Positions 1 through 64,000 of a stretch of DNA of 64,000 nucleotides are shown in pieces. The position numbers were made by a program, and so were the translations under genes. The notes under the pieces were generated by a model that made no database searches, had not been told where the DNA came from, and saw only the letters and a program-made list of their open reading frames with translations. Origin of the DNA: Candidatus Latescibacterota bacterium (GTDB lineage Bacteria; Latescibacterota; UBA2968; UBA8231). The stretch spans positions 2,784,001 through 2,848,000 of the forward strand of contig OZ242214.1 of the NCBI GenBank assembly GCA_965206595.1, given 5' to 3'. Position 1 is the first letter of the stretch. Each line of letters begins with the position of its first letter.

Positions 1-2
1 GC

Positions 3-254
3 CCTGTCGACCGGCTCCTCGCGGCACCGCGCAACAGCGCCCGGCTGCTGCCCTACCACCGCCTCGATGCCGGGGTGCGGCGCGAAGTCGGGCTCTTCGG
101 CGCCGAGGTCGAGTTCTACCTGCAGATCTTCAATCTGTACAACCGTCGCAACGAGTGGTTCATCCAGTACGACCCCGAGGATTCCGAACAGCCGCCGACC
201 GTGGTCAGGATGCTGCCCATACTGCCGACCTTCGGCTTCGACTTCAGGTTCTGA
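3..254 (+). CDS. TonB-dependent receptor, C-terminal end (5' part outside window)
   Basis: Manual translation of frame 3: ...RNSARLLPYHRLDAG...IFNLYNRRN...LPILPTFGFDFRF*. This fits a TBDR C-terminus with terminal Phe, and a DUF4249 gene follows. Confidence 0.8.
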   Translation, partial: PVDRLLAAPRNSARLLPYHRLDAGVRREVGLFGAEVEFYLQIFNLYNRRNEWFIQYDPEDSEQPPTVVRMLPILPTFGFDFRF

Positions 255-256
255 CG

Positions 257-1273
257 ATGCCTGTATTCCTGTTGCTTCTGACTCTCGCGCCGCTCCTGTC
301 CTGCGACGCGCCGGGCCCCCTGGCCGCCGACCGGGATCCCGGCGAGCTGTTCGGTCCCGGCCAGGAGGAGCTCATCGTGGTCGACGCCATCCTCGTCGTC
401 GACGCGCCGCTGCCGCCGGTCATGTTGCGGCGCACGGCAGCGCCCGGCGTTCCCTACGAGGCCGCGGCGACGCGGCTGGAAGGGGCCAGCCTCTCCATAA
501 AGAGCGGCGACGCCCTGTTCGAGTACCGTCCCGACCCGGAGGTACCCGGGCGCTACCTGCCTCCCGGCGACGCCCCGCCGGTCGAGCCCGAACGCGTTTA
601 CGAGCTGCAGGTTACGAGTGGAGACGCTCCTGCAGTGCGCGCCCGGACCCGGACGCCGGCGCAGGTACGCATCAATGAGCTGGTGTTGCTCGACGACGAC
701 CTGGAGACCGAGCTGCAGCGCCTCAGGCTGTTCTCCGAGATCGGCGACGAGGTCTACGACGCCGGGGAGAACCAGCTGGAGTACCCCGTGGGCGTGCTGA
801 TAGCCCGGCTCGGGGACGGCGGGGAAACCGGGTTCTACCAGTTCGCCACATTCAACCTCGAGAGCTCCAGTCCGTATCTGTTCGCCACCGATTGGATCGA
901 GGAGGGGGACCTGGAGGAAGAGGAGGACTTCGAGCTGGAGCGCGACAACACCTCCCCCCTGTTTCGTGCCGAAGAGAGCGAGCTCTACGTCCCCTGGGAG
1001 GGCATCTATCACGCCGGGCGCTACAAGGTCAGGCTCTTCGCCGTCGACCGGAACTGGTTCGACCTGGTGCGCACCGACAACATCGATTCGGAGCGCGGCT
1101 CCGGGGAGGCCGGCCAGTCCTTTCAGCGGCCCCTCTTTCATATCGAAAACGGGATCGGCCTTTTCGCCTCCGCCTCGGTCGATTCCTTCGGCTTTTTCAT
1201 CCGTCCCCAGGGGAGCCCGGCCTGCTCCGGGTGCGAGTGCTGGGATTGCGGGGAGGCCCCCCCGAGCGAGTGA
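257..1273 (+). CDS. DUF4249-family lipoprotein
   Basis: ATG 257; signal peptide with lipobox LLSC; C-terminal HIENGIGLFAS motif and Cys cluster; directly downstream of the TBDR. Confidence 0.7.
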   Translation: MPVFLLLLTLAPLLSCDAPGPLAADRDPGELFGPGQEELIVVDAILVVDAPLPPVMLRRTAAPGVPYEAAATRLEGASLSIKSGDALFEYRPDPEVPGRYLPPGDAPPVEPERVYELQVTSGDAPAVRARTRTPAQVRINELVLLDDDLETELQRLRLFSEIGDEVYDAGENQLEYPVGVLIARLGDGGETGFYQFATFNLESSSPYLFATDWIEEGDLEEEEDFELERDNTSPLFRAEESELYVPWEGIYHAGRYKVRLFAVDRNWFDLVRTDNIDSERGSGEAGQSFQRPLFHIENGIGLFASASVDSFGFFIRPQGSPACSGCECWDCGEAPPSE

Positions 1274-1454
1274 TCGGGCGCTGTCCCCCCGGACAGCGTG
1301 GGTGGGTGGGTGTACCCCGCCCCGGCCGCGGTTCGGAAGATCAGGCGCGCCTCCCCGTGGTTCTTGAGGTAGCGGTCGCCAATCGTTTCCTTCATCGCCC
1401 TGCCGCCAGGGCAGACCATCGTCACACCGAAACCAGCTTCAGAGGGAGATTGTC

Positions 1455-2225
1455 ATGAGCTCGGACACGCCCGGCCTTGTCGCCGGCAAAGTAGCCATTG
1501 TCACCGGGGCCGCCTCCGGGATCGGGGAAGCGACCGCCAGACGGCTGGCAGAAGAAGGGGCCTCGGTAACCGTCGCCGACATCGACGACAGCAACGGCAA
1601 GCGCGTCACCGGGGAGATCAGGGCCGCCGGGGGAGACGCCCTTTTCGTCAGGACCGACCTCAGCAGGACCCCCCAGATCGAGCGCATGATCGAGCGCACC
1701 GAGCAGCACTTCGGGCGCCTCGACATCCTTCACAACAACGCCATCGCCTTCCAGCACGGCTCCGCAACCGAGCTCGACGAAACGGGCTGGGACCTGACCC
1801 TTAACGTCGGGCTGAAGGCGGTTTTCCTGGCGGCGAAGTACGGCATCCCGGTGATGCGCAAGACCGGCGGCGGAGCGATCATCAACACCGGATCCGTTCA
1901 CTCCCTGGTCAGCTTCGCCACCTGCACCGCCTACGACTCGGCCAAGGCCGGCATCCTCGGGCTCACCCGCGTCCTCGCCCTCGACTACGGCCCCGACATC
2001 CGCGTCAACGCGGTGCTGCCCGGGGCGATCCTCACCCCTTTGTGGGACAACCTCGAGGTGCCGGAGAAGGAGCGGCGGCGCTACGCGGACATGGTGCCGG
2101 CCAAGCGGCTCGGCAACGGCGACGACATCGCCAACGCCGTGCTTTTCCTGGCATCGGACGAGGCCTCGTTCGTCACCGGCACCCACCTCGTGGTCGACGG
2201 CGGGCTGCTCTGCCGCACCGAGTAG
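1455..2225 (+). CDS. SDR family oxidoreductase
   Basis: TGAASGIG, NNA, YDSAK (YxxxK), VDGG motifs. Confidence 0.95.
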   Translation: MSSDTPGLVAGKVAIVTGAASGIGEATARRLAEEGASVTVADIDDSNGKRVTGEIRAAGGDALFVRTDLSRTPQIERMIERTEQHFGRLDILHNNAIAFQHGSATELDETGWDLTLNVGLKAVFLAAKYGIPVMRKTGGGAIINTGSVHSLVSFATCTAYDSAKAGILGLTRVLALDYGPDIRVNAVLPGAILTPLWDNLEVPEKERRRYADMVPAKRLGNGDDIANAVLFLASDEASFVTGTHLVVDGGLLCRTE

Positions 2226-2247
2226 GGCGCCCAGGAGGGACAGGACA

Positions 2248-4083
2248 TCAACGGCCTTCCCGGGTCAGGGTCACGACCTGGTTGGCCGCCACCCCGGACA
2301 GCTCCTGCCCGGCGCCGTCCGGCCAGCGCACCGTCAGGAGGTCGACCTGCGCAGCCAGCCCCAGGCCGAAATGAAGGCGGGTGTCGTCCTGGGACAGGTA
2401 GCCGCCCCCGGCGCGCACCTCCCGCACCATCCGCAGCTTTCCGGCCCTGGCCGTCACCCGCGCCCCGATGGCATGGGTGTTCGGGCCTTGGTCTCGTAAG
2501 CGCAGGATCAGCCAGTTGCCGCGGTTGCCCCCGTCGTTGCGCAGCAGGGTCGGGGGCGCGTCGAGGTTGGAGACGGCGATGTCGAGGTCGCCGTCCTCGT
2601 CGAGGTCCCCGAGCGCCGACCCGCGGCTCGACAGCACGACCTCGAACCCCGGACCCGACAGCCGCGAGACGTCGATGAAGCGCCCCGCGCCGGTGTTTTC
2701 GTAGAGCTGGTTCGGCTGCCGGTACCTCGTCCCGAGGCCGCCGCGGTCGACCGCCGGGAAGACGTGCCCGTTGGCGACGAAGAGGTCCTCGTCGCCGTCG
2801 TGGTCGCAGTCGAAGAAACCGGCGCCCCAGCCCAGGTACGCCAGGCTCGACAGCCCGAGCCCGACCTGCCAGCTCGCGTCGCGGAAAGCGGCGCCCCCCC
2901 GGTTCTCGTACCAGGCGTTGTGGTCGTGGGAGAAGTTGGTGACGAAGAGATCGAGATCCCCGTCGCCGTCCGGGTCGCCGGCGGCCGCACCCATCCCGGA
3001 TTGCTCGCGCCCGTCCTTCCCGAAGGCGGCACCGGCGGCGACGGCGATATCGACGAACCGCCCGCGGTCGTTGCGGTAGAGCACGTTGGGTGTCGAGTCG
3101 TTGGCGACGTAGAGGTCGAGGTCGCCGTCGTCGTCGAAATCCCCTGCCACCGCAGCGAGACCGTAGTACTCGTACTCCTGCAGCCCGGCCTCGGCGCCGG
3201 CTTCGGCGAAGACCCAGCCTTTTTCCGGCCCTTCGTTGCGGAAGTAGAGGTCCCTGGCCCCGGGCAGGCCGTTGGGTCCGCAGAACACCTCCGTCAAACC
3301 GCGCCAGGTGCAGTAGGCGTCGCGGTCCTCGGGGACGAAGCCGGGATCGAAGTCGACGTAGTTGGTCAGGTAGAAGTCGAGGTCGCCGTCGCCGTCGAAA
3401 TCCCCGAACGCCGCGGCCGACCCCCATCCGGGGTGGGCTACCCCGGCGGCCCCGGCCACCTCCCGGAAGCGCCCCCCCTCGTTCCGGTAGAGGGCGTTGG
3501 CGCCGTAGTTGGCGAGGTACAGGTCGACGCGGCCGTCGCCGTCGTAGTCCGCCGCGGCGACCCCCATGCCCCAACCTGTGTGAGCGGCCCGAAGTTCGCC
3601 GGCGACCTCGGCGAAACGCCATTCCCGGTCGTTGCGGTACAGGGAGGCGCGCGGCTCGGCCCCTTCGGGGAACCCGCCCATGCGGGAGCCGTTGGTGAAG
3701 AAGATGTCGAGGTCGCCGTCGCCGTCCTGGTCGAAGAGGGCGACCCCTCCGGTGGTGCTTTCGAGGATCAGCTTCTTTTCGGGGGTGCCGCTGACTATGG
3801 GAGTTGTGAGCCCCGACTCGGCGGCGACGTCGACGAAGCGGGGGTGCCCCTGCCCGGCGGCTGCGGAAGAGCTGGAACCGGGCTGCTCCCGGGTCACCCG
3901 CGCCCCGGGGGAGGAATCCGGGGCAGCAGCCGCAGCTCCTGCCCCGGAGGCTGCGGTGGCGCCAAGGACGATCCCCCAGAGGGTCAGCTTCGGTGAAATA
4001 GATCCCACCCTTGCTGCTGTCCAACCGACGGCTCTGACGGATCCGCGATCCCCTGCCGATTGCCGAGGCATGCCCGCGGGCAT
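2248..4083 (-). CDS. CRTAC1/ASPIC-UnbV family FG-GAP repeat protein (start uncertain)
   Basis: Repeated DxDGDGDLD and LYRN motifs, C-terminal ASPIC/UnbV domain (GGYLSQ..LHFGLG..VRWP). The upstream part of the long ORF overlaps NhaC and is judged spurious. Confidence 0.85.
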   Translation of the reverse strand: MPAGMPRQSAGDRGSVRAVGWTAARVGSISPKLTLWGIVLGATAASGAGAAAAAPDSSPGARVTREQPGSSSSAAAGQGHPRFVDVAAESGLTTPIVSGTPEKKLILESTTGGVALFDQDGDGDLDIFFTNGSRMGGFPEGAEPRASLYRNDREWRFAEVAGELRAAHTGWGMGVAAADYDGDGRVDLYLANYGANALYRNEGGRFREVAGAAGVAHPGWGSAAAFGDFDGDGDLDFYLTNYVDFDPGFVPEDRDAYCTWRGLTEVFCGPNGLPGARDLYFRNEGPEKGWVFAEAGAEAGLQEYEYYGLAAVAGDFDDDGDLDLYVANDSTPNVLYRNDRGRFVDIAVAAGAAFGKDGREQSGMGAAAGDPDGDGDLDLFVTNFSHDHNAWYENRGGAAFRDASWQVGLGLSSLAYLGWGAGFFDCDHDGDEDLFVANGHVFPAVDRGGLGTRYRQPNQLYENTGAGRFIDVSRLSGPGFEVVLSSRGSALGDLDEDGDLDIAVSNLDAPPTLLRNDGGNRGNWLILRLRDQGPNTHAIGARVTARAGKLRMVREVRAGGGYLSQDDTRLHFGLGLAAQVDLLTVRWPDGAGQELSGVAANQVVTLTREGR

Positions 4084-4142
4084 GCCGTTCCAGCCCTGCG
4101 CCGCGGACAGAGAGAGGACCCTTCCGACCGGTCCCCCTCCGC

Positions 4143-5879
4143 TCAGGCGGTGAAGAAGGCGACGACGGTCCAGCAGATCGCCGCCAGGCCGGCGGCGATG
4201 GAGGCCTGGGGGATCTGCGTCTTGACGTGGTCCATCAGGTCGCAGCCGGTGCACATCGAGCTGAGCACGGTGGTGTCGGAAATCGGCGAGCACTGGTCGC
4301 CGTACACGCTGCCGTCCATGACCGCGGCGAAGCAGAGGGTCATGAAGAGCTCGGGATGGGCAAGGCCGTGGGCCCCGGCCACCGCCCAGGCCAGCGGCAT
4401 GGCCAGCGGGAAGGCGACCGCGTAGGTGCCCCAACTCGTGCCGGTGGAGAAGGCGATGACCATGGTCATGATCTGCAGCAGGACGGGCAGCAGGAAATAG
4501 GGAATCGCTGCGCCGAGCTGCTCGACCAGGAAGATGCCGCCCCCGGTCTCCTTGCTGATGCCGCCGATGGTGATGGCGAGCAGGAGGATTACGGAGCCGA
4601 GCACCACTCCCTTGAGGCCGTCGTGGAAGCCGGAGACGAGGTCCTTCAGCGACATCCCCTTGGCCAGGGCCATGCCCGCGGCGAGCAGCAGGGCGGTTCC
4701 GAAGGCCCACTGCACGTTGGGGGAGCCCCCGAAGATGAAGGTGCCGACGGCGATGCCGATGAGTGCGGCCAGGGGCAGGAAGAACTCCAGCACGTGCGGG
4801 GCGTAGCCCTCCGGCACGTTGCTTCCCTGCAGCTCCTTTGCGCTCAGGGGGGCGGCCTCGTCGGCGTCGAGCTTGCCGGTCTCGCGGGAGCGCTCCATGG
4901 CCGCCTTGAGCCGTTTGCCGAGGAACAGGGGCTTCTCGATGCTGAGGAGAAGGGTGCCGAGCACGGCGAAGATCGCGTAGAAGCAGAAGGGCACGCTCTG
5001 GAAGAAGAAGGCGATGCGGTCCGCCTCGGTGGCGAGGAAGCTGACGCCGGAGACGAAGATGAAGGCCTGTACGTACCCGGGCCAGGCATTGAAGGCGAGC
5101 TGGGAAGCGATCGGCGAGGCGGTCGAGTCGACGATATAGGACAGCTCTTCGTGGCTGACTTTTTCGTTGTCGGCGATCGGCTTGACCGTGGTGCCGACCA
5201 GCACCGTGCTGACCGTGCCCCCCTGGAAGAAGACGACGCCGAGCATCCAGGCGACGAGCTTGGCGCTCCTGGGGCCGCGCACGAAGCGCACGGTCATGAA
5301 CTCGGCGAACGCCTTTGCTGCGCCGGTGCGGGACCAGATCCCCATGAGGCCGCCCAGCAGCCACAGGTAGAGCAGCAGGACCCCGGCGGAGCTCGTGGAG
5401 GCCAGCGAGGGGATCAGCACGTCGCCGGTGAAGTCGTAGCGGCTCAGCACCAGGGCCCCGGAGAAGATGCCGCCCAGAAGGGAGGTGACCGGCTCCTTGG
5501 TCATCCAGCACAGGAGCACGGCGACCACCGCGGGCAGCAGGGACCAGAAGCCCCAGTGGTGCTTTGCCTGCAGCTGGTAGTAGAAGGTCCGGGACTCGCC
5601 GTCCCGAGTCTCCACCACGGAGACGAACTCCCGGGTCACCTCAGGGGCCTCGCGCGAGCCCTTCATTCTCTCGGGGTTGAGCCGCGCGTCCTCCATTGGG
5701 ACGGCTTCGAAAAAGGCCGGCTTGTCCCGGTACATGTAGGAGAGCCTGCCGTCGCTGTCGCCGCGGGCATCGAGGGCGACCTGCTCGACGGTCCAGGTCG
5801 GCGCCACGTTGATGCCGACGATCCAGGAGACGATCATGGCGATGGCGAAAACGACGAACTTGCGGATACCTGTGCTCAT
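4143..5879 (-). CDS. Na+/H+ antiporter NhaC family transporter
   Basis: Multi-TM; [33 protein letters not shown] motifs; RBS AGGAG before ATG 5879. Confidence 0.9.
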
Positions 5880-6057
5880 CTTTTTCTCCTGATGGAGAGG
5901 GGGGGGTGCCCGTCGTGGACCCTGCCCCGCGATACGAAGGTTGGTGGCCGGGCCGGCCGCGGCCCCGGGGCATGGCGGAGCCGCTTCGATAAAGCGGGTT
6001 GGGTATGCCGTGGTCAAGGGACCTGCCCGGCTCTGCGGCGGCTTCCCGGTGGCCGGT

Positions 6058-7353
6058 TCAGGTCAACAGATCGAGGACGTTGCGATGGGGCCTGTTGTCC
6101 AGCCCCTTTTCGGGGCCGCTTCCCGGGCCGGGCTGGTAGTCGTTCGGGTAGGCGGCGACGTATTCGAGCGGGGTCACATCGCGCAGCAGGGTGAAACCGT
6201 TGCCCTGACCGGGTACGCGGACATTCGCGGTGACGCCGGGATCCGCCCCGTTTTCGAGCAGCAGCCGCAGCACCGGAAAGCTGCGGTTGTGGTTCGAGGT
6301 GACGGCGTGAAAGACCGGGGTCTCGTTGCCGAACCCCTCCCTGTCGGGCTGGGCCCTGCGGTTGGCGTCCGCTCCTGCGGCGATCAGGGCCCGGGCGGCC
6401 TCGAGGGACCCGTACTCCGCGCAGAGATGCAGGAGGGTCGGGCGCTGCAGGGGCGCCCCGCCGTAAAAGCCGCCGAATCCCCTGTCCTCCTCCTGGCGGA
6501 AGCCGGAGTGCGCGTCGACGAGCCCCGGATCTTCGGCCAGCCTCCCCTGCAGCAGGTCGATCCGGCCCCTGAGGAGGTCCATCTCGGGGCCGTCCGTGTA
6601 GTTCGCGCCTGCCTGGACCAGAAGCTCGAGGCATTTCTCGCGGTGTTCGTGCTGGTAGGTGTCGAGGACCATGTCGAGAGCGGTGCCGTCCCGGTCCCGG
6701 TAGTTCGGGTCGGCGCCGTGCTCGAGCAGGAACCGCAGGCCGTCGGGATTCAGGCTCTCGCAAGGTCCCATGATGGTGCCGCCGCCGTAGTGGGTGGCCG
6801 GGTCCACCCCGTGGGCGAGCAGCTCCTCCATCACCGGCAGATTGCCCTGTGTGGCGGCGCGGGAGAGGGCGTCGTCCTCCGGGTCGGCCCCGCCTGCGAC
6901 AAGCAGGCGGACGATGGCGACCTGGTTCGGCCCCTCGGCGTTGTCCCCCGCGGCGAAGCGCAGGGGCGTGCAGCGCCGGGAGCGGTCGGGGGTCATGTTG
7001 ACGTCCACGATCTGCGGATGCGCCTCGAGCACCTGGCGCACGCCGCCGACGTCGCCGGCGTTGACCGCCTTGCGAAGCGCTGCGAGCGGAGCGGAGAGCC
7101 CCGCGCCGGGCTCGGTCGCATCGACTACTCTGGCCCACTCCGAATAGCCGTGTTCCTTGGCGATGACGTGCTGCGCTTCCTGCAGGGACAGGTCCGTTGC
7201 CGCGGTCCCCGCCGGCTCGCCGGACAGGCGCGGCAGGTGCGTGCCGGCGCGCACCTGTGCCTGCGGCCGGCCGTCGCGGTACTCCTTCAACAATTTCTTG
7301 GCTTGCTTCTTGAGATGGGCCAGGCTGGCCCGTTTCGGGAGTCGTCCAGACAT
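6058..7353 (-). CDS. Ankyrin-repeat protein with N-terminal helical domain (LPxRxSLxHLKKQAK...EAQHVIAxEHGYxxW)
   Basis: Ankyrin motifs (TPLRFAA, LLx[24 protein letters not shown]); SD AAGGAG. Confidence 0.9.
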
Positions 7354-7484
7354 GTGGATCCTCTCCTTCGGGAGCCCGAGGTCCGCTGGTTCTCAGGCAA
7401 AAGAAGGTCAGGTTGTCTCGACAAATCGGGAACGTGGGGTGGGTTCAACCCTTCCCGCGGACGTGGAGGCTCCCCCGAAGCACG
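7354..7484 (-). ncRNA. Candidate structured cis-regulatory leader RNA of the ankyrin gene
   Basis: Nested complementary segments: 7366-7376 with 7468-7480, GTCCGC 7381-7386 with GCGGAC 7457-7462, GAAGG/CCTTC, and hairpins at 7413-7424 and 7441-7451. The outer stem overlaps the SD. Confidence 0.55.
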
Positions 7485-7489
7485 AGCCG

Positions 7490-7518
7490 ATTTTATCAGG
7501 CGCCCGCCGGATGGTCAA
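7490..7518 (-). promoter_or_regulatory. Sigma70-type promoter TTGACC-17-TAAAAT with extended -10 TG
   Basis: Minus strand reads TTGACC atccggcgggcgcctga TAAAAT, directly upstream of the structured leader. Confidence 0.7.
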
Positions 7519-7629
7519 CCTATGGCGATCCTGCCAGCCTCGACGCCGGGCTGACTTCGGCACCCTCCCGGCCCCGGGAGATCGACACCGGCCGCTGCCC
7601 CGCGGCGCTCTCCCGGACCTGAGAAACCG

Positions 7630-7700
7630 ATGCTTTCCAAACAGCAGATACGCCACTACAGGACCTTCGGTTTCGCCGTCATGCCGCAGGTCCTCCGCCC
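7630..7700 (+). pseudogene. N-terminal remnant of a phytanoyl-CoA dioxygenase-family gene
   Basis: MLSKQQIRHYRTFGFAVMPQVL resembles MLTEEQVRRFNTFGFLVFRNAL at 10559; homology then stops. Confidence 0.55.
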
Positions 7701-8055
7701 CGACAACGGGGACTTTCCCGCCGGCTCCCGAAAAAAAGGAGCCTGTCATGGCAGATTACAGGATCTGCTGGACGGAGATCAACGTCTCCCTGTACGAGAC
7801 CGCCGGGGACAGCCTGCTCTTCCGGTCGCCTCGCTGACAAAGAGACGGAAGTCCGGCGTTTTCACCTTCGGAATTGGCCGGACCTGTTTTCGACGCAACG
7901 ATACCGGGCTTTGGACCCGGACCTTCCAGAACCCCTGATGCACAAGCTCGCATCCCCCTCCCCTCCCCCGCACCCGCCTCGACCCCTCCCCTTCCATCCT
8001 CCCGATACCGCAGATCTACCTGCCCGAAAGGCTTGGCGAGCCTGTTGGGCAACAG

Positions 8056-9613
8056 TCAGGGCACCGCCTGCCCCGCCATCACCCCGGTGCAGCGCTCCCC
8101 GTCGACGGCGACCTGCCCGTTGACGAGCACGTAGGGGATGCCGACGGGGTACTGCTTCGGATCCTCGTAGGTGGCGGTGTCGATGACGCGGTCCGGATCG
8201 AAGAGGACGACGTCGGCGAAGCAGCCTTTCTGCAGACGCCCCCGCGAGCGGAGGCCGAACCGGCGCGCCGGGTTGTCGGTCATGCGCTGTATCATCTGTT
8301 CGAGGCTGAGGACGCCGAAGCGACGCCGCAGGCGGCCGAGGAAGCGGGGGTAGGCTCCGTAACAACGCGGGTGGGGCATGCTTCCCGTGGGGGTGATGTC
8401 GCTGCAGGCCATGTAGTCGGGACGGGCCAGCAGCTCGAGCGAATCGCGGCTGACCTGCCTCCAGAGACCGGTGTTCACCGGCGGCGCGGACAGGTAGCCG
8501 ATCTTCAGCTCCTCCTCCAGCAGCAGCTCGCACAGCGTCTCCCCCGGCGACATCGGTCAGGGTCATACCCTCCAGCCCGGGGTTCTTCGGCAGAGAGGTG
8601 AACACGACCTCGTCGAGGGGTTCGTACTCCTCCTCGAGGAAGCGGGCGATGCGCGCCCGCTCCGCCGGATCGGCGAGCCGCCGGAGAATGGCGTCCGGCC
8701 CCCCTTCCTGGGCGAACCCCGGGAGGGAGGCGACGCAGATGCTGCTGCCGGCGGGGTAGGGATAGATGTCCAGGCTGCAGTCGACTCCTTCCGCCTTGGC
8801 CCGGTCGATGGGCCCCAACAGGGCTTCCACCTGCCCGGCGTTGTGGGCCCCCGTCCTGAAGTGGGCGAAATGGACCTTGACCCCGGTCTCCCGGCCGATG
8901 TGAAGCGCCTCCTCGACGCCGTCGCCGCCGTGGGCGCGATCGAGCTCGACCTTTCTCGGCTCGACCACGTAGACGCTGCCGGCATCGGCAACCGTACGGC
9001 ACAGGTCGAGGAACTCGGCGGTGTCTCCCCAGGGACTGGGATAGTAGCTGGCCCCCGTGGAAAAGCCGACGGCCCCCTCCTCGAGGCCTTGCGCTACCAT
9101 GCGCCTGGCCTCCTTGGCGTCGTCGCCGGTCAGGGGCACGTCGCGGAACCCGAGGAGCTCGAGACGGATGGCCCCGTGCGGCACGAGATAGGCGGTGTTG
9201 ATGGCGACCCGGCGGTGGTAGTGGCTGCGGAAAGCGGCGACCGAATCCATCGCCAGGCCGGGGATCGGTTCGCCGAGCAGGCCGGCAAGCCAGCGCCGGT
9301 AGGTGAGGTGGTTGGCCGCCGACAGGGGGGCGAAGGACATTCCGTCGAGGCCCATGACCTCGGTGGTGATCCCCTGCCGCAGCCCGTTGGCGTGCTGCGG
9401 GTCGGCTAGCAGGTCCCCCTCGGAGTGGGTGTGGGTGTCGATGAAGCCGGGCGCCACCGCCAGACCGCGGGCATCGATGGCGCGCGCCGCCTCGGCCTCG
9501 GCGAGATCGCCGACCTCTTCGATGCGCTCGCCGATGATGCCGATGTCGGCGCGCCGGCCGGGAGCCCCGGTCCCGTCGTACACGGTACCGCCGCGGATTA
9601 CGATGTCGAACAC
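8056..9613 (-). pseudogene. N-acyl-D-amino-acid deacylase (D-aminoacylase), frameshifted near 8550
   Basis: PGFIDTHTH in the first ORF; HPRCYGAYPRFL and ADVVLFDP in the second frame (8056-8553). Confidence 0.85.
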
Positions 9614-9670
9614 AATGCCCTCCTGAGAATGTTCACCGCCGGTTTTCCCGCACAGGTGAGTTCGCCGGCT

Positions 9671-10559
9671 TCACGACGCGATCCTCTCGATCTCCCACTT
9701 GCCGTTCCTGACCACCGCCCTCACCCCCCGCTGTTCCGGCTCCATGGAGGCGAACCTGCGCAGGCTCTTCAGCCACGCTGCCCGCCGTGGGTGCTTTCCG
9801 GCCTCCGCCGCCCATTCCTCCGGGATGCCCGGCGGGTTCCAGAGGTCCGCGGAGTTGTCCCGCCTGCTGAGGTGACCGCGGGCGTTGAGGATCGTCAGCT
9901 CGACCTCCGCGGGCTTGCGGGGATAGTTGTAATAGGTGAAGGAGCACATGCGCCGGCCCCGGGCGCCCCCCTTGCTGGCGTGGTAGGTGCGCAGGTCGAA
10001 GGCGACCATGTCCCCCTGGCCGGAATCGCAGACGACGCAGGGAACGGTGCCGATCCCGGCCAGGGCGGCCCGCCGCTCTTGCGGGGTCGCCGCGGCGCGG
10101 CTGAAGCGGGCCCCGATCGGGTCGACCGCGGCGACCCTGTCGTGGAAGGGGCGCAGGTGGCTGCCCGGGATCAGGCGCAGGGCCCCGGTATCGGCCCGCA
10201 CCGGATCGAGGTAGATCGCGAACTTGATGCCGTAGGCCTCGTAGCCCCCGGCATCGTAGTGCCAGACCGTATCCCCGGCGTAGTGGTGCAGCAGGGGGTT
10301 GGCGCAGATGAGCCGTCCGAATAGCTGCTCGCCGACCCCGGTGAGACGGTCGTCCTCGAACAGGCTGGCGGTGAACGGCGTGGAGGGAACCAGTCCGCTC
10401 ATGTCGCGGGGCCTCGGCGAGCGGGACGAGGCGCACCGATTCGGCTACGCGGGTGGCGTGCTCCCTTCGCAGCAGGTCCACCTCGGCGGGGCTGAGCGCG
10501 TTCCTGAAAACGAGGAAACCGAAGGTGTTGAAGCGGCGCACCTGCTCCTCCGTCAACAT
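9671..10559 (-). pseudogene. Phytanoyl-CoA dioxygenase family protein, frameshifted near 10400
   Basis: N-terminus MLTEEQVRRFNTFGFLV in one frame; WHYD, GALRLIPGSH and GDMVAFDLRTYHAS in the other frame. Confidence 0.8.
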
Positions 10560-10951
10560 CGGTGGATCTCCTTTCCGTCGCATCCGGGGATCTGGGCGAA
10601 GCCCGGGGCATTCCCGGGAAATCGCCGGCCATGTCGCCTTCGCAGCCGACTATATTGCAATGCCGGTCTGGCTGCAATCTCTTCCATGGGCATGATTCGA
10701 GGAGGTGAGGAATGCCCGATCCGAGCTGGAAGACTCCCAGAGGAAATGGGAACCCGTTTCGTTTCCTTGGCCCAGCCATCCCCTGCCCGGTACGCCCCCT
10801 TCATGTCCATGGCCGACCGGGCCCCTCGGCGATCCGGTTCCCGGCGGTCTATCTTCCGGGACCGGCACCAGGCCAGGAGCCAATTGACATTTGAGTCCGG
10901 CCAACCGCGGATGAGCCGGGAAATGCTGACTGGCCGCGGCCGCGAGCACCG

Positions 10952-11531
10952 ATGCTGTTCATCGACGACCATCACATCCACTCGAGCCAGGGCCTGGAGC
11001 GGCGTTTCCATCGCCTGAAAAAGCACCCCGGCAACCCGGTCAAGGTCTTCACCGACCCCTGGGGCTCGTCGGTCGCCAACCACGGCGGCTTCGAGCGCGA
11101 TCCGGAGACCGGGGAGTTCGTTCTCTGGTATTCTACCGGACCGGCAGACCCCGCGAGCGTGGCCCCCGGGTAGGGAACGGCCGAACGGCCTCAGCTTGGC
11201 CACCCTGCGGTTAGACGGCTTCGCCGGCATGCGCGCGGCCGGTTCCGGCAGGCTGCGCACGCGGCCGATGTTCATCCGGCACCCCGACCTGGTGATCAAC
11301 GTCGACGCCGAAGGGGGCGCCTGCCGGGTGGGCCTGCTCGACGAAGGCGGGGTGGAACTGCCCGGTTTCGGTCTCGACGACATGGAACCGGTCGCCGCCG
11401 ACGCAGTCGAGCAGCCCCTGCGGTGGCGCGGCCGCGAGTCGGTGTCGGAGCTTCAGGGACGCTGGATCTCCCTCGAGATCGAGCTGCGGGGAGCGGAGCT
11501 GTTCGCCGTGCACAACCAGACGCGGACCTGA
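10952..11531 (+). pseudogene. Internally deleted beta-propeller glycosidase-like gene
   Basis: N-terminal MLFIDD...KHPGNPV fragment ends at 11173; C-terminal LATLRLDGF..LRTRP..INVDA..ELFA fragment follows; the central region is absent. Confidence 0.6.
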
Positions 11532-11738
11532 GGAGAAAGTGGGGCTGTGGAAGGCACCGGGAGCCGGACCATTGAGGCGACAATCCACCCTGCCTTCCAT
11601 CCACCGATCGGCGATCGGAGCATGCGAATGAGGGCGAACCAGGTGAGAGATTCGGAGCGAGCGAAACACGGAGATCGGGAACGAGGGTGCCGCCACCGAA
11701 TCGGGCGCAGTTCGGGATCCGCTGCCGCGGGCTGACAA

Positions 11739-12371
11739 GTGAGACCCCTGCCCGAAACGCCACTGACGACGACCACGCTGGCCGCGGATCCCACCCTGTT
11801 GATCCGCGAACTGACGACACCGGGCGGCATATCCTTCACGGCCCGTTTGCTGCGCCCGGACGACGCCGCGGCGCTGGGCCGCTATTTCGATGGCCTTACC
11901 GATGCGATCAGGGGGGTGTACGGCCCCCATCCCCTCGACAGCGGCCACGCCCGTCTCCTGTGCAGCGGGATCGACCATGCAAAGTGCCTGCGATTCGTCG
12001 TCGAAATCCGCGGAAAGATCGAAGGGTACTTCATCCTCGCCGCGGGCCTCCGCGGAAACGATGCCAGCCGCTACGCGGGCTACAACCATCCGCTCGAGGC
12101 TGCCGAGTGCTGTACCTTCGCCCCGTCGGTGGCCGACGCCTACCTCTCCCGCGGAATCGGCAGCACCTTGATGCCGCTGATCGTCGAGGCGGCTCACCGT
12201 CTGGGCAGGCGGAAGATCGTGCTCTGGGGCGGCGTGCGCGGAGACAACCCGCGGGCGCGGCATTTCTACCGGAAGTTCGGCTTCGAACAGGTCGGTTCGT
12301 TCTTCGCCGGCGGGGTCGGCAACCTCGACATGGTGCTGAATCTCGACGCATCGTCTCCCGCCCCGGGTTAG
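11739..12371 (+). CDS. GNAT family N-acetyltransferase
   Basis: VADAYLSRGIGSTL motif A; NPRARHFYRKFGF motif B. Confidence 0.9.
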   Translation: MRPLPETPLTTTTLAADPTLLIRELTTPGGISFTARLLRPDDAAALGRYFDGLTDAIRGVYGPHPLDSGHARLLCSGIDHAKCLRFVVEIRGKIEGYFILAAGLRGNDASRYAGYNHPLEAAECCTFAPSVADAYLSRGIGSTLMPLIVEAAHRLGRRKIVLWGGVRGDNPRARHFYRKFGFEQVGSFFAGGVGNLDMVLNLDASSPAPG

Positions 12372-12416
12372 TGCTCCAGTGAAATTGCTGGACCTGTACC
12401 CGACCGCTCATGGTAT

Positions 12417-12705
12417 TCATCCAGCCTTGCGCAGGCTACTCACTCTGGACCCGGGACGGGTCCTGGCAAGGTCATGGATGGACTGGAGATTCAGCCAGAG
12501 CTCGGGGCTCGTTCCGAGTGCCTGCGCGAAAAGCCAGGCAGTCTCAGGCGTCACCCGGCGTTTTCAACGAGCGGATTTCCTTGATGCGCTGAGTGGGAAC
12601 ACCGATATGTCTGGCGAAAGCCACCTGCGTTACTTCCAGCGGATCGAGGAACTCTCTTTGCAGAATCTCGCCGGGATGGGCGGGAATCCTTTTTTCGGGC
12701 AGCAT
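12417..12705 (-). pseudogene. higA: HigA family antitoxin (XRE HTH), frameshifted; not in the ORF track
   Basis: Manual translation: MLPEKRIPAHPGEILQREFLDPLEVTQVAFARHIGVPTQRIKEI / KRRVTPETAWLFAQALGTSPELWLNLQSIHDL...; frame break near 12565. Confidence 0.85.
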
Positions 12706-12727
12706 GGGACATTCTCCGGGATTTCAA

Positions 12728-14155
12728 ATGAACAGGGTTGACGCGGCTTCTTTCGACGAGTTCCTCGCCGGCGGGATCTTCACCTCGCCGGAGATACGGA
12801 CCAATCTCGAGATCCTCTGCGACGACTTCGGCAGCTGTTTCGCCGGCACCCCCGGGGAGGAGGAGGCCGCCCGCTTCCTCGAGGGCAAGCTGCGCGAGTA
12901 CGGTCTCGACGATGTCCGCAGCGAGCCGTTCGAGTACTACGGCTGGAAGCGGGGAACAGCCCGCCTGTCCATTACGTCCCCGCGGCAACGCGACTTGGAA
13001 TGCCTGTCGATGCCGATGGCGGCTCCCGGCCGGGTCCGCGGGCGCGTCGTCGATCTCGGCTACGGGGCCCCCGAGGACTTCGAGGCCCACCGCGGCGAGC
13101 TCGCCGGCAGCATCGCCCTCGTCGCCGGGACCAACCCCCCGGGAGCGGACCGCTGGATCCACCGCACCGAGAAGTACAACCGCTCGCTCCTAGCCGGGGC
13201 CGCGGGGTTCATCTGGACCGGGCACACCGAAGGGGTCGGCCCCTCCACCGGGGCGGTCGGCTTCAACCGCTGGGGCCTGATCCCCGCGGCCATGGTATCC
13301 CTGGAGACCGGGATGCTCCTGCGCCGGCTCATCGGCCGGCACGGGGCCGTCGAGGTCGAAATCGAGAGCGCGGATATCCAGGAACGCATGACTTCCTGGA
13401 ACATCATCGGCGACACCGGCGGCGGGGGAGCCCGCGACGACGGGGAGATGGTCGTCATCGGCAACCACTACGACGGCCACGACATCTCCCAGGGGGCCGA
13501 GGATCCGAAGTCGGGGCTCGTGGCCGCGCTCGACATCGCCCGCGTGCTGCCGCAGTGCGCCGGCCGCCTCGACCGCCGGGTGCGCTTCATCCTCTTCGGG
13601 GTCGAGGAGCTGGGCCTGATCGGGGCGCACGCGTACGTCGACACCCATGCCGCGGACATCGCCAACACCCGCTTCATGTTCAACCTCGATTCCGCGGGCG
13701 GGCGCGGCACCAAGGGACTGATGCTGTACGGCCCCGACACTCTGCCGCACTTCCGCCCCCTGGCCGCGGCCGGGGACGGGCTCCATGTCGAACGGGAAAC
13801 CTCGCCGCTGGCGGAACCGCCCCACCTCTCCGCCGACCACTACCCCTTCGTGGCGCAGGGCGTCCCCTGCGGCTTCATCCGCGACCCGGACCAGGGGGTC
13901 ATCATCACGCGCTACTACCACACCCCCCACGACACGGTCGACAAGCTGCGGCTCGTCGACATCCAGCAGGCCGCCTTCCTGTGCGCGCGCCTGGCCTGGC
14001 GGGTCGCCAACGCCGGAGACTGGCCCGAGGTCAGGCCGGATGCCGCCGCGGTGGCGCGGGCCCAGGCGGAGTACGACGCCAGCCAGGTCAGCAGGCAGGT
14101 CGAGGCCGAGATCGAGAAGCTGCGGCGCCGGCAGCGGGACCCAGGGATGGGATGA
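12728..14155 (+). CDS. M28 family peptidase with PA domain
   Basis: GNHYDGH, GAED, GVEELGLIG, NLD, ADH, YHTPHDT motifs; ATG 12728. Confidence 0.9.
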   Translation: MNRVDAASFDEFLAGGIFTSPEIRTNLEILCDDFGSCFAGTPGEEEAARFLEGKLREYGLDDVRSEPFEYYGWKRGTARLSITSPRQRDLECLSMPMAAPGRVRGRVVDLGYGAPEDFEAHRGELAGSIALVAGTNPPGADRWIHRTEKYNRSLLAGAAGFIWTGHTEGVGPSTGAVGFNRWGLIPAAMVSLETGMLLRRLIGRHGAVEVEIESADIQERMTSWNIIGDTGGGGARDDGEMVVIGNHYDGHDISQGAEDPKSGLVAALDIARVLPQCAGRLDRRVRFILFGVEELGLIGAHAYVDTHAADIANTRFMFNLDSAGGRGTKGLMLYGPDTLPHFRPLAAAGDGLHVERETSPLAEPPHLSADHYPFVAQGVPCGFIRDPDQGVIITRYYHTPHDTVDKLRLVDIQQAAFLCARLAWRVANAGDWPEVRPDAAAVARAQAEYDASQVSRQVEAEIEKLRRRQRDPGMG

Positions 14156-14179
14156 GACACTGCCGGTTCGCGGGAAGAG

Positions 14180-14335
14180 GTCTGCACGTTCAACCTTGGA
14201 CTCCTCCCGCGGACGGGCGCCCAGGGACTTGGTGCTGCACGGTCCAGACACCCTGCAGCACTTCCCCGCCCCGGCCTCGGCCCGGGAGAAGGTCCGTATG
14301 TCGAAGGGGAAACCTCCCCTGCGGACCGGCCCCCG
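14180..14335 (+). repeat. Degenerate copy of an internal segment (about 13672-13825) of the M28 peptidase gene
   Basis: For example cagggacttggtgctgcacggtccagacaccctgcagcacttcc vs caagggactgatgctgtacggccccgacactctgccgcacttcc, and atgtcgaaggggaaacctc vs atgtcgaacgggaaacctc. Confidence 0.75.
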
Positions 14336-14408
14336 GCATCGTCCAGTCCCCTCCGTTTTGTGTGAGCATGGAAAACCAGCTAACTTGCAGGCCGCCGGAG
14401 GGGACCTC

Positions 14409-14863
14409 ATGGACGCCGATTTCTTACGCCGTTTTGCAGTATCGCTTTTCCCGTCATTCTCTCTGGCTGTTTGCTGTCTTCTATTTACCGCATGCATCGA
14501 AGGTCCGATGGGGCCACCCGGCCCGCCGGGTCCTCAGGGCCCGGTGAGCGCGGCGAGAGCGGAATTTCAGCGCTTGTTCTCATAGTGGAAGAACTGGACG
14601 ACGAGGGAGAAAGATGGGATGAAGAATTCAAGAGTTACTGGCTGACAGATATTCGAATACAGCCGACAACCGTAGTTGATGTATATGTCAGAAGCTTCTA
14701 TACGAATACTGGCGATCCTTACTATGTACCATTTAATCAATGGTCTTTAGAAAAAACCAATGGGGCTGTAGTTTACCAAATCGGCGAAGGATTTATACGG
14801 TTTTTTGACACCCAAAATAGGTTGAGAAACCAGGTCGTAGCTATAGCTGTAACCGGTGCATGA
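14409..14863 (+). pseudogene. Collagen-like (Gly-X-Y) lipoprotein, frameshifted near 14543
   Basis: Lipobox FTAC followed by GPMGPPGPPGPQGP; GERGESG continues in another frame (ORF 14471-14863); AT-rich 3' part. Confidence 0.7.
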
Positions 14864-15088
14864 AGCCAAATCGAATTTTGCTCCGTCCAGCTCTTCGCGG
14901 ACTTGACCATACCCTCTTGGCCAAGTCGTTCCACGAGGCAATCTCAAGTCCAAGTCAGACCCATTTCACCCCAAACTTTGTAAGTGAGTTTTTGAGAATG
15001 ATGAACTGCAACTGCCGTGGAAGGACAAGTCAGAGGGTTAGGAAGAGATGAATAGCGAACAGGAGAACAGCCACCATGGGAGACGTAA

Positions 15089-15307
15089 ATGATGAAAGCC
15101 TACCGCGTAGAGAAACAGATCGCCACAAATGGGGAACTAAAGCTTAGCGCCCTTCCTTTCCAAGAAGGAGATAAGGTAGAAGTAATTATATTGTCGCACG
15201 CTACCGGCCCCCATCCCGTGACGCCATCGCCTCTGAGCGGCAAGGTCATTGAATATCGGGGGCCGACCGAGCCAGTAGCTGATGAGGACTGGGAACTGTT
15301 AAAGTGA
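15089..15307 (+). CDS. Antitoxin of a type II TA pair
   Basis: 72 aa; LPFQEGDKVEVII; 4-bp overlap with the PIN toxin gene. Confidence 0.75.
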   Translation: MMKAYRVEKQIATNGELKLSALPFQEGDKVEVIILSHATGPHPVTPSPLSGKVIEYRGPTEPVADEDWELLK

Positions 15308-15693
15308 TTATTCTGGATACTCACCTGTGGATCTGGCTGGCCGATGAAAACGAGCGACTGACCGACTACCACAGGGATATTATTGAGGAAGAGCGGCGGG
15401 TGGGTCTTGGAGTATCGGCAATTTCATGCTGGGAGGTCGCCAAGTTGGTAGAGTACGAAAGACTGAAACTGGCCTGCCCTGTTGAGGAATGGATGGACGC
15501 GGCGCTGGCCTTACCCGGTATTCAACAAATTGAATTGACTCCAAGGATTGCCGTGGCTGCGACCAAGTTACCCGCTGAATTTCACCGCGACCCGGCCGAT
15601 CAAATCATCGTTGCTACCGCCCGTGAGTACGACTGTGAGCTACTCACGGTTGATCAAAAAATACTGCAGTACGCGCACGTAAAGACGCGGTAG
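15304..15693 (+). CDS. vapC: VapC family PIN toxin
   Basis: IILDTHLWIW, SAISCWE, HRDPADQIIVATA, LLTVD motifs. Confidence 0.92.
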   Translation: MIILDTHLWIWLADENERLTDYHRDIIEEERRVGLGVSAISCWEVAKLVEYERLKLACPVEEWMDAALALPGIQQIELTPRIAVAATKLPAEFHRDPADQIIVATAREYDCELLTVDQKILQYAHVKTR

Positions 15694-15875
15694 GTTCACC
15701 CACTTTCCGAGGTAGATTTCCGTATCCGCTGTCCCCTGCCTTAGCGCGATATGCTCGTTCCCATACCTCGAAGCTCGGCGCGTCCCAACAATCAGTCGCT
15801 TTCTACTAAACTAACAGCCGGTTGATAAAGTTGCTCTGCAGGGGAGGCTGGGTCTTGGCGGTCGAGGACATGGCC

Positions 15876-15932
15876 CCTGCCTGTGCCTGTCTGCGTGCGG
15901 CAACGCACAGGCAGGGGTCGCACGCAGGCAGG
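15876..15932. repeat. Nested palindromic REP-like element (CCTGYCTG...CAGGCAGG)
   Basis: Inner cctgtctgcgtgcggcaacgcacaggcagg (15886-15915) sits within outer cctgcctgtg...gcacgcaggcagg. Confidence 0.65.
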
Positions 15933-16061
15933 CGCGCCCGAGTGTAATCGCAGGGGATTCGGGGAGATCATGCCATTGCGGTCGGGTGGTTGCGGTCGAA
16001 GATGAAGCCACTTGGTCCGGCACTGCCGGGGTCGGCTTTCGGGTTCGCTGACGGCAGACTC

Positions 16062-17330
16062 CTAGCCCACCTGCTCCCAGGCCGGCCCGGACTCGGTGGC
16101 CGCCCACCAGCGCTCGAAGGCCTCGGAATCCTCCTCCTCCCAGTGGTCGGCGGCGACGGGGGCGGCGTACGAGGGCACGTTGGAGGGGACATCGAGCCCG
16201 TGCAGGCGCTCGAGGGAGCGCATGGAGTCGGTGCTGCCGGGCTTGTCGGGATCGTGGCGGACGTAGACGACGGTGCCGTCGGCATAGCGCACGCGCACCA
16301 GGAAACGGCCTCTTTCCAGCGGCTGCTGCGAGGCGCACTTCTCCAGTTTGTCGCGGTCGAGGGTGACCCCGAGTCCGGGTCCTTCCGGCGCCTGCACGGT
16401 GCCGCCGACCACCGGCATCTCCCCGGCGGTGACGTCCTCCTTCCACAGGTGGCAGAGGTTGACGTGGTCGATGGTCGCCGCGGGAAAGACCGCGGCCTGA
16501 TGGGCGAGGAAGGCCTGGTTGATGACGCCGCCGGCGTTCTGCAGCATCAGCGGTGTGCGCGTCATCTCGGCCACCGCGGCCAGCCTGGCGGCGCTCCCCA
16601 CCGGGGCGTGGCCGCTCATGAAGCCGTCGCAGATCCTCCTGACCATGAACTCGGCGGGTCCGTGGTGGGTGATGATGGGCAGCTTGCACTTCTCCTTGAG
16701 CAGGCGGTAGCCGTCCTCGTCCCCCGGGTCCATGGGATCCTCGATGCGGCCGGCCACCGGAAAGCGCTCGAGTTCCAGCAGGATCGGGCAGATGGTGTAG
16801 AAGGAGAGGTTGGCGTTGAAGTCGTAGTGCACGCGGAACCCTTCCGGGGCGGCCTCCTGCATCGCCGCGGTCTGGTCGAGGACGTTCTGCACCTGGTCGA
16901 GGTGGAACTTGATCCACCGGTACCCCGCGGCCGCGGCGCGGCTCACCTCCTCGGCCATGTCCGCGGGGGGCCGCGCCACCGTCCAGGCCGCAACCGGCAC
17001 CCAGGACCGCACCCTCGGCCCGATCAGCTTCCAGGCCGGCACCCCCAGCATCTTCCCCATCAGGTCGTAGGTCGCCATGCAGATCGGCAGGTCGACCTGG
17101 GAGTTGATCCAGTCGAACGGATCGGTGCCGACGTAGCGGCGGCGCAGCGCCTCGACGTCGCCGGCAGGGCCCCACTGTTCCCCCAGACCCTCCAGGCCGT
17201 CGTCGGTCCTGACGATGAAGACGGTGCGCCCCTGGACCTGGCGGCCGTGGGTGCGCGCCAGGTAGAGGCCGTTGAAATCCTGGAATTCCGGGTAGATCTC
17301 GAAGGCTTCGATCTCGGTGATCCGGGCCAT
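16062..17330 (-). CDS. Mandelate racemase/muconate lactonizing enzyme (enolase superfamily)
   Basis: RTDDGLEGLGE, YDLMGK..GVPAWKLIG, IKFH, DFN, IEDP, PEGPGLGV motifs; SD AGGAGG. Confidence 0.9.
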   Translation of the reverse strand: MARITEIEAFEIYPEFQDFNGLYLARTHGRQVQGRTVFIVRTDDGLEGLGEQWGPAGDVEALRRRYVGTDPFDWINSQVDLPICMATYDLMGKMLGVPAWKLIGPRVRSWVPVAAWTVARPPADMAEEVSRAAAAGYRWIKFHLDQVQNVLDQTAAMQEAAPEGFRVHYDFNANLSFYTICPILLELERFPVAGRIEDPMDPGDEDGYRLLKEKCKLPIITHHGPAEFMVRRICDGFMSGHAPVGSAARLAAVAEMTRTPLMLQNAGGVINQAFLAHQAAVFPAATIDHVNLCHLWKEDVTAGEMPVVGGTVQAPEGPGLGVTLDRDKLEKCASQQPLERGRFLVRVRYADGTVVYVRHDPDKPGSTDSMRSLERLHGLDVPSNVPSYAAPVAADHWEEEDSEAFERWWAATESGPAWEQVG

Positions 17331-17409
17331 GTTCTCCTCCTGTCGATGGGCGGGGTAACCTACGTTCCCGGGATTTCGCCGTCTACGGGAAGCGGGCACG
17401 CCGAACCTC

Positions 17410-17600
17410 GGCTCGAGGCCGCAAGGGGAACGCCACCCAGAGGTCAGCCAGACTTCTCCACCAAACGGACCCCATTCCCCGTTCGAGGGCGCCACAAGGG
17501 ACGCAATCCTCCCTTCCGGCAGGCTCCTGCCGGCAGGGAACTCTGTAGGCCGTTCGGGGCGCCCGGGGACGCAAATCCCCCTCTTGTGGAGGCTCCCGCA
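17410..17600. repeat. Three degenerate tandem copies with ~70-bp period
   Basis: cgttcgagggcgccacaagggacgcaatcc (17480) vs cgttcggggcgcccggggacgcaaatcc (17551); weaker copy at 17411. Confidence 0.55.
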
Positions 17601-17795
17601 GCGGGCCCCCCATTCGCCTTGACAGGTTCCCGCGGCGCCCTCAACTTGCCGCGGAGGCCGCGAGCTTCAGCGCCAGGGCGGACGGATGGCGGCGCTGGGT
17701 TCATCCGAGCCGCAGAACCGGGGGCCGCCGGGGCGGGAGTCCCGAAGGCATCTCCCCATCTATCTTTTGGCAACGGAACTCGAAAGGAAGAAAGT

Positions 17796-18656
17796 GTGAA
17801 AACGTTCGGATTCGGCGATCACATCTACAGGGCGGTCGAAGGCTGGGGCCGCGGCCCGGAGGGCTGGAGCTTCGGCATCGTGTCGGCCATGGCCGCCGAC
17901 TCCGAGGACAACGTCTACGTCATCGACCGCGAGCCGCATCCCGCCATCGTCGTGCTCGACCGGTCCGGCAAGCTGCTCGACACCTGGGGCCAGGATTTCT
18001 TCAAGGTCCCCCACTCGATATGGATCGGGGACGACCGCGTCTACATAACCGACTGCGCGCTGCACACCGCCACCATCCACACGCTGCAGGGGGAGCTGCT
18101 GCAGACCCTGGGCACCCCCGGTGAGCCCGGAGAGCCGGGCAAGCCCTTCAACGCTCCCACCTGGATGGTCCCGGGCAACCACGGCGACCTCTACGTCACC
18201 GACGGCTACCGGCAGAACTACGTGCACCGATTCTCCGCCGCGGGTGAGCTGCTGTGCAGCTGGGGCGGCGACGGCACCGGGCCCGGGCAGTTCGACATCC
18301 CGCACTGCGTCCGCGTCGACAGGAACGACCGCGTCCTCGTCGTCGACCGCAGCAACGCCCGCGTCCAGATATTCGACGCCGAGGGCAGCTTTCAGGAGGC
18401 CTGGACCCACCTGACGCCGGCCAACGACCTCTTCATCGACGGCGACGACACCGTCTATCTCGCCGAGTCCGAGAAACGGATCAGCATCCTCGACCTCGAA
18501 GGCGGCGTCATCTCCCAGTGGGGGGAGGAAGGGGAGGGGCCGGGCCAGATCGTCGATGCCCCGCACGGCATCTGGGTCGACTCCCGGGGCGACATCTACA
18601 TGTGCGAGGTCCCCTGGACGCCGAACAGGCTTACCAAATACGAACGCGTGAGATAA
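17796..18656 (+). CDS. NHL-repeat protein (peptidylglycine lyase-like beta-propeller)
   Basis: GQFDIPH, LYVTDGY, DRSNARVQIFD, PHGIWVDSRGDIY repeats; GTG start. Confidence 0.88.
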   Translation: MKTFGFGDHIYRAVEGWGRGPEGWSFGIVSAMAADSEDNVYVIDREPHPAIVVLDRSGKLLDTWGQDFFKVPHSIWIGDDRVYITDCALHTATIHTLQGELLQTLGTPGEPGEPGKPFNAPTWMVPGNHGDLYVTDGYRQNYVHRFSAAGELLCSWGGDGTGPGQFDIPHCVRVDRNDRVLVVDRSNARVQIFDAEGSFQEAWTHLTPANDLFIDGDDTVYLAESEKRISILDLEGGVISQWGEEGEGPGQIVDAPHGIWVDSRGDIYMCEVPWTPNRLTKYERVR

Positions 18657-18672
18657 CGGGGAGACGGAATCG

Positions 18673-20649
18673 ATGAAGGGCATGAAATGGCTGGCGGTCT
18701 GGATCGCGGTCGCCTGCACGGCTTCGGCGAGCGGGGCGCTGACCCTGTTCCGCGTGGGGGGCGAGGGTCTGCCCGAGCCGGAGCTGGAAGTCCCCTTCGA
18801 CTTCGTCCAGTTCTCCTGGGAAGAGCCGGACGCCAACCGCTTCGGCGCGGAGATCAGCCTCGACCGCCAACCCGGTTTCATCAAACCGGAGGTGAGCGAC
18901 TCCGAGGTGAACCTGTCCCCCACCATGCTGCAGGGGAACCTCGTTTTCCTGTCAGGCGGGAAATGGGAGATCCCGGAACGGGTGGCGGGGTGGATGGACG
19001 TGCGCTTTTCGGTGCGCATGGCGGACGAGGACCCCGAGTCCTACTACACCGATCACAACAGCATGATCTACATGTTCGACCTGCAGAGGCAGATCCATCT
19101 CCGGCGCGTCCGCTTCTTCACCCGCCCGGACGACGGCAACCTCGTCACCTGCGGCTTCGGCATGGCCGAAACCCTCACGGTCTGCCGTTCCGGGGGCATC
19201 GACCCGGTGCCGCGGTTCCTGATCGCCGCCAGCAACGGCGACCCCGCCAGGGAAGGGACCCGTCCCTACACCCTGCAGTACAGCACCCAGACCCACCCGT
19301 CGCGGCGTTTCGACTTCGAGGTTCTCCACGAAGGTCTCGGAGGCAAGGTCGTCGACCTCGAGTTTCCCTCGGTGCCTACACAGCGCCTGCTTTTCCGGAT
19401 CTTCGCCCAGGAAGGGGTGGACTGGGAGATCGCCGAGTTCGAGATCTACGGCAGCGGATTCGTCCCCTTCTCGGAGTACACCTCCAACATCATCGACCTC
19501 GGGGAAGTGCTCAGTATCGACGACCTGACCTGGTTCGGAAGGCAGGGGGAAGAGCTCGGGAGCCGCGTCGACATCACCATGCGCAGCGGCGACGACGACC
19601 AGCCCAACGTATACTGGCGCAACACCTTTCGCAGCGACGAGCAGGTGCCGCTCTCCTCCTCCGGAACGCCGCTGACGAAGGCCCAGTACCAGCGCCTCGA
19701 ACTCCCGGAGAAAGGGGACATCCGCCACGACAAGGACAACTGGCTGACCTGGAACACCCCTTATGATTTCACCGCCGGAAGCGGCCCCGCCCATGCCGGC
19801 AGGCCGCGGCGGTTCGTGCAGTTCACCGTCGCCTTTCACTCGACGCCGGAGTCGGGCAGCGAGGTCGACTACCTGCAGTTCGCCGCCTCTCCTCCCCTGG
19901 TCTCCGGTGCCCGGGCCGAGATCAACCCCAACACCGCCGCGGCCGGCGAGGTCACGACCTTCACCTGCCGGCTGCGCCCCCAAATCGAGCCGGGGGACAA
20001 CGGCTTCGACCTGATCGCCATCGACACCCCGGCGCAGGTCACCGGGGTGGAGCTCGCCCGTATCGACGGCGTCGAGATCGACCTCGAGGTGACGCGCATG
20101 GACGAAACCGGCTTCGCCGTGAAGGTCCCGCGCGTCGACGCCGAGGGCACCGGCGAGCTGATCGAGCTGACCTTCCAGGCGCGGGTGTTCGAGTACGGAA
20201 CCCCCTTCATCCCGCGGCTATCCGACAGCGAGCTCCCGTTCGAGATCCCCCAGCCGGTGGTCGAGGGGGACGCCGACGAACGCAACGACGGCAACCGCCT
20301 GCGGGTGGCCCTGACCTCGATTCCCGACAGCCCGATACGGAACCTCCGCCTCTCTTCCCGCGTGGTCACACCCAACGGCGACGGCGTCAACGATCTCGTC
20401 GAGATCGAGTACCAGCTGGTGAACCTGACCGGGGAGGTTCCCGCGGCCATAGGGGTCTACGACCTGTCGGGACGGAAGGTGAGTGAGGTCGGGACCGGTG
20501 CCGGCCCGGTCAGCGGGCTGTTCCGGGTGGAATGGGACGGCACCGGGGAAGGCGGCACCCTGCCTCCCGGCCTCTACCTCCTGCAGCTCGAGGTCGAGGC
20601 CGACACCGGGCAGGACCAGGCCGGGCGGCTGGTTTCGGTCGCCTACTGA
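18673..20649 (+). CDS. Secreted protein with C-terminal FlgD/CHU_C-like Ig domain
   Basis: Signal peptide; TPNGDGVND, YDLSGR, WDG, PPGLYLL, terminal VAY. Confidence 0.8.
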   Translation: MKGMKWLAVWIAVACTASASGALTLFRVGGEGLPEPELEVPFDFVQFSWEEPDANRFGAEISLDRQPGFIKPEVSDSEVNLSPTMLQGNLVFLSGGKWEIPERVAGWMDVRFSVRMADEDPESYYTDHNSMIYMFDLQRQIHLRRVRFFTRPDDGNLVTCGFGMAETLTVCRSGGIDPVPRFLIAASNGDPAREGTRPYTLQYSTQTHPSRRFDFEVLHEGLGGKVVDLEFPSVPTQRLLFRIFAQEGVDWEIAEFEIYGSGFVPFSEYTSNIIDLGEVLSIDDLTWFGRQGEELGSRVDITMRSGDDDQPNVYWRNTFRSDEQVPLSSSGTPLTKAQYQRLELPEKGDIRHDKDNWLTWNTPYDFTAGSGPAHAGRPRRFVQFTVAFHSTPESGSEVDYLQFAASPPLVSGARAEINPNTAAAGEVTTFTCRLRPQIEPGDNGFDLIAIDTPAQVTGVELARIDGVEIDLEVTRMDETGFAVKVPRVDAEGTGELIELTFQARVFEYGTPFIPRLSDSELPFEIPQPVVEGDADERNDGNRLRVALTSIPDSPIRNLRLSSRVVTPNGDGVNDLVEIEYQLVNLTGEVPAAIGVYDLSGRKVSEVGTGAGPVSGLFRVEWDGTGEGGTLPPGLYLLQLEVEADTGQDQAGRLVSVAY

Positions 20650-20765
20650 AGCGCCCGGCCTCCGCCGGCTGCGACCGCCCCGGACCAGGCGACGTTCACC
20701 TGCGTTCCCGGGAGGCTTGCCCGCCTTCCGCGGCCCCGGCGGTCAGGCACGGCCCATTCCCGGGT

Positions 20766-21881
20766 CTAAACCCCGTCCTTGCCGTCCGTCAGCCAGTCGA
20801 GGGAGAAGCGGGCGAAGATCGTGCGCGGCCCCATCCACAACCAGTAGAGCAGGCCGATCTCGTTGTTGGCCAGCACGGTCAGGCAGGAGTACGCCACCGG
20901 TCCCTCGTAGACGAGCTTCGCAACCGGCCACGTCTTCCCTTCGTCGTAGCTGAGCTTGACCGTCATCCTTTCGCGCGCCGTGCTCGCCGGGTTGGAGAAG
21001 AGGATGCGGCTCCTGCCGCCCTCTCCGGCGAACGAGTAGCGAATGGAGCAGCCCTGGCAATGGGAGTCGACGAGCTCCTCGTTGAAGGTCATTTCCGACC
21101 AGGTGTCGCCGCCGTCGCTGCTGTGCGCCAGGCCGCGGCACTTGGGCCCGGTGTACTGCCGCATGTTGAGCTGCAGCGAGCCGTCCTCGAGCTCGACCAC
21201 GTGGCACTCGTCGGTGTCGGGTGGCAGGCTGCCCCCGACCTTCCAGGTCTCGCCGCGGTCGTCGCTGTAGAAGACGTGCGAGTGCTGGGCGTGGTGGATG
21301 CCGCCGTGCTCGAAGTAGTCGAGGAACGGCTCGACCCGCTCGCTGTGGTCGCAGGGGATGAGGATGCGGCCCTTGTGCGGCTCGCGCTGCTTCTGGATTC
21401 CCGCCCCGGGACCGCAGGCGTAGAACCCCCATCCCGGGCGCCTCACCTGTTCGGTGATGTCGCGCGGAAGCGACCAGGTGGCGCCATCGTCGTGGTAGTC
21501 GCTGTGGATGGCCTTGACCTGGTTGGCGTTGGCGAACACGCCGTCGCGGACCTTCTCCCGCTCCTGGTGGTTGTAGGTCAGCCAGATGGCGCCGGAGACC
21601 TGGTCGACGACGGCGCAGGGGTTGGTGATCTGCTTGCCCCGGGGAGACTCGGCGAGCAGCTGCAGGCCGCCCCAGGTGCGGCCGTTGTCGAAGCTGCGCT
21701 TGAGGACGATGTGGGAGGTGTAGCGCTCCTGCGGGGTCTTGCGGTGCTCCCGCCACGCCGACTCGCAGAAGGCGAGGAGCGTCCCCTTCCTGCTGGTGAC
21801 GATGGAGGGGACCCCGTACTCGTCGAACCCGTCCCCGTCGACGAAGACATCGGTCTCGAACAGTCCGTTCGCCGCGCTCAT
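20766..21881 (-). CDS. Sialidase family (GH33, BNR/Asp-box) protein
   Basis: Asp-boxes SFDNGRTW, SDDRGETW, SSDGGDTW, SYDEGKTW; AYS motif. Confidence 0.9.
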   Translation of the reverse strand: MSAANGLFETDVFVDGDGFDEYGVPSIVTSRKGTLLAFCESAWREHRKTPQERYTSHIVLKRSFDNGRTWGGLQLLAESPRGKQITNPCAVVDQVSGAIWLTYNHQEREKVRDGVFANANQVKAIHSDYHDDGATWSLPRDITEQVRRPGWGFYACGPGAGIQKQREPHKGRILIPCDHSERVEPFLDYFEHGGIHHAQHSHVFYSDDRGETWKVGGSLPPDTDECHVVELEDGSLQLNMRQYTGPKCRGLAHSSDGGDTWSEMTFNEELVDSHCQGCSIRYSFAGEGGRSRILFSNPASTARERMTVKLSYDEGKTWPVAKLVYEGPVAYSCLTVLANNEIGLLYWLWMGPRTIFARFSLDWLTDGKDGV

Positions 21882-22077
21882 GGAATCGATCCTCCCCGTT
21901 GGTTGTCAGCTGTTGATGGGAGGAGAATAGGTCGGCCCCCGGGACGCCGGCAAGCGGCCTGAACCCTATCCGGAGTGGGCCCTGGCCACGCGTGCCGCAC
22001 CCTATGGGGAACCTGGCCGAAGTTGGGGTCCGCTGTTCCCCCGGGCGGAATTCCCGCCTCGAGGGGGTCCGTCTCTT

Positions 22078-22855
22078 CTATACCGGTGAGGCGGTCAGCT
22101 CGAGGGCGCCGCCGATCTCGACCTCGATATCGAGGGTGGCGGCCCCGTTGTCGACGGGAAGCTGCAGGCCCGGCGGCTCCGCCAGGAAGCGGTCGCGGAC
22201 CTGCACTTCGAGCCGCTCCGCCCGCCACCCTTCCAGCCGGCAGCAGAGCCGCCCCCGGCTGCTGCCGTTGAGGATCCACAGGCGCCGCACCTGCGGCGAG
22301 GGCAGCTCGAAAACCCCCGGGGCATCCGGCGTGAAGATGCCCCACACGGCCGCGGCCTCCTTGTGCACGGAGAACAGCGAGTGGTGGGCATCGGCCCCGA
22401 GCACCCGGTGGCGGCCGAACAGCAGCAGGTCCCGGTGCTCGCGGTAACCAGGCGAGCCAGGCGCGCACCACCCGCCGGTGCGCCTCCGGCAGGGCGCGCA
22501 GGTCCGTCGACAGCATGGGGACGGCGCTGGTGACCAGGCTGGCCATGAAGCGGGCGACGTTCTCCACCGGCTCCTGCGGCAGCCAGTAGGCCGGGTCGGT
22601 GTGCGGGGCGACGTTGCCTTCGCGGCCGGCCCCGGGATCGAGGATGTAGCTCTTCAGGCGGGTGCACATGCGGCGGATGTGGTCGCCGTCGAAAGGGGCG
22701 TCCTGGGCGCGGTGGCCTGTGACCTCGGTCCGCCACTCGTAGAGACCGCCGGCTCCCTGCCCGGGCGACACCGGGTCGAACCCCTCGATGGGGGGATCCG
22801 TTTCGATGGATACGGTCAGCGAAAGACCGGAAAAATCGAAGGTGTGCGGCATCAT
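22078..22855 (-). pseudogene. Internally deleted, frameshifted glycoside hydrolase (GH36-like) gene
   Basis: N-terminus MMPHTFDF joined to C-terminal RAQDAPFD..HTDPAYW..VPMLSTDL..RAWLAW; +1 T near 22447, after which YREHRDLL continues. Confidence 0.55.
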
Positions 22856-22983
22856 GCTCCTCCCTGCAGGGACTTGGTGATACCAGACGTCAACAGCCCC
22901 GCGACTTAAAGCGGCCCCGGCTGGTTTCTGCCCGTCGGAAAAAATCGGAGCTGGCCCTCGGCATCCGCGTCTGAATCGAGGGT

Positions 22984-23259
22984 TTAGGGCGACAGTCTGG
23001 CGGCGAGGAGGAAACCCCGGCGGCCTCCGTGTAACCGCAGACCGCGAGCTACCTCCGGTACGTCCTCCAGGGTAATCTCCAAATCGGGCGGCATGTACCA
23101 GAAGCATTGGGCGTGGAATTCGCGGAAGGCGCGGCGGGCTTCGCGGACCCGGACCATGTCGGGGGCTTCTTCGGAGGAAAGGTGCCGGCGGCTCTTCCTG
23201 CTGCCTGTGCTCCCGGTCTCCTCCGGGCAGGTGCTTGAGTTCACTGAAGAGGTGTCCAT
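22984..23259 (-). CDS. Small hypothetical protein (FHAQCFWYM motif; possible antitoxin-like)
   Basis: Plausible conserved core ARRAFREFHAQCFW..VARGLRLHGGRRG; no intact partner gene downstream. Confidence 0.5.
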   Translation of the reverse strand: MDTSSVNSSTCPEETGSTGSRKSRRHLSSEEAPDMVRVREARRAFREFHAQCFWYMPPDLEITLEDVPEVARGLRLHGGRRGFLLAARLSP

Positions 23260-23399
23260 TATCTGCGTGTTTCCATCATGGGTCTCTCATGTTTGAGGAA
23301 ACATCGAGCAGGCACCTCCCGCAAGGAATCGGAGGCTAGCGTCCGGCCCCAATTGCCCGGCAGTTCGCGCCCCAAACCAGCGGAGCCAAAACCCGCAGG

Positions 23400-24284
23400 C
23401 TATTCCACCGAGTTGGCGGCGATGAAAGCCTCCATCTCGCGAAAGGCACGGTCCCGCTTCTCCCGCAGATCGTCCCTGGGGCAGATCGCCAGGTAGGTGG
23501 TAAGGCCGCCGTCCACGGTGATCTCCTGACCGGTGACGAAACGGGATTCGTCGGAGGCGAGGTAGACCGCCAGGTAGGCGATGTCGACGGGCTCGCCGAC
23601 CATCTCCAGAGGCTGGAAGCTCCAGTGCACGATGCGGCTGCGGTCTCCGAAGCGCCGGACGAACTCCGCGCGGGCCTCCGGCTTGAGGTTCTCCGGCACG
23701 AGGTCGCGGTCCCCGCCGAGGTAGATGGCACCCGGACTGATGACGTTGACGCGGATGCGGAAGGGGGCCAGCTCCGCGGCCAGGGCGCGGGTGCCGCCGA
23801 TGATACCGCCCTTGGAGGTGGCGTACACCGTGTTGCCGGGGCTGCCCTCGATCCCGTGGACGGAGGCGACGTTGACGATCGAGCCACTGCCGCGAGCCTT
23901 CATCAGGGGTACGGCCAGCTGGCAGCCGAGGTGCATGCCGCGCAGGTTGGTGTCCATCAGGCGGTCGTAGTCCTCGTCCTTCACCTGTTCCACCGGATCG
24001 CCGATACCGATACCGGCGTTGTTGACGAGGATGTCGAGGCCGCCGAAGCGCTCCTCCACCGCGGCGAACAGGGCCTCCATCTGCTCACGCACCCCGACAT
24101 CGGCAGGCAAGGCCAGGACCTCGCCCCCCGCTTCTTCGATTTCGGATTTCACCCGTTCCAGCTTTTCCGCGGAGCGCGCCGCGATGGCGACCCTCGCCCC
24201 GTGCTCGGCGAACAGCAGGGCGATGCCGCGGCCGATGCCCTGGCCGCCACCGGTTATGACGGCGATCCGGTCCTTGAGTCTCAT
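23400..24284 (-). CDS. SDR family oxidoreductase
   Basis: TGGGQGIG, NNAG, YATSK, VDGG motifs. Confidence 0.95.
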   Translation of the reverse strand: MRLKDRIAVITGGGQGIGRGIALLFAEHGARVAIAARSAEKLERVKSEIEEAGGEVLALPADVGVREQMEALFAAVEERFGGLDILVNNAGIGIGDPVEQVKDEDYDRLMDTNLRGMHLGCQLAVPLMKARGSGSIVNVASVHGIEGSPGNTVYATSKGGIIGGTRALAAELAPFRIRVNVISPGAIYLGGDRDLVPENLKPEARAEFVRRFGDRSRIVHWSFQPLEMVGEPVDIAYLAVYLASDESRFVTGQEITVDGGLTTYLAICPRDDLREKRDRAFREMEAFIAANSVE

Positions 24285-24320
24285 TTGCTCTTGTCTCTGG
24301 CTTCGGAAGTTAAGGGTCGG

Positions 24321-27296
24321 TCAGTTCGGCATGCCCTTGAGCAGATCGTCGACCCGGGTCGCCACCTCGTACCGGGCCGGCGGCTCCCCCACCTTGATCG
24401 CCTTGAAGTGCTCCTTCCCGCATTTGATCCTGGCTTCTTCGGCCAGACGAAGCTCGCTGGAATCGGCGCTCCCCTTGGTTTCGACCACGAAGTAGAGACG
24501 CTCCCCCTCGGCGGAATCGATCAGAACCGCCCAGTCCGGGTTGTAGCCTCCGAGGGGCGTCGGCACCTTGAACCAGCCAGGCAGCTTGGCGTAGACCTTG
24601 ACCGCGGTGTTCCTCTCGAGCTGTTCCGCAAAACGGGCTTCGGTGTCTGACTCGTAGACCACCTGCTCGTAGACCGATTTTTTCACCCCGCTCATGTTCT
24701 TCAGGTAGCCGGTCAGCTCTTTCTGCTCGAACAGCTCCTGCGCGTAGAAATGCTCGCTTCCCAGGCGCTGGTACTTGATGCCGTCCACCAGAGCCTGCTG
24801 CTTGCAGCGGATGATCGCCTGGGCGGCCAGCTCGATGAACTGCTGCGGATTCCGTTTGAAATCATCGAGGCGCTCGCAGGCGCACAGAATCCGCTGGATG
24901 CTGCGCCGCGTGAGCTGCGTCCGGTCTTGAAGCTCGGTGAGAAGATCCGGAAGCTCGATGTACTCTTCGTTCAAGTTTACGGGCGCTGAATCCTCACGTT
25001 CGGTCGCCTGGACTCCGGCCTTGCCGATGGCGATGCCGGCCTTGCGCCACTGCAGCCGGGTATTCGGGACCGGCGGCGCCTCGCCAAGCGCGCGGATACT
25101 GCTCTCTACCAGGGCCTCGTTGTCGAAGGCCACGCGGTACGTGGTCTTGTGCTTGATGCGGTCCCACAGGGCCTTGAACTCGGGGCTGTGCAGAATCGCC
25201 TGGCGCGGGCGCACCCGGCGGCGCTCGTCGGCGTTCCTGATCTCCAGGCCCCGGGCGAGCTTGCGCAGCACCTCGACGATCTTCCCGCGCTGGGCGGTGA
25301 ATCTGTCCGGTACGACGAAAATATCCTCGGCCAAGACATTCCTGAGGGAATCCTGTATCCGCCCTTGCGCGTCGATGTACCCTTCCGCCTTCAGGTGCTC
25401 CCACAAAACCTTCGACGCCTCGAAGCCGAGAGCCTGCGTTTCCCCATCTTCACCGACGACCGGAATCGCTGCGAACTGGTGCGCTTCCACGACACCGAAG
25501 CGAATCCCGGTGTCCTTCTCGATCTCCTGCTGCAGGTTCTCGGCGAACTCCTCGTAACGCTCCGTGGCGACGACCGTGAGCGTGTTGACTTCGAAACCTC
25601 GCAGTCGCTCACCCTGCTGGTCGACGCACAGACGCAGACCTCGGCCGATGGTCTGCCGCCTCTCCCGCTCGCTGCGGATGTCGCGCAGCGTGCAGATCTG
25701 AAAGACGTTGGGATTGTCCCAGCCCTCGCGCAGGGCCGAGTGCGAGAAGATGAACTTGAGCGGCGTCTCCAGGCTGAGAAGCTTCTCCTTCTCCTTCATG
25801 ATCAGGTTGTAGGCCCGCTCGGCGCTGTCGCGATGGGTCTGGGTGTTCTCGGCAGTATCCGTCCAGCCGCCCTTCCGGTCGATGGAGAAGTAGCCGCCGT
25901 GAACCTCTCCGATGCCCTCGTCGAGATCGACGTCACCGAAGAGGCACCTGTAGTCCGGATGGTTGGCCAGACGCCGGTACTCTTCCTCAAAGATCAGGGC
26001 GTACTCCCCTTTGACAGGATTACCTTCATCGTCGTACTGCCGGTAGCGATCTACCGCATCGATGAAGAAGAGACTGAGCACCTTGATCCCCTGCGGGCAG
26101 AGGTGCTTCTCCTTGTCGAGATGCTCGCGGATGGTGCGGCGAATCATTTGCCGCTGAACGGTGTCGGAATCCACGTCGCCCCAGGCTTCGCCCAGGCGGA
26201 GAAACCGCTGCGCCGCCGGCACGCGCAGCTCGACGAACTCGTTCCCTTTTTCGACGCGGATCTCGCCGATGCGACAGTCGCGGTAGATCGCGCGCCTGGT
26301 GGTTTTCTCCAGATCGTCGCCATCCTGCACGGTTACCTCCCGCCGCCGGACCCCGGCCGCAGTTTCGACGTCGAGCTCGACCTTGGCGCTGATCGTTCCG
26401 CGCCGGTTTTGCGCCGACACCATGCGGACGTAGGGCTTATTGTGGGCGTCCTCGACCGTCGCCGACGCCACCTCGATCTGCTTGACCAGCTTGCGCTCGT
26501 ACGCATCGACCGCGTCGAGCCGGTAAACCATGTGATGCTGGTCCGCATGGGTCGCCGAGTAGCGCAGGGTGCAAAGCGGATTCATGGCCTCAAGGGCTTC
26601 CTTGCCGCGCCCCTGCAGACCGCCGTCCACGCTCTGCGGCTCGTCGACAATGAGAATGGGCCGCGTCGCCCGGATCAGGTCGATCGGCTTCTCCCCGCCG
26701 GTCTTCTCGCTCTCCTTGTAGAGGTTGTTGACGTCTCTCTTGTTGATGGCGCCGACCGTCACCACCAGAACCTGGACCTGTGGGCTGGTGGCGAAATTCC
26801 GCACCTGACCGAGCTTGGCTGAGTCATAGAGGAAGTAATCGAAGGGGGTGCCGGAGTAGAGCGCCCGGAAGTGGTCGGCGGTGATCTGGAGCGACTTGTA
26901 CACGCCTTCCTTGATGGCGACCGACGGCACCACGACGATGAACTTGGTGAAGCCGTAGCGCTTGTTCAGTTCGAAGACGGTGCGCAGGTACACGTAGGTC
27001 TTGCCGGTGCCGGTCTCCATCTCCACGGTGAAGTCTCCCGAGTCCAGGGAGGTGGACGGGGGCAGACTGTTATGGAGCTGAACGGCCTTCAGGTTTTCGA
27101 GGAGTTTTTCGTCGGGCAGGGTCAACAGGTTGCCGATGCCGAGGCCGTTTTCTGGAAAGGGGAGCCCCGCCTTCTCCGCGGGATTTCGCGTCACCGTGAA
27201 CTCGGTGCGACAGACCTCCTGGCCGCGGAACAGGTCGCAGACCGCTTCGATAGCCTCGAGCTGGAAATCGAGGTTGGGTTCGAAGTGGAGCTTCAT
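24321..27296 (-). CDS. res: Type III restriction-modification endonuclease Res
   Basis: EMETGTGKT Walker A, DEPQ, RYSAT, ALREGWDNPNVFQIC, QTIGRGLRL, YNPDW..VETKG nuclease motif. Confidence 0.95.
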   Translation of the reverse strand: MKLHFEPNLDFQLEAIEAVCDLFRGQEVCRTEFTVTRNPAEKAGLPFPENGLGIGNLLTLPDEKLLENLKAVQLHNSLPPSTSLDSGDFTVEMETGTGKTYVYLRTVFELNKRYGFTKFIVVVPSVAIKEGVYKSLQITADHFRALYSGTPFDYFLYDSAKLGQVRNFATSPQVQVLVVTVGAINKRDVNNLYKESEKTGGEKPIDLIRATRPILIVDEPQSVDGGLQGRGKEALEAMNPLCTLRYSATHADQHHMVYRLDAVDAYERKLVKQIEVASATVEDAHNKPYVRMVSAQNRRGTISAKVELDVETAAGVRRREVTVQDGDDLEKTTRRAIYRDCRIGEIRVEKGNEFVELRVPAAQRFLRLGEAWGDVDSDTVQRQMIRRTIREHLDKEKHLCPQGIKVLSLFFIDAVDRYRQYDDEGNPVKGEYALIFEEEYRRLANHPDYRCLFGDVDLDEGIGEVHGGYFSIDRKGGWTDTAENTQTHRDSAERAYNLIMKEKEKLLSLETPLKFIFSHSALREGWDNPNVFQICTLRDIRSERERRQTIGRGLRLCVDQQGERLRGFEVNTLTVVATERYEEFAENLQQEIEKDTGIRFGVVEAHQFAAIPVVGEDGETQALGFEASKVLWEHLKAEGYIDAQGRIQDSLRNVLAEDIFVVPDRFTAQRGKIVEVLRKLARGLEIRNADERRRVRPRQAILHSPEFKALWDRIKHKTTYRVAFDNEALVESSIRALGEAPPVPNTRLQWRKAGIAIGKAGVQATEREDSAPVNLNEEYIELPDLLTELQDRTQLTRRSIQRILCACERLDDFKRNPQQFIELAAQAIIRCKQQALVDGIKYQRLGSEHFYAQELFEQKELTGYLKNMSGVKKSVYEQVVYESDTEARFAEQLERNTAVKVYAKLPGWFKVPTPLGGYNPDWAVLIDSAEGERLYFVVETKGSADSSELRLAEEARIKCGKEHFKAIKVGEPPARYEVATRVDDLLKGMPN

Positions 27297-27318
27297 GATC
27301 TCGAAAACACCTGCAGAC

Positions 27319-28737
27319 CTACATGAAGAATCGGAACTGATACGGGGTAGTTCCCAGGTTCGGGATACGCTTTACGATCCTCGCCAACACTTTTGCGTAG
27401 GCAAGGGTCACCGGCAAAGGGTCATACAGCGAGTCGTTATTCCAGTTCATCTTGGAGAGCCCGAGTATGGCGCGAGCTGTATCGTCCCAGGTGCCGTGGC
27501 CGGCATGGCGGACCAAACGAATGGGGCGAGGGGTGCTGCGGCTGCCCTGGAAGTAGGAACTTGCCGTAACGCCCTCGACATCACCATGGGTCCATAGCAA
27601 TGCCTCGCGAGGGCCGAGCCCAATAACCGTACCACGCGGAACTGGAAACCGGGCAGGCCTGCCCTTCCCGCCGTTGGGGTTTCGGTCGATCCGGATGCCG
27701 CGCCAGCCCACATCTTCGACAATCTGAACAAGGTCAACGGCCTCGCAGAGATGAAGGGCTTCCATACAACCGTCAACTTCGTCACGCTTGAACTCTGTGG
27801 TTTTGTGAACCATCACGCGTCGCGGGGACCGGCCGGCATGACGGCGACGGTACAAGTCCATCGATCGCGTCATGACACGGAACATCTCGGTGCGGGCGAG
27901 GAAAGGGTTGTCGCGATGGATTTCGACTTCGTTAGCGTCGTAAGCAACGAACTCGAGACCAGCCCCATCCGCATCGAACACCTGGCTACAGCACGTTACG
28001 AACCGCGGCCGCACTGAGTCGGTGGGACGTACGGCATAGGAGATGCCGATATAGGCTGTTTCCGGATCGGACTCGGCCAGCTTCCAGGGAACTCCACCCG
28101 CCTTGGCATACAGCGCCAACCCAATGCGCCACATCACGCTGGCTTTGCAGTGATAGGCGATAGCCTTGTCTTCGCGGACCAATTGAATGGGTATTCCCCG
28201 GGCGGCGGTATAGGCTTTCAGATGATCGTGCAGGTCGAAGTCGTCGTTAGGTCCGCCGAAAAACCCAGGCTCCCAGCGTTTGGGGATGTAGACGAACAGG
28301 ACGTCAAAGTCGCTTCGACGCGCTTCAAGCCGCTGCATGGCCCTCACCAAGTGGTCCCCAATCGTTACGTGGGCCTGTGGAGGTTTTTGTAATTCATTTT
28401 CAAGCTGGGAGCTGATCTCGTCATGGCAACCGTTACCAGCGGCACGCATGCGCAGACCGAAAACGCTTTGGAACCCCGGCCATTGGGGGAGGTAATCCCT
28501 ACGCTCCTTCGGGTCGAAAACCGAGTTCAGGCATTTCATGAAGTCGTAGATGCGCTGACTCTCGCCCTGTGGTGCAAGAGTAGCTACACGGATGGGGTCG
28601 GGAACGAACCCTGCCGAGTATGGTCCGTATTCCAGTAACCCACGCAGCGGATGCCGCCCTTGGTCCGAGGTCCGTTCTGGATGAAAGGCCAACATGGGCT
28701 CAGGAAGCCACGTATGAGGAGCGATCTGGGAGTTCAC
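27319..28737 (-). CDS. ago: Short prokaryotic Argonaute (MID-PIWI, catalytically inactive), SPARSA type
   Basis: HPLRGL..YGPYS, DLHDHLKA, LYAKAGGVPWKL, YIGISYA, VHKTT, SKMNWN..LPVT, YQFRFFM; overlaps the SIR2-APAZ gene. Confidence 0.93.
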   Translation of the reverse strand: MNSQIAPHTWLPEPMLAFHPERTSDQGRHPLRGLLEYGPYSAGFVPDPIRVATLAPQGESQRIYDFMKCLNSVFDPKERRDYLPQWPGFQSVFGLRMRAAGNGCHDEISSQLENELQKPPQAHVTIGDHLVRAMQRLEARRSDFDVLFVYIPKRWEPGFFGGPNDDFDLHDHLKAYTAARGIPIQLVREDKAIAYHCKASVMWRIGLALYAKAGGVPWKLAESDPETAYIGISYAVRPTDSVRPRFVTCCSQVFDADGAGLEFVAYDANEVEIHRDNPFLARTEMFRVMTRSMDLYRRRHAGRSPRRVMVHKTTEFKRDEVDGCMEALHLCEAVDLVQIVEDVGWRGIRIDRNPNGGKGRPARFPVPRGTVIGLGPREALLWTHGDVEGVTASSYFQGSRSTPRPIRLVRHAGHGTWDDTARAILGLSKMNWNNDSLYDPLPVTLAYAKVLARIVKRIPNLGTTPYQFRFFM

Positions 28738-30497
28738 GACGCTATCCTGTTGGAGAAGCAGGTAACCGATGAGAGTCGAAAAACAGCATCGACGCCATGC
28801 CCCGTGTTCAAGGCGCGCATCTCTTTTTCCTGCGACAAGTGATGTGCCCAGAAGTCGATCAGATCGTTGAGTACGCTATTGTATCGTTTGATGGTTCGCT
28901 CACGTGCAAAATCAGTTGCCGGCGTCTTGTTTACGTCCGTAATGCTGTCGAACACCGTACAAGGCTCGACGAGCAGCCACAGGCGATCATTGGCCCAGTC
29001 CAATCGAACGGTAATGCCCTCCCACCACCTGAAATCGGGGTTCCCGTTGACGACTCCGGTTAGTGTCCCGACCAACTCCCGTAAGCGGTTCCAGATTTCG
29101 TCTTCCGGGTCTTCGGGGACGAAGCGCCGGCGGCCTATGATGTTCATGCCTCTGTGACGGCTAATGGCTCGATTGAGGGCATCTCTCAAGAGTCCACGTT
29201 CGGCAGATTCATACCTTTGCCGCTCGACGTCGAATGCCTGAAGGTCGAATTCCTCAATGCCATGGGAATCGAAAGCGTGCCGCACGTCGGCGTCTGCTCC
29301 GAAGGCCAGCACGCCGGCTCGAGAACGGACAGCAAGCACGTCCGCGCCGGCTTTCAGCACGGCCTCGCGTACTTCGGCCGTACCACCGATATCGCAAACC
29401 AGCCGGCGGCATTGTGTCGGTGCATCGATGACAGGCAGTGCGTTGAGGCGAACGACCGGCCAGCCGCGACGTACATTCCGCTGAAGAGGCGCTGAACTCC
29501 AAGGCTGACGCTGCGACGCGAATTGGTCTAAATCCGTCTCGTCGATGCCTTCAGTAAGGCGAACCAAGTCGCGCAAGGTTTCGTCGAAGTTCTCGACAGG
29601 TACTAACGCCGCTTCGATGTCGTTAGCCTTACCACGATCCAACAGTCGCCCGACCCGCGGTAGTGGCGGGTCTTCCCCACGGTGCAACCAGAAAAGCCCG
29701 GAAGGGAAGGCTTCCTCGTGTTCCATTGCCTCCTCGAGCGCGTCCATGATGGAATCGTCACGCCCGCTGTATCCGCATACGACGAGGCCGAAGCGCTTGC
29801 ATGAATCGACCAGCGCCCTCCTCAAATGGGCATCTTGCTGACGCAATTCATCGTCTGTGTTCTTCAGGCGGCGAGAGCGGAAGTCACCGTGAAGCTTGAT
29901 CTCCATGGGCCAACGTTCGTCAGATAGCGACTGCTGGGCTTGGCTAGGCGCGTCCAAGTCTATGGTGGTCAGCTTGCTTGTCGTGCCGTATACCTTGGCA
30001 CAGGCATCTGCAACAAGAGCGTCGAAGTTCGTCGTCCACACCACGCGGGTCAGCTCGTGGCGCATCAGGGTCGCGAGCGCCAGGTGACCGTAGGATGGCT
30101 TAGCGCCTGCCAGTTTCCCATCCAGGAAAGCGCGTCGGTCCGACTCCGCCGGATACGCCGCTTCAAACAGAGTAGCGTATTCACCGGATGTGCCAGTAGA
30201 CGCCAAAATCCCAAGGGATTCGATATGGGCGTCAATGCGGTTCCGCACGGCCGGCTGGGACAGGTCCACCGATGCCTGGCTTGAGCCCCGATTCTGGCTG
30301 ATAAACAGAGCTTGTTTGAAACCCCAGATCATGTCCATGGCCGTCGGGACACCAGCAGATGCCGATGCGCCGGCACCGAGGAACCACATCAGATTCCTGG
30401 CACGTAACGAAAAGCGGCGTGCGAAGTCGTCAACTGGAATTTGCGCCAGATCGTTGGAGCTTTGGGTGGAAATAACCAGGGGTTCAGAACCACTCAT
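28734..30497 (-). CDS. SIR2-APAZ NADase partner of the short pAgo (SPARSA)
   Basis: WFLGAGASASAG, TTNFD, KLHGDF, GYSGRD SIR2 motifs; C-terminal APAZ-like region (RLNALP...RYN). Confidence 0.92.
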   Translation of the reverse strand: MSGSEPLVISTQSSNDLAQIPVDDFARRFSLRARNLMWFLGAGASASAGVPTAMDMIWGFKQALFISQNRGSSQASVDLSQPAVRNRIDAHIESLGILASTGTSGEYATLFEAAYPAESDRRAFLDGKLAGAKPSYGHLALATLMRHELTRVVWTTNFDALVADACAKVYGTTSKLTTIDLDAPSQAQQSLSDERWPMEIKLHGDFRSRRLKNTDDELRQQDAHLRRALVDSCKRFGLVVCGYSGRDDSIMDALEEAMEHEEAFPSGLFWLHRGEDPPLPRVGRLLDRGKANDIEAALVPVENFDETLRDLVRLTEGIDETDLDQFASQRQPWSSAPLQRNVRRGWPVVRLNALPVIDAPTQCRRLVCDIGGTAEVREAVLKAGADVLAVRSRAGVLAFGADADVRHAFDSHGIEEFDLQAFDVERQRYESAERGLLRDALNRAISRHRGMNIIGRRRFVPEDPEDEIWNRLRELVGTLTGVVNGNPDFRWWEGITVRLDWANDRLWLLVEPCTVFDSITDVNKTPATDFARERTIKRYNSVLNDLIDFWAHHLSQEKEMRALNTGHGVDAVFRLSSVTCFSNRIAS

Positions 30498-30543
30498 ACT
30501 TGAATTTGGGTAACGGCAGTATCAGCAGCCGTTCGCCTATTGA

Positions 30544-30726
30544 TTACGGGATTGAATCAGCGAATTCTCTCGCGGTTTCAATCCAGAGAGCCATCGCTTG
30601 ATTTACGTTTCTGAGAACAGCTTCTTGCGTGTCCCCATAAGCCATGCATCCGGGAAGCTCGGGCACTTCAGCCACGAAAGCGCCATCGTCGTTGCTCCAA
30701 TAGAGAATAATCCCGTACTTGTACAT
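30544..30726 (-). CDS. hicB: HicB family antitoxin, probably truncated by a premature stop
   Basis: YWSNDDGAFVAEVPELPGCMAYGDT..EA; the frame after the stop reads SIGERLL, like the usual tail. Confidence 0.85.
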   Translation of the reverse strand: MYKYGIILYWSNDDGAFVAEVPELPGCMAYGDTQEAVLRNVNQAMALWIETAREFADSIP

Positions 30727-30774
30727 CAGTTCTGTTGTCTTGGCTTGGCCATATCGTTGGCCTGTGTGTAGCCG

Positions 30775-31440
30775 CTATGCCGGATTATCCGCGATAAATC
30801 TTTCCACGAAGGTATGAGCATCTTTGGCATCATCAAGGGTAATCGCCGAACCCTTGCCGTGAGCAGCATCGTTGCGAAGGTCGCCGATGGATTGGATGCG
30901 TCGCCATCTCGGTTGATCATAGGCATTATCGCGAAGCAGGTCATTGTATTTTGAAATGCTTCCTCTCTTTGGCAATACAAGGCCACGTGCCTGGATCATT
31001 TTTTGTAAATGATCTTCCAGAACGCCGCCTGTAAGTACTAAAGCGGCAACATGATAATCGGCATCAAGAAGTTCAGATGCTTGTGCAAGGAAGTCATCGT
31101 GAATGTTGGCACGCAGTCTGGATTCAAGTGATTGCAACAATCCTTGACTGACCGAATCTCGAAGGGCGATAAGCACGCCAGTTACGGTCGGGATAAATGA
31201 TTTATCATTGCCGGCATCCGCAAGTTGGAATGATACACGTTCTTGCGGAATGTTTCCATAGTACTGGCTGTCCTTGCCTGCAATTCGTTCGATGGCAGCG
31301 AGAGCGGAAGTAACAAATGCTCTAAGCTCTGCTTCCGGTACACTTGACTCGTATGTGTATTCTCTCAATTGAAACGACCCGGCCAGTCGATTGCCCGTTT
31401 TAATGAGTTCGTCAAGCTGGGTCAAAACTTCCTTTTCCAT
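30775..31440 (-). CDS. HEPN/DUF4145-like protein
   Basis: AALVLTGGVLEDHL and LRNDAAH (RxxxxH) motifs. Confidence 0.65.
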   Translation of the reverse strand: MEKEVLTQLDELIKTGNRLAGSFQLREYTYESSVPEAELRAFVTSALAAIERIAGKDSQYYGNIPQERVSFQLADAGNDKSFIPTVTGVLIALRDSVSQGLLQSLESRLRANIHDDFLAQASELLDADYHVAALVLTGGVLEDHLQKMIQARGLVLPKRGSISKYNDLLRDNAYDQPRWRRIQSIGDLRNDAAHGKGSAITLDDAKDAHTFVERFIADNPA

Positions 31441-31470
31441 AGATATTGCTCCTTGGATCAGAGAGGTGCA

Positions 31471-33399
31471 TTAAAGACACCGCACGTTCCCGAGACCGTG
31501 CTGCTCCAGAATGGCGGAGAGGTTGGTCTTGGCGACGTCATCCACAAAAGCGCTGTCGCGGAAGATCACCGTGGCGTCAACCGTGGGTTCGAGTTGCTTG
31601 TCCCACTCGACAATGCCAAATGCCAGCGACTCCACCTCCTCTCGGGCGATGTGATCGTCGAGGCAGACGATCAACGTGCCCCCGCCGATGCATCGCACAG
31701 ACTTTCCAGCGACGGTTCGGGTCTCGATCGGTACGCAGAGATCGAAGCCCAGCTTGAGCAGCACCTCGTAAAGGATGTCGTTTTCACTTCGATCCGCCTT
31801 GATGTGCTCTATGCTATCGAGGAGCGCCCCCTCCAGATCATCATGGGCTGGCTCCCAAGTCCGAATGTTTGAGGTATCCAGCTTGAAAACTCGGAAGCTG
31901 AAAACTCGGAAGCCAAGGTCGCCTACGAAAAGCTTGTTCTCCTCTCTAATTCTTTTTTTGGAGCGGCGAAGACGTTCCTTAGTTAGTTCTGCTATACTCA
32001 AGGACCACCGATTTTTGCTACAAAAATCCGCGGCGGCTTTTTGATCTCTATTTTCGGTCGCAAGCACTTCTGGTAATTGAACGAGTATGAACCGTCTACA
32101 ACCTTCGTCTAAGGAATTCTGAAGCCAAGTTGCATGGCCTGTGGTCCCTGAACCTGCAAAGAAATCCACAATTATATCTTCAGGCCCAGTAGCCTGCTCA
32201 ATAATTCTTCGAATTAGTGATGTGGGCTTCGGAAACGAAAAGACTTCTGCCTGAAATAAATCTCTGATCTCCTGAGTTCCATCTGCGGTGTGCACGTCTT
32301 CAATGATGCTCCGAAAGGCAATGAATTCTGCCTGCATGTCCTTTCTAAATTTTTTCTCACGCGGACGACCATTTTCTTTCTTGGGAAACAAAATGCAATC
32401 GCTAGCTATCAACTGCTCCATTTTCTCCCTTGAGTACCTCCAACCCGTAGAAGGACTAGGGGAGAAACTACGGGCAGTTCTTGGTTCGACTATTTTATAG
32501 TGTAAATTAGGACGTTGATCACGAGTTGCCAATCCAAGTAGACTCCTACTCATCCAGGGCCCTCGTGGGTCATTGTCAGGATTGGAAAATTTACTTTCAT
32601 CTCGGTTTAGCCCTCGAAGAGTGTATCCTGAGTTCTTCGCATACGCGAGCATATATTCGTGATCCGTAGAGATATTGGTAACCGCTCGTGCGTCCGTGAA
32701 CTGCCGTGATTTCCAGACGAACTGAGCAATAAAATTCTCCGCCCCAAATAGCTCGTCGAGAAGCGCACGGAGGTTATTGACTTCTGTATCGTCACAGGAA
32801 ACGAAAAGAGCGCCTTGATCACTTAGCAAGTTACGACCCACACGGAGCCGCGGATACATCATGTTCAACCAGTCTGTGTGGAACCGCCCCGAGGCATCCG
32901 TATTCGACGACAACTTCCGGCTCTCCCCATCCGTCTGTCCCGTCAGTTGCAGATAATTCTGGATGTTGTCCCGGTAGTCGTCGGGATAGACGAAGTCCTT
33001 CCCGGTGTTGTACGGCGGGTCGATGTAAATCAGCTTCACCCTTCCGGAGTAGCTCTTCTGCAACAGCTTGAGCACCTCCAGGTTGTCGCCATCGAGCATC
33101 AGGTTCTGCGTCGTATTCCAATCGACGCTCTCCTCTGGGCAGGGACGCAGGGTGCCGGTCGATGGAGTCAGGGCGAGCTGCCGCGCCCTCCGCTTGCCGT
33201 GCCAGTTGAGGCCGTACTTCTCCTCGCGCTCTTCCACTGCACCCCCGAGAAGCTGCTTGAGCACCTCGAAATCGACCTTGCCTTCCGTGAACGCCTCGGG
33301 AAACAGGGCCTTCAGGTGCTCGATGTTTTCGGCGACAACACCGGCCGAGTCAGTCTTGGAGTCGTTTGCGGTGATCTTTTTCACTTTTCTTCGGTTCAC
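31471..33399 (-). CDS. mod: Type III RM DNA methyltransferase Mod (N6-adenine)
   Basis: GDNLEVLK, IYIDPPYNTG, FPKP, DFFAGSGTT motifs; AT-rich central target-recognition region. Confidence 0.95.
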   Translation of the reverse strand: MNRRKVKKITANDSKTDSAGVVAENIEHLKALFPEAFTEGKVDFEVLKQLLGGAVEEREEKYGLNWHGKRRARQLALTPSTGTLRPCPEESVDWNTTQNLMLDGDNLEVLKLLQKSYSGRVKLIYIDPPYNTGKDFVYPDDYRDNIQNYLQLTGQTDGESRKLSSNTDASGRFHTDWLNMMYPRLRVGRNLLSDQGALFVSCDDTEVNNLRALLDELFGAENFIAQFVWKSRQFTDARAVTNISTDHEYMLAYAKNSGYTLRGLNRDESKFSNPDNDPRGPWMSRSLLGLATRDQRPNLHYKIVEPRTARSFSPSPSTGWRYSREKMEQLIASDCILFPKKENGRPREKKFRKDMQAEFIAFRSIIEDVHTADGTQEIRDLFQAEVFSFPKPTSLIRRIIEQATGPEDIIVDFFAGSGTTGHATWLQNSLDEGCRRFILVQLPEVLATENRDQKAAADFCSKNRWSLSIAELTKERLRRSKKRIREENKLFVGDLGFRVFSFRVFKLDTSNIRTWEPAHDDLEGALLDSIEHIKADRSENDILYEVLLKLGFDLCVPIETRTVAGKSVRCIGGGTLIVCLDDHIAREEVESLAFGIVEWDKQLEPTVDATVIFRDSAFVDDVAKTNLSAILEQHGLGNVRCL

Positions 33400-33494
33400 A
33401 ATCTCGCGCGCCTAGGCAGCGACCATCTACCCGACCTGAAGTCGACTGGGCCGAACCGGGCAACGAGCGGGCGGGACCACGCTCGCACATTCGG

Positions 33495-34046
33495 CTATTT
33501 GGCCATCACCTGCGCCCGAATGAGCCGGAACAATTCCGCTTGGTACTCAGCATCACGCAGGGCGGTGTGATTCGGCTGCCGCCGCGGTTGTAATGCGGCA
33601 GCCATGCGGCTCGACCGAGTATCGGCCCATTGACAAGCTGTCGCACCCATGTAATAGGCTTTGATGTCTAGCCCAGAAAAGCCAAACGGATTCTCTCCAA
33701 TAAACCTGTGAAAATAATAGTTCACAAAGGACCAATCGAAAGGTGCATTGAAGCCAACGAAGACCAGGCTCTCGTCCACGCTTACCAGTCCTTTCAGCCA
33801 ATCGGCAAACTGCTTCATTCCCTCTTCCGGAGCCAAGCCTGTTCGTTCCAATGCTTCCAAGGATAGCCCCGATACCTTCAAGGCCATCGGATCCGCGTTG
33901 CGGTTGATCGGTTTGAGCTCGCAGGCGAATGTCAGGCTTTCGTCGTCAACGGCACAGGCACCAATTGACAGCAGGCTGAATTCCCCAGGAATCGGCCCTG
34001 CCGTTTCGACGTCGACAGAAACGAAAATCTCGCGTTCTTCGCTCAT
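33495..34046 (-). CDS. DEDDh 3'-5' exonuclease (CBASS Cap18-like)
   Basis: VDVETAGP, FNAPFDW, HTALRDA motifs; last gene of the CBASS operon, overlapping the effector gene. Confidence 0.85.
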   Translation of the reverse strand: MSEEREIFVSVDVETAGPIPGEFSLLSIGACAVDDESLTFACELKPINRNADPMALKVSGLSLEALERTGLAPEEGMKQFADWLKGLVSVDESLVFVGFNAPFDWSFVNYYFHRFIGENPFGFSGLDIKAYYMGATACQWADTRSSRMAAALQPRRQPNHTALRDAEYQAELFRLIRAQVMAK

Positions 34047-35209
34047 GGAATCAGAGGGTCCACTGGCACGAGAGAGGGGCGGTTTTGGATTGTGGTCCAG
34101 TGCGCCCGGAAGGCTTTTTTCCGTTTCTTGATCTTTCCATCTGTCTTCCAGTGCAGCGCCGCATAGCTGGCAATGTCAAATGGATGTCGGTTGCCTTTCT
34201 TGACCATGAGCATCGTTGGCAATCCGCGTCCGAGGGCATAGCCCAGTTCTATAAGGCAATTGGGGCGCATCCCGGTGATATCAGCCAGTACGAAGCGGCT
34301 GCGATGGAGCTTCTCGAAAATCTCTTGGTCAATGCGAGGGTGCTTGTACGGCTGAGAACCGTCGATTACTATCAGCTTGTAGCCGAATTCGTCCTCAATA
34401 ACCGGACAAACTATCTCGTGGAAGAAGGTTTCGACATCATCGTAGTCTTCACACTCGGGATCAAGCAACCGTACGGCGAAAGCCGGAGGCTTTTCCAGCC
34501 TTTCAAGAAGATCAATGATCGTGCTTACTCGCTCGCTGATCGGCTTACGCGAAGTGAAGTTGATGCAGTTGATCCAGGTATGAGCATTGTGGTGAATAGT
34601 CTGAAACAACCGTTGTGCTTGTGTACTGTCTAAACCAGAGGAAAACAGACGAAGCGCACCAGTATCGGGCGGTGTTATGCGGGCATTCAGCGGCACTACA
34701 GGCTTGCCGGCATCATGGTACAAATTGGCGAGAAACAGGACTCCGTCCGAGCCCCCGAGCGCGATGAGGATGTCGCCCTGCCGAGCTTGAGCTTCCATCC
34801 GCTTGCTGTTCATGTTCCAGTGGGAGACGTTTTCGATATGGACGAGATCAGACGCCCGCAGGTCATCCCAGAGTTGCTCGAACTCCGGCGGGATTTGCTC
34901 TTCATTCTTGTGATGCTGAACGGCGATGGCGAGCGGATTAGGTGCGCCAGAGGGTCGGCGAGCGAGGTTGTGGTAAAGCGTCTTCCAGATCAGCCAGTCG
35001 AAGCAAATCGGAAGGTTGTCGCCTTCCCGAAGCTTTTCGGCATCGACAGGCACAACAAAAGTCGCACCTCGTTCGATGAGAGCAATAACCAGTCCTTTCA
35101 CCAATTTACGTGCAGCCTGGACTTCGTCGGGGGTCGCCACTCCGGTGTCGCACGAGATGCTGCCCGCAATATGGATTCGGCGTCCGAATAACGACGACCT
35201 ATCCATCAC
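34043..35209 (-). CDS. CBASS effector: TPALS/SLOG-type sensor plus TIR/nucleoside-deoxyribosyltransferase-like domain
   Basis: N-terminal GRRIHIAGS..LIALGGSDGV..AGKPVVPL (SLOG-like); C-terminal VLADITGMRPNCLIELGYALG..PFDI. Confidence 0.72.
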   Translation of the reverse strand: MMDRSSLFGRRIHIAGSISCDTGVATPDEVQAARKLVKGLVIALIERGATFVVPVDAEKLREGDNLPICFDWLIWKTLYHNLARRPSGAPNPLAIAVQHHKNEEQIPPEFEQLWDDLRASDLVHIENVSHWNMNSKRMEAQARQGDILIALGGSDGVLFLANLYHDAGKPVVPLNARITPPDTGALRLFSSGLDSTQAQRLFQTIHHNAHTWINCINFTSRKPISERVSTIIDLLERLEKPPAFAVRLLDPECEDYDDVETFFHEIVCPVIEDEFGYKLIVIDGSQPYKHPRIDQEIFEKLHRSRFVLADITGMRPNCLIELGYALGRGLPTMLMVKKGNRHPFDIASYAALHWKTDGKIKKRKKAFRAHWTTIQNRPSLVPVDPLIP

Positions 35210-36105
35210 AGGCCTTCCATAACAGGTGACGGCTTAATTTCCGCAGCAACCGTTTGGAGATCGTCGAAACAAAGCGGACGATCTGGGAACGCCGACGCCA
35301 AGGCTTTTGGATAAAGTCGTGTCCGGATGTCCGAATAGGTCCAGATTGGTTGGGCATTTCCACGACAATCTGTGGCTTTAACCAGGTCGTCGAGCTGGGC
35401 TTCGGTCAGTGAGAGTGCCGCAAGATCCATTTCGAAAAGTTCCCGACGTTCTTCCTCTGACGGACGGGTGAACTCCTCGATGACCGAGGCACGTCGCTGA
35501 AGGGCGGGGTCGAGCGCCAGGACACGATTCGTGCAGAGGATGACAACAACTCGGCCGCCAAAGCGACGTAGATCGTCAACCCTCTGAATCAACGTGTTCA
35601 CAGCGACCTTGTCCTCGTGGTGGCTATGATCCTGCGACCGAGCCGAGGCGAGCGAGTCTCCTTCGTCAAGGATAAGAATGGCCCGACGACCTTTGCCTGC
35701 CGACTTGGCCACTTGTTCAAACGCTTCGATGAGCAGTGTTCCCATCTCTCCGACCTTGCCGGACCCACGGACCCGGTTGCCGAGCTTGAAGAGGACAGAA
35801 TCTTCTGTTTTACTCTCTGAAATCAGACGGTTTGCAATACACTCGGCCATCACGGTTTTACCAGTTCCGACGTCTCCGTGAAAGATCACGAGCGGATGCT
35901 GTTCAGCGACAAGATCGCACACGGCAAGCTGCCCCCCGTGGTGCTCTTGGTTCCACTCGGCGAGTTCGCGGTGATTCAACAGTAACCGCAGTTGGTTACG
36001 GACCCGGTTGTAGCGAACCTCGAAACCAAGCAGTGTCTTTTCCTGGGCCGCAAGGTTGGAGTCGGGCATGACCATTTCGCTCTCGAAGATATCAGCCTTG
36101 TTCAC
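35206..36105 (-). CDS. cap6: CBASS TRIP13/Pch2-like AAA+ ATPase (Cap6)
   Basis: GDVGTGKT, ILDEGD, HHEDKVAVNTLIQ, LDPALQRR; GTG start overlaps the HORMA stop. Confidence 0.9.
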   Translation of the reverse strand: MNKADIFESEMVMPDSNLAAQEKTLLGFEVRYNRVRNQLRLLLNHRELAEWNQEHHGGQLAVCDLVAEQHPLVIFHGDVGTGKTVMAECIANRLISESKTEDSVLFKLGNRVRGSGKVGEMGTLLIEAFEQVAKSAGKGRRAILILDEGDSLASARSQDHSHHEDKVAVNTLIQRVDDLRRFGGRVVVILCTNRVLALDPALQRRASVIEEFTRPSEEERRELFEMDLAALSLTEAQLDDLVKATDCRGNAQPIWTYSDIRTRLYPKALASAFPDRPLCFDDLQTVAAEIKPSPVMEGL

Positions 36106-36596
36106 GAGGTGAAATCCTTTCGCTGCATTCCCCACCCATTGCTCGCGTAAGTACGCCCGCCTGACTGGATGAGGCTGAAATGGCTGGTATCGGCACTTGT
36201 CGGTACCCATTTGCATTTGAGACTGCTCTCCATCTCCACTCTAGCAGTTGCGTCATAGTCGTCAGTGTAGCTCAATATGATTCGGAAGTCGGGATTTTCA
36301 ACGCGAGGCCACAAAACCCCGCCCGGACGGTACATCTCTAGGTCCCTTTCAGAGGTGTTGACGACATATTGCACGGCTTTAATCTCGGTTGATCCGCAGA
36401 AAAGCGTGAGGTCCACCATTTTCAAATACCCCTTCTTAGCCAGCACCTCGACGTCATGAGCGTAGTTGAGGGCCATGTACTCAGTGATGGCCCCGGAACT
36501 CTGGGCGATCATCACGAGGTCGGCAGTAAAGCGCCGCACGACCGTTTCGATGTCGGAGATTGTGTAGGAATAGGTCCCTGTTGCCGTATAGGTCAT
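36102..36596 (-). CDS. cap7: Bacterial HORMA domain protein (Cap7)
   Basis: 164 aa between cdnC and the ATPase; SYT..DIETVVRRFTADL, RPGGVLWP, YASNGWGMQRKDF. Confidence 0.88.
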   Translation of the reverse strand: MTYTATGTYSYTISDIETVVRRFTADLVMIAQSSGAITEYMALNYAHDVEVLAKKGYLKMVDLTLFCGSTEIKAVQYVVNTSERDLEMYRPGGVLWPRVENPDFRIILSYTDDYDATARVEMESSLKCKWVPTSADTSHFSLIQSGGRTYASNGWGMQRKDFTS

Positions 36597-36600
36597 TTTT

Positions 36601-37545
36601 TTACTCCTCGATTTTGAAGTTGGGTCCGAAAAGTTCCTTCCAAACTTCGTTGTCATTCTCGACGGACGCGAAATTTGCGGTCTCCCAAGCTTCTGATGCG
36701 GCGTTGACGATCTGCTGGCGCTCCGACTCCGTGATACGGGCTGCGACATTGTTGTCGCTCTGAACCGGGTCGATTATCACGACCGGATCGCCGAAGCAGC
36801 CGAGAGGCTCGGTGTTCTCAGGGAACTGGATGACTTCCTTCAGTTTCGACTGGGCAATGTAGAGCAAGAAGCGCCGAAAACGCTGTTCAATTGATCCCTC
36901 CGACCCCTCCTGATCTAGGAGGTGAGCCGTGATGAGTTCGATAGTGAACGATTTGAGCGGTTTGAGTTCGGCGTGGTTGCGCCATTTCTTGGCGAGACGG
37001 ACCAGCGTCCTGAAATGCTTGTCCTTGTCCTTTCGGTTCTGAACGAACTGAATCTGGCAGGGCGCGCACGTCTGCACCGTGGAGCCGTCCTCCAAGACGA
37101 ATTGCCAGCCGTAGTCGGGGCGGTCTTCGTCCTGGATCACTGGGACGACGTCGACATTGAGTCCGCTGCCGACGAATGAAACGGTGGTCGCCTTCCGCTG
37201 GATTTCAAAGTCACCCACATCCTTGTTGGGGTAGATCCTGATCAGCAGTTCGTGGATTGAGTTGTTCAGACTTTCCAAGGTTTCCTGATCGACACTCCTC
37301 TCGGCGATATAGAAGACGATATCTACGTCAACCGGATCCTCGGATGTTTTCCGAAGAATGGTGAACTTGGCAAAGGATCCTGCCTTCACAGTCTTCGTAA
37401 TCTTGATTTCGAGTTCATCTTGAAGATCCTCGCTGAGTTTCTCAATGAGAAAGTCGACCTGCTGGTGGTACTCCTTCCGCTTGTCGTCCGGAAGGCGAAG
37501 AACGTTGCTGTCATAGTAGATGAACTGGGAGTCGTTCAGCGGCAT
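36601..37545 (-). CDS. cdnC: CBASS oligonucleotide cyclase (CD-NTase, CdnC-like)
   Basis: AGSFAKFT..DVDIVF..DVVP, LKSFTIEL, IIDPV..NNVA, WKELFGP. Confidence 0.93.
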   Translation of the reverse strand: MPLNDSQFIYYDSNVLRLPDDKRKEYHQQVDFLIEKLSEDLQDELEIKITKTVKAGSFAKFTILRKTSEDPVDVDIVFYIAERSVDQETLESLNNSIHELLIRIYPNKDVGDFEIQRKATTVSFVGSGLNVDVVPVIQDEDRPDYGWQFVLEDGSTVQTCAPCQIQFVQNRKDKDKHFRTLVRLAKKWRNHAELKPLKSFTIELITAHLLDQEGSEGSIEQRFRRFLLYIAQSKLKEVIQFPENTEPLGCFGDPVVIIDPVQSDNNVAARITESERQQIVNAASEAWETANFASVENDNEVWKELFGPNFKIEE

Positions 37546-37747
37546 GAATGTCCTCCTTGAGATGACTTTATCATACAGTAACGCGCACTGCCGATGGGGG
37601 GCTTGATCACCGGATTGGTTTCCATCTCCCGAATAATGTGGCTAAGCCACCCTTACTCGAGGTATTCGAAGCGGAGATCGTTTTCATCGGTGAATTCCAT
37701 TTCAGAGTTCGGCCCATCGTCCAAAGGCCCGTGGAGAAAGCATCACA

Positions 37748-37783
37748 TTGACGAAACTAGGAGAAATGGTTATCTTGTCAAGA
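37748..37783 (+). promoter_or_regulatory. Sigma70 promoter TTGACG-17-TATCTT with overlapping palindrome TCTTGTCAAGA
   Basis: Read directly from sequence; ATG follows at 37788, implying a near-leaderless transcript. Confidence 0.55.
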
Positions 37784-37787
37784 GCCG

Positions 37788-38921
37788 ATGGCTGGAAAAA
37801 ATCACATTGCCGCAAACATCGCCCGGCTCCGACTGGACCGGCAGTTGACCCAGGAGGAACTCGCCCAAAAGGCGGAACTCTCCCGGATAGCTCTTGGTAA
37901 GATCGAGCGAGGCACCGTCGTCCCGCGTGCCCGTACACTCACCGCTCTCGGGAAAGCACTGCAGGTTCCGCTGGGCGATCTGGTGACTCCTGTCCGACCT
38001 CTCGAGACCGTGCGCTTCCGGGCCCAGGCGCGGGTTCTTGGCCGGGCTCAGATCTTGGCCGAGGTGGCCAAATGGCTCGACGCCTACACTCAAGTCGAAG
38101 CCGATCTCGGGGAGTCGTGCCCCTTTCGGTTCGAAACTGTTCCCACTCGCCCCGGGAACCCGGTGAAAACCGCAGAAGCCGCGCGCAAAGCCATACGGTT
38201 CGCCCCCAAGGAACCGGTTCGCGACATCTGCGGGCTGCTAGAGGAGAACGGGGTGAAGCTCCTGCTCCTCGGTAAAAAGAGCGACTCCTTCTTCGGACTG
38301 AGCGTCGCCGCGGGAGACGGCGGCCCTGCAGTTGTGGTCAACACCTGGGATCGGATTTCGGTGGAGCGCTGGATCTTTACCGCGGTACATGAGCTCGGTC
38401 ACCTTTTACTTCATCCGACTGAATACCAAAGCGACGCAACCGAACCCTCGGTGAGGACAGAGCGCGAGGCCGACATTTTTGCCAGCCACTTCCTGATGCC
38501 GGAAGGCGCGTTCACCCCGGAGTGGGACGAAACGCGGGGGCTCCCGCTTCTCGTCCGGGTCCTCAAGGTCAAGCGTATCTTTCGAGTGAGTTACAAAACC
38601 GTGCTCTACCGGCTGGTCGAATCCGGTCGGGAAACCTCGATTATCTGGCGTGCATTCCAGCGACAGCACCTCCAACGTTTCGGCAGGACCCTGCGAAAAA
38701 CCCAGGAACCCGAGGCTCTTGAGAAAAGCGAGTTCGCCTGGAACTGGAGCCGCTCCGGCGAACCCGAGGGTCTCTCCAGGCACGACTTTGTGGAGAATCG
38801 CCTCTCAAGGCTCGTGCGACAGGGGCTCGAGCAGGGGCACCTCTCCATCGGACGTGCCGCCGAGATTCTTAGGCTGTCCCGTGAAGAGATGAGGAGTCAG
38901 GTGCGTGAGTGGGCGGGGTAG
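37788..38921 (+). CDS. XRE HTH - ImmA/IrrE family Zn metallopeptidase fusion
   Basis: LTQEELAQKAELSRIALGKIERG HTH; FTAVHELGH (HExxH); EREADIFASHFLMP. Confidence 0.92.
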   Translation: MAGKNHIAANIARLRLDRQLTQEELAQKAELSRIALGKIERGTVVPRARTLTALGKALQVPLGDLVTPVRPLETVRFRAQARVLGRAQILAEVAKWLDAYTQVEADLGESCPFRFETVPTRPGNPVKTAEAARKAIRFAPKEPVRDICGLLEENGVKLLLLGKKSDSFFGLSVAAGDGGPAVVVNTWDRISVERWIFTAVHELGHLLLHPTEYQSDATEPSVRTEREADIFASHFLMPEGAFTPEWDETRGLPLLVRVLKVKRIFRVSYKTVLYRLVESGRETSIIWRAFQRQHLQRFGRTLRKTQEPEALEKSEFAWNWSRSGEPEGLSRHDFVENRLSRLVRQGLEQGHLSIGRAAEILRLSREEMRSQVREWAG

Positions 38922-38927
38922 ATCGCC

Positions 38928-39431
38928 ATGGTCCCGACGGTGCTTCTCGCCGATGCAGATGTGCTCATCGACTACCGCGACTCGGCGTTGGAAATCCTCG
39001 AACTCGTGGTGCAGCACATTGGGCGAGTGGTCGTTCTGGCACCCGTGCTCGATGAGGTGCAGGGCTTAGCCCGGGCGAAATGCGCACAACTCGGCCTTGA
39101 GGTTGTCGCAGTCGAGAAAGAACGGTTGGTGCAGGCTTCAGAGGTCGAGTCACGCGTTTCCTTCAACGATCGCCTCTGCCTGGTCGCGTGTCGCGAGGAA
39201 GGCTGGACTTGCGTCACAAACGACCGGGCGCTCCGCCGGCTCTGTGAAAGCCACGGCGTGGCGACGCGATTCGGCCTCAGCCTCATGGTAGACTTGGTGA
39301 CTGCCCGTGTCCTTACACGACGGCGTGCCTTGGCTGTCGCACGCCAGATCCAGAAGTCGAATCCGCTCCACATCAACGAGTCTGTACTTACACGCTTCAA
39401 AGCCGCGCTCACCGCTGGAGCTTCATCCTGA
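38928..39431 (+). CDS. PIN-domain protein paired with the HTH-peptidase
   Basis: LADADVLID, SFND, VTNDRALRR motifs. Confidence 0.8.
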   Translation: MVPTVLLADADVLIDYRDSALEILELVVQHIGRVVVLAPVLDEVQGLARAKCAQLGLEVVAVEKERLVQASEVESRVSFNDRLCLVACREEGWTCVTNDRALRRLCESHGVATRFGLSLMVDLVTARVLTRRRALAVARQIQKSNPLHINESVLTRFKAALTAGASS

Positions 39432-39571
39432 TCTTCTTGCATAGCCTGCCCATGCTCTCCATGGTGATGGCTTTTCCAGCACCGGCACATCGGCCGCCAT
39501 ACCAGTAGTTTTCAACAAACGCGCACGCAGTCGCCCAGCTTGCAGAGACTCCCTGGTGACTGCTGCGGCCG

Positions 39572-40885
39572 TTACAAATACCCAGCCAACAACCACTCAG
39601 CCGCCGGCAGCGCCTCCACCCCGGCCGGCAACTCCTCTGGAATGCCGTCCCGGATCAGGGTGATCAGCCGCTTGCCGGCGCGGGGAAACTGCTCCCCCGC
39701 CGCGGCCAGGGCGCGCAACTCCCGTTCCGCGGTGGCGGCGTCCGACAGGTCGGCGCAAACCTGGAGAAGCTCCACTCCTCCCTCGGCGTCGCGGGCGAGG
39801 AAATCGACCTCGTAGCCTTCCGGAGTACGCACGTAGGTTACCTGGTAACCACGGCGCTCCAGCTCGAGAAGAACCGCAGTCTCCAGGGCGTTGCCCAGGT
39901 TCGCCCTACCGCTGCGATCGAAAACCGGGATCAGGCCGGGGTCCACCGGGTACGCCTTGCGCGGATTCACCATGCGCTGCCGCTCGGAAACCGACTCCAT
40001 CCACACCAGGCGCACCAGGTAGCTGTCTTCGAGGTAGGCGAGCAGCTGGTGCACCGTGTCCTTGGCGATCAGGATGCCCTGCGACCGCAGCGCCGCGTGA
40101 AATTTCTCCACGCTGAACTTGGACCCGGCGTTTCCCAGCAGGTGGCGCACCAGCCAGCGCAGGCCGGTTACGTTGCGCACCCGGTGGCGCTCCACCACGT
40201 CGCGCAGCATCGCCACGTCGACGTAGTCCTGGTAGAGTCGGTGTCTCGAGGCGGCGTCGAGCCCCTGTGCTTCGGGAAAACCGCCCTCGGCAAGCCAGTC
40301 GAGCAGGGCGCGCTCCAAGCGGGAACGCTCGCGGCTCGTCATAAGGCCCGGATCGGCCGGGACCGGCCGTCCCTGGTGGCGCAGCGCTTCCCCGAAAGCG
40401 AATGGATGAACGAGTACCTGCCACGCGCGTCCGCGCAGCGCCGTGGCGATCTCCCGGGACAGCAGCGCCGCCGCCGACCCGGTTATGAACAGGTCGCCCC
40501 GCCCCTCGTCGAGGAGCCGCCGCACGAACCGTTCCCACTCCGGAACGAGCTGAATCTCGTCGAAGCACCAGGTCACCTTCGCTTCGTGGGCCTGCGGAAA
40601 CCTCCGGTAGTACTCCTCCACCAGCATGCCGAGGTGGCCGGCTTCGATTCCCGCGAGGCGTTCGTCCTCGAAAGAGAGGTACGGCAGCAGTTCCTGGGGC
40701 GTCCCCTGATCGTGGCGCTCCTGGCGAAGCTGATGAAGGAAAGTGGTCTTGCCGGCGCGGCGCACGCCGGTGACGGCGGTGGCTTTGCCGGGAAGCGAGG
40801 TCCTCCCGAACAGGTGGCGGGATGTGAAGGGAGGCAACGGTCGGCGTACGGATTCCGCCAGCTGCTCGACCAAAGCCTGGGGCAT
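39572..40885 (-). CDS. ATP-binding protein AAA_14/DUF4143 with C-terminal nuclease-like domain
   Basis: GVRRAGKT, FDEIQ, ITGS, GGFPE, KAYPVDPGL, EVDFL..QV. Confidence 0.9.
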   Translation of the reverse strand: MPQALVEQLAESVRRPLPPFTSRHLFGRTSLPGKATAVTGVRRAGKTTFLHQLRQERHDQGTPQELLPYLSFEDERLAGIEAGHLGMLVEEYYRRFPQAHEAKVTWCFDEIQLVPEWERFVRRLLDEGRGDLFITGSAAALLSREIATALRGRAWQVLVHPFAFGEALRHQGRPVPADPGLMTSRERSRLERALLDWLAEGGFPEAQGLDAASRHRLYQDYVDVAMLRDVVERHRVRNVTGLRWLVRHLLGNAGSKFSVEKFHAALRSQGILIAKDTVHQLLAYLEDSYLVRLVWMESVSERQRMVNPRKAYPVDPGLIPVFDRSGRANLGNALETAVLLELERRGYQVTYVRTPEGYEVDFLARDAEGGVELLQVCADLSDAATAERELRALAAAGEQFPRAGKRLITLIRDGIPEELPAGVEALPAAEWLLAGYL

Positions 40886-40897
40886 GGGAGTCAATTC

Positions 40898-40957
40898 AAT
40901 TTCTCCTTATCGAAAGGATAAAATAGGCATTTTTTATCCTTTTAAAAGGGAGAAATT
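40898..40957. promoter_or_regulatory. AT-rich inverted repeat, candidate operator
   Basis: aatttctcc/ggagaaatt and aaaggataaaa/ttttatccttt arms just upstream of the AAA_14 gene. Confidence 0.55.
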
Positions 40958-41083
40958 CTGAGAAACTGAGAGGTCCGTAATGCTCGGCATTGGGCGACCA
41001 GGGCAACGGGGGTGCTTCTCTCCAAACAGTTCGGGGCCGTCTCGCTGGCATGAACCAGATTCATGTCGACCGGAACTGGATGC

Positions 41084-41314
41084 TCATTCCCTGGGCAGGG
41101 ACACTTCCCGTTCTTGGACCCGCCACGCCGCGTAGGTCAGGGCCTGATCGATGTCTTCCAGTTCAAGGTAAGGGTAGGAGTTCAGGATTTCTTCGTGCGA
41201 CCGGCCTGTCCCCAATAGACCCACGACGGTTCCCACCGTGACGCCCAGCCCGCGGATGCATGCCTTGCCACCCATGACGGCCGGATCGAGGGTGATTCGC
41301 TGCAGCCCTTCCAC
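41084..41314 (-). CDS. DUF433 family protein (antitoxin-like)
   Basis: RITLDPAVMGGKACIRG..EILNSYPYLELEDI..AL.YAA. Confidence 0.92.
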   Translation of the reverse strand: MEGLQRITLDPAVMGGKACIRGLGVTVGTVVGLLGTGRSHEEILNSYPYLELEDIDQALTYAAWRVQEREVSLPRE

Positions 41315-41376
41315 GATCCTCTTTCCTGCTCGGTTATGGAGGGATTGTCCAGGTCACGGAGGTCCGGTAGCCCCGG

Positions 41377-41850
41377 TCACGACCTGGACGTGCCGCACAG
41401 GTTCGCCCTGAGCAGCTGTTGGTGACTTCGGTGGAAGCTTTTGTGCTTGAGCGTCGAGTAGACCTTGCCGCGGGGATTGTCGATCAGCTGCTTGTTCCTG
41501 AAGTCGCTCTGCAGGTCCCTGTCGTTCGAGTACAGCAGACGCGCACCGCTGACCTGGGCCAGGGCAATGACATGCGGATCATCCGACTTGCATGTACCCT
41601 GACTCTGGATGTGTCCGGTTCTGGTGTCGACTTCATCCTTGTTCACGATCCTCAGCTTGCCGGCTCCTACCGCGACACTTGCCCATTTCCTGAAACCTGC
41701 CGAACCACTTTCAAGCTCCTCGAGCAGCTTCCCACCGGCGACCAGAAGTCCGGTACCTTCGTTCAGCCATTCGTAAAACTTTTCCCCGGTGGGCTGGGGA
41801 CTATACCCGAATACTTCGGGGGCGACGTTTGCGTCTACGATAGCACACAT
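41377..41850 (-). CDS. PIN-domain protein
   Basis: CAIVDANV, SDDPHVIALA, LLYSNDRDL. Confidence 0.75.
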   Translation of the reverse strand: MCAIVDANVAPEVFGYSPQPTGEKFYEWLNEGTGLLVAGGKLLEELESGSAGFRKWASVAVGAGKLRIVNKDEVDTRTGHIQSQGTCKSDDPHVIALAQVSGARLLYSNDRDLQSDFRNKQLIDNPRGKVYSTLKHKSFHRSHQQLLRANLCGTSRS

Positions 41851-41866
41851 TCTTCAGATCCCACAT

Positions 41867-43246
41867 TTACCTCTTCCAAAGGGACCTTGAAACCTCTTCC
41901 AGGAAGAATCTTCGGTAGCTATTGGGTGCGTCCAGGATATTTCCTTCTTGATCCACTCCCAGAGAATGAATGCGCACGTCCAGGTCGCCGCGTTCGAAGA
42001 ACAGGATGGAGACCTCCTCCGGATTCAAGGGAGTTGCGCCGTCGCGGACGTCCATCCGCACCCGGTCGAGAAGGTGATCGCTGTGCGTCTCGACGACTAA
42101 TTGCCGGTTCTGGGAAGCGACCTGACAGAACAGGCTCCCGAGAGCCGCCTGGGCACTGGGGTGGAGATGCACTTCCGGCTGCTGCAACAGGAACATTGAA
42201 GGTGCATCCGGGCGCAGCAGTTCCGTGATAACCGGCAGCACCTGACTTACCCCGTACCCCACGTCGATCAAATTACGCTGCGGACCTTTCGCCGTTTTTC
42301 CATACTTCGTTATTCCATACTTCCTGATATGCATTTGGAAAGGCCCGCTTTCATTGCTTCTGAGGGGCTTGACCGAAATCTCGTCGAAGAGACCGGCTGT
42401 TTTCCCAAACCTTTCCAGTTCACCCTTTAGGGCCTTCCATTCTTTACCCTCGGAATACACGCTGGCGAGATACATGGGAATGTAATCACCTTCGGGGTCG
42501 CGTATGGTACGAGAGGGATCATAGGTACGACGTGGCTTGGAGCGGACAGGAGCGCTGGCGTAAGGCCGTTGTCTGTAATTCCCAAAATACCCACTTCTAA
42601 AATTATCACCGAGTTGATGAATCAATTCCCAATCTCTACCTGTAGGCGACTCGGAACTTTGTGCTATTGGCTCTACTACTCTTTCTAGCATCAATCGAAG
42701 GTCTATTTGGAAGAAAAAAGGCAAATCCGGACGGTCGCCGACATTCGTTTGACCAGCTAAGGAACGAAAAGTATCGGGAGTTCTCCAAGCGCCACGCGGC
42801 GTCCCGAAGCTGATCTGCCAAAACGAGTCCTGGAAACGGCTTTCAATCCAAACCTCCTCGTGAGAGTGCCACACTCTTACCGGGACCGGCACCGTCCCTC
42901 TTTTTTTAAAAGTCACCTCGAAATGATGGGGTTGGCCGTTGCCCCCGGCGTGTAGTGCCTTCCCCCGGGCTGCTCTTGGGGCAACCACAAATCCCGCCTG
43001 GAAGCTCTCCTCCCGGCCGGCACTTCCTCCCCGGTGGTGGGCGATCTCGTCAAAACTCCCGAGGTCGTACGGGTCTTCCTTGAAATCCTCCAATCCAAAA
43101 CGGGATACATCCCACAGAGCCCGGATCATCGCCATGAACGAAGTCTTCCCCGTGCTGTTCTCGCCGACGAGCAGCGTCAGCGGGGCAAGCCGGGCGGTCT
43201 GCTCTTCACGGAAGCAGCGGAAGTTTTTCAGCGTTATCTGATCCAT
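41867..43246 (-). CDS. ABC-type AAA ATPase (AAA_15/AAA_21, DUF3696-like)
   Basis: LKNFRCF, GENSTGKTS, DVGYGVSQVLP, QPEVHLHP, VETHS. Confidence 0.88.
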   Translation of the reverse strand: MDQITLKNFRCFREEQTARLAPLTLLVGENSTGKTSFMAMIRALWDVSRFGLEDFKEDPYDLGSFDEIAHHRGGSAGREESFQAGFVVAPRAARGKALHAGGNGQPHHFEVTFKKRGTVPVPVRVWHSHEEVWIESRFQDSFWQISFGTPRGAWRTPDTFRSLAGQTNVGDRPDLPFFFQIDLRLMLERVVEPIAQSSESPTGRDWELIHQLGDNFRSGYFGNYRQRPYASAPVRSKPRRTYDPSRTIRDPEGDYIPMYLASVYSEGKEWKALKGELERFGKTAGLFDEISVKPLRSNESGPFQMHIRKYGITKYGKTAKGPQRNLIDVGYGVSQVLPVITELLRPDAPSMFLLQQPEVHLHPSAQAALGSLFCQVASQNRQLVVETHSDHLLDRVRMDVRDGATPLNPEEVSILFFERGDLDVRIHSLGVDQEGNILDAPNSYRRFFLEEVSRSLWKR

Positions 43247-43409
43247 GGGATATTACCTCTCTTCAGCACCCGGGAGCCTCCACCAACACGGCGTAGGGTG
43301 ACTTTTGTTGTGCGCTCCGCCAATCTGCCCCACGGCTCAGCGGTCCGGTTGACGGTTGAGAGGGCGTTCAACTACTCAATTATCAAAATATAGGTACAGC
43401 CATCCCGGG

Positions 43410-44348
43410 TCAGGGCTTCCAGGTCTCGGCCAGCTCCGCGTACTCGTGCGCCTGCCCGGCGATGTCGACCCCCACCTCCTGCGACCAGGCTTCGAGCAGC
43501 TGCCTGTAGATCGGCCCGGGCTTGCCGTCCCCCACGGGGCGGAAGTCGAAGCGGGTGATCGGCACCATGCAGATGGTCGTGCTCGTGAACCAGGCCTCGT
43601 CCGCGGCGCGCACGTCGTAGGGCTCGATGTCGGCCTCGATCACCGGGTTGCCGAGCTTCTCGGCCAGCTCCATGCAGGCGCCGCGGGAGACCCCGCGCAG
43701 GATGTCGTGCGGCTTGGGCGTCAGGATGCGCCCGTCCCTGACCATGAAGAAGTTGTTCCCGGTGCCCTCGGTGACGAACCCGCGCTCGTCGGTGAGCAGG
43801 GCCATGGCCCCCTCCTCCATCCGGTTAACCTGGGTCTCGGCGATCTTGTAGAAAATGCGGCTGCGGTTCTTGGCCTTGGGATCGATGTAGCGCGCCGGGA
43901 CCGACTGCTGCCGCGGGATGGCGAAGTGGGTCCCGGTGTCGAACTTGGAGGCTATGCCGCCGATGTGGCGGATCAGCGGGATGACGTTGATGGTGACGAT
44001 CGGGGTTTCCCCCTCGCGCACCAGCTCGGCGTAGAGCCCGAGGACCCCGCGCGTGACGTCGTGCATGATCTGGAAGTCGTAGCCGCCGAGGGCCTCGCGG
44101 TTCTTCTCGATGGTCGCGAAGGTCGCCTCCTCCATCTCGTCGATGGTCATGTCGAGGTCGATCTCGGCGTACTTGATCGATTCGTACAGGCGCTCGAGGT
44201 GGTGGCGCAGCCGGTAGGGCTTCCGGTTGAAGGTCCGCGTCATCTCGAACACCATGTCCCCGAACATCAGGGCGGAGTCGAATATGGAGATGCGCGCTTC
44301 GTCCTCGGGGACGTAGTCGCCGTTGAAGTAGACCAGGCGCTTGGACAT
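43410..44348 (-). CDS. Aminotransferase class IV (branched-chain/D-amino acid type)
   Basis: GDMVFE, EGTGNNFF, LRGVSR, DEAWFTST, GDGKPGP. Confidence 0.92.
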   Translation of the reverse strand: MSKRLVYFNGDYVPEDEARISIFDSALMFGDMVFEMTRTFNRKPYRLRHHLERLYESIKYAEIDLDMTIDEMEEATFATIEKNREALGGYDFQIMHDVTRGVLGLYAELVREGETPIVTINVIPLIRHIGGIASKFDTGTHFAIPRQQSVPARYIDPKAKNRSRIFYKIAETQVNRMEEGAMALLTDERGFVTEGTGNNFFMVRDGRILTPKPHDILRGVSRGACMELAEKLGNPVIEADIEPYDVRAADEAWFTSTTICMVPITRFDFRPVGDGKPGPIYRQLLEAWSQEVGVDIAGQAHEYAELAETWKP

Positions 44349-44426
44349 CGGAAACTCCCTTTCCGGTTCTTAGGCGATGGGTGGGCAGCTGTTGGACTCC
44401 CGGCCGGCTGCCCGTTCGGCCCTCGG

Positions 44427-45788
44427 TCAGTATCCCAGCTGCCGGCCGACCTCGTCGATGCTCTCGAGCACGGCCTCGACCGAGCGCCGCACCTCGGCCT
44501 CTTCGATTGTGAACGGCGGGCTGATGGCTATGTGGTCGCCGTGGACGCCGTCGATGATGCCGGGCGCTCCCGGCATGATGAGAACCCCCTTGTCGAAGCT
44601 GGCCTTGACCACCGCGGCGGTGACCCCCTGGCCGGGATCGAACGGGGTGCGCTGCTCCTTGTCGCGCACGAGCTCGACCCCGGCCAGCAGGCCGCGGCCG
44701 CCGCGCACCTCGCCGGCGATCGGCAGGTCGAGCCCCTCTTGCAGCAGCTCGAACATCAATTCTCCCATCTCCGCGCACTGCCGCACCAGGCCGTGATCGT
44801 CGATGTACTTCTGCACCGCCAGCGCCGTGGCGCAGGAGAGCGGGTTGCCGCCGTAGGTGTGGCCGTGCACGAAGGCCCGGCTCCTGCGGTAGATGGCCTC
44901 GTAGATCTCCTCCCTCGCCATGGTCGCCGCGATTGGGGTGTAGCCGCTGCTCAGGCCCTTGCCGGTGGTCAGGATGTCCGGCACCACCCCGGGCCAGTGC
45001 TCGATGCCGAAGTCGACGCCGGTGCGGCCGAAGCCGGTGACCACCTCGTCGACGATGAGCAGGATGCCGTAGCGGTCGCAGATCTCGCGCACCCGCGGGA
45101 AGTAGTCGGAAGGCGGCGCCGCGCCGGCCGCGGAGGTCCCGAGGATCGGCTCGGCGATGAAGGCGGAGATGTTGTGCGCCCCCTCCTGCAGGATGACCCG
45201 CTCCAGCTCATCGGGGGAGCTGGCCAGGCAGTCGCGGCACTCGCCGCAGTTGTCGCAGCGGTAGGGAATCGGCGGCGCCAGGTGCGGGAAGTCCATCAGG
45301 TAGGGGCCGTAGTCGGCGCGCCAGCTGCTGCGCCCCGACATCGACATCGCCCCGACGGTGTTGCCGTGCCAGCTCTGCCAGCGGCTGATGACGCGGAACT
45401 TGCTTGGGTTGCCGGTCTCGACGTGGTACTTGCGCGCCATCTTCATCGCCGACTCGGTCGCCTCGGAGCCGCCCGAGGTGAAGAAGACGCGGCTGAGATC
45501 GCCGGGGGCGATGGCGGCGATCCTCTCGGCCAGCTCGACCTGCGGCTCGGTGAGGAACTGCGAGTAAGTAAAGCAGACCTTGCCGGCCTGCTCGCGCATG
45601 GCGTCGGCGACCTCCCGGACCCCGTGGCCGATGCTGATCACGTGCACCCCGGCACAGGCGTCGAGATAGCGCCGGCCCTCGGTGTCGACGAGGTACACCC
45701 CCTCGCCGTGGGAGACCAAAGGCCAGGACTCCTTCAGCGTCCGGTGGAAGATGCGTGCGCCCGTCTCCAGGGCTGCGGTCGTTTCCAA
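44427..45788 (-). CDS. Aminotransferase class III
   Basis: SGGSEA, EP, DEVVTGFGRTG, PDILTTGKGL, HGHTYGG. Confidence 0.93.
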   Translation of the reverse strand: METTAALETGARIFHRTLKESWPLVSHGEGVYLVDTEGRRYLDACAGVHVISIGHGVREVADAMREQAGKVCFTYSQFLTEPQVELAERIAAIAPGDLSRVFFTSGGSEATESAMKMARKYHVETGNPSKFRVISRWQSWHGNTVGAMSMSGRSSWRADYGPYLMDFPHLAPPIPYRCDNCGECRDCLASSPDELERVILQEGAHNISAFIAEPILGTSAAGAAPPSDYFPRVREICDRYGILLIVDEVVTGFGRTGVDFGIEHWPGVVPDILTTGKGLSSGYTPIAATMAREEIYEAIYRRSRAFVHGHTYGGNPLSCATALAVQKYIDDHGLVRQCAEMGELMFELLQEGLDLPIAGEVRGGRGLLAGVELVRDKEQRTPFDPGQGVTAAVVKASFDKGVLIMPGAPGIIDGVHGDHIAISPPFTIEEAEVRRSVEAVLESIDEVGRQLGY

Positions 45789-45812
45789 GTCTCTTCCCCT
45801 TCCGATGCTGGT

Positions 45813-46625
45813 TTAATGCTGGTCCCGCCTCGGCGGGATCTCCTGTTGTTTCAGCTCGCGGATCAGCTCGACGAGGCCGTCGACTGCCGCGGCGAGGAAC
45901 TTCTCCCCCTTCTCGACGGAGGCCCGGGTGGCGTCTCCCATGACGCCGCTGGCGGTCTGCTGGCTCCAGTACGGGATCAGCCGCGCCGCCGAGCCCTCGG
46001 GGTGCCTGCCCGAAATCAGGTCGGTGCGGAAGCTCGGCGACAGCGGCGAGCGCTCGTCAACCGCTTTGCTCATGTCGACGAGCTCCGGCTTCATCGCCAG
46101 GTACAGGGAGGTCTCGTACTCGCCGGCGTGGGAGGTGCCGCCGTAGTCGGAGTCGCGGATCTTCTCACCCTCCTCCTTGATCCTGCGCACGTCCCAGTGG
46201 TTGACGGAGGCGCAGAGGATGCCGCCGCCGAACTCGACCACCGACAGCCGCGCCGCGAGGTCGAGGGGGGAGGTGTTGCTGCCGTGGCCGTTGACGACGA
46301 GGATGCGCTTGAACCCGTGGTGGGCCAGCGAGCAGCAGACGTCCTTCACATAGCGGATGAAGGTGTCCCAGCCGATGGTCAGGGTGCCGTGAAAGTCCAT
46401 GTGGTGGGGGCTGTACCCGTGGGGCACGGCCGGAACCAGCACGGCCTCCTCCGGGATGCTGGCGACCGCCCTCTCGCAGATCCCCGTGCACAGCACCACG
46501 TCGGTGTCGACCGGCAGGTGCGGCCCGTGGTCCTCGTAGGTGGCGACCGGCAGCACCGCGACCCGGTCCTGGGCGGCGGCATCCCTGATCTCGTACCAGA
46601 TCATCTCGGCGAAGCGGTATTTCAT
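45813..46625 (-). CDS. Creatininase family amidohydrolase
   Basis: EDHGPHLPVDTD, SPHHMDF, NGHGSN, HAGEYETS. Confidence 0.93.
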   Translation of the reverse strand: MKYRFAEMIWYEIRDAAAQDRVAVLPVATYEDHGPHLPVDTDVVLCTGICERAVASIPEEAVLVPAVPHGYSPHHMDFHGTLTIGWDTFIRYVKDVCCSLAHHGFKRILVVNGHGSNTSPLDLAARLSVVEFGGGILCASVNHWDVRRIKEEGEKIRDSDYGGTSHAGEYETSLYLAMKPELVDMSKAVDERSPLSPSFRTDLISGRHPEGSAARLIPYWSQQTASGVMGDATRASVEKGEKFLAAAVDGLVELIRELKQQEIPPRRDQH

Positions 46626-46646
46626 TTTTCAGACTCCCCTGTTGCA

Positions 46647-46675
46647 GGGCGCGCCGGACATCCCCCGGCGCGCCC
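46647..46675. other. 11-bp intergenic hairpin GGGCGCGCCGG/CCGGCGCGCCC
   Basis: Perfect inverted repeat without a U-tract; could be an mRNA-stabilising or REP-like stem. Confidence 0.5.
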
Positions 46676-46794
46676 CTTGCTCGCTGCATGCGAAACGGGA
46701 CCCGGTTTCATCCAACCGCATCACCCCGGCATTCCTTCGTCTCGCGGCGCCGCGCTTTCTCCCGGCACCCGTGCGCGAATGCGGGACTTCAGAT

Positions 46795-47958
46795 CTACTC
46801 GATGCCGAGGCCGGCGTTGATCTCCGCCTGGTACCCCTCGAGCTCGCAGCGCTCGATCTCCCGCAGGGTTACCGGGCGGCCGTGCCAGCCCGACTCGTAC
46901 ACGGCGGCGCAGATCGCCTGCGCCTTGAACCCCTCCATGCCGTCGACCTCGGGGCGGCCCTCGCTGCGCACGGCGCGGGCGAAATCCACCAGCTCGACGG
47001 CGACGGGGTGGGTCACTCCCCCGGGAAACAGCTGCTCCTCGGCCTCCTCGTCGAGACTGCCGCGGAACTCGGCGACCAGCTCCTCGTTCGACAGTTGCTC
47101 TCCCTGCCGCCCCCACAGGCCGGTCTCCCAGTCGAGGCAGCCCTCGCTGCCGTAGAGGACGCGGGCCCGGAACCCCTGCCCCGGGGCCGACCCCTGCCAC
47201 GTCCACTGGACCACCACGTCGTCCTCGAAGGAGACCAGGGCGTGCGACGAGTCCTCGACGTCGACGCGCCAGGAGCCGGCGCGCGCGGCGGCGTCGTCGT
47301 AGCGGAACGGCTCGAACTGCCGGGTCACGGCGAATACCTCGCGCGGCTGCAGGCCGAGGTGGTAGCCGAACAGGTCGGCGAAGTGGACGCCGCCGTCGAG
47401 CACCCAGCCGCCCCCGGAGTGCTGCCGGAAGCTGCGCCACCCCCACTTTCCCAGCGACTCCGACACGTCCTGCCAGTAGAAGGTGCGCGGCCTGCCGATG
47501 CGGCCGCGGCGAACGGCCCAGTGGCGCGCCCGCTCTTCGGGGGAGCGGCGGTACTGCTCGGCCACGGCGAGCAGGCTGCGGCTGCGGGTGGCCGCGTCGA
47601 GGATGCGGCGCGCCGCTCGCATCGTCACGGCAAGCGGCTTCTCGATGAGGACGGCGAGGCCGGCTTCGAGGCAGGGGACGGCGACCTCGTGGTGGGCGGA
47701 GTGCAGGGTGCAGATGTCGACCGCCTCGAGCTCCGGGCCGCTCCCCAGCAGGTACTCGAGCCGCTCGTACACGGCCGGCTGCGAGCCCTGGACCTCCGCC
47801 ACCTGGGCCGCCCGCTCCCGGGCACGGTCGGTGTCCGGGTCGCAGACGGCGACGATGTCGAGGGGGCGGCGGTCCGCCCGTCGCAGCTCTTCGAGACCGC
47901 CCACGTGAGCGCCGGACATGCCGCCGCATCCGACCAGTGCGGTTCGTACCGGTTCCAT
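46795..47958 (-). CDS. Gfo/Idh/MocA family oxidoreductase
   Basis: VGCGGMS, IEKPLA, GGWVLDGGVH. Confidence 0.92.
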   Translation of the reverse strand: MEPVRTALVGCGGMSGAHVGGLEELRRADRRPLDIVAVCDPDTDRARERAAQVAEVQGSQPAVYERLEYLLGSGPELEAVDICTLHSAHHEVAVPCLEAGLAVLIEKPLAVTMRAARRILDAATRSRSLLAVAEQYRRSPEERARHWAVRRGRIGRPRTFYWQDVSESLGKWGWRSFRQHSGGGWVLDGGVHFADLFGYHLGLQPREVFAVTRQFEPFRYDDAAARAGSWRVDVEDSSHALVSFEDDVVVQWTWQGSAPGQGFRARVLYGSEGCLDWETGLWGRQGEQLSNEELVAEFRGSLDEEAEEQLFPGGVTHPVAVELVDFARAVRSEGRPEVDGMEGFKAQAICAAVYESGWHGRPVTLREIERCELEGYQAEINAGLGIE

Positions 47959-47965
47959 GGCGGGG

Positions 47966-49066
47966 TTATCTCCCGGCGCGCTGATCGGCGATCCAGGTCA
48001 TGCTCTCGCCGCGCACCAGGAAGGAGCGCTCGTCCCAGACGCCGGGGCGCTCCACCGGGATTCTCCCCTCTTCCACGGCGACGTCCAGGGGGTTGTCGCG
48101 GGTCTTCAGGGGCAGGTCGACGCGCTCGTGCATGCGCGCCGACTCGTACACCGCCATCATCACCTCGAGGGTCGCCTTGCCGACCTCGCCGGTGTTGCGG
48201 TAGGTCTCGACCTTGCCCTCGATCCAGTCGACGATGCCGTTCGCCTGGTCGGTGAAGGCGTCCCCGTAGCCGCCCCGGGCCTGCTCCTCCGGCTCGAACT
48301 CCTGCCACCCCGCGGTCTTCGCGGTCAGGTACCTCAGGCTGTTGTCCGAGACCACCATCATGCCGTCGGTCCCGTAGACCGTGGCCCCGACCATGTAGTT
48401 GCCGCTGAGCTCGTTCTCGATCACCCCGGTGGCGCCGTTCTCGTACCCGATCAGGCCGCAGCAGCGGTCCTCGACCCGGTGGCCGAAGATGTGGTGGTCG
48501 GTCTTGCGCTCCACTCCTCCCATCACCCACAGCGCCTTCGGGTCTCCGAGCAGGCAGAACTGGCAGTCGATGCCGTGGGTACCGGTGTTCATCATGCCGG
48601 CGCGCACCCCCGTCCACAGCCGCTCCGGCTCGCCGATGGCGCCGTCGGCTATGAGCCGGGCCCCCTCGTTCCAGGAGGAGTAGAAGCGGCGCTGGTGGCC
48701 GATGGCGAGCTTCACGCCGTTGCGCTCGCAGGCGATGATCATCGCCTCCCCCTCGCCGAGGGAGGTCGCCATCGGCTTCTCGCACACCACCGCCTTCGGC
48801 TTGCCTGCGGCCGCGGCGACCGTCATCCCGGCGTGCTGCGGGTCCCAGGAGCAGACGCTGACGATGTCGAGCTCCTCTTTCTCCATCATCTCGCGGTAGT
48901 CGAGGTAGGTCGATTCCACCCCGAAATCCTCGGCGTAGCTTGCCAGGGCCGCGGGGTGGGAGTCGGCGATGGCGACGATCCCGGTCCGTTCACACCGGGT
49001 CCAGCCGCGGCCGTGCTCGCGGGCGATGCGACCGCTGGCGATGACCCCTACGCGATACTTTGCCAC
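47966..49066 (-). CDS. Gfo/Idh/MocA family oxidoreductase
   Basis: GTG start after AGGAG; GRIAREH, CEKPMA, HQRRF. Confidence 0.9.
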   Translation of the reverse strand: MAKYRVGVIASGRIAREHGRGWTRCERTGIVAIADSHPAALASYAEDFGVESTYLDYREMMEKEELDIVSVCSWDPQHAGMTVAAAAGKPKAVVCEKPMATSLGEGEAMIIACERNGVKLAIGHQRRFYSSWNEGARLIADGAIGEPERLWTGVRAGMMNTGTHGIDCQFCLLGDPKALWVMGGVERKTDHHIFGHRVEDRCCGLIGYENGATGVIENELSGNYMVGATVYGTDGMMVVSDNSLRYLTAKTAGWQEFEPEEQARGGYGDAFTDQANGIVDWIEGKVETYRNTGEVGKATLEVMMAVYESARMHERVDLPLKTRDNPLDVAVEEGRIPVERPGVWDERSFLVRGESMTWIADQRAGR

Positions 49067-49085
49067 TTCATCTCTCCTCTGTCGG

Positions 49086-50924
49086 TTAGCGCCCTCTGCC
49101 GCTGCGCAACGGGTTGTCTTTCGAGAACGGTGTTTTTCCGGTGTTGCGGACCCGCAGCCAGGACAGGTAGGGGGAGCCCCCTTCCCCGGCGCTGGCGAAG
49201 TCGCACAGGCGCACCTTGCCTCCCCCGGCCCCCTCCATGTCGACGGCGACGACCGGGTCCGAGCCATCGATTTCGGCCAGTTCCGGATCGGCCTCTTCCG
49301 CATCGAGCTCGGGCAGCTCGGCCGGGTCGAGGCTGTTTAGGCGGCGGTCCCAGGTCAGAAGGACCGGGCCCCGGTACAGGGAGGTCTTGCCCCGGCACTG
49401 TTTCTCGCCGCGCCAGAAATGAAGGGAGAAGTCGAGGTCGAGTTCTACCCGGTCCCCCCGCCGCCAGGTGCGGCGGACCTCGGCGTAGGAGCCGGCTTCG
49501 GCGGCAACCGGCTCGCCGTTGACGCGCAGGGAGGTCTGCCTCGACCAGTGGGGGATGCGCAGCTTGAGGGCGAACTCGGCCTTCCTGGCCGGACTGACCC
49601 GCAGCCGTACCGAGCCCAGGCGCGGATACTCCGTCTCCTGTTTCAGCTCGACCGAGGTGCCGCCGGCCCGCACCGTCATCGACCCGGGGCCGTACCAGTT
49701 GAGGATCAGCCCTGTTCGCTCCCTCATCAGCGCCCAGTCGCCGATCATGCCCAGCGCCCGCGGGCCGTTGACGCTGCAGCAGTTGAGCTCCGGGCTGCCG
49801 GCGCGCGCCTGGAAGACGATGTCGTGGGCGCTGGCGTTGCGCACCCCGTCCATCGGGGTGTTGTAGGTCACCCAGCGGCCGGAGCGGGAGTGCAGGCCGA
49901 AGCCGGAGTTCAGCGTCGCCAGCTCGATCTCGTCGGCGACGACGGAGCTGCCGGTCAGGCGCAGCATCTCGACGCTCATCGCCACCCAGGCGACGGTGCA
50001 GCAGGTCTCGATGGCGGCCCGGTGGTAGGGGTTGCCCTGCGCCTTCTCCCCCGAGGTGAAGCCGCCGTTGTTGTGGCGGTCGAGCTTGACGATGCTCCAC
50101 CAGATGTGCTCGAAGGCGGTGCGGTAATCCTCCTCACCGGTGAGCCAGTAGAGCTCGGCCATCCCCATGATCGGGTGCAGGCTCTCCCAGCGCGGCTTCG
50201 GGGTGGCGTAGAACTCCTCGCCGGCCAGGGCGGTGCGCAGGTAGTCTCCGGCGGGGCCGTCCGGCCCGCGGGCGCCGAACTCCCCGGCGATCTGCAGGGC
50301 CATGTCGAGATAGCGCTGCTCCGCGACCTTGCGGTAGAGGAGGCAGAGGGAGTGGATGACGGCGAGGTTCATCTCGCTGCTGCCGGTGTCGACGAGGCGC
50401 CTGCCGCGCCCTTTGCGGCCGAGGAACTTCTTGCAGACCAGGTCGCCGATGTCCCGGGCGCACTCGAGGGCCTGGCCGCTGCCGCTCTCCTCGTGCCAGA
50501 GCAGCAGCCCGAGCATGGCGTGGTAGTGCCCCCAGGCGTCCCACGTCCTCATGCCGCGGCGGTTCGGGGCCTTTCCGGTCAGACGACAGGCGCGCGGCCA
50601 GGGGCCGAGGTACCCGTCCTCCGCCTGCAGCGAAGCGAGCTCGGAGGCGAAGCGCCCGAGATGGCGGCGCAGGTCACTCTCCCCGGTGAGCCGCAGGATC
50701 TGCACCGAGCTGGTCAGGTATTTTCCCGCGAACTCCCCGGCCCAGGGGACCATGTCGCGCAGCGGGTAACGGTCGCGGTCGCGGAACATGTCGAGCATCG
50801 CCGGGTTGGCGGCGGGCGCCGGCTTCACCCACTGCTCGGTGACGTTGGCGAGGTACTCGGCGGTGAATCCCTCGAGGCGGCAGGCGGCCCGGGCGGGGCG
50901 GGTGCAGGCGGGTGTGACGGACAT
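49086..50924 (-). CDS. GH127 family (beta-L-arabinofuranosidase-like) protein
   Basis: GEFAGKY, ETCCTVAW, CCSVNG, QETEYP, LRIPHW, YRGPVLL. Confidence 0.88.
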   Translation of the reverse strand: MSVTPACTRPARAACRLEGFTAEYLANVTEQWVKPAPAANPAMLDMFRDRDRYPLRDMVPWAGEFAGKYLTSSVQILRLTGESDLRRHLGRFASELASLQAEDGYLGPWPRACRLTGKAPNRRGMRTWDAWGHYHAMLGLLLWHEESGSGQALECARDIGDLVCKKFLGRKGRGRRLVDTGSSEMNLAVIHSLCLLYRKVAEQRYLDMALQIAGEFGARGPDGPAGDYLRTALAGEEFYATPKPRWESLHPIMGMAELYWLTGEEDYRTAFEHIWWSIVKLDRHNNGGFTSGEKAQGNPYHRAAIETCCTVAWVAMSVEMLRLTGSSVVADEIELATLNSGFGLHSRSGRWVTYNTPMDGVRNASAHDIVFQARAGSPELNCCSVNGPRALGMIGDWALMRERTGLILNWYGPGSMTVRAGGTSVELKQETEYPRLGSVRLRVSPARKAEFALKLRIPHWSRQTSLRVNGEPVAAEAGSYAEVRRTWRRGDRVELDLDFSLHFWRGEKQCRGKTSLYRGPVLLTWDRRLNSLDPAELPELDAEEADPELAEIDGSDPVVAVDMEGAGGGKVRLCDFASAGEGGSPYLSWLRVRNTGKTPFSKDNPLRSGRGR

Positions 50925-51204
50925 GCGGTATTCCTGTGGTTGGTGGGGCTGATGCGGCGAAACCGCTGCCGGCCGTGAAAGTCGCACCGGTGGCGTCGCG
51001 GAAGCAACCGAGGCGGGAGCGAGACGCCCGAGCGAGGTGCAAGCAGAAAAAGATAAGGCGGCCCGGGGCACAGGAGAGCAGGAGGGCAGCCGCACCCCGG
51101 AGGGAGGAAGCCGGGGTGCCAAGCTGTGAAGCAACTACCCGGCGGGAGGTACTTTGGCGGGAAGGGAACCTCCGGACTGGTCAGCTCGCTGCCCGGTAGC
51201 GCGG

Positions 51205-51627
51205 TCAGCCCGTTTCTTCGATACCGTCCTGAAAGTCGATCTCCGGGCTCAAATACCGCTTGCCCGCGGCAATGCTTTGGATCGCCGGAACCAGGTCACG
51301 AACTATCGAATCCTTGACCACGTACCCCGAAGCCCCCGCATCGAGCATCCCCCGGACGTAGACGCTTTCGCTGTAAAGGGACAGGGCCACCACCCGCACC
51401 CCGGGAAGTTCGGCGCGGATCTGCCGGGTGGCGGCAACCCCGCCGCCCCCCGGCATGCTGATGTCCATGACGACGACGACGGGTTGCAGCAGGCGCGCCT
51501 GTTCCAGAGCGGATTCCCCGTCGACCGCCTCCCCCACAACCTCCATGCCGTCCTGCCCGGCAAGGAACTTCCTCACCTCTCCTCGCAGCATTTCATGGTC
51601 GTCTGCCAGTACTACTCTGATGGTCAT
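51205..51627 (-). CDS. NarL-type response regulator receiver domain lacking the HTH
   Basis: LADDH, MDISMP, GASGYVVK, YLSP, then stop at 140 aa; paralog of 55704-56333. Confidence 0.8.
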   Translation of the reverse strand: MTIRVVLADDHEMLRGEVRKFLAGQDGMEVVGEAVDGESALEQARLLQPVVVVMDISMPGGGGVAATRQIRAELPGVRVVALSLYSESVYVRGMLDAGASGYVVKDSIVRDLVPAIQSIAAGKRYLSPEIDFQDGIEETG

Positions 51628-51768
51628 GATTCGGTCACTCCTTCGCCGCGTTGCGCGGGGTGCGCGCGTCGCGGTTCTCCTTTCTACCGCCCTGCCTCAT
51701 TCTGCGAAACCATGCCATCTTTCGTTTCTCCTGGATTTAAAGATCGCACCGGAAACGCGGCTCCGGGT

Positions 51769-51840
51769 ATCACCTGATCAGGTGATTTTTTTTTTCTGGT
51801 CCCCTGATCAGGTGACATCCCTGTCACCCGATCGGTTGAC
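51769..51840. promoter_or_regulatory. Three 18-bp palindromic NarL/LuxR-type boxes (copy A)
   Basis: ATCACCTGATCAGGTGAT 51769-51786, GTCCCCTGATCAGGTGAC 51799-51816, GTCACCCGATCGGTTGAC 51823-51840. Confidence 0.75.
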
Positions 51841-51904
51841 GTTTCCGAAAAACGGGGGATTGGCCGGAAAAAGTCCGGCGCCGTGGGCTCCGCCCCCAGG
51901 AAAC

Positions 51905-52195
51905 CGACTCGACCGCGCTCTTTCCTTGATACGACCCCACGAAGCCGACTCCACTGCAGTTTCCAGTCCACCAACAGGGACAAGCAACCCATCGGCAAAC
52001 TGGACCGGCCCATACTCGGAATCGTGGTCTATATGGCCCGGGTAAAAGAAAGATTGCGTCATAACCCCGTTCCTGAGAGTCCTCATCAAACACCGCTACC
52101 ATCAACCCTACAATACCATTCGGCCGCAGTTCCGAGATCATGGTCTTGTCCCTGCTGTCGGGAAGGTGATCGGATTGGAGATCGACGGTGATCAC
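51905..52195 (-). pseudogene. C-terminal remnant of a SWGRIK-family protein, frameshifted
   Basis: ISELRPNGIVGLMVAVFDED / FADGLLVP..TAVESASWGRIK aligns with the end of 53857-54810. Confidence 0.7.
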
Positions 52196-52261
52196 TCGTG
52201 GGCGAACGCGTGGTGCTGACGTAGTGCGACAGAGAAGTAATTCCCGTGCCGTCGGTGCGGC

Positions 52262-52456
52262 AAAGCGACCCGGATACGCCGGGGCGTATTTGACGGTTTT
52301 GAACTGGCTCTCCGAATAGGGGTTATCGTCGGCCGTCCGCGGGCTGCTTTAGCTGGCCAGGATATCGAGATCGACCAGCAGTTGCGAGAAGGTCTTGGCC
52401 GTCATCGGAGCGCCCCGGTCCTGGTGCAGGGTCAGCTGCCCCGGCTCGATGGCTTG
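52262..52456 (-). mobile_element. IS3-family transposase remnant (integrase core) with in-frame stop
   Basis: Manual translation QAIEPGQLTLHQDRGAPMTAKTFSQLLVDLDILAS*SSPRTADDNPYSESQFKTVKYAPAYPGRF. Confidence 0.8.
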
Positions 52457-52633
52457 GCCGGAAAACCGGGATGTCGGCTGGCTGGCAAGTTCACAGGATT
52501 CCCCGATCTCGGGTAAACGGCACGGCTATCCAGAGACGGGAGGCACGTCTGGTGGGTAGGGACCCAAATTGACCGGAGCCAAATCTGGTTGCCCTCGTGC
52601 TACAGGACACCGTCTCCAGATCGAACCGTGGCT

Positions 52634-53506
52634 TTATCGATTCGGCCTAGAAACGAAACATAGACTGTCGCCTGTCGGAGCCCAAGCAGGCTGGCGGTCT
52701 TGGCTGCCCATGGTCAATCGGGTGACAGCTGTGCCGTCCGGCGCCATGCGGTAGATGCTGAACAGGCCGTCCCGATTGGACGCAAAAGCGATTTCTCCGT
52801 TGCGGGACCAAGCCGGTTCCCGATCTTCATCGGGGTGGTTCGTCATCCGGGTCACGACCCCGGTTTCCACTTCAAGGACGCAGATTTCAATGTTGCCGTA
52901 ACGATCCGATTCGAAAGCCAGCCGGCGACCGTCCGGGGACCACGTTGCCCGGGCATCATAGGCCGGGTGGTTGGTCAGGTTGCGGAGGTTTTTCCCCGTT
53001 TGATCGGCGAGGAACAGCTCCATGTCGCCCGTGCGGTACGTGGTGAACGCGAAGTGCTGGCCATCGGGGGACCAAGCGGGAAAGATCCCGTCCGGGACCA
53101 TTAGCTCCGGCCCGTTTGCGGCCCCCAGCAGGCCCATGCAGAAAATGTCCCATCCCCCGGCTTCCATTTCACCCCCGAAGGCAATTTCCGCCCCGCCCGG
53201 CTTGGCGGATACCCCGGCCACGCTAATGAAGGGGGAACGTATGGGAATGTTCAGGAGTAAAACCCGAGCCGTGGACACTAGATGGAAGGCGTTCACCCTG
53301 CTCGTATGGGCAACGTACAAGACGCCCCGTCCGTCCGGCATCCAGCAGGGCATGTCCGTGCTGTCCACCACCGAAACGCGCCTGGGAGAACCCCTGTCCT
53401 GGGAAAGAACGAATACGCTTCCCCCGCGGTCATGGGCTGTCGCAGGAGGGCCATCGGCTAGCAACATTACAAGCAGCAGGAAGCCGGCCAAGATCGAAGG
53501 GCTCAT
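52634..53506 (-). CDS. TolB-like PD40 beta-propeller secreted protein
   Basis: Signal peptide; PAWSPDG, WSPDGRRLAFESDR, PAWS repeats. Confidence 0.85.
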   Translation of the reverse strand: MSPSILAGFLLLVMLLADGPPATAHDRGGSVFVLSQDRGSPRRVSVVDSTDMPCWMPDGRGVLYVAHTSRVNAFHLVSTARVLLLNIPIRSPFISVAGVSAKPGGAEIAFGGEMEAGGWDIFCMGLLGAANGPELMVPDGIFPAWSPDGQHFAFTTYRTGDMELFLADQTGKNLRNLTNHPAYDARATWSPDGRRLAFESDRYGNIEICVLEVETGVVTRMTNHPDEDREPAWSRNGEIAFASNRDGLFSIYRMAPDGTAVTRLTMGSQDRQPAWAPTGDSLCFVSRPNR

Positions 53507-53509
53507 GCC

Positions 53510-53790
53510 TTACTCCTCCTGCAAGGCGGCTTATTCCACGCCCCTGGATACGGATTCCACCGCGCTGTCTTCGCCTTCGCCTGATTCTACACTCCCGTCA
53601 GGACCCAGCAAAAGGCCGTCAATATAGCGGTCCCGGGTCAGCGAAAACGTCCGGCATCCCAAGCGTCCACGGCAGTCCTGGCTTCCTCCCCTTGGGTAGC
53701 AGTCGTAAATAACCACGTGGAAACCGATTACCTTATAATCCTCGAATGCCCGACGCATCCAAGACAGGTAGGGCTGGGTGTTGGATAAAT
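53510..53790 (-). pseudogene. Degenerate C-terminal remnant of a SWGRIK-family protein
   Basis: KVIGFHVVIYD..IDGLLLGP..SAVESVSRGVE*AALQEE is a decayed version of ..SWGRIKA. Confidence 0.6.
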
Positions 53791-53856
53791 CAAAGATACG
53801 GGCCCTTACCGAAACGGTCGGCTCTTTCTTAAAGGGATGGCCAAACCCTCCCTTGG

Positions 53857-54810
53857 CTACTCCATCTCCAAGGAGGCTTTGATTCGCCCCCAAGAATTCG
53901 ACGAGATCGCAGAGACTTCCGGTTCGTCCAATTCGGGCAGCAGAATACCATCGAAAAAACGATCCGCTTTATAGCCCAATATAGTAAAGAAGGTATCCCA
54001 GTCTGTGTCAGAAGTGGCTTCGGGACTCCACTGCATCCAGGAATTATCAGGTGGGTCATAATCATGCACTGCAATCGTAAAGCCGACGATCTGACCGGCA
54101 GCCAGATCGCTGATCACGGCTCCCTCGACGCTATCCCACGCATCACCCTTCTGGTCGAATGGCGTAACATAAAGCTCGATCACGCTGATAAAGGGAGCTT
54201 CTCCTGCTACCCCACCACCGCCGTCCCCATAGGGAGGCAACGCTGTCCAGGCAAACGAATCGGTATAAAACCTGGTGCCAAAGTCATCCAAGTTCGGACC
54301 GTTGGTATGGGCAATGGCTGCATATCTCTGAGTTCGTCCAGAGAGATCCAGCCACTCCTCCTCTGAGCAACTAGAACAGCCAGCACTCCCACTATGATCG
54401 CCGTCGAATGCCAGCATGATGCTGTCATAGTTATACATATTATCCCGTGAGGATGTGGCCCAATCCACGTTGTAATCGTGTCCGTTCTTGTATACGTCAT
54501 CGCTGGCCACAAAAGCCACATATAACCGTGCTGGTTCGTCGTGCCAGGCCAGCCAGATGCGGAAGTCAAGGTCGGCAGGATCAGGTGCCGAACCTTCATT
54601 TTCTTCCGTGAAATCCAGCAGGGTCATGGTGGGTTCGCCGACCAACTCGTACCACTCGTCCACCGACCCGTCGTCGAGCCGGATCTCCTCGAGCATCTCG
54701 TCGCTGAGGTAGGCGATCGGGTACACACGATCACCCACATGGGCACCGAATGGCACTGTCAGCGGGAGAAGGAGGCCCAGAGCCAATAGAGAACGACCGA
54801 TAGGGACCAT
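53857..54810 (-). CDS. Secreted acidic protein with C-terminal SWGRIK motif (DOMON/CBM9-like fold suspected)
   Basis: Signal peptide; DGSVDEW, IWLAW..LYVA..DD, IVGF.IAV.DYD; ends ISSNSWGRIKASLEME. Confidence 0.75.
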   Translation of the reverse strand: MVPIGRSLLALGLLLPLTVPFGAHVGDRVYPIAYLSDEMLEEIRLDDGSVDEWYELVGEPTMTLLDFTEENEGSAPDPADLDFRIWLAWHDEPARLYVAFVASDDVYKNGHDYNVDWATSSRDNMYNYDSIMLAFDGDHSGSAGCSSCSEEEWLDLSGRTQRYAAIAHTNGPNLDDFGTRFYTDSFAWTALPPYGDGGGGVAGEAPFISVIELYVTPFDQKGDAWDSVEGAVISDLAAGQIVGFTIAVHDYDPPDNSWMQWSPEATSDTDWDTFFTILGYKADRFFDGILLPELDEPEVSAISSNSWGRIKASLEME

Positions 54811-54844
54811 CGTTTTATCATCACTTCCGTTTTATCATCACTTC
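54811..54844. repeat. Perfect 17-bp tandem duplication CGTTTTATCATCACTTC x2
   Basis: Read directly; abuts the ATG of 53857-54810. Confidence 0.85.
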
Positions 54845-54928
54845 AAGTCAACCAAATGGAGGACCGCTTTCATGGCCAACCTAAGCTTAGTTAGGGCAAA
54901 GGGCAACCCATAAATGCACCTTCCACCG

Positions 54929-54975
54929 GACGGACGAGCACTCCACGCAAAAATGGGCATGGAGACTCGTCCGTC
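54929..54975 (-). terminator. Stem-loop downstream of the small peptide gene
   Basis: GACGGACGAG/CTCGTCCGTC plus CTCCA/TGGAG arms; no clear U-tract. Confidence 0.45.
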
Positions 54976-55012
54976 GGGGGTAGACCTTGGTGCCTGAGGT
55001 CCCTTCAGGGTT

Positions 55013-55204
55013 TTAGTGCGAGCACTTGCAATGTCCCTCATCGCAATCGTGCCATTCTGAGCTTCCGTGTCCTGCTTGGGAACACGCATAGGCGCAAGCC
55101 CCAGACGAACTGGCGGTGGTGGTGAACGAATGTGCGCTCAACATGAACGCAGTGCCAAAGGAAACCACCGCCAAAACGGTGAGAAACACTCTGAGCTGTC
55201 GCAT
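55013..55204 (-). CDS. Small secreted cysteine-rich peptide, defensin-like (CxxxC...C...CxC)
   Basis: AAGGAG 6 nt before ATG; hydrophobic signal MRQLRVFLTVLAVVSFGTAFMLSA; core ACAYACSQAGHGSSEWHDCDEGHCKCSH. Confidence 0.7.
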   Translation of the reverse strand: MRQLRVFLTVLAVVSFGTAFMLSAHSFTTTASSSGACAYACSQAGHGSSEWHDCDEGHCKCSH

Positions 55205-55562
55205 GTCTTGCTCCTTTTTCCCCGATTTTAGTTTGCCTGAACTTGACCTGTACCGGGAAACCAAGCCATTCAGGTACGAGAGGAGAAATCAATGACATGA
55301 TCTGGATACCTCTGGGCGCCGATTTGGTTTGTCTAAGGGGCACCAAGCGCTTGCGATTTTCCAGAGAAAAGGTGATCCATACTGCCGATTGTTTGCGCCA
55401 AGTCATCCCTGCCAATCCCCAGATGCTTTCCTTGGGGGCACGGGGGCAGCAACGTCGTCCTCGCGGTTTCCTTCTCCTTTCTCCCGCCCTGGGCTCATTC
55501 CCAAACCATGCCATCTTTCGTTCGTCCTGGATTTAAGATCGCACCGAAATGGCGGCTTCGGT

Positions 55563-55603
55563 ATCACCCGATCGGGTGATTTTTTATACCCTGATCAGGG
55601 TAT
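55563..55603. promoter_or_regulatory. Two perfect 18-bp palindromic NarL/LuxR-type boxes (copy B)
   Basis: ATCACCCGATCGGGTGAT 55563-55580, ATACCCTGATCAGGGTAT 55586-55603. Confidence 0.75.
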
Positions 55604-55703
55604 TTTGCCGGAAAAAGCCGGTTTTTTGCCGAAAATTGGCCGGCTTGGAAGAGGTTTGGAGTGGGTGGAAAATCCCGGGGAGACCGGACTGTCCTGACGG
55701 GAG

Positions 55704-56333
55704 CTACAGCGAGGTAAGCCCGGTACTGACCGCGTACTTGGTCAAGGCCGCCACGTTGTGCCGGTCGAGCTTCTTCATGATGTGCTTCCGGTGCGTGTGG
55801 ACGGTGTTCACGCTGAGGTTCAGTTGCCTGGCAATTTGCCGTGTGGTCAGCCCATCGCTGATGAGCCGAACTACCTCGCGCTCCTGCTCGCTCAGCTCTG
55901 GATGTCCGGCAAGGGCCTTCACCTGGTCGTACACGGCGCCGGCCAACTCCGGGCTCAAGTAGGTGCGGCCGGCCAGGGCAGCCCTCACCGCCCGCAGCAA
56001 CTCGGACGCCGCCGCCCCTTTCACCACGTACCCCGAGGCCCCCGCCTCCAGCATGCCGGCGACGTACTGCTGGTCGGCGTGCACCGACAGGGCCACCACC
56101 TTCACCTCCGGGGCCTGGCCGAGGACCTGGCGCGTCGCCTCGATTCCGCTCAGGTCGGGCAGGGATACGTCCATGACCACGATGTCCGGCCGGCAGGCCG
56201 AGGCCAGCTCCACCGCAGTGCGCGCGTCCCCGGCTTCGCCCACCACCTCGAACTCCTCGTCCTGCGCGAACAGGGTGCGCAACCCGTCGCGCACCAGCTC
56301 GTGATCGTCCACCAGCAAGACGCGGGTCGTCAT
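55704..56333 (-). CDS. NarL/LuxR family response regulator
   Basis: Receiver VDDH..MD..K plus HTH LSEQEREVV..IARQLNLSVNTVHTHRKHIMKKL; ATGA overlap with the kinase gene. Confidence 0.95.
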   Translation of the reverse strand: MTTRVLLVDDHELVRDGLRTLFAQDEEFEVVGEAGDARTAVELASACRPDIVVMDVSLPDLSGIEATRQVLGQAPEVKVVALSVHADQQYVAGMLEAGASGYVVKGAAASELLRAVRAALAGRTYLSPELAGAVYDQVKALAGHPELSEQEREVVRLISDGLTTRQIARQLNLSVNTVHTHRKHIMKKLDRHNVAALTKYAVSTGLTSL

Positions 56334-57424
56334 CGGGAGTTCTCCTTTCGCTCCAGCGCCGAGGAAGGGACCGCCAGCACGCAGCGCGTCCCCTGCCCCG
56401 GCGCCGATTCGATGTCGAAGGAACCGCCGGCCTGACTCAGGCATTCGCCGATGCTGAACAGGCCGAAACCCAAGCGCTGCCGGGCACCATCCGGAGAGGG
56501 CTCGAAGCCCTGGCCGCGGTCGGCGACCGCCAGGCTCAGTTGCGTCTCGTCGCGGCGCAGGGAGACTACGGCCGCGTCGGTGCCGGCGTGGCGGGAGACG
56601 TTGAGCAACAGCTCGCGAAGGCAGCGGAACAACGTAGCGCGCAGACCCTCATCCGCCACCTCACAGTCCCCCTCGCTTTCCAGACGCACCCGCAACCCGT
56701 GCTCCTGTTCGAGTTTGCCGGCGAGCCACCGCAGGCCGGCCACCAGCCCGAAGTCGTGGAGCACGGGCGGACTGAGCTCGAAGATGAGGGTGCGCAGTTC
56801 TCCGTCCATCCGGTCGAGCAGACCCTGCAGGTCGTCGAGCATGGCCTGCCGCTCCTCCTCCTCCGCCTGCCGCAGCACTCCGATTTTCATCTGCGACGCG
56901 GCCAGGGTCTGGCCGACGCGGTCGTGCAGGCCGACGGCGATGCGCCGCCGCTCGCGGTCTTCGATGGCGACGAACCCGGCCGTCATGGAGCGCACCTGTT
57001 CGTAGTATTGGCGCAGTTCCTTTTCCATGCGCTTGCGCTCGCTGATGTCGCGGACGATGCCCTGGTAGCCGCTGACACTGCCGTCGGGGGCGCGCCGCAC
57101 TACGGTGGTCAACAGACAGTCGAGCCGGCGCCCGTCGCGGGTGACGAAGACGACCTCGAAGTCGCGGACGAACCCGTCGCGCTCGACCTGCTCCTGGTAG
57201 CGGGCGCGGTCTTCGGGATCGGCGTAGACGGAGCGGATGTTCATGCCGAGGAACTCGGCATGGGGCCAGGCGAACAGCTCGCTGGCCGCGTGGTTGGCGT
57301 CGAGGATGGTCCCGTCGCGGGCTATGATCGCCATGGCGTCGTGGCACTCCTCGAACAGCTCGCGGTACTCCTCCGCGTTCAGCCGCCCGCTCCCCTTGCT
57401 CTGCTGTTGCTGCTGCTCGCTCAT
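56330..57424 (-). CDS. Cytoplasmic PAS sensor histidine kinase (HisKA_3)
   Basis: PAS domain, ERRRIAVGLHDRVGQ, NVSRHA, DRGQGF, GFGL; no TM segment. Confidence 0.93.
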   Translation of the reverse strand: MSEQQQQQSKGSGRLNAEEYRELFEECHDAMAIIARDGTILDANHAASELFAWPHAEFLGMNIRSVYADPEDRARYQEQVERDGFVRDFEVVFVTRDGRRLDCLLTTVVRRAPDGSVSGYQGIVRDISERKRMEKELRQYYEQVRSMTAGFVAIEDRERRRIAVGLHDRVGQTLAASQMKIGVLRQAEEEERQAMLDDLQGLLDRMDGELRTLIFELSPPVLHDFGLVAGLRWLAGKLEQEHGLRVRLESEGDCEVADEGLRATLFRCLRELLLNVSRHAGTDAAVVSLRRDETQLSLAVADRGQGFEPSPDGARQRLGFGLFSIGECLSQAGGSFDIESAPGQGTRCVLAVPSSALERKENSR

Positions 57425-57493
57425 ACGGGTCGTGTCCCAGGTTGAGTTGTGATATCCCGGCCCCCGGAATGCCGGAAATGTTGGGAATAGCCT

Positions 57494-58975
57494 TCAGTCG
57501 GGCCAGCGCGCCAGCACCGTCTTCTGCCGGGTGTAGAACAGCACCCCCTCGCTCCCCTGGACGTGCAGGTCCCCGAAGAACGACTGGTCCCAGCCGGAGA
57601 AGGAGAACAGGGCCATCGGCGCCGGCACCCCGAGGTTGATGCCGATCATGCCGCACTCGGCCTCGCGGGCGAAGCGGCGCGCCGCCGCCCCGTCGCGGGT
57701 GAAGATGGTGGCGGCGTTGCCGAACGGGATGCGGTTGACCCAGGCGATCGCCTCGTCGATGGACGACGGCCGCATCATCCCGAGCACCGGGCCGAACAGC
57801 TCCTCGCTGAACACCTTGTGGGCGGGGGTCACCCGGTCGAGCAGGGTGGGGCCGACGAAGAACCCCTCCCCGGGGATGCCCTCGCGGCCGTCGCGGGCCA
57901 CCTCGAGCTCCTGGTCCGGCGCCTCCTCGATGCAGCGGAACAGCCGCTGCCGGGCGGCCGGGTCGATCACCGGCCCCATGCCGGCGCCGCGGTCGGCCAG
58001 GGTGTCGCCGACCTCGAGGCCGTCCATGGCCGCCAGGACCTGCTCGCGCAGCGGCTCGGCCCCCTTGCCGACGCCCATCAGCAGGGAGCCGGCCATGCAG
58101 CGCTGCCCGGCGCAGCCGAAGGCCGAGCCCATGATCGCGTCAATCGTCGCGTTCCCGGCCAGGGCCTCCCCGAGGAGCCCGCTCTCGACCGCGTCCGGCA
58201 TCGCCAGCAGCACGTTCTTGGCGCCGCCGGCCGACTGCACCCGCTTGCCGTGCCGGGCGGCCAGCTCGTACACCCGGCCGGCGACCCCGGAGGAACCGAC
58301 GAAGCTGACCGCGGCGATTTCCGGGTGCACGCACAGGGCCTCGACCACCTCCCTGCCGCCGTGGACGACGTTGAAAACCCCGGGCGGCAGGCCGGCCTCG
58401 AGGAACAGCTCGGCGAGGCGATTGGCGGTGAGCGGCACCTTCTCGCTCGGCTTGAGGACGAAGCTGTTGCCGCAGGCGATCGCCAGGGGGTACATCCACA
58501 TCGGCACCATGGCCGGGAAGTTGAACGGCGTTATGCCGGCGCAGACCCCGACCGGCTCGCGCGTCGCCCAGCCGTCGATGCCGCGCGCCAGCTCCGGCAG
58601 AATCTCCCCCTTGGCGAGATGGCCGACGCCGCAGGCGAACTCGACGACCTCGATGCCGCGGCGGACGTCCCCCCGGGCCTCCTCGCGGGTCTTGCCGTTC
58701 TCGCGCACGACCAGGCGGGCAAGTTCCTCGAAGCGCGCCTCGAGCAGCTCGCGGTAGCGGAACAGCACCCGGGCCCGGTCAGGAGCCGGGGTCCGCGCCC
58801 AGCCGGGGAAGGCCTCCCGGGCCGTGCGGACGGCGATGTCGACCTCCCGGGCCGTGCACTGGGGAGCGCGCGCGATCACGGCGCCGCTCGAGGGCTGGTG
58901 GACGGGGGTGGACTCGGCCGTCTCGGGCTCGGTCCACCGGTCCCCGATCAGTATCGGAACGACGGGGGCTGCCAT
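57494..58975 (-). CDS. mmsA: CoA-acylating methylmalonate-semialdehyde dehydrogenase
   Basis: ITPFNFP, KPSEKVP, FVGS, GAKN, GCAGQRCMA, ELFGPV, SFFGDLH. Confidence 0.9.
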   Translation of the reverse strand: MAAPVVPILIGDRWTEPETAESTPVHQPSSGAVIARAPQCTAREVDIAVRTAREAFPGWARTPAPDRARVLFRYRELLEARFEELARLVVRENGKTREEARGDVRRGIEVVEFACGVGHLAKGEILPELARGIDGWATREPVGVCAGITPFNFPAMVPMWMYPLAIACGNSFVLKPSEKVPLTANRLAELFLEAGLPPGVFNVVHGGREVVEALCVHPEIAAVSFVGSSGVAGRVYELAARHGKRVQSAGGAKNVLLAMPDAVESGLLGEALAGNATIDAIMGSAFGCAGQRCMAGSLLMGVGKGAEPLREQVLAAMDGLEVGDTLADRGAGMGPVIDPAARQRLFRCIEEAPDQELEVARDGREGIPGEGFFVGPTLLDRVTPAHKVFSEELFGPVLGMMRPSSIDEAIAWVNRIPFGNAATIFTRDGAAARRFAREAECGMIGINLGVPAPMALFSFSGWDQSFFGDLHVQGSEGVLFYTRQKTVLARWPD

Positions 58976-59000
58976 GAGTAGCTCCGTTTCCTGCCGGCGC

Positions 59001-59891
59001 TCAGCCGGGCCCGGCGGCCCGCCTGGCGGCGAGAATGGTGTTGAAAAGCAGCATCGCGATCGTCATCGGCCCCACCCCTCCCGGGACCGGGGTGATGGCG
59101 CTCGCCTTCCTGCTGACGCGGTCGAAGTCGACGTTGCCGACCAGGCGATAGCCGCTTCTGCGGGTGGAATCCCTGATGCGCACCACCCCGACGTCGATCA
59201 CCACGGCGCCCTCGGCGACCATGTCCTCGGTAATGATGCGGGGGCGGTCGGCCGCGGCGATCAGGATGTCGGCGGCGCGGGTGTGGGCGCCGATGTCGCG
59301 GGTGCCGGTGTGGCAGATCGTCACCGTGGCGTTGGCCCCTTCCCCTTTCTGCGCCAGCATGTTGGCCAGCGGCCTGCCGACCAGGGTGCTGCGCCCCACG
59401 ACGACGACGTGCTTTCCCGCGGCCTCGATGCCGCTGCGCCTCAGCATCTGCACCACCCCGTGCGGGGTGCAGGGGAGGAAGCCTGATTCCTGGCGCACCA
59501 TACGGCCGAGGTTCACCGGGTGCAGGCCGTCGACGTCCTTGCCGGGATCGACGGCGTTGAGGACGAGGCTCTCGTCCAGGCCTTGCGGCAGGGGCAGCTG
59601 CACGAGGATTCCGTGGACCGCCTCGTCGGCGTTGAGGGCGGCGATCAATTCCAGCAGCTCCTCCTGCGGGACGCCGCCGGGAAGCCGGTGCTCGCGCGAG
59701 TCGATGGCGATCTTCCCGCAGGCGCGGCGCTTCCCCTTGACGTAGGAGAGGGACGCCGGGTCGTCCCCGGCCAGCACCACCGCCAGCCCCGGGACGAGGC
59801 CGTGCCACACCCGGAGAGCGGCAACCTCCCGCCGCATCTTCTCCCGCATCCCCGCGGCTATCTCGTTTCCGTCCAGGATTCGCGCAGTCAT
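59001..59891 (-). CDS. folD: Methylenetetrahydrofolate dehydrogenase/cyclohydrolase
   Basis: YVKGK, VQLPLP, KDVDGLHP, PCTP, GRS, TPVPGGVGPMT. Confidence 0.97.
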   Translation of the reverse strand: MTARILDGNEIAAGMREKMRREVAALRVWHGLVPGLAVVLAGDDPASLSYVKGKRRACGKIAIDSREHRLPGGVPQEELLELIAALNADEAVHGILVQLPLPQGLDESLVLNAVDPGKDVDGLHPVNLGRMVRQESGFLPCTPHGVVQMLRRSGIEAAGKHVVVVGRSTLVGRPLANMLAQKGEGANATVTICHTGTRDIGAHTRAADILIAAADRPRIITEDMVAEGAVVIDVGVVRIRDSTRRSGYRLVGNVDFDRVSRKASAITPVPGGVGPMTIAMLLFNTILAARRAAGPG

Positions 59892-60006
59892 CAGGTTATC
59901 GGCGGGCTGTAGTATATCGCAGGCATCGGGAAACTATCGGTTGGCTGTACTCGATTCCGGCGGCACCGGTCATCGCCCGGCCGCGGCCACCGCCGGCAAG
60001 CGGCCG

Positions 60007-61359
60007 TCAGCCCGCGGCGACGAAGTCCCGGCCGACGGCGTCGCGGAGCGCCCCGGGGACCATCACCGAACCGTCGGCCTGCTGGTAGTTCTCGACGATG
60101 GAAATCAGCATCCGCCCCATGGCGCAGCCGGTGTCGTTGACGGTGTGGCAGAACCTCGGCCCGCCCTGTTTGCCCTTGTAGCGGATGTTGAGGCGGCGGG
60201 CCTGGTAGTCGGTGGTGTTGGTGTCGGTCATGACCTCCATGAACTCGCCGCTGCCCGGCAGCCAGACCTCGAAGTCGCGCTGCCGGTGGCTGGCGAGGTA
60301 GCCGGCGTCGCCGCCGCACTTGTCGACCGAGCGGTAGGGCAGCTCGAGGGTCTGCAGCAGCCACTCGTTGATCTCGCCGAACTCCTCGTACAGCTGCTGC
60401 GACTGGTCCGCGGCGCAGACCGAGTTCATCTCGATCTTGTCGAACTGGTGCACCCGCTTTATTCCCTTGACGTCCCTGCCCCAGGAGCCGGCCTCGGAGC
60501 GGAAGCAGGTGGTGGAGGCGAACACCCGGACCGGCAGCTCCTCCTCGGTCAGGGTGCGGTCCATGAAGTAGCTGAAGTTGGCCGGCTCGGAGGAGCCGAC
60601 GAGGAACAGCTCGGTTCCCTCCTCGACGTTGTCGGTCCGGATGGCGTACACCTGGTCGCGCCCCTCGGGAAAGTGGGAGGTCCCGTAGAGGGAGCGCTCG
60701 CGCACCAGCAGCGGCGGCACCATCATCTCGTAGCCCCGGCGCAGCAGCTCTCCGGACAGCAGCTGCTGCAGGCCGAGCTGCATCCGGGCCGCGGGCCCGC
60801 GGATGTAGGCGAAGCGGGAGCCGGAGACCTCGCCGGCCTGGGCGGTCTCCATGCCGAATGCGGGGCCGAGGTCGGCGTGCTGCCGCGGCGCGAACTCGCC
60901 GCTTGCGTGCAGCGGCATCGCCGGCATGGAGGCGGCGCTGTGGCCGCCGTTTCCCAGTTCCTCGCGGGGGCGGTACCCGGCCCCCGGGATCCACACCTTC
61001 TCCTCGGGGTTGTCGGACTCGTCGTCGCCGTCCGGCATGTCGGGGTGGGGCCAGTTGGGGAACCAGTCGAGGATCCGCTGCCACTCGCCGCTGACCTCGC
61101 CGAGCTCGGCTTCGAGCCGGCGCCCCTTCTCGCGCAGCTCCTGCCCCCTGCTGCGGGCGGCCTCGGGGTCGGTCCTGCCGAGCCGGGCGAGCTGCTTCTT
61201 CTCGCCGTTGACCTCGTCGATCTCCGCCTGCAGCCGGCGGCGTTTCTTGTCGAGGGCGAGCCAGCGGTCGATGTCCGCCCTAGCCGGGTCGACGCGGCGC
61301 CGGCGGATCGCCCGGCGCAGGGAATCGGGGTCGTTGCGTATGGTCCGTACGTCGATCAT
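60007..61359 (-). CDS. serS: Serine--tRNA ligase
   Basis: N-terminal coiled coil; FRSEAG..RVHQFDKIE motif 2; TDYQARRLNIRY; ENYQ..DGSV..P..L. Confidence 0.95.
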   Translation of the reverse strand: MIDVRTIRNDPDSLRRAIRRRRVDPARADIDRWLALDKKRRRLQAEIDEVNGEKKQLARLGRTDPEAARSRGQELREKGRRLEAELGEVSGEWQRILDWFPNWPHPDMPDGDDESDNPEEKVWIPGAGYRPREELGNGGHSAASMPAMPLHASGEFAPRQHADLGPAFGMETAQAGEVSGSRFAYIRGPAARMQLGLQQLLSGELLRRGYEMMVPPLLVRERSLYGTSHFPEGRDQVYAIRTDNVEEGTELFLVGSSEPANFSYFMDRTLTEEELPVRVFASTTCFRSEAGSWGRDVKGIKRVHQFDKIEMNSVCAADQSQQLYEEFGEINEWLLQTLELPYRSVDKCGGDAGYLASHRQRDFEVWLPGSGEFMEVMTDTNTTDYQARRLNIRYKGKQGGPRFCHTVNDTGCAMGRMLISIVENYQQADGSVMVPGALRDAVGRDFVAAG

Positions 61360-61503
61360 CGGATTTTCATTTCGGGTCGCGTGCTGCCGAACGAGTCCCG
61401 GCCCTGCCCGTGGAAAGGGGGCCGGAACGGCCATCAGACAAAATAGGAAGGAACACAAACACTACCCACCGGCGACAGGCTCCGGCGCCGTTGCAGCTCG
61501 ATG

Positions 61504-64000
61504 TCAATAGGCGACGTGGGCGAGGCGATGGATCGAGGTGTTCCTCCCGGATTTCGAATCGACGTCGACGTCGAGGCGCAGCAGGTAGATACCCGGAGGC
61601 ACGGTCGCACCGGCGCGGTCGGCGCCGGTCCAGGTCAGGGTATGGCGGCCCGTCTCGAGCGCGGCATCTCCCACCCGGTGTACCAGCCGGCCGCCCAGGT
61701 CGTAGATCTCCATCCCGACCGGCACCGGGGAGCCCACCCGCATCAGGGAAAAGGCGATCGACAGCTCGTCGTTGACGCCGTCGCCGTTGGGGGTGAAACC
61801 GGCATCGGCCTCGATATCCTCCAGCACATTCCCCGGCTGCAACGCCAGGACGACCGTGGTTTCGCTGTCCGCAACCCCGTTGGCGTCGCCGTCATCCACC
61901 CTCTGCCACGAATTTTCGTACGCCGAATGCCCCATCGACCCGGTGAAGAAGGTGTTGTACCCGAACAGGGTCGTCTCGTACTCCAGCTCCACCAGCACCG
62001 GGCCGTCCGTCGTCCTGACCGGAGCCGGCAGGCGCACCCAGAGCGAGTCGGATTCCCTCACCACCGCGAACCCTTCGCTCGCCCCCGTATAGGTCGCTGC
62101 CGGCTGTCCCGCCGCGCTTACGTTCACCTGCTTCAGCTCCATCTCTACGCCCTCGGGCGCCTCGATCAGGATCTCGTCGAACCCCCGGCTGTCCGCCTCG
62201 AAGGTGGAACGAACGAAATAGGAGAAGGCCTGCCTCGCCCCGATCCGCTCCAGGCGGGAGGGCAGTACCTCGCCCACGATCCTGCGCGCCACCGGGGTCA
62301 CGAAATTCAGCGCCACGGAGCGCAGGGTGGCTGCTTTCAGGGGATCTTCCGTCAACAACGTCGCTCTGACCGCCGCGAACTTCCGCGGACTGGGGGAGGT
62401 GATCCTTTCGCCTGATCGGAGATAGGGCTGACTCCAGCCGCTCCAGTCGCTGCCCGGGATCGTTTCGGCAACGACCGGGCCCACGGAATTCTCCCCGAAG
62501 AACTTTTTGTCCGACGCGTGCGCCTCCGCGGCCTCTTCCTCGGTGCCGGGGTACTCCTCTCCGTTCTTTTTGAAATAGTGGGTGACGGACTCGACCGTAT
62601 CGCCGGTTCGCGTCTGCAGGACCAGGTCCGTCCCCGGCGGCAGGTCGGCGTCCCACTCGATCGAAGCGAGGTTCCGGGGAGTGCGTCCCAGCTCGATGAA
62701 CGGAGAGTCGCCTCCGAACACCGACGAGACCCGGGTCTCGGGCATGTACCCCTCTCCGAAGAACTGGATCTCGGACAGGGCGAAGGTGTCGGCAGCCCGC
62801 ACTTCCTCGACGTTCGGGAACATCCTGTAGGTGAAGGCGAAGTACCTGGCCCTGATCAGGGGGAACCTGAAATTGTTGTAGATCTGCTGGTGCCTGGTGG
62901 AACTGGAGCTCGCGCTGCTGGCGGCGGCGTTCCTGAACGTTCCCACCGTGGTCCAGGCCAGGCTGCCGCCGGCATGAGTGGAGCCGTCCGACAGTTGTAT
63001 CCGGTATTGGGGAAACGGTTTGGTCAACGCCCTCGCGGCTATCTGCAGCACCCTGATGTTGTCCAGGAAGAAAGCGCCCCCGAGATCGATGATCAGCGAC
63101 CGCTCCGAATCGGCCGGTTCGGACGGCAACAGCCTTTCTGCATTGTAGCCCCCCCGGGCGGGCCAGTAGAGCACCTGGCCGAAGAAGTCGCCATCCACCA
63201 GGGTCCCTTCGGCGCCGTTGTTCTCGACGCTCGTAACGGACCCGCCGCGCTCCAACACTCCGGTCCCGATGTTGTCGCCGACGGTCCAGACCTCGACCTC
63301 GGCCAGCCTGGGAAGCTCGCGGCGGTAGTAGACCACCGAACCCTGGGCGCCGGTGCCCTCGAGAGCGTCCCAGTGCTCCCTGGCGAGCAACAACCGCTCC
63401 CTGCCCGACGGGTCGCGCCGGTAATATTCCACGGTTCCCCTGCGTTCGGCAGGGAGGCGCTCGTATTCGGCCCGGGAAACCTTCCTCGCCCGGCCGTAGT
63501 CGCTGTCGGTGGCCGCCACTCCGACGTAGCGGATCACGTCGCCGGTGAAGCCGCCGGTGGCATCCGGCCACTTGGTCGGCAGCTGCCGGGTGAGATCGAT
63601 CTCGAAGACGCGCTCCCGCTTTACCGGCCTGTTCGTCGTGAAGCGGGTCCTGTACAACATCGGGCCGATGTTCACCTCTCCCTGCGAGGTGGTCACCTTG
63701 AACTGCAGGAAGGGATCTCCCAGGTCCTCCTCGACGAACACCAGCACGATCCGGGTGGCCGAAACGGTGCGCCCGAGATCGATCTGTACCCACCAGTCCT
63801 CCAGCGGGGCGGAGGTGTCCGGTTCCCAGTAGGTGTCGGGGCTGCCGTCCGTCAGCGCTGCGGCACCGGCGTCGTTGGAGCCGGCCGCCCTGATCCCGCC
63901 CCCGAAGCGTGCGGCGTTGCGGACGGCGTTGACGCCGGGGACCACCACTTCGCCGCGGCCGGTCTGCAGGCGCGTGCTTTTGCGGATGAAGACCGGTCTC
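61504..64000 (-). CDS. Secreted protein with C-terminal FlgD/CHU_C-like domain (5' end outside window)
   Basis: FTPNGDGVND, IYDLGGR, PPGIYLL, terminal VAY; paralog of 18673-20649. Confidence 0.82.
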   Translation of the reverse strand, partial: RPVFIRKSTRLQTGRGEVVVPGVNAVRNAARFGGGIRAAGSNDAGAAALTDGSPDTYWEPDTSAPLEDWWVQIDLGRTVSATRIVLVFVEEDLGDPFLQFKVTTSQGEVNIGPMLYRTRFTTNRPVKRERVFEIDLTRQLPTKWPDATGGFTGDVIRYVGVAATDSDYGRARKVSRAEYERLPAERRGTVEYYRRDPSGRERLLLAREHWDALEGTGAQGSVVYYRRELPRLAEVEVWTVGDNIGTGVLERGGSVTSVENNGAEGTLVDGDFFGQVLYWPARGGYNAERLLPSEPADSERSLIIDLGGAFFLDNIRVLQIAARALTKPFPQYRIQLSDGSTHAGGSLAWTTVGTFRNAAASSASSSSTRHQQIYNNFRFPLIRARYFAFTYRMFPNVEEVRAADTFALSEIQFFGEGYMPETRVSSVFGGDSPFIELGRTPRNLASIEWDADLPPGTDLVLQTRTGDTVESVTHYFKKNGEEYPGTEEEAAEAHASDKKFFGENSVGPVVAETIPGSDWSGWSQPYLRSGERITSPSPRKFAAVRATLLTEDPLKAATLRSVALNFVTPVARRIVGEVLPSRLERIGARQAFSYFVRSTFEADSRGFDEILIEAPEGVEMELKQVNVSAAGQPAATYTGASEGFAVVRESDSLWVRLPAPVRTTDGPVLVELEYETTLFGYNTFFTGSMGHSAYENSWQRVDDGDANGVADSETTVVLALQPGNVLEDIEADAGFTPNGDGVNDELSIAFSLMRVGSPVPVGMEIYDLGGRLVHRVGDAALETGRHTLTWTGADRAGATVPPGIYLLRLDVDVDSKSGRNTSIHRLAHVAY

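Follow-up and report, generated by a model that had tools for sequence, protein, structure and literature searches.

Two groups of described leader RNAs come closest to the element reported here. SAM-II, preQ1-II/III and NAD+-II (the 'pnuC motif') are translational riboswitches in which H-type pseudoknots occlude the Shine-Dalgarno (SD) sequence. The second group consists of autogenous leaders, such as the ribosomal protein S15 pseudoknot, the ThrRS operator and the leaders of RNase E and PNPase; S15, ThrRS, RNase E and PNPase are established RNA binders, and their leaders occur mostly in narrow taxa.

The window, i.e., the whole stretch of 64,000 nucleotides of a Candidatus Latescibacterota genome that was analyzed, carries a leader RNA that can be compared with both groups. 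Like the H-type pseudoknot riboswitches it is a 5' leader whose pseudoknot is conserved and covaries and whose SD sequence lies inside a helix, and like the pnuC motif its family shows a near-exclusive tie to one gene class. The topology is larger, however, with three crossing helices and no match in Rfam, and the gene class is defined by an N-terminal protein domain instead of a whole protein or pathway. With the autogenous leaders it shares the position of the RNA ahead of the gene of the presumed binder, a pseudoknot over the ribosome-binding region and a strict linkage, whereas it differs from them in that the domain is fused to many C-termini and that a genome can hold up to 16 leader-bearing paralogs. 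The features of the locus are as follows.

7513-7518, minus strand: -35 hexamer TTGACC (motif match)
7490-7495, minus strand: -10 hexamer TAAAAT with TG ahead of the hexamer (motif match)
7351-7486, minus strand: leader RNA, up to and including the start codon (matched over its full length by covariance models R1 and R2)
7469-7481, minus strand: P1 hairpin, GCUU / GAGC, 4 pairs in a manually set register (covariation)
7473-7476, minus strand: PK-A 5' strand GGGG, in the P1 loop (mutual-information scan)
7457-7462, minus strand: PK-B 5' strand GUCCGC (covariation)
7441-7451, minus strand: P3 hairpin GGGUUGAACCC (covariation)
7436-7439, minus strand: PK-A 3' strand CCCC, immediately 3' of P3 (mutual-information scan)
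7413-7424, minus strand: small lineage-specific hairpin UUGUCGAGACAA within the variable stretch
7399-7407, minus strand: anti-SD strand CCUUCUUUU, the 5' strand of P5 (duplex energies)
7374-7398, minus strand: P4 hairpin, GCCUGAG ... CUCGGGC, with the PK-B 3' strand GCGGAC (7386-7381) in its loop
7360-7369, minus strand: Shine-Dalgarno sequence GAAGGAGAGG, the 3' strand of P5 (covariation, duplex energies)
7099-7353, minus strand: coding region of the N-terminal helical domain, residues 1-85
6058-7098, minus strand: remainder of the 431-residue protein, ankyrin repeats and stop codon

A preceding reading of this DNA from its letters alone (the sequence-only reading) had proposed the promoter TTGACC-17-TAAAAT. 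This is indeed present at 7518-7490 (minus strand) and is the sole such site within 5900-8000, where shuffled sequences would give 0.1; all sequence strings quoted in that reading were found in the window. The -10 hexamer would place the unmapped transcription start near 7483, and the earlier estimate of 7484 is reasonable. The open reading frame (7353-6058, minus strand) begins about 130 nt downstream of the promoter and encodes 431 amino acids. Its ankyrin repeats, which start around residue 92, score above the Pfam cut-off that defines an ankyrin-repeat protein (Ank_2, E 9.8e-25, 87.4 bits against 27.3, and four further Ank families). They are preceded by a region of about 85 residues modeled as five helices, as expected from the earlier description of an ankyrin protein with an N-terminal helical region.

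Ahead of this gene, the leader at 7486-7351 (minus strand) scored 92.9 bits with R1 (E 1.8e-22 in its own genome) and 83.5 bits with R2, the copy in the window being in the seed alignment of both models. In the family at large, a sigma-70-like promoter matching at least 9 of 12 positions was present within 70 nt upstream in 78 of 200 leader copies, compared to none of 200 control stretches inside coding sequence. The -10 hexamer ended 1-8 nt (mode 3-5) ahead of the start of the model in 77 of these 78 copies. Such a fixed spacing indicates that the leader element makes up the entire 5' untranslated region. The leader is not, on the other hand, present ahead of every close homolog. A species of the same genus with 91% protein identity kept it almost unchanged, whereas in another with 79% identity the upstream sequence is unrelated to the leader in the window. 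That ortholog directly abuts an upstream open reading frame on the same strand, and no RNA match was found ahead of it even with filters off.

The RNA family was built from a survey in which the whole 431-residue protein was compared to 41 genomes (its own and 40 relatives), giving matches in 17. We aligned the 170 nt upstream of 24 domain-bearing genes with an assignable start, leaving out two (L032 and L025) because their start was unclear, and an obvious conserved upstream element was seen in 21 of the 24. These 21 sequences were used for covariance model R1, in which only P3 and P4 were supplied as pairs. Within the 7.05-Mb genome of the window, R1 found exactly three strong matches, which are the leaders of its three genes with the N-terminal domain (N-domain) and all seed members; the next match had an E-value of 0.045. 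Of 151 genomes sampled from the same phylum, 61 gave matches at E ≤ 0.001, and these matches number about 198 in total.

For the collection of species-representative genomes we used a strict DNA pattern that spans only the 5' two-thirds of the element. It returned at least 120 loci, in genomes labeled with about ten other phyla. The record titles name Acidobacteriota, Gemmatimonadota, Actinomycetes (Amycolatopsis, Actinopolymorpha, Gaiellales), Planctomycetota, Armatimonadota, Chloroflexota, Latescibacterota, Deltaproteobacteria and Dormiibacterota, with Spirochaetia and Gammaproteobacteria represented by single metagenome-assembled genomes only. The full-length motif, including the 3' third on which no selection was made, was present in all 100 pattern loci searched. 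A sample of 121 genomes of the phylum around one Acidobacteriaceae carrier, searched with stricter filters, gave 11 genomes with one copy each. E-values with the covariance models range from 1e-15 to 1e-29 across hundreds of loci.

To describe the fold, two alignments were used: A4, with 99 matches from 97 loci of the window's phylum, and A9, obtained with the second model R2 and containing 102 matches from 60 loci of this phylum and 40 pattern-selected loci of other phyla. Folding the leader of the window singly was uninformative. Its minimum free energy of -52 kcal/mol compares to -49.9 ± 3.6 kcal/mol for shuffled sequences (z -0.59; 58 of 200 shuffles were as good), and single-sequence energies did not discriminate between candidate leader structures. 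With single-sequence thermodynamics no better than chance, the evidence for the structure is comparative.

The comparison gave a fold of 31 pairs in six helices, three of which cross each other. In A9, where conservation is inflated at the pattern positions because 40 of the 100 loci were chosen by exact pattern, and which leans towards P1, P3, P4 and P5 since these were in R2, 93.5% of 3,089 cells were paired, compared to 86.7% in shuffles, and 24 of the 31 pairs were changed on both sides, compared to 11.0 ± 1.5. None of 500 shuffles reached any of five measures, and slid controls were 44-55% paired. Covarying structure upstream of homologs, which the earlier reading had set as a check of its proposal, is thus present. 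From 5' to 3' the order is P1-5', PK-A-5', P1-3', PK-B-5', P3, PK-A-3', a variable stretch, P5-5', P4-5', PK-B-3', P4-3' and P5-3', followed by 6-10 nt and the start codon. The unpaired positions C7466, G7456, A7453, A7452 and A7440 are conserved at 95% or more.

The helices P3 and P4 are both 98.8% paired; all four pairs of P3 are changed on both sides, and one pair of P4 occurs as UA42/CG41/UG13. For P1, all four pairs are doubly changed in A9, and its pairing is only 75.7% because the variable loop lengths misalign. We also applied an alignment-free check, in which each sequence's own two strands are compared to strands from other members, with p-values that overstate significance since the sequences are related. 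The cognate arms of P1 gave -8.6 kcal/mol versus -6.8 kcal/mol for non-cognate ones, with 82% of 197 sequences performing better. PK-A and PK-B were never part of any covariance model. When A9 was scanned for mutual information, PK-A emerged as an unmodeled helix between the P1 loop and the four bases that come after 'CCCA' downstream of P3. It is 92.8% paired, one pair occurring as AU50/GC29/GU7/CG4 and another as GC23/AU20/CG18. The strands of PK-B are 98.7% paired in A4 and 99% in A9, with four of six pairs changed on both sides and with the variants GCCCGC/GCGGGC, GUUCGC/GCGAAC, GCCUGC/GCAGGC and AUCCGC/GCGGAU; cognate strands were better in 76% in the alignment-free check. Because its 3' strand lies within the P4 loop, PK-B is a pseudoknot. 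As far as comparative data go, the covariation shows that PK-A connects the loop of P1 with the strand that follows P3, and that PK-B links the P4 loop with the segment separating P1 from P3. No continuation of the RNA structure into coding sequence was found: the conserved LP motif lies at offsets ranging between 3 and 11 codons, and codon choice shows just the usual A/T enrichment near starts.

The sixth helix, P5, would connect the fold to translation. The family consensus of its 5' strand, ACCUUCUUUCU, matches the 3' tail of 16S rRNA at 10 of 11 positions, and the 16S rRNA of the window's own genome ends in ...GAUCACCUCCUUUCU. The leader thus carries a near copy of the 16S tail, paired with an extended SD sequence. 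Cognate anti-SD/SD duplexes had a mean energy of -14.6 kcal/mol versus -11.8 kcal/mol for non-cognate ones, and 94% of 199 sequences performed better with their own strands. In the window, P5 consists of CCUUC (7407-7403) with GAAGG (7369-7365) plus CCU (7412-7410) with AGG (7362-7360), and the RNAfold minimum-energy structure of the leader holds both segments together with P4. In silico, P5 covaries and would stack on P4 and PK-B. Since P5 pairs the look-alike of the 16S tail with the SD sequence, the fully folded RNA would hide the ribosome-binding site, and the strength of the helix suggests that the default state is closed. It is probable that the leader acts in translation, through SD sequestration.

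The sequence-only reading had drawn a different structure, a 5' untranslated region of nested pairings. Two of its five pairings are conserved in the family, and four of the six conserved helices were missed. The hairpin GGGUUGAACCC is P3, and the pairing of GUCCGC with GCGGAC is real but belongs to a pseudoknot (PK-B), not to a nested stem. As for the hairpin UUGUCGAGACAA, it falls within the stretch of variable length and outside the family-conserved structure; it occurs only in the window and in one relative (G001), other members having different inserts or none there. The proposed outer stem CUUCGGGGGAGCC/GGCUCCCGAAG is not supported and shows no covariation, cognate and non-cognate duplexes being alike (-9.5 versus -9.3 kcal/mol, p 0.39, n 197). 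This stem is strong only in the window (-20.2 kcal/mol), and the nearest relative has an uncompensated mismatch. Its 5' half corresponds to P1 plus PK-A and its 3' half to the P4 3' strand, the linker and the SD sequence. Occlusion of the SD sequence had thus been correctly foreseen, but the strand responsible is the upstream CCUUC of P5 and not the outer stem. The remaining pairing, GAAGG with CCUUC, shows no covariation and overlaps P3. Read as an SD mimic binding the anti-SD strand, it gave -5.0 versus -4.9 kcal/mol for cognate and non-cognate strands (p 0.09), and it would take two G's of P3 and compete with P5. An alternative 'open' conformer with this pairing is no more than conceivable.

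The earlier reading had recognized no named Rfam family, and Rfam 15 likewise gave no match to the leader at E ≤ 10 or at the gathering score. The search of window positions 7200-7800 at E ≤ 10 returned two chance matches elsewhere (PVT1_2, 14.1 bits; DnaX, 11.8 bits), and ten loci of several phyla searched at the gathering score gave nothing at the motif. One of the loci (L145) has an Acido-Lenti-1 match about 4.4 kb from the motif. In the parts surveyed of the RNA-discovery literature, including PMC2864571, PMC5737381 and PMC11109978, no structured RNA is tied to ankyrin proteins or to the N-domain and the word 'ankyrin' does not occur; the supplements may hold such an RNA. Table 1 of Weinberg et al. 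(2010; PMC2864571) describes 'Rhodopirellula-1' as probably cis-regulatory, present in Proteobacteria and Planctomycetes and without an Rfam accession. The leader motif is likewise found in genomes labeled Planctomycetota and Deltaproteobacteria, whereas the table gives neither Acidobacteria nor Actinobacteria for that candidate. The leader may or may not be 'Rhodopirellula-1', as judged by a table description; the sequence and structure of the candidate stand in the supplement. The leader represents a genuine and widespread RNA family with a new fold that is apparently uncatalogued.

Because the models end at the start codon, they leave no choice as to the downstream open reading frame. Of the 31 RNA copies in five genomes, 30 lie ahead of a gene with the N-domain, whatever its C-terminus, and conversely 30 of 39 N-domain genes have the leader (31 if a diverged copy of 28.8 bits is counted), leaving 8 or 9 without. 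For the non-seed matches in the window's phylum, the domain follows in frame in 58 of 76 cases (HMM E < 1e-5). Of the other 18, nine have it in a different frame, behind an in-frame stop or behind a short initial open reading frame, one is borderline, and eight have no detected domain; seven of these eight begin with the domain's first residues by eye, and the last (L097) does not. For other phyla, an in-frame domain was found after 92 of 102 copies.

The proteins behind the leader vary widely. There are two N-domain paralogs in the window's own genome, one fused to a bifunctional-nuclease domain and the other a stand-alone protein of 108 residues (L003), which illustrates that stand-alone domain proteins also bear the leader. 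The C-termini in the window's phylum (n = 60) include Ank (21), FliG_C (11), Sigma54_activat (5), BFN, Clp_N and FliM (2 each) and others, and those in other phyla (n = 52) include Ank (47), TPR (3) and LRR (1). These counts indicate that the form found in the window, i.e., leader, domain and ankyrin repeats, is the ancestral and commonest one. The description in the sequence-only reading of a domain with varied C-termini and a similar upstream sequence is borne out by the five-genome and other-phyla counts. Its proposed module of RNA and domain is supported as an association, and the finding is larger than was supposed. That the RNA family is real and linked to the domain is, in our view, almost certain.

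The domain itself has no model of its own in Pfam or NCBIfam. An AlphaFold model based on 64 sequences shows five helices (mean pLDDT 78, pTM 0.64). The first 85 or so residues had no Pfam match at E ≤ 1, and the best NCBIfam match had an E-value of 0.13 and 11 bits against a cut-off of 156 bits. Among PDB sequences, the domain profile matched designed helical proteins only, weakly (best E 0.0051), and a Foldseek search of the PDB gave 14 matches, none at E ≤ 0.001. The ESM Atlas returned 'hypothetical protein' clusters only (scores 0.85-0.87), and a homolog search with residues 1-85 gave five matches, none of them named. At E ≤ 0.001, profile A5 retrieved 10,745 cluster representatives out of 1.84 billion; among the best 150 of these, the best-scoring stretch starts within the first 20 residues in 147, and two or three tandem copies of the domain are common. 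The domain is weakly equivalent to positions 4-57 of Pfam PF20066 (Glyoxalase_8), the best match being that of a stand-alone protein (P0085; E 5.4e-06, 26.9 bits against a cut-off of 23.7). The first 57 or so profile positions of PF20066 align with the N-domain, but this family models the domain fused to a glyoxalase fold, and the protein of the window has no PF20066 match. The N-domain is basic, with a median pI of 9.3 (9.9 in the window) versus 5.5 for the rest of the proteins (n = 146), and no RNA-binding signature of a known kind was found in it.

To explain these observations, we propose that 7486-7351 (minus strand), the whole 5' untranslated region and a member of the conserved leader-RNA family, controls translation in cis. 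Translation would require that the fold is opened or prevented, and some factor would shift this balance. Our preferred candidate is the N-terminal domain, acting in cis and on paralogs, which would be autogenous control. We prefer it because the RNA follows the domain through C-terminal changes, because stand-alone proteins also carry the leader and because the domain is basic; acting as the factor, the domain would account for a leader that stays with it instead of with the C-terminal part. Only if the domain is the binder would the RNA, as in autogenous leaders, lie upstream of its binder's gene. Several points count against the domain as effector. Between phyla the RNA core hardly varies, but domain identity is only about 30-40%, a pattern more usual for aptamers of small ligands. 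That neither a solved relative nor a known RNA-binding signature was found for the domain, and that there are leaderless N-domain genes, including the 79%-identical ortholog, also speaks against it, and the linkage could result from common descent, with duplication keeping the 5' end while C-termini are swapped. Furthermore, P5 is strong on its own, so that simple repression by a bound protein is not obviously needed. The full explanation, translational control with the domain as autoregulatory effector, is one that we favor with somewhat less than even confidence. More tentatively, the domain may be an unrecognized RNA-binding domain that reads a dedicated double-pseudoknot leader, the two forming a portable self-regulating cassette used with many effectors in about ten phyla.

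The near-invariance of the core nucleotides in genomes labeled with about ten phyla would fit better with an orphan riboswitch, in which a small molecule or ion has the double-pseudoknot core as its aptamer and, as ligand, shifts the balance between the SD-sequestered and open states. The N-domain proteins would then be the regulon of this ligand, whose signal the domain itself may also sense. A conserved putative aptamer with a covariation-supported structure is present; the fold is intricate, with its three crossing helices and highly conserved unpaired positions; SD sequestration would, in silico, serve as the expression platform; and up to 16 copies occur in one genome. However, the downstream genes (Ank, FliG_C, sigma-54 ATPase, BFN, TPR) offer no clue to metabolism or transport of a ligand, and the RNA tracks the N-terminal domain rather than protein function, only 1 of 31 copies preceding a gene without the domain. 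We consider a riboswitch unlikely, though a serious candidate.

The strong default pairing of P5 suggests an active opener, and this could also be a trans-acting factor other than the domain, be it an unrelated RNA-binding protein, a small RNA or a helicase, with folding kinetics or temperature as further ways in which the leader might be read. In that case the leader would be linked to the N-domain only because the 5' ends of duplicated genes have a common origin, which agrees with a duplication-driven expansion within one phylum as opposed to single copies in 11 of the 121 genomes of the Acidobacteriota sample. But the linkage persists across distant phyla in which the domain is only about 30% identical, and any such factor would have to be equally widespread; none was identified, and we judge this explanation improbable. 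That there is no functional RNA, and that the pairings arose by chance in a GC-rich untranslated region or mark a DNA-level operator, would agree with a single-sequence fold no stabler than shuffles, but is hardly credible in view of compensatory changes in six helices on one strand only, the low E-values at hundreds of loci and the fixed position between promoter and start codon, and is already contradicted by the covariation counts.

If truly undescribed, the leader family would be a large and widespread class of structured RNA. Its triple-crossing fold is unusual, and the RNA occurs in phyla of soil and sediment to which RNA catalogues give little coverage. An RNA is rarely coupled so strictly to a protein domain instead of a pathway, and this coupling offers a direct handle both on the role of the domain, which has more than 10,000 representatives, and on what triggers the RNA. 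Whether the leader proves to be part of an autoregulatory cassette coupled to the domain or an orphan riboswitch for a new ligand, the biology would be new.

The sequence-only reading had proposed an outer stem across the window's leader RNA, pairing 7468-7481 with 7365-7377 (-). This pairing is strong in the window sequence alone (-20.2 kcal/mol) and lacks conservation. It may represent an alternative fold specific to this lineage, in competition with the leader's hairpins P1 and P4 and with PK-A, the pseudoknot between the P1 loop and the strand after P3.

Upstream of the window's ankyrin gene, two genes are each spread over two frames:

window 7862-9613 and 8056-8553, (-): amidohydrolase, split over two frames (Amidohydro_3 profile)
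window 9633-10583 and 9671-10402, (-): PhyH-family dioxygenase, two overlapping frames

Positions 2-118 of the Amidohydro_3 profile fall in one amidohydrolase ORF and 361-471 in the other, and the split is due either to a frameshift or to an indel in the assembly. The N-terminal peptide of a 102-aa ORF at window 7630-7938 (+), which had no Pfam match, resembles by eye that of the PhyH-family dioxygenase.

At two loci from different genomes (L091:2129-2141 and L111:2147-2161), the domain gene behind the leader is interrupted at codon 4 or 5 by an in-frame TAA, directly preceding the conserved Leu-Pro. The domain resumes past the TAA with the frame unchanged (HMM E-values of 5.8e-17 in L091 and 6.7e-26 in L111). 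These early stops could reflect pseudogenes, sequencing errors or downstream restart. At another leader locus, L145, an Acido-Lenti-1 RNA (RF01687; L145:1744-1789, 55.7 bits) lies ~4.4 kb from the leader copy and is probably unrelated to it.

Some genomes of the window's phylum (G021, G124, G006 and G086) carry 10-16 copies of leader-plus-domain genes, and single copies occur in the sampled genomes around an Acidobacteriaceae carrier. At three places the leader precedes a FliG_C-like ORF of 64-96 aa:

L101:1147-1700: leader, short FliG_C-like ORF, domain gene
L112:2001-2600: same order
G021:C61:35750-36750: same order

In all three, the domain gene comes ~300-400 nt later in a different frame. 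This order points to a two-gene unit tying FliG_C-like proteins to the domain. One protein, P0006, contains three copies of the domain together with four Clp_N domains and three zinc fingers of the ClpX type, an architecture that hints at a link between the domain and Clp-type unfoldase adaptors.
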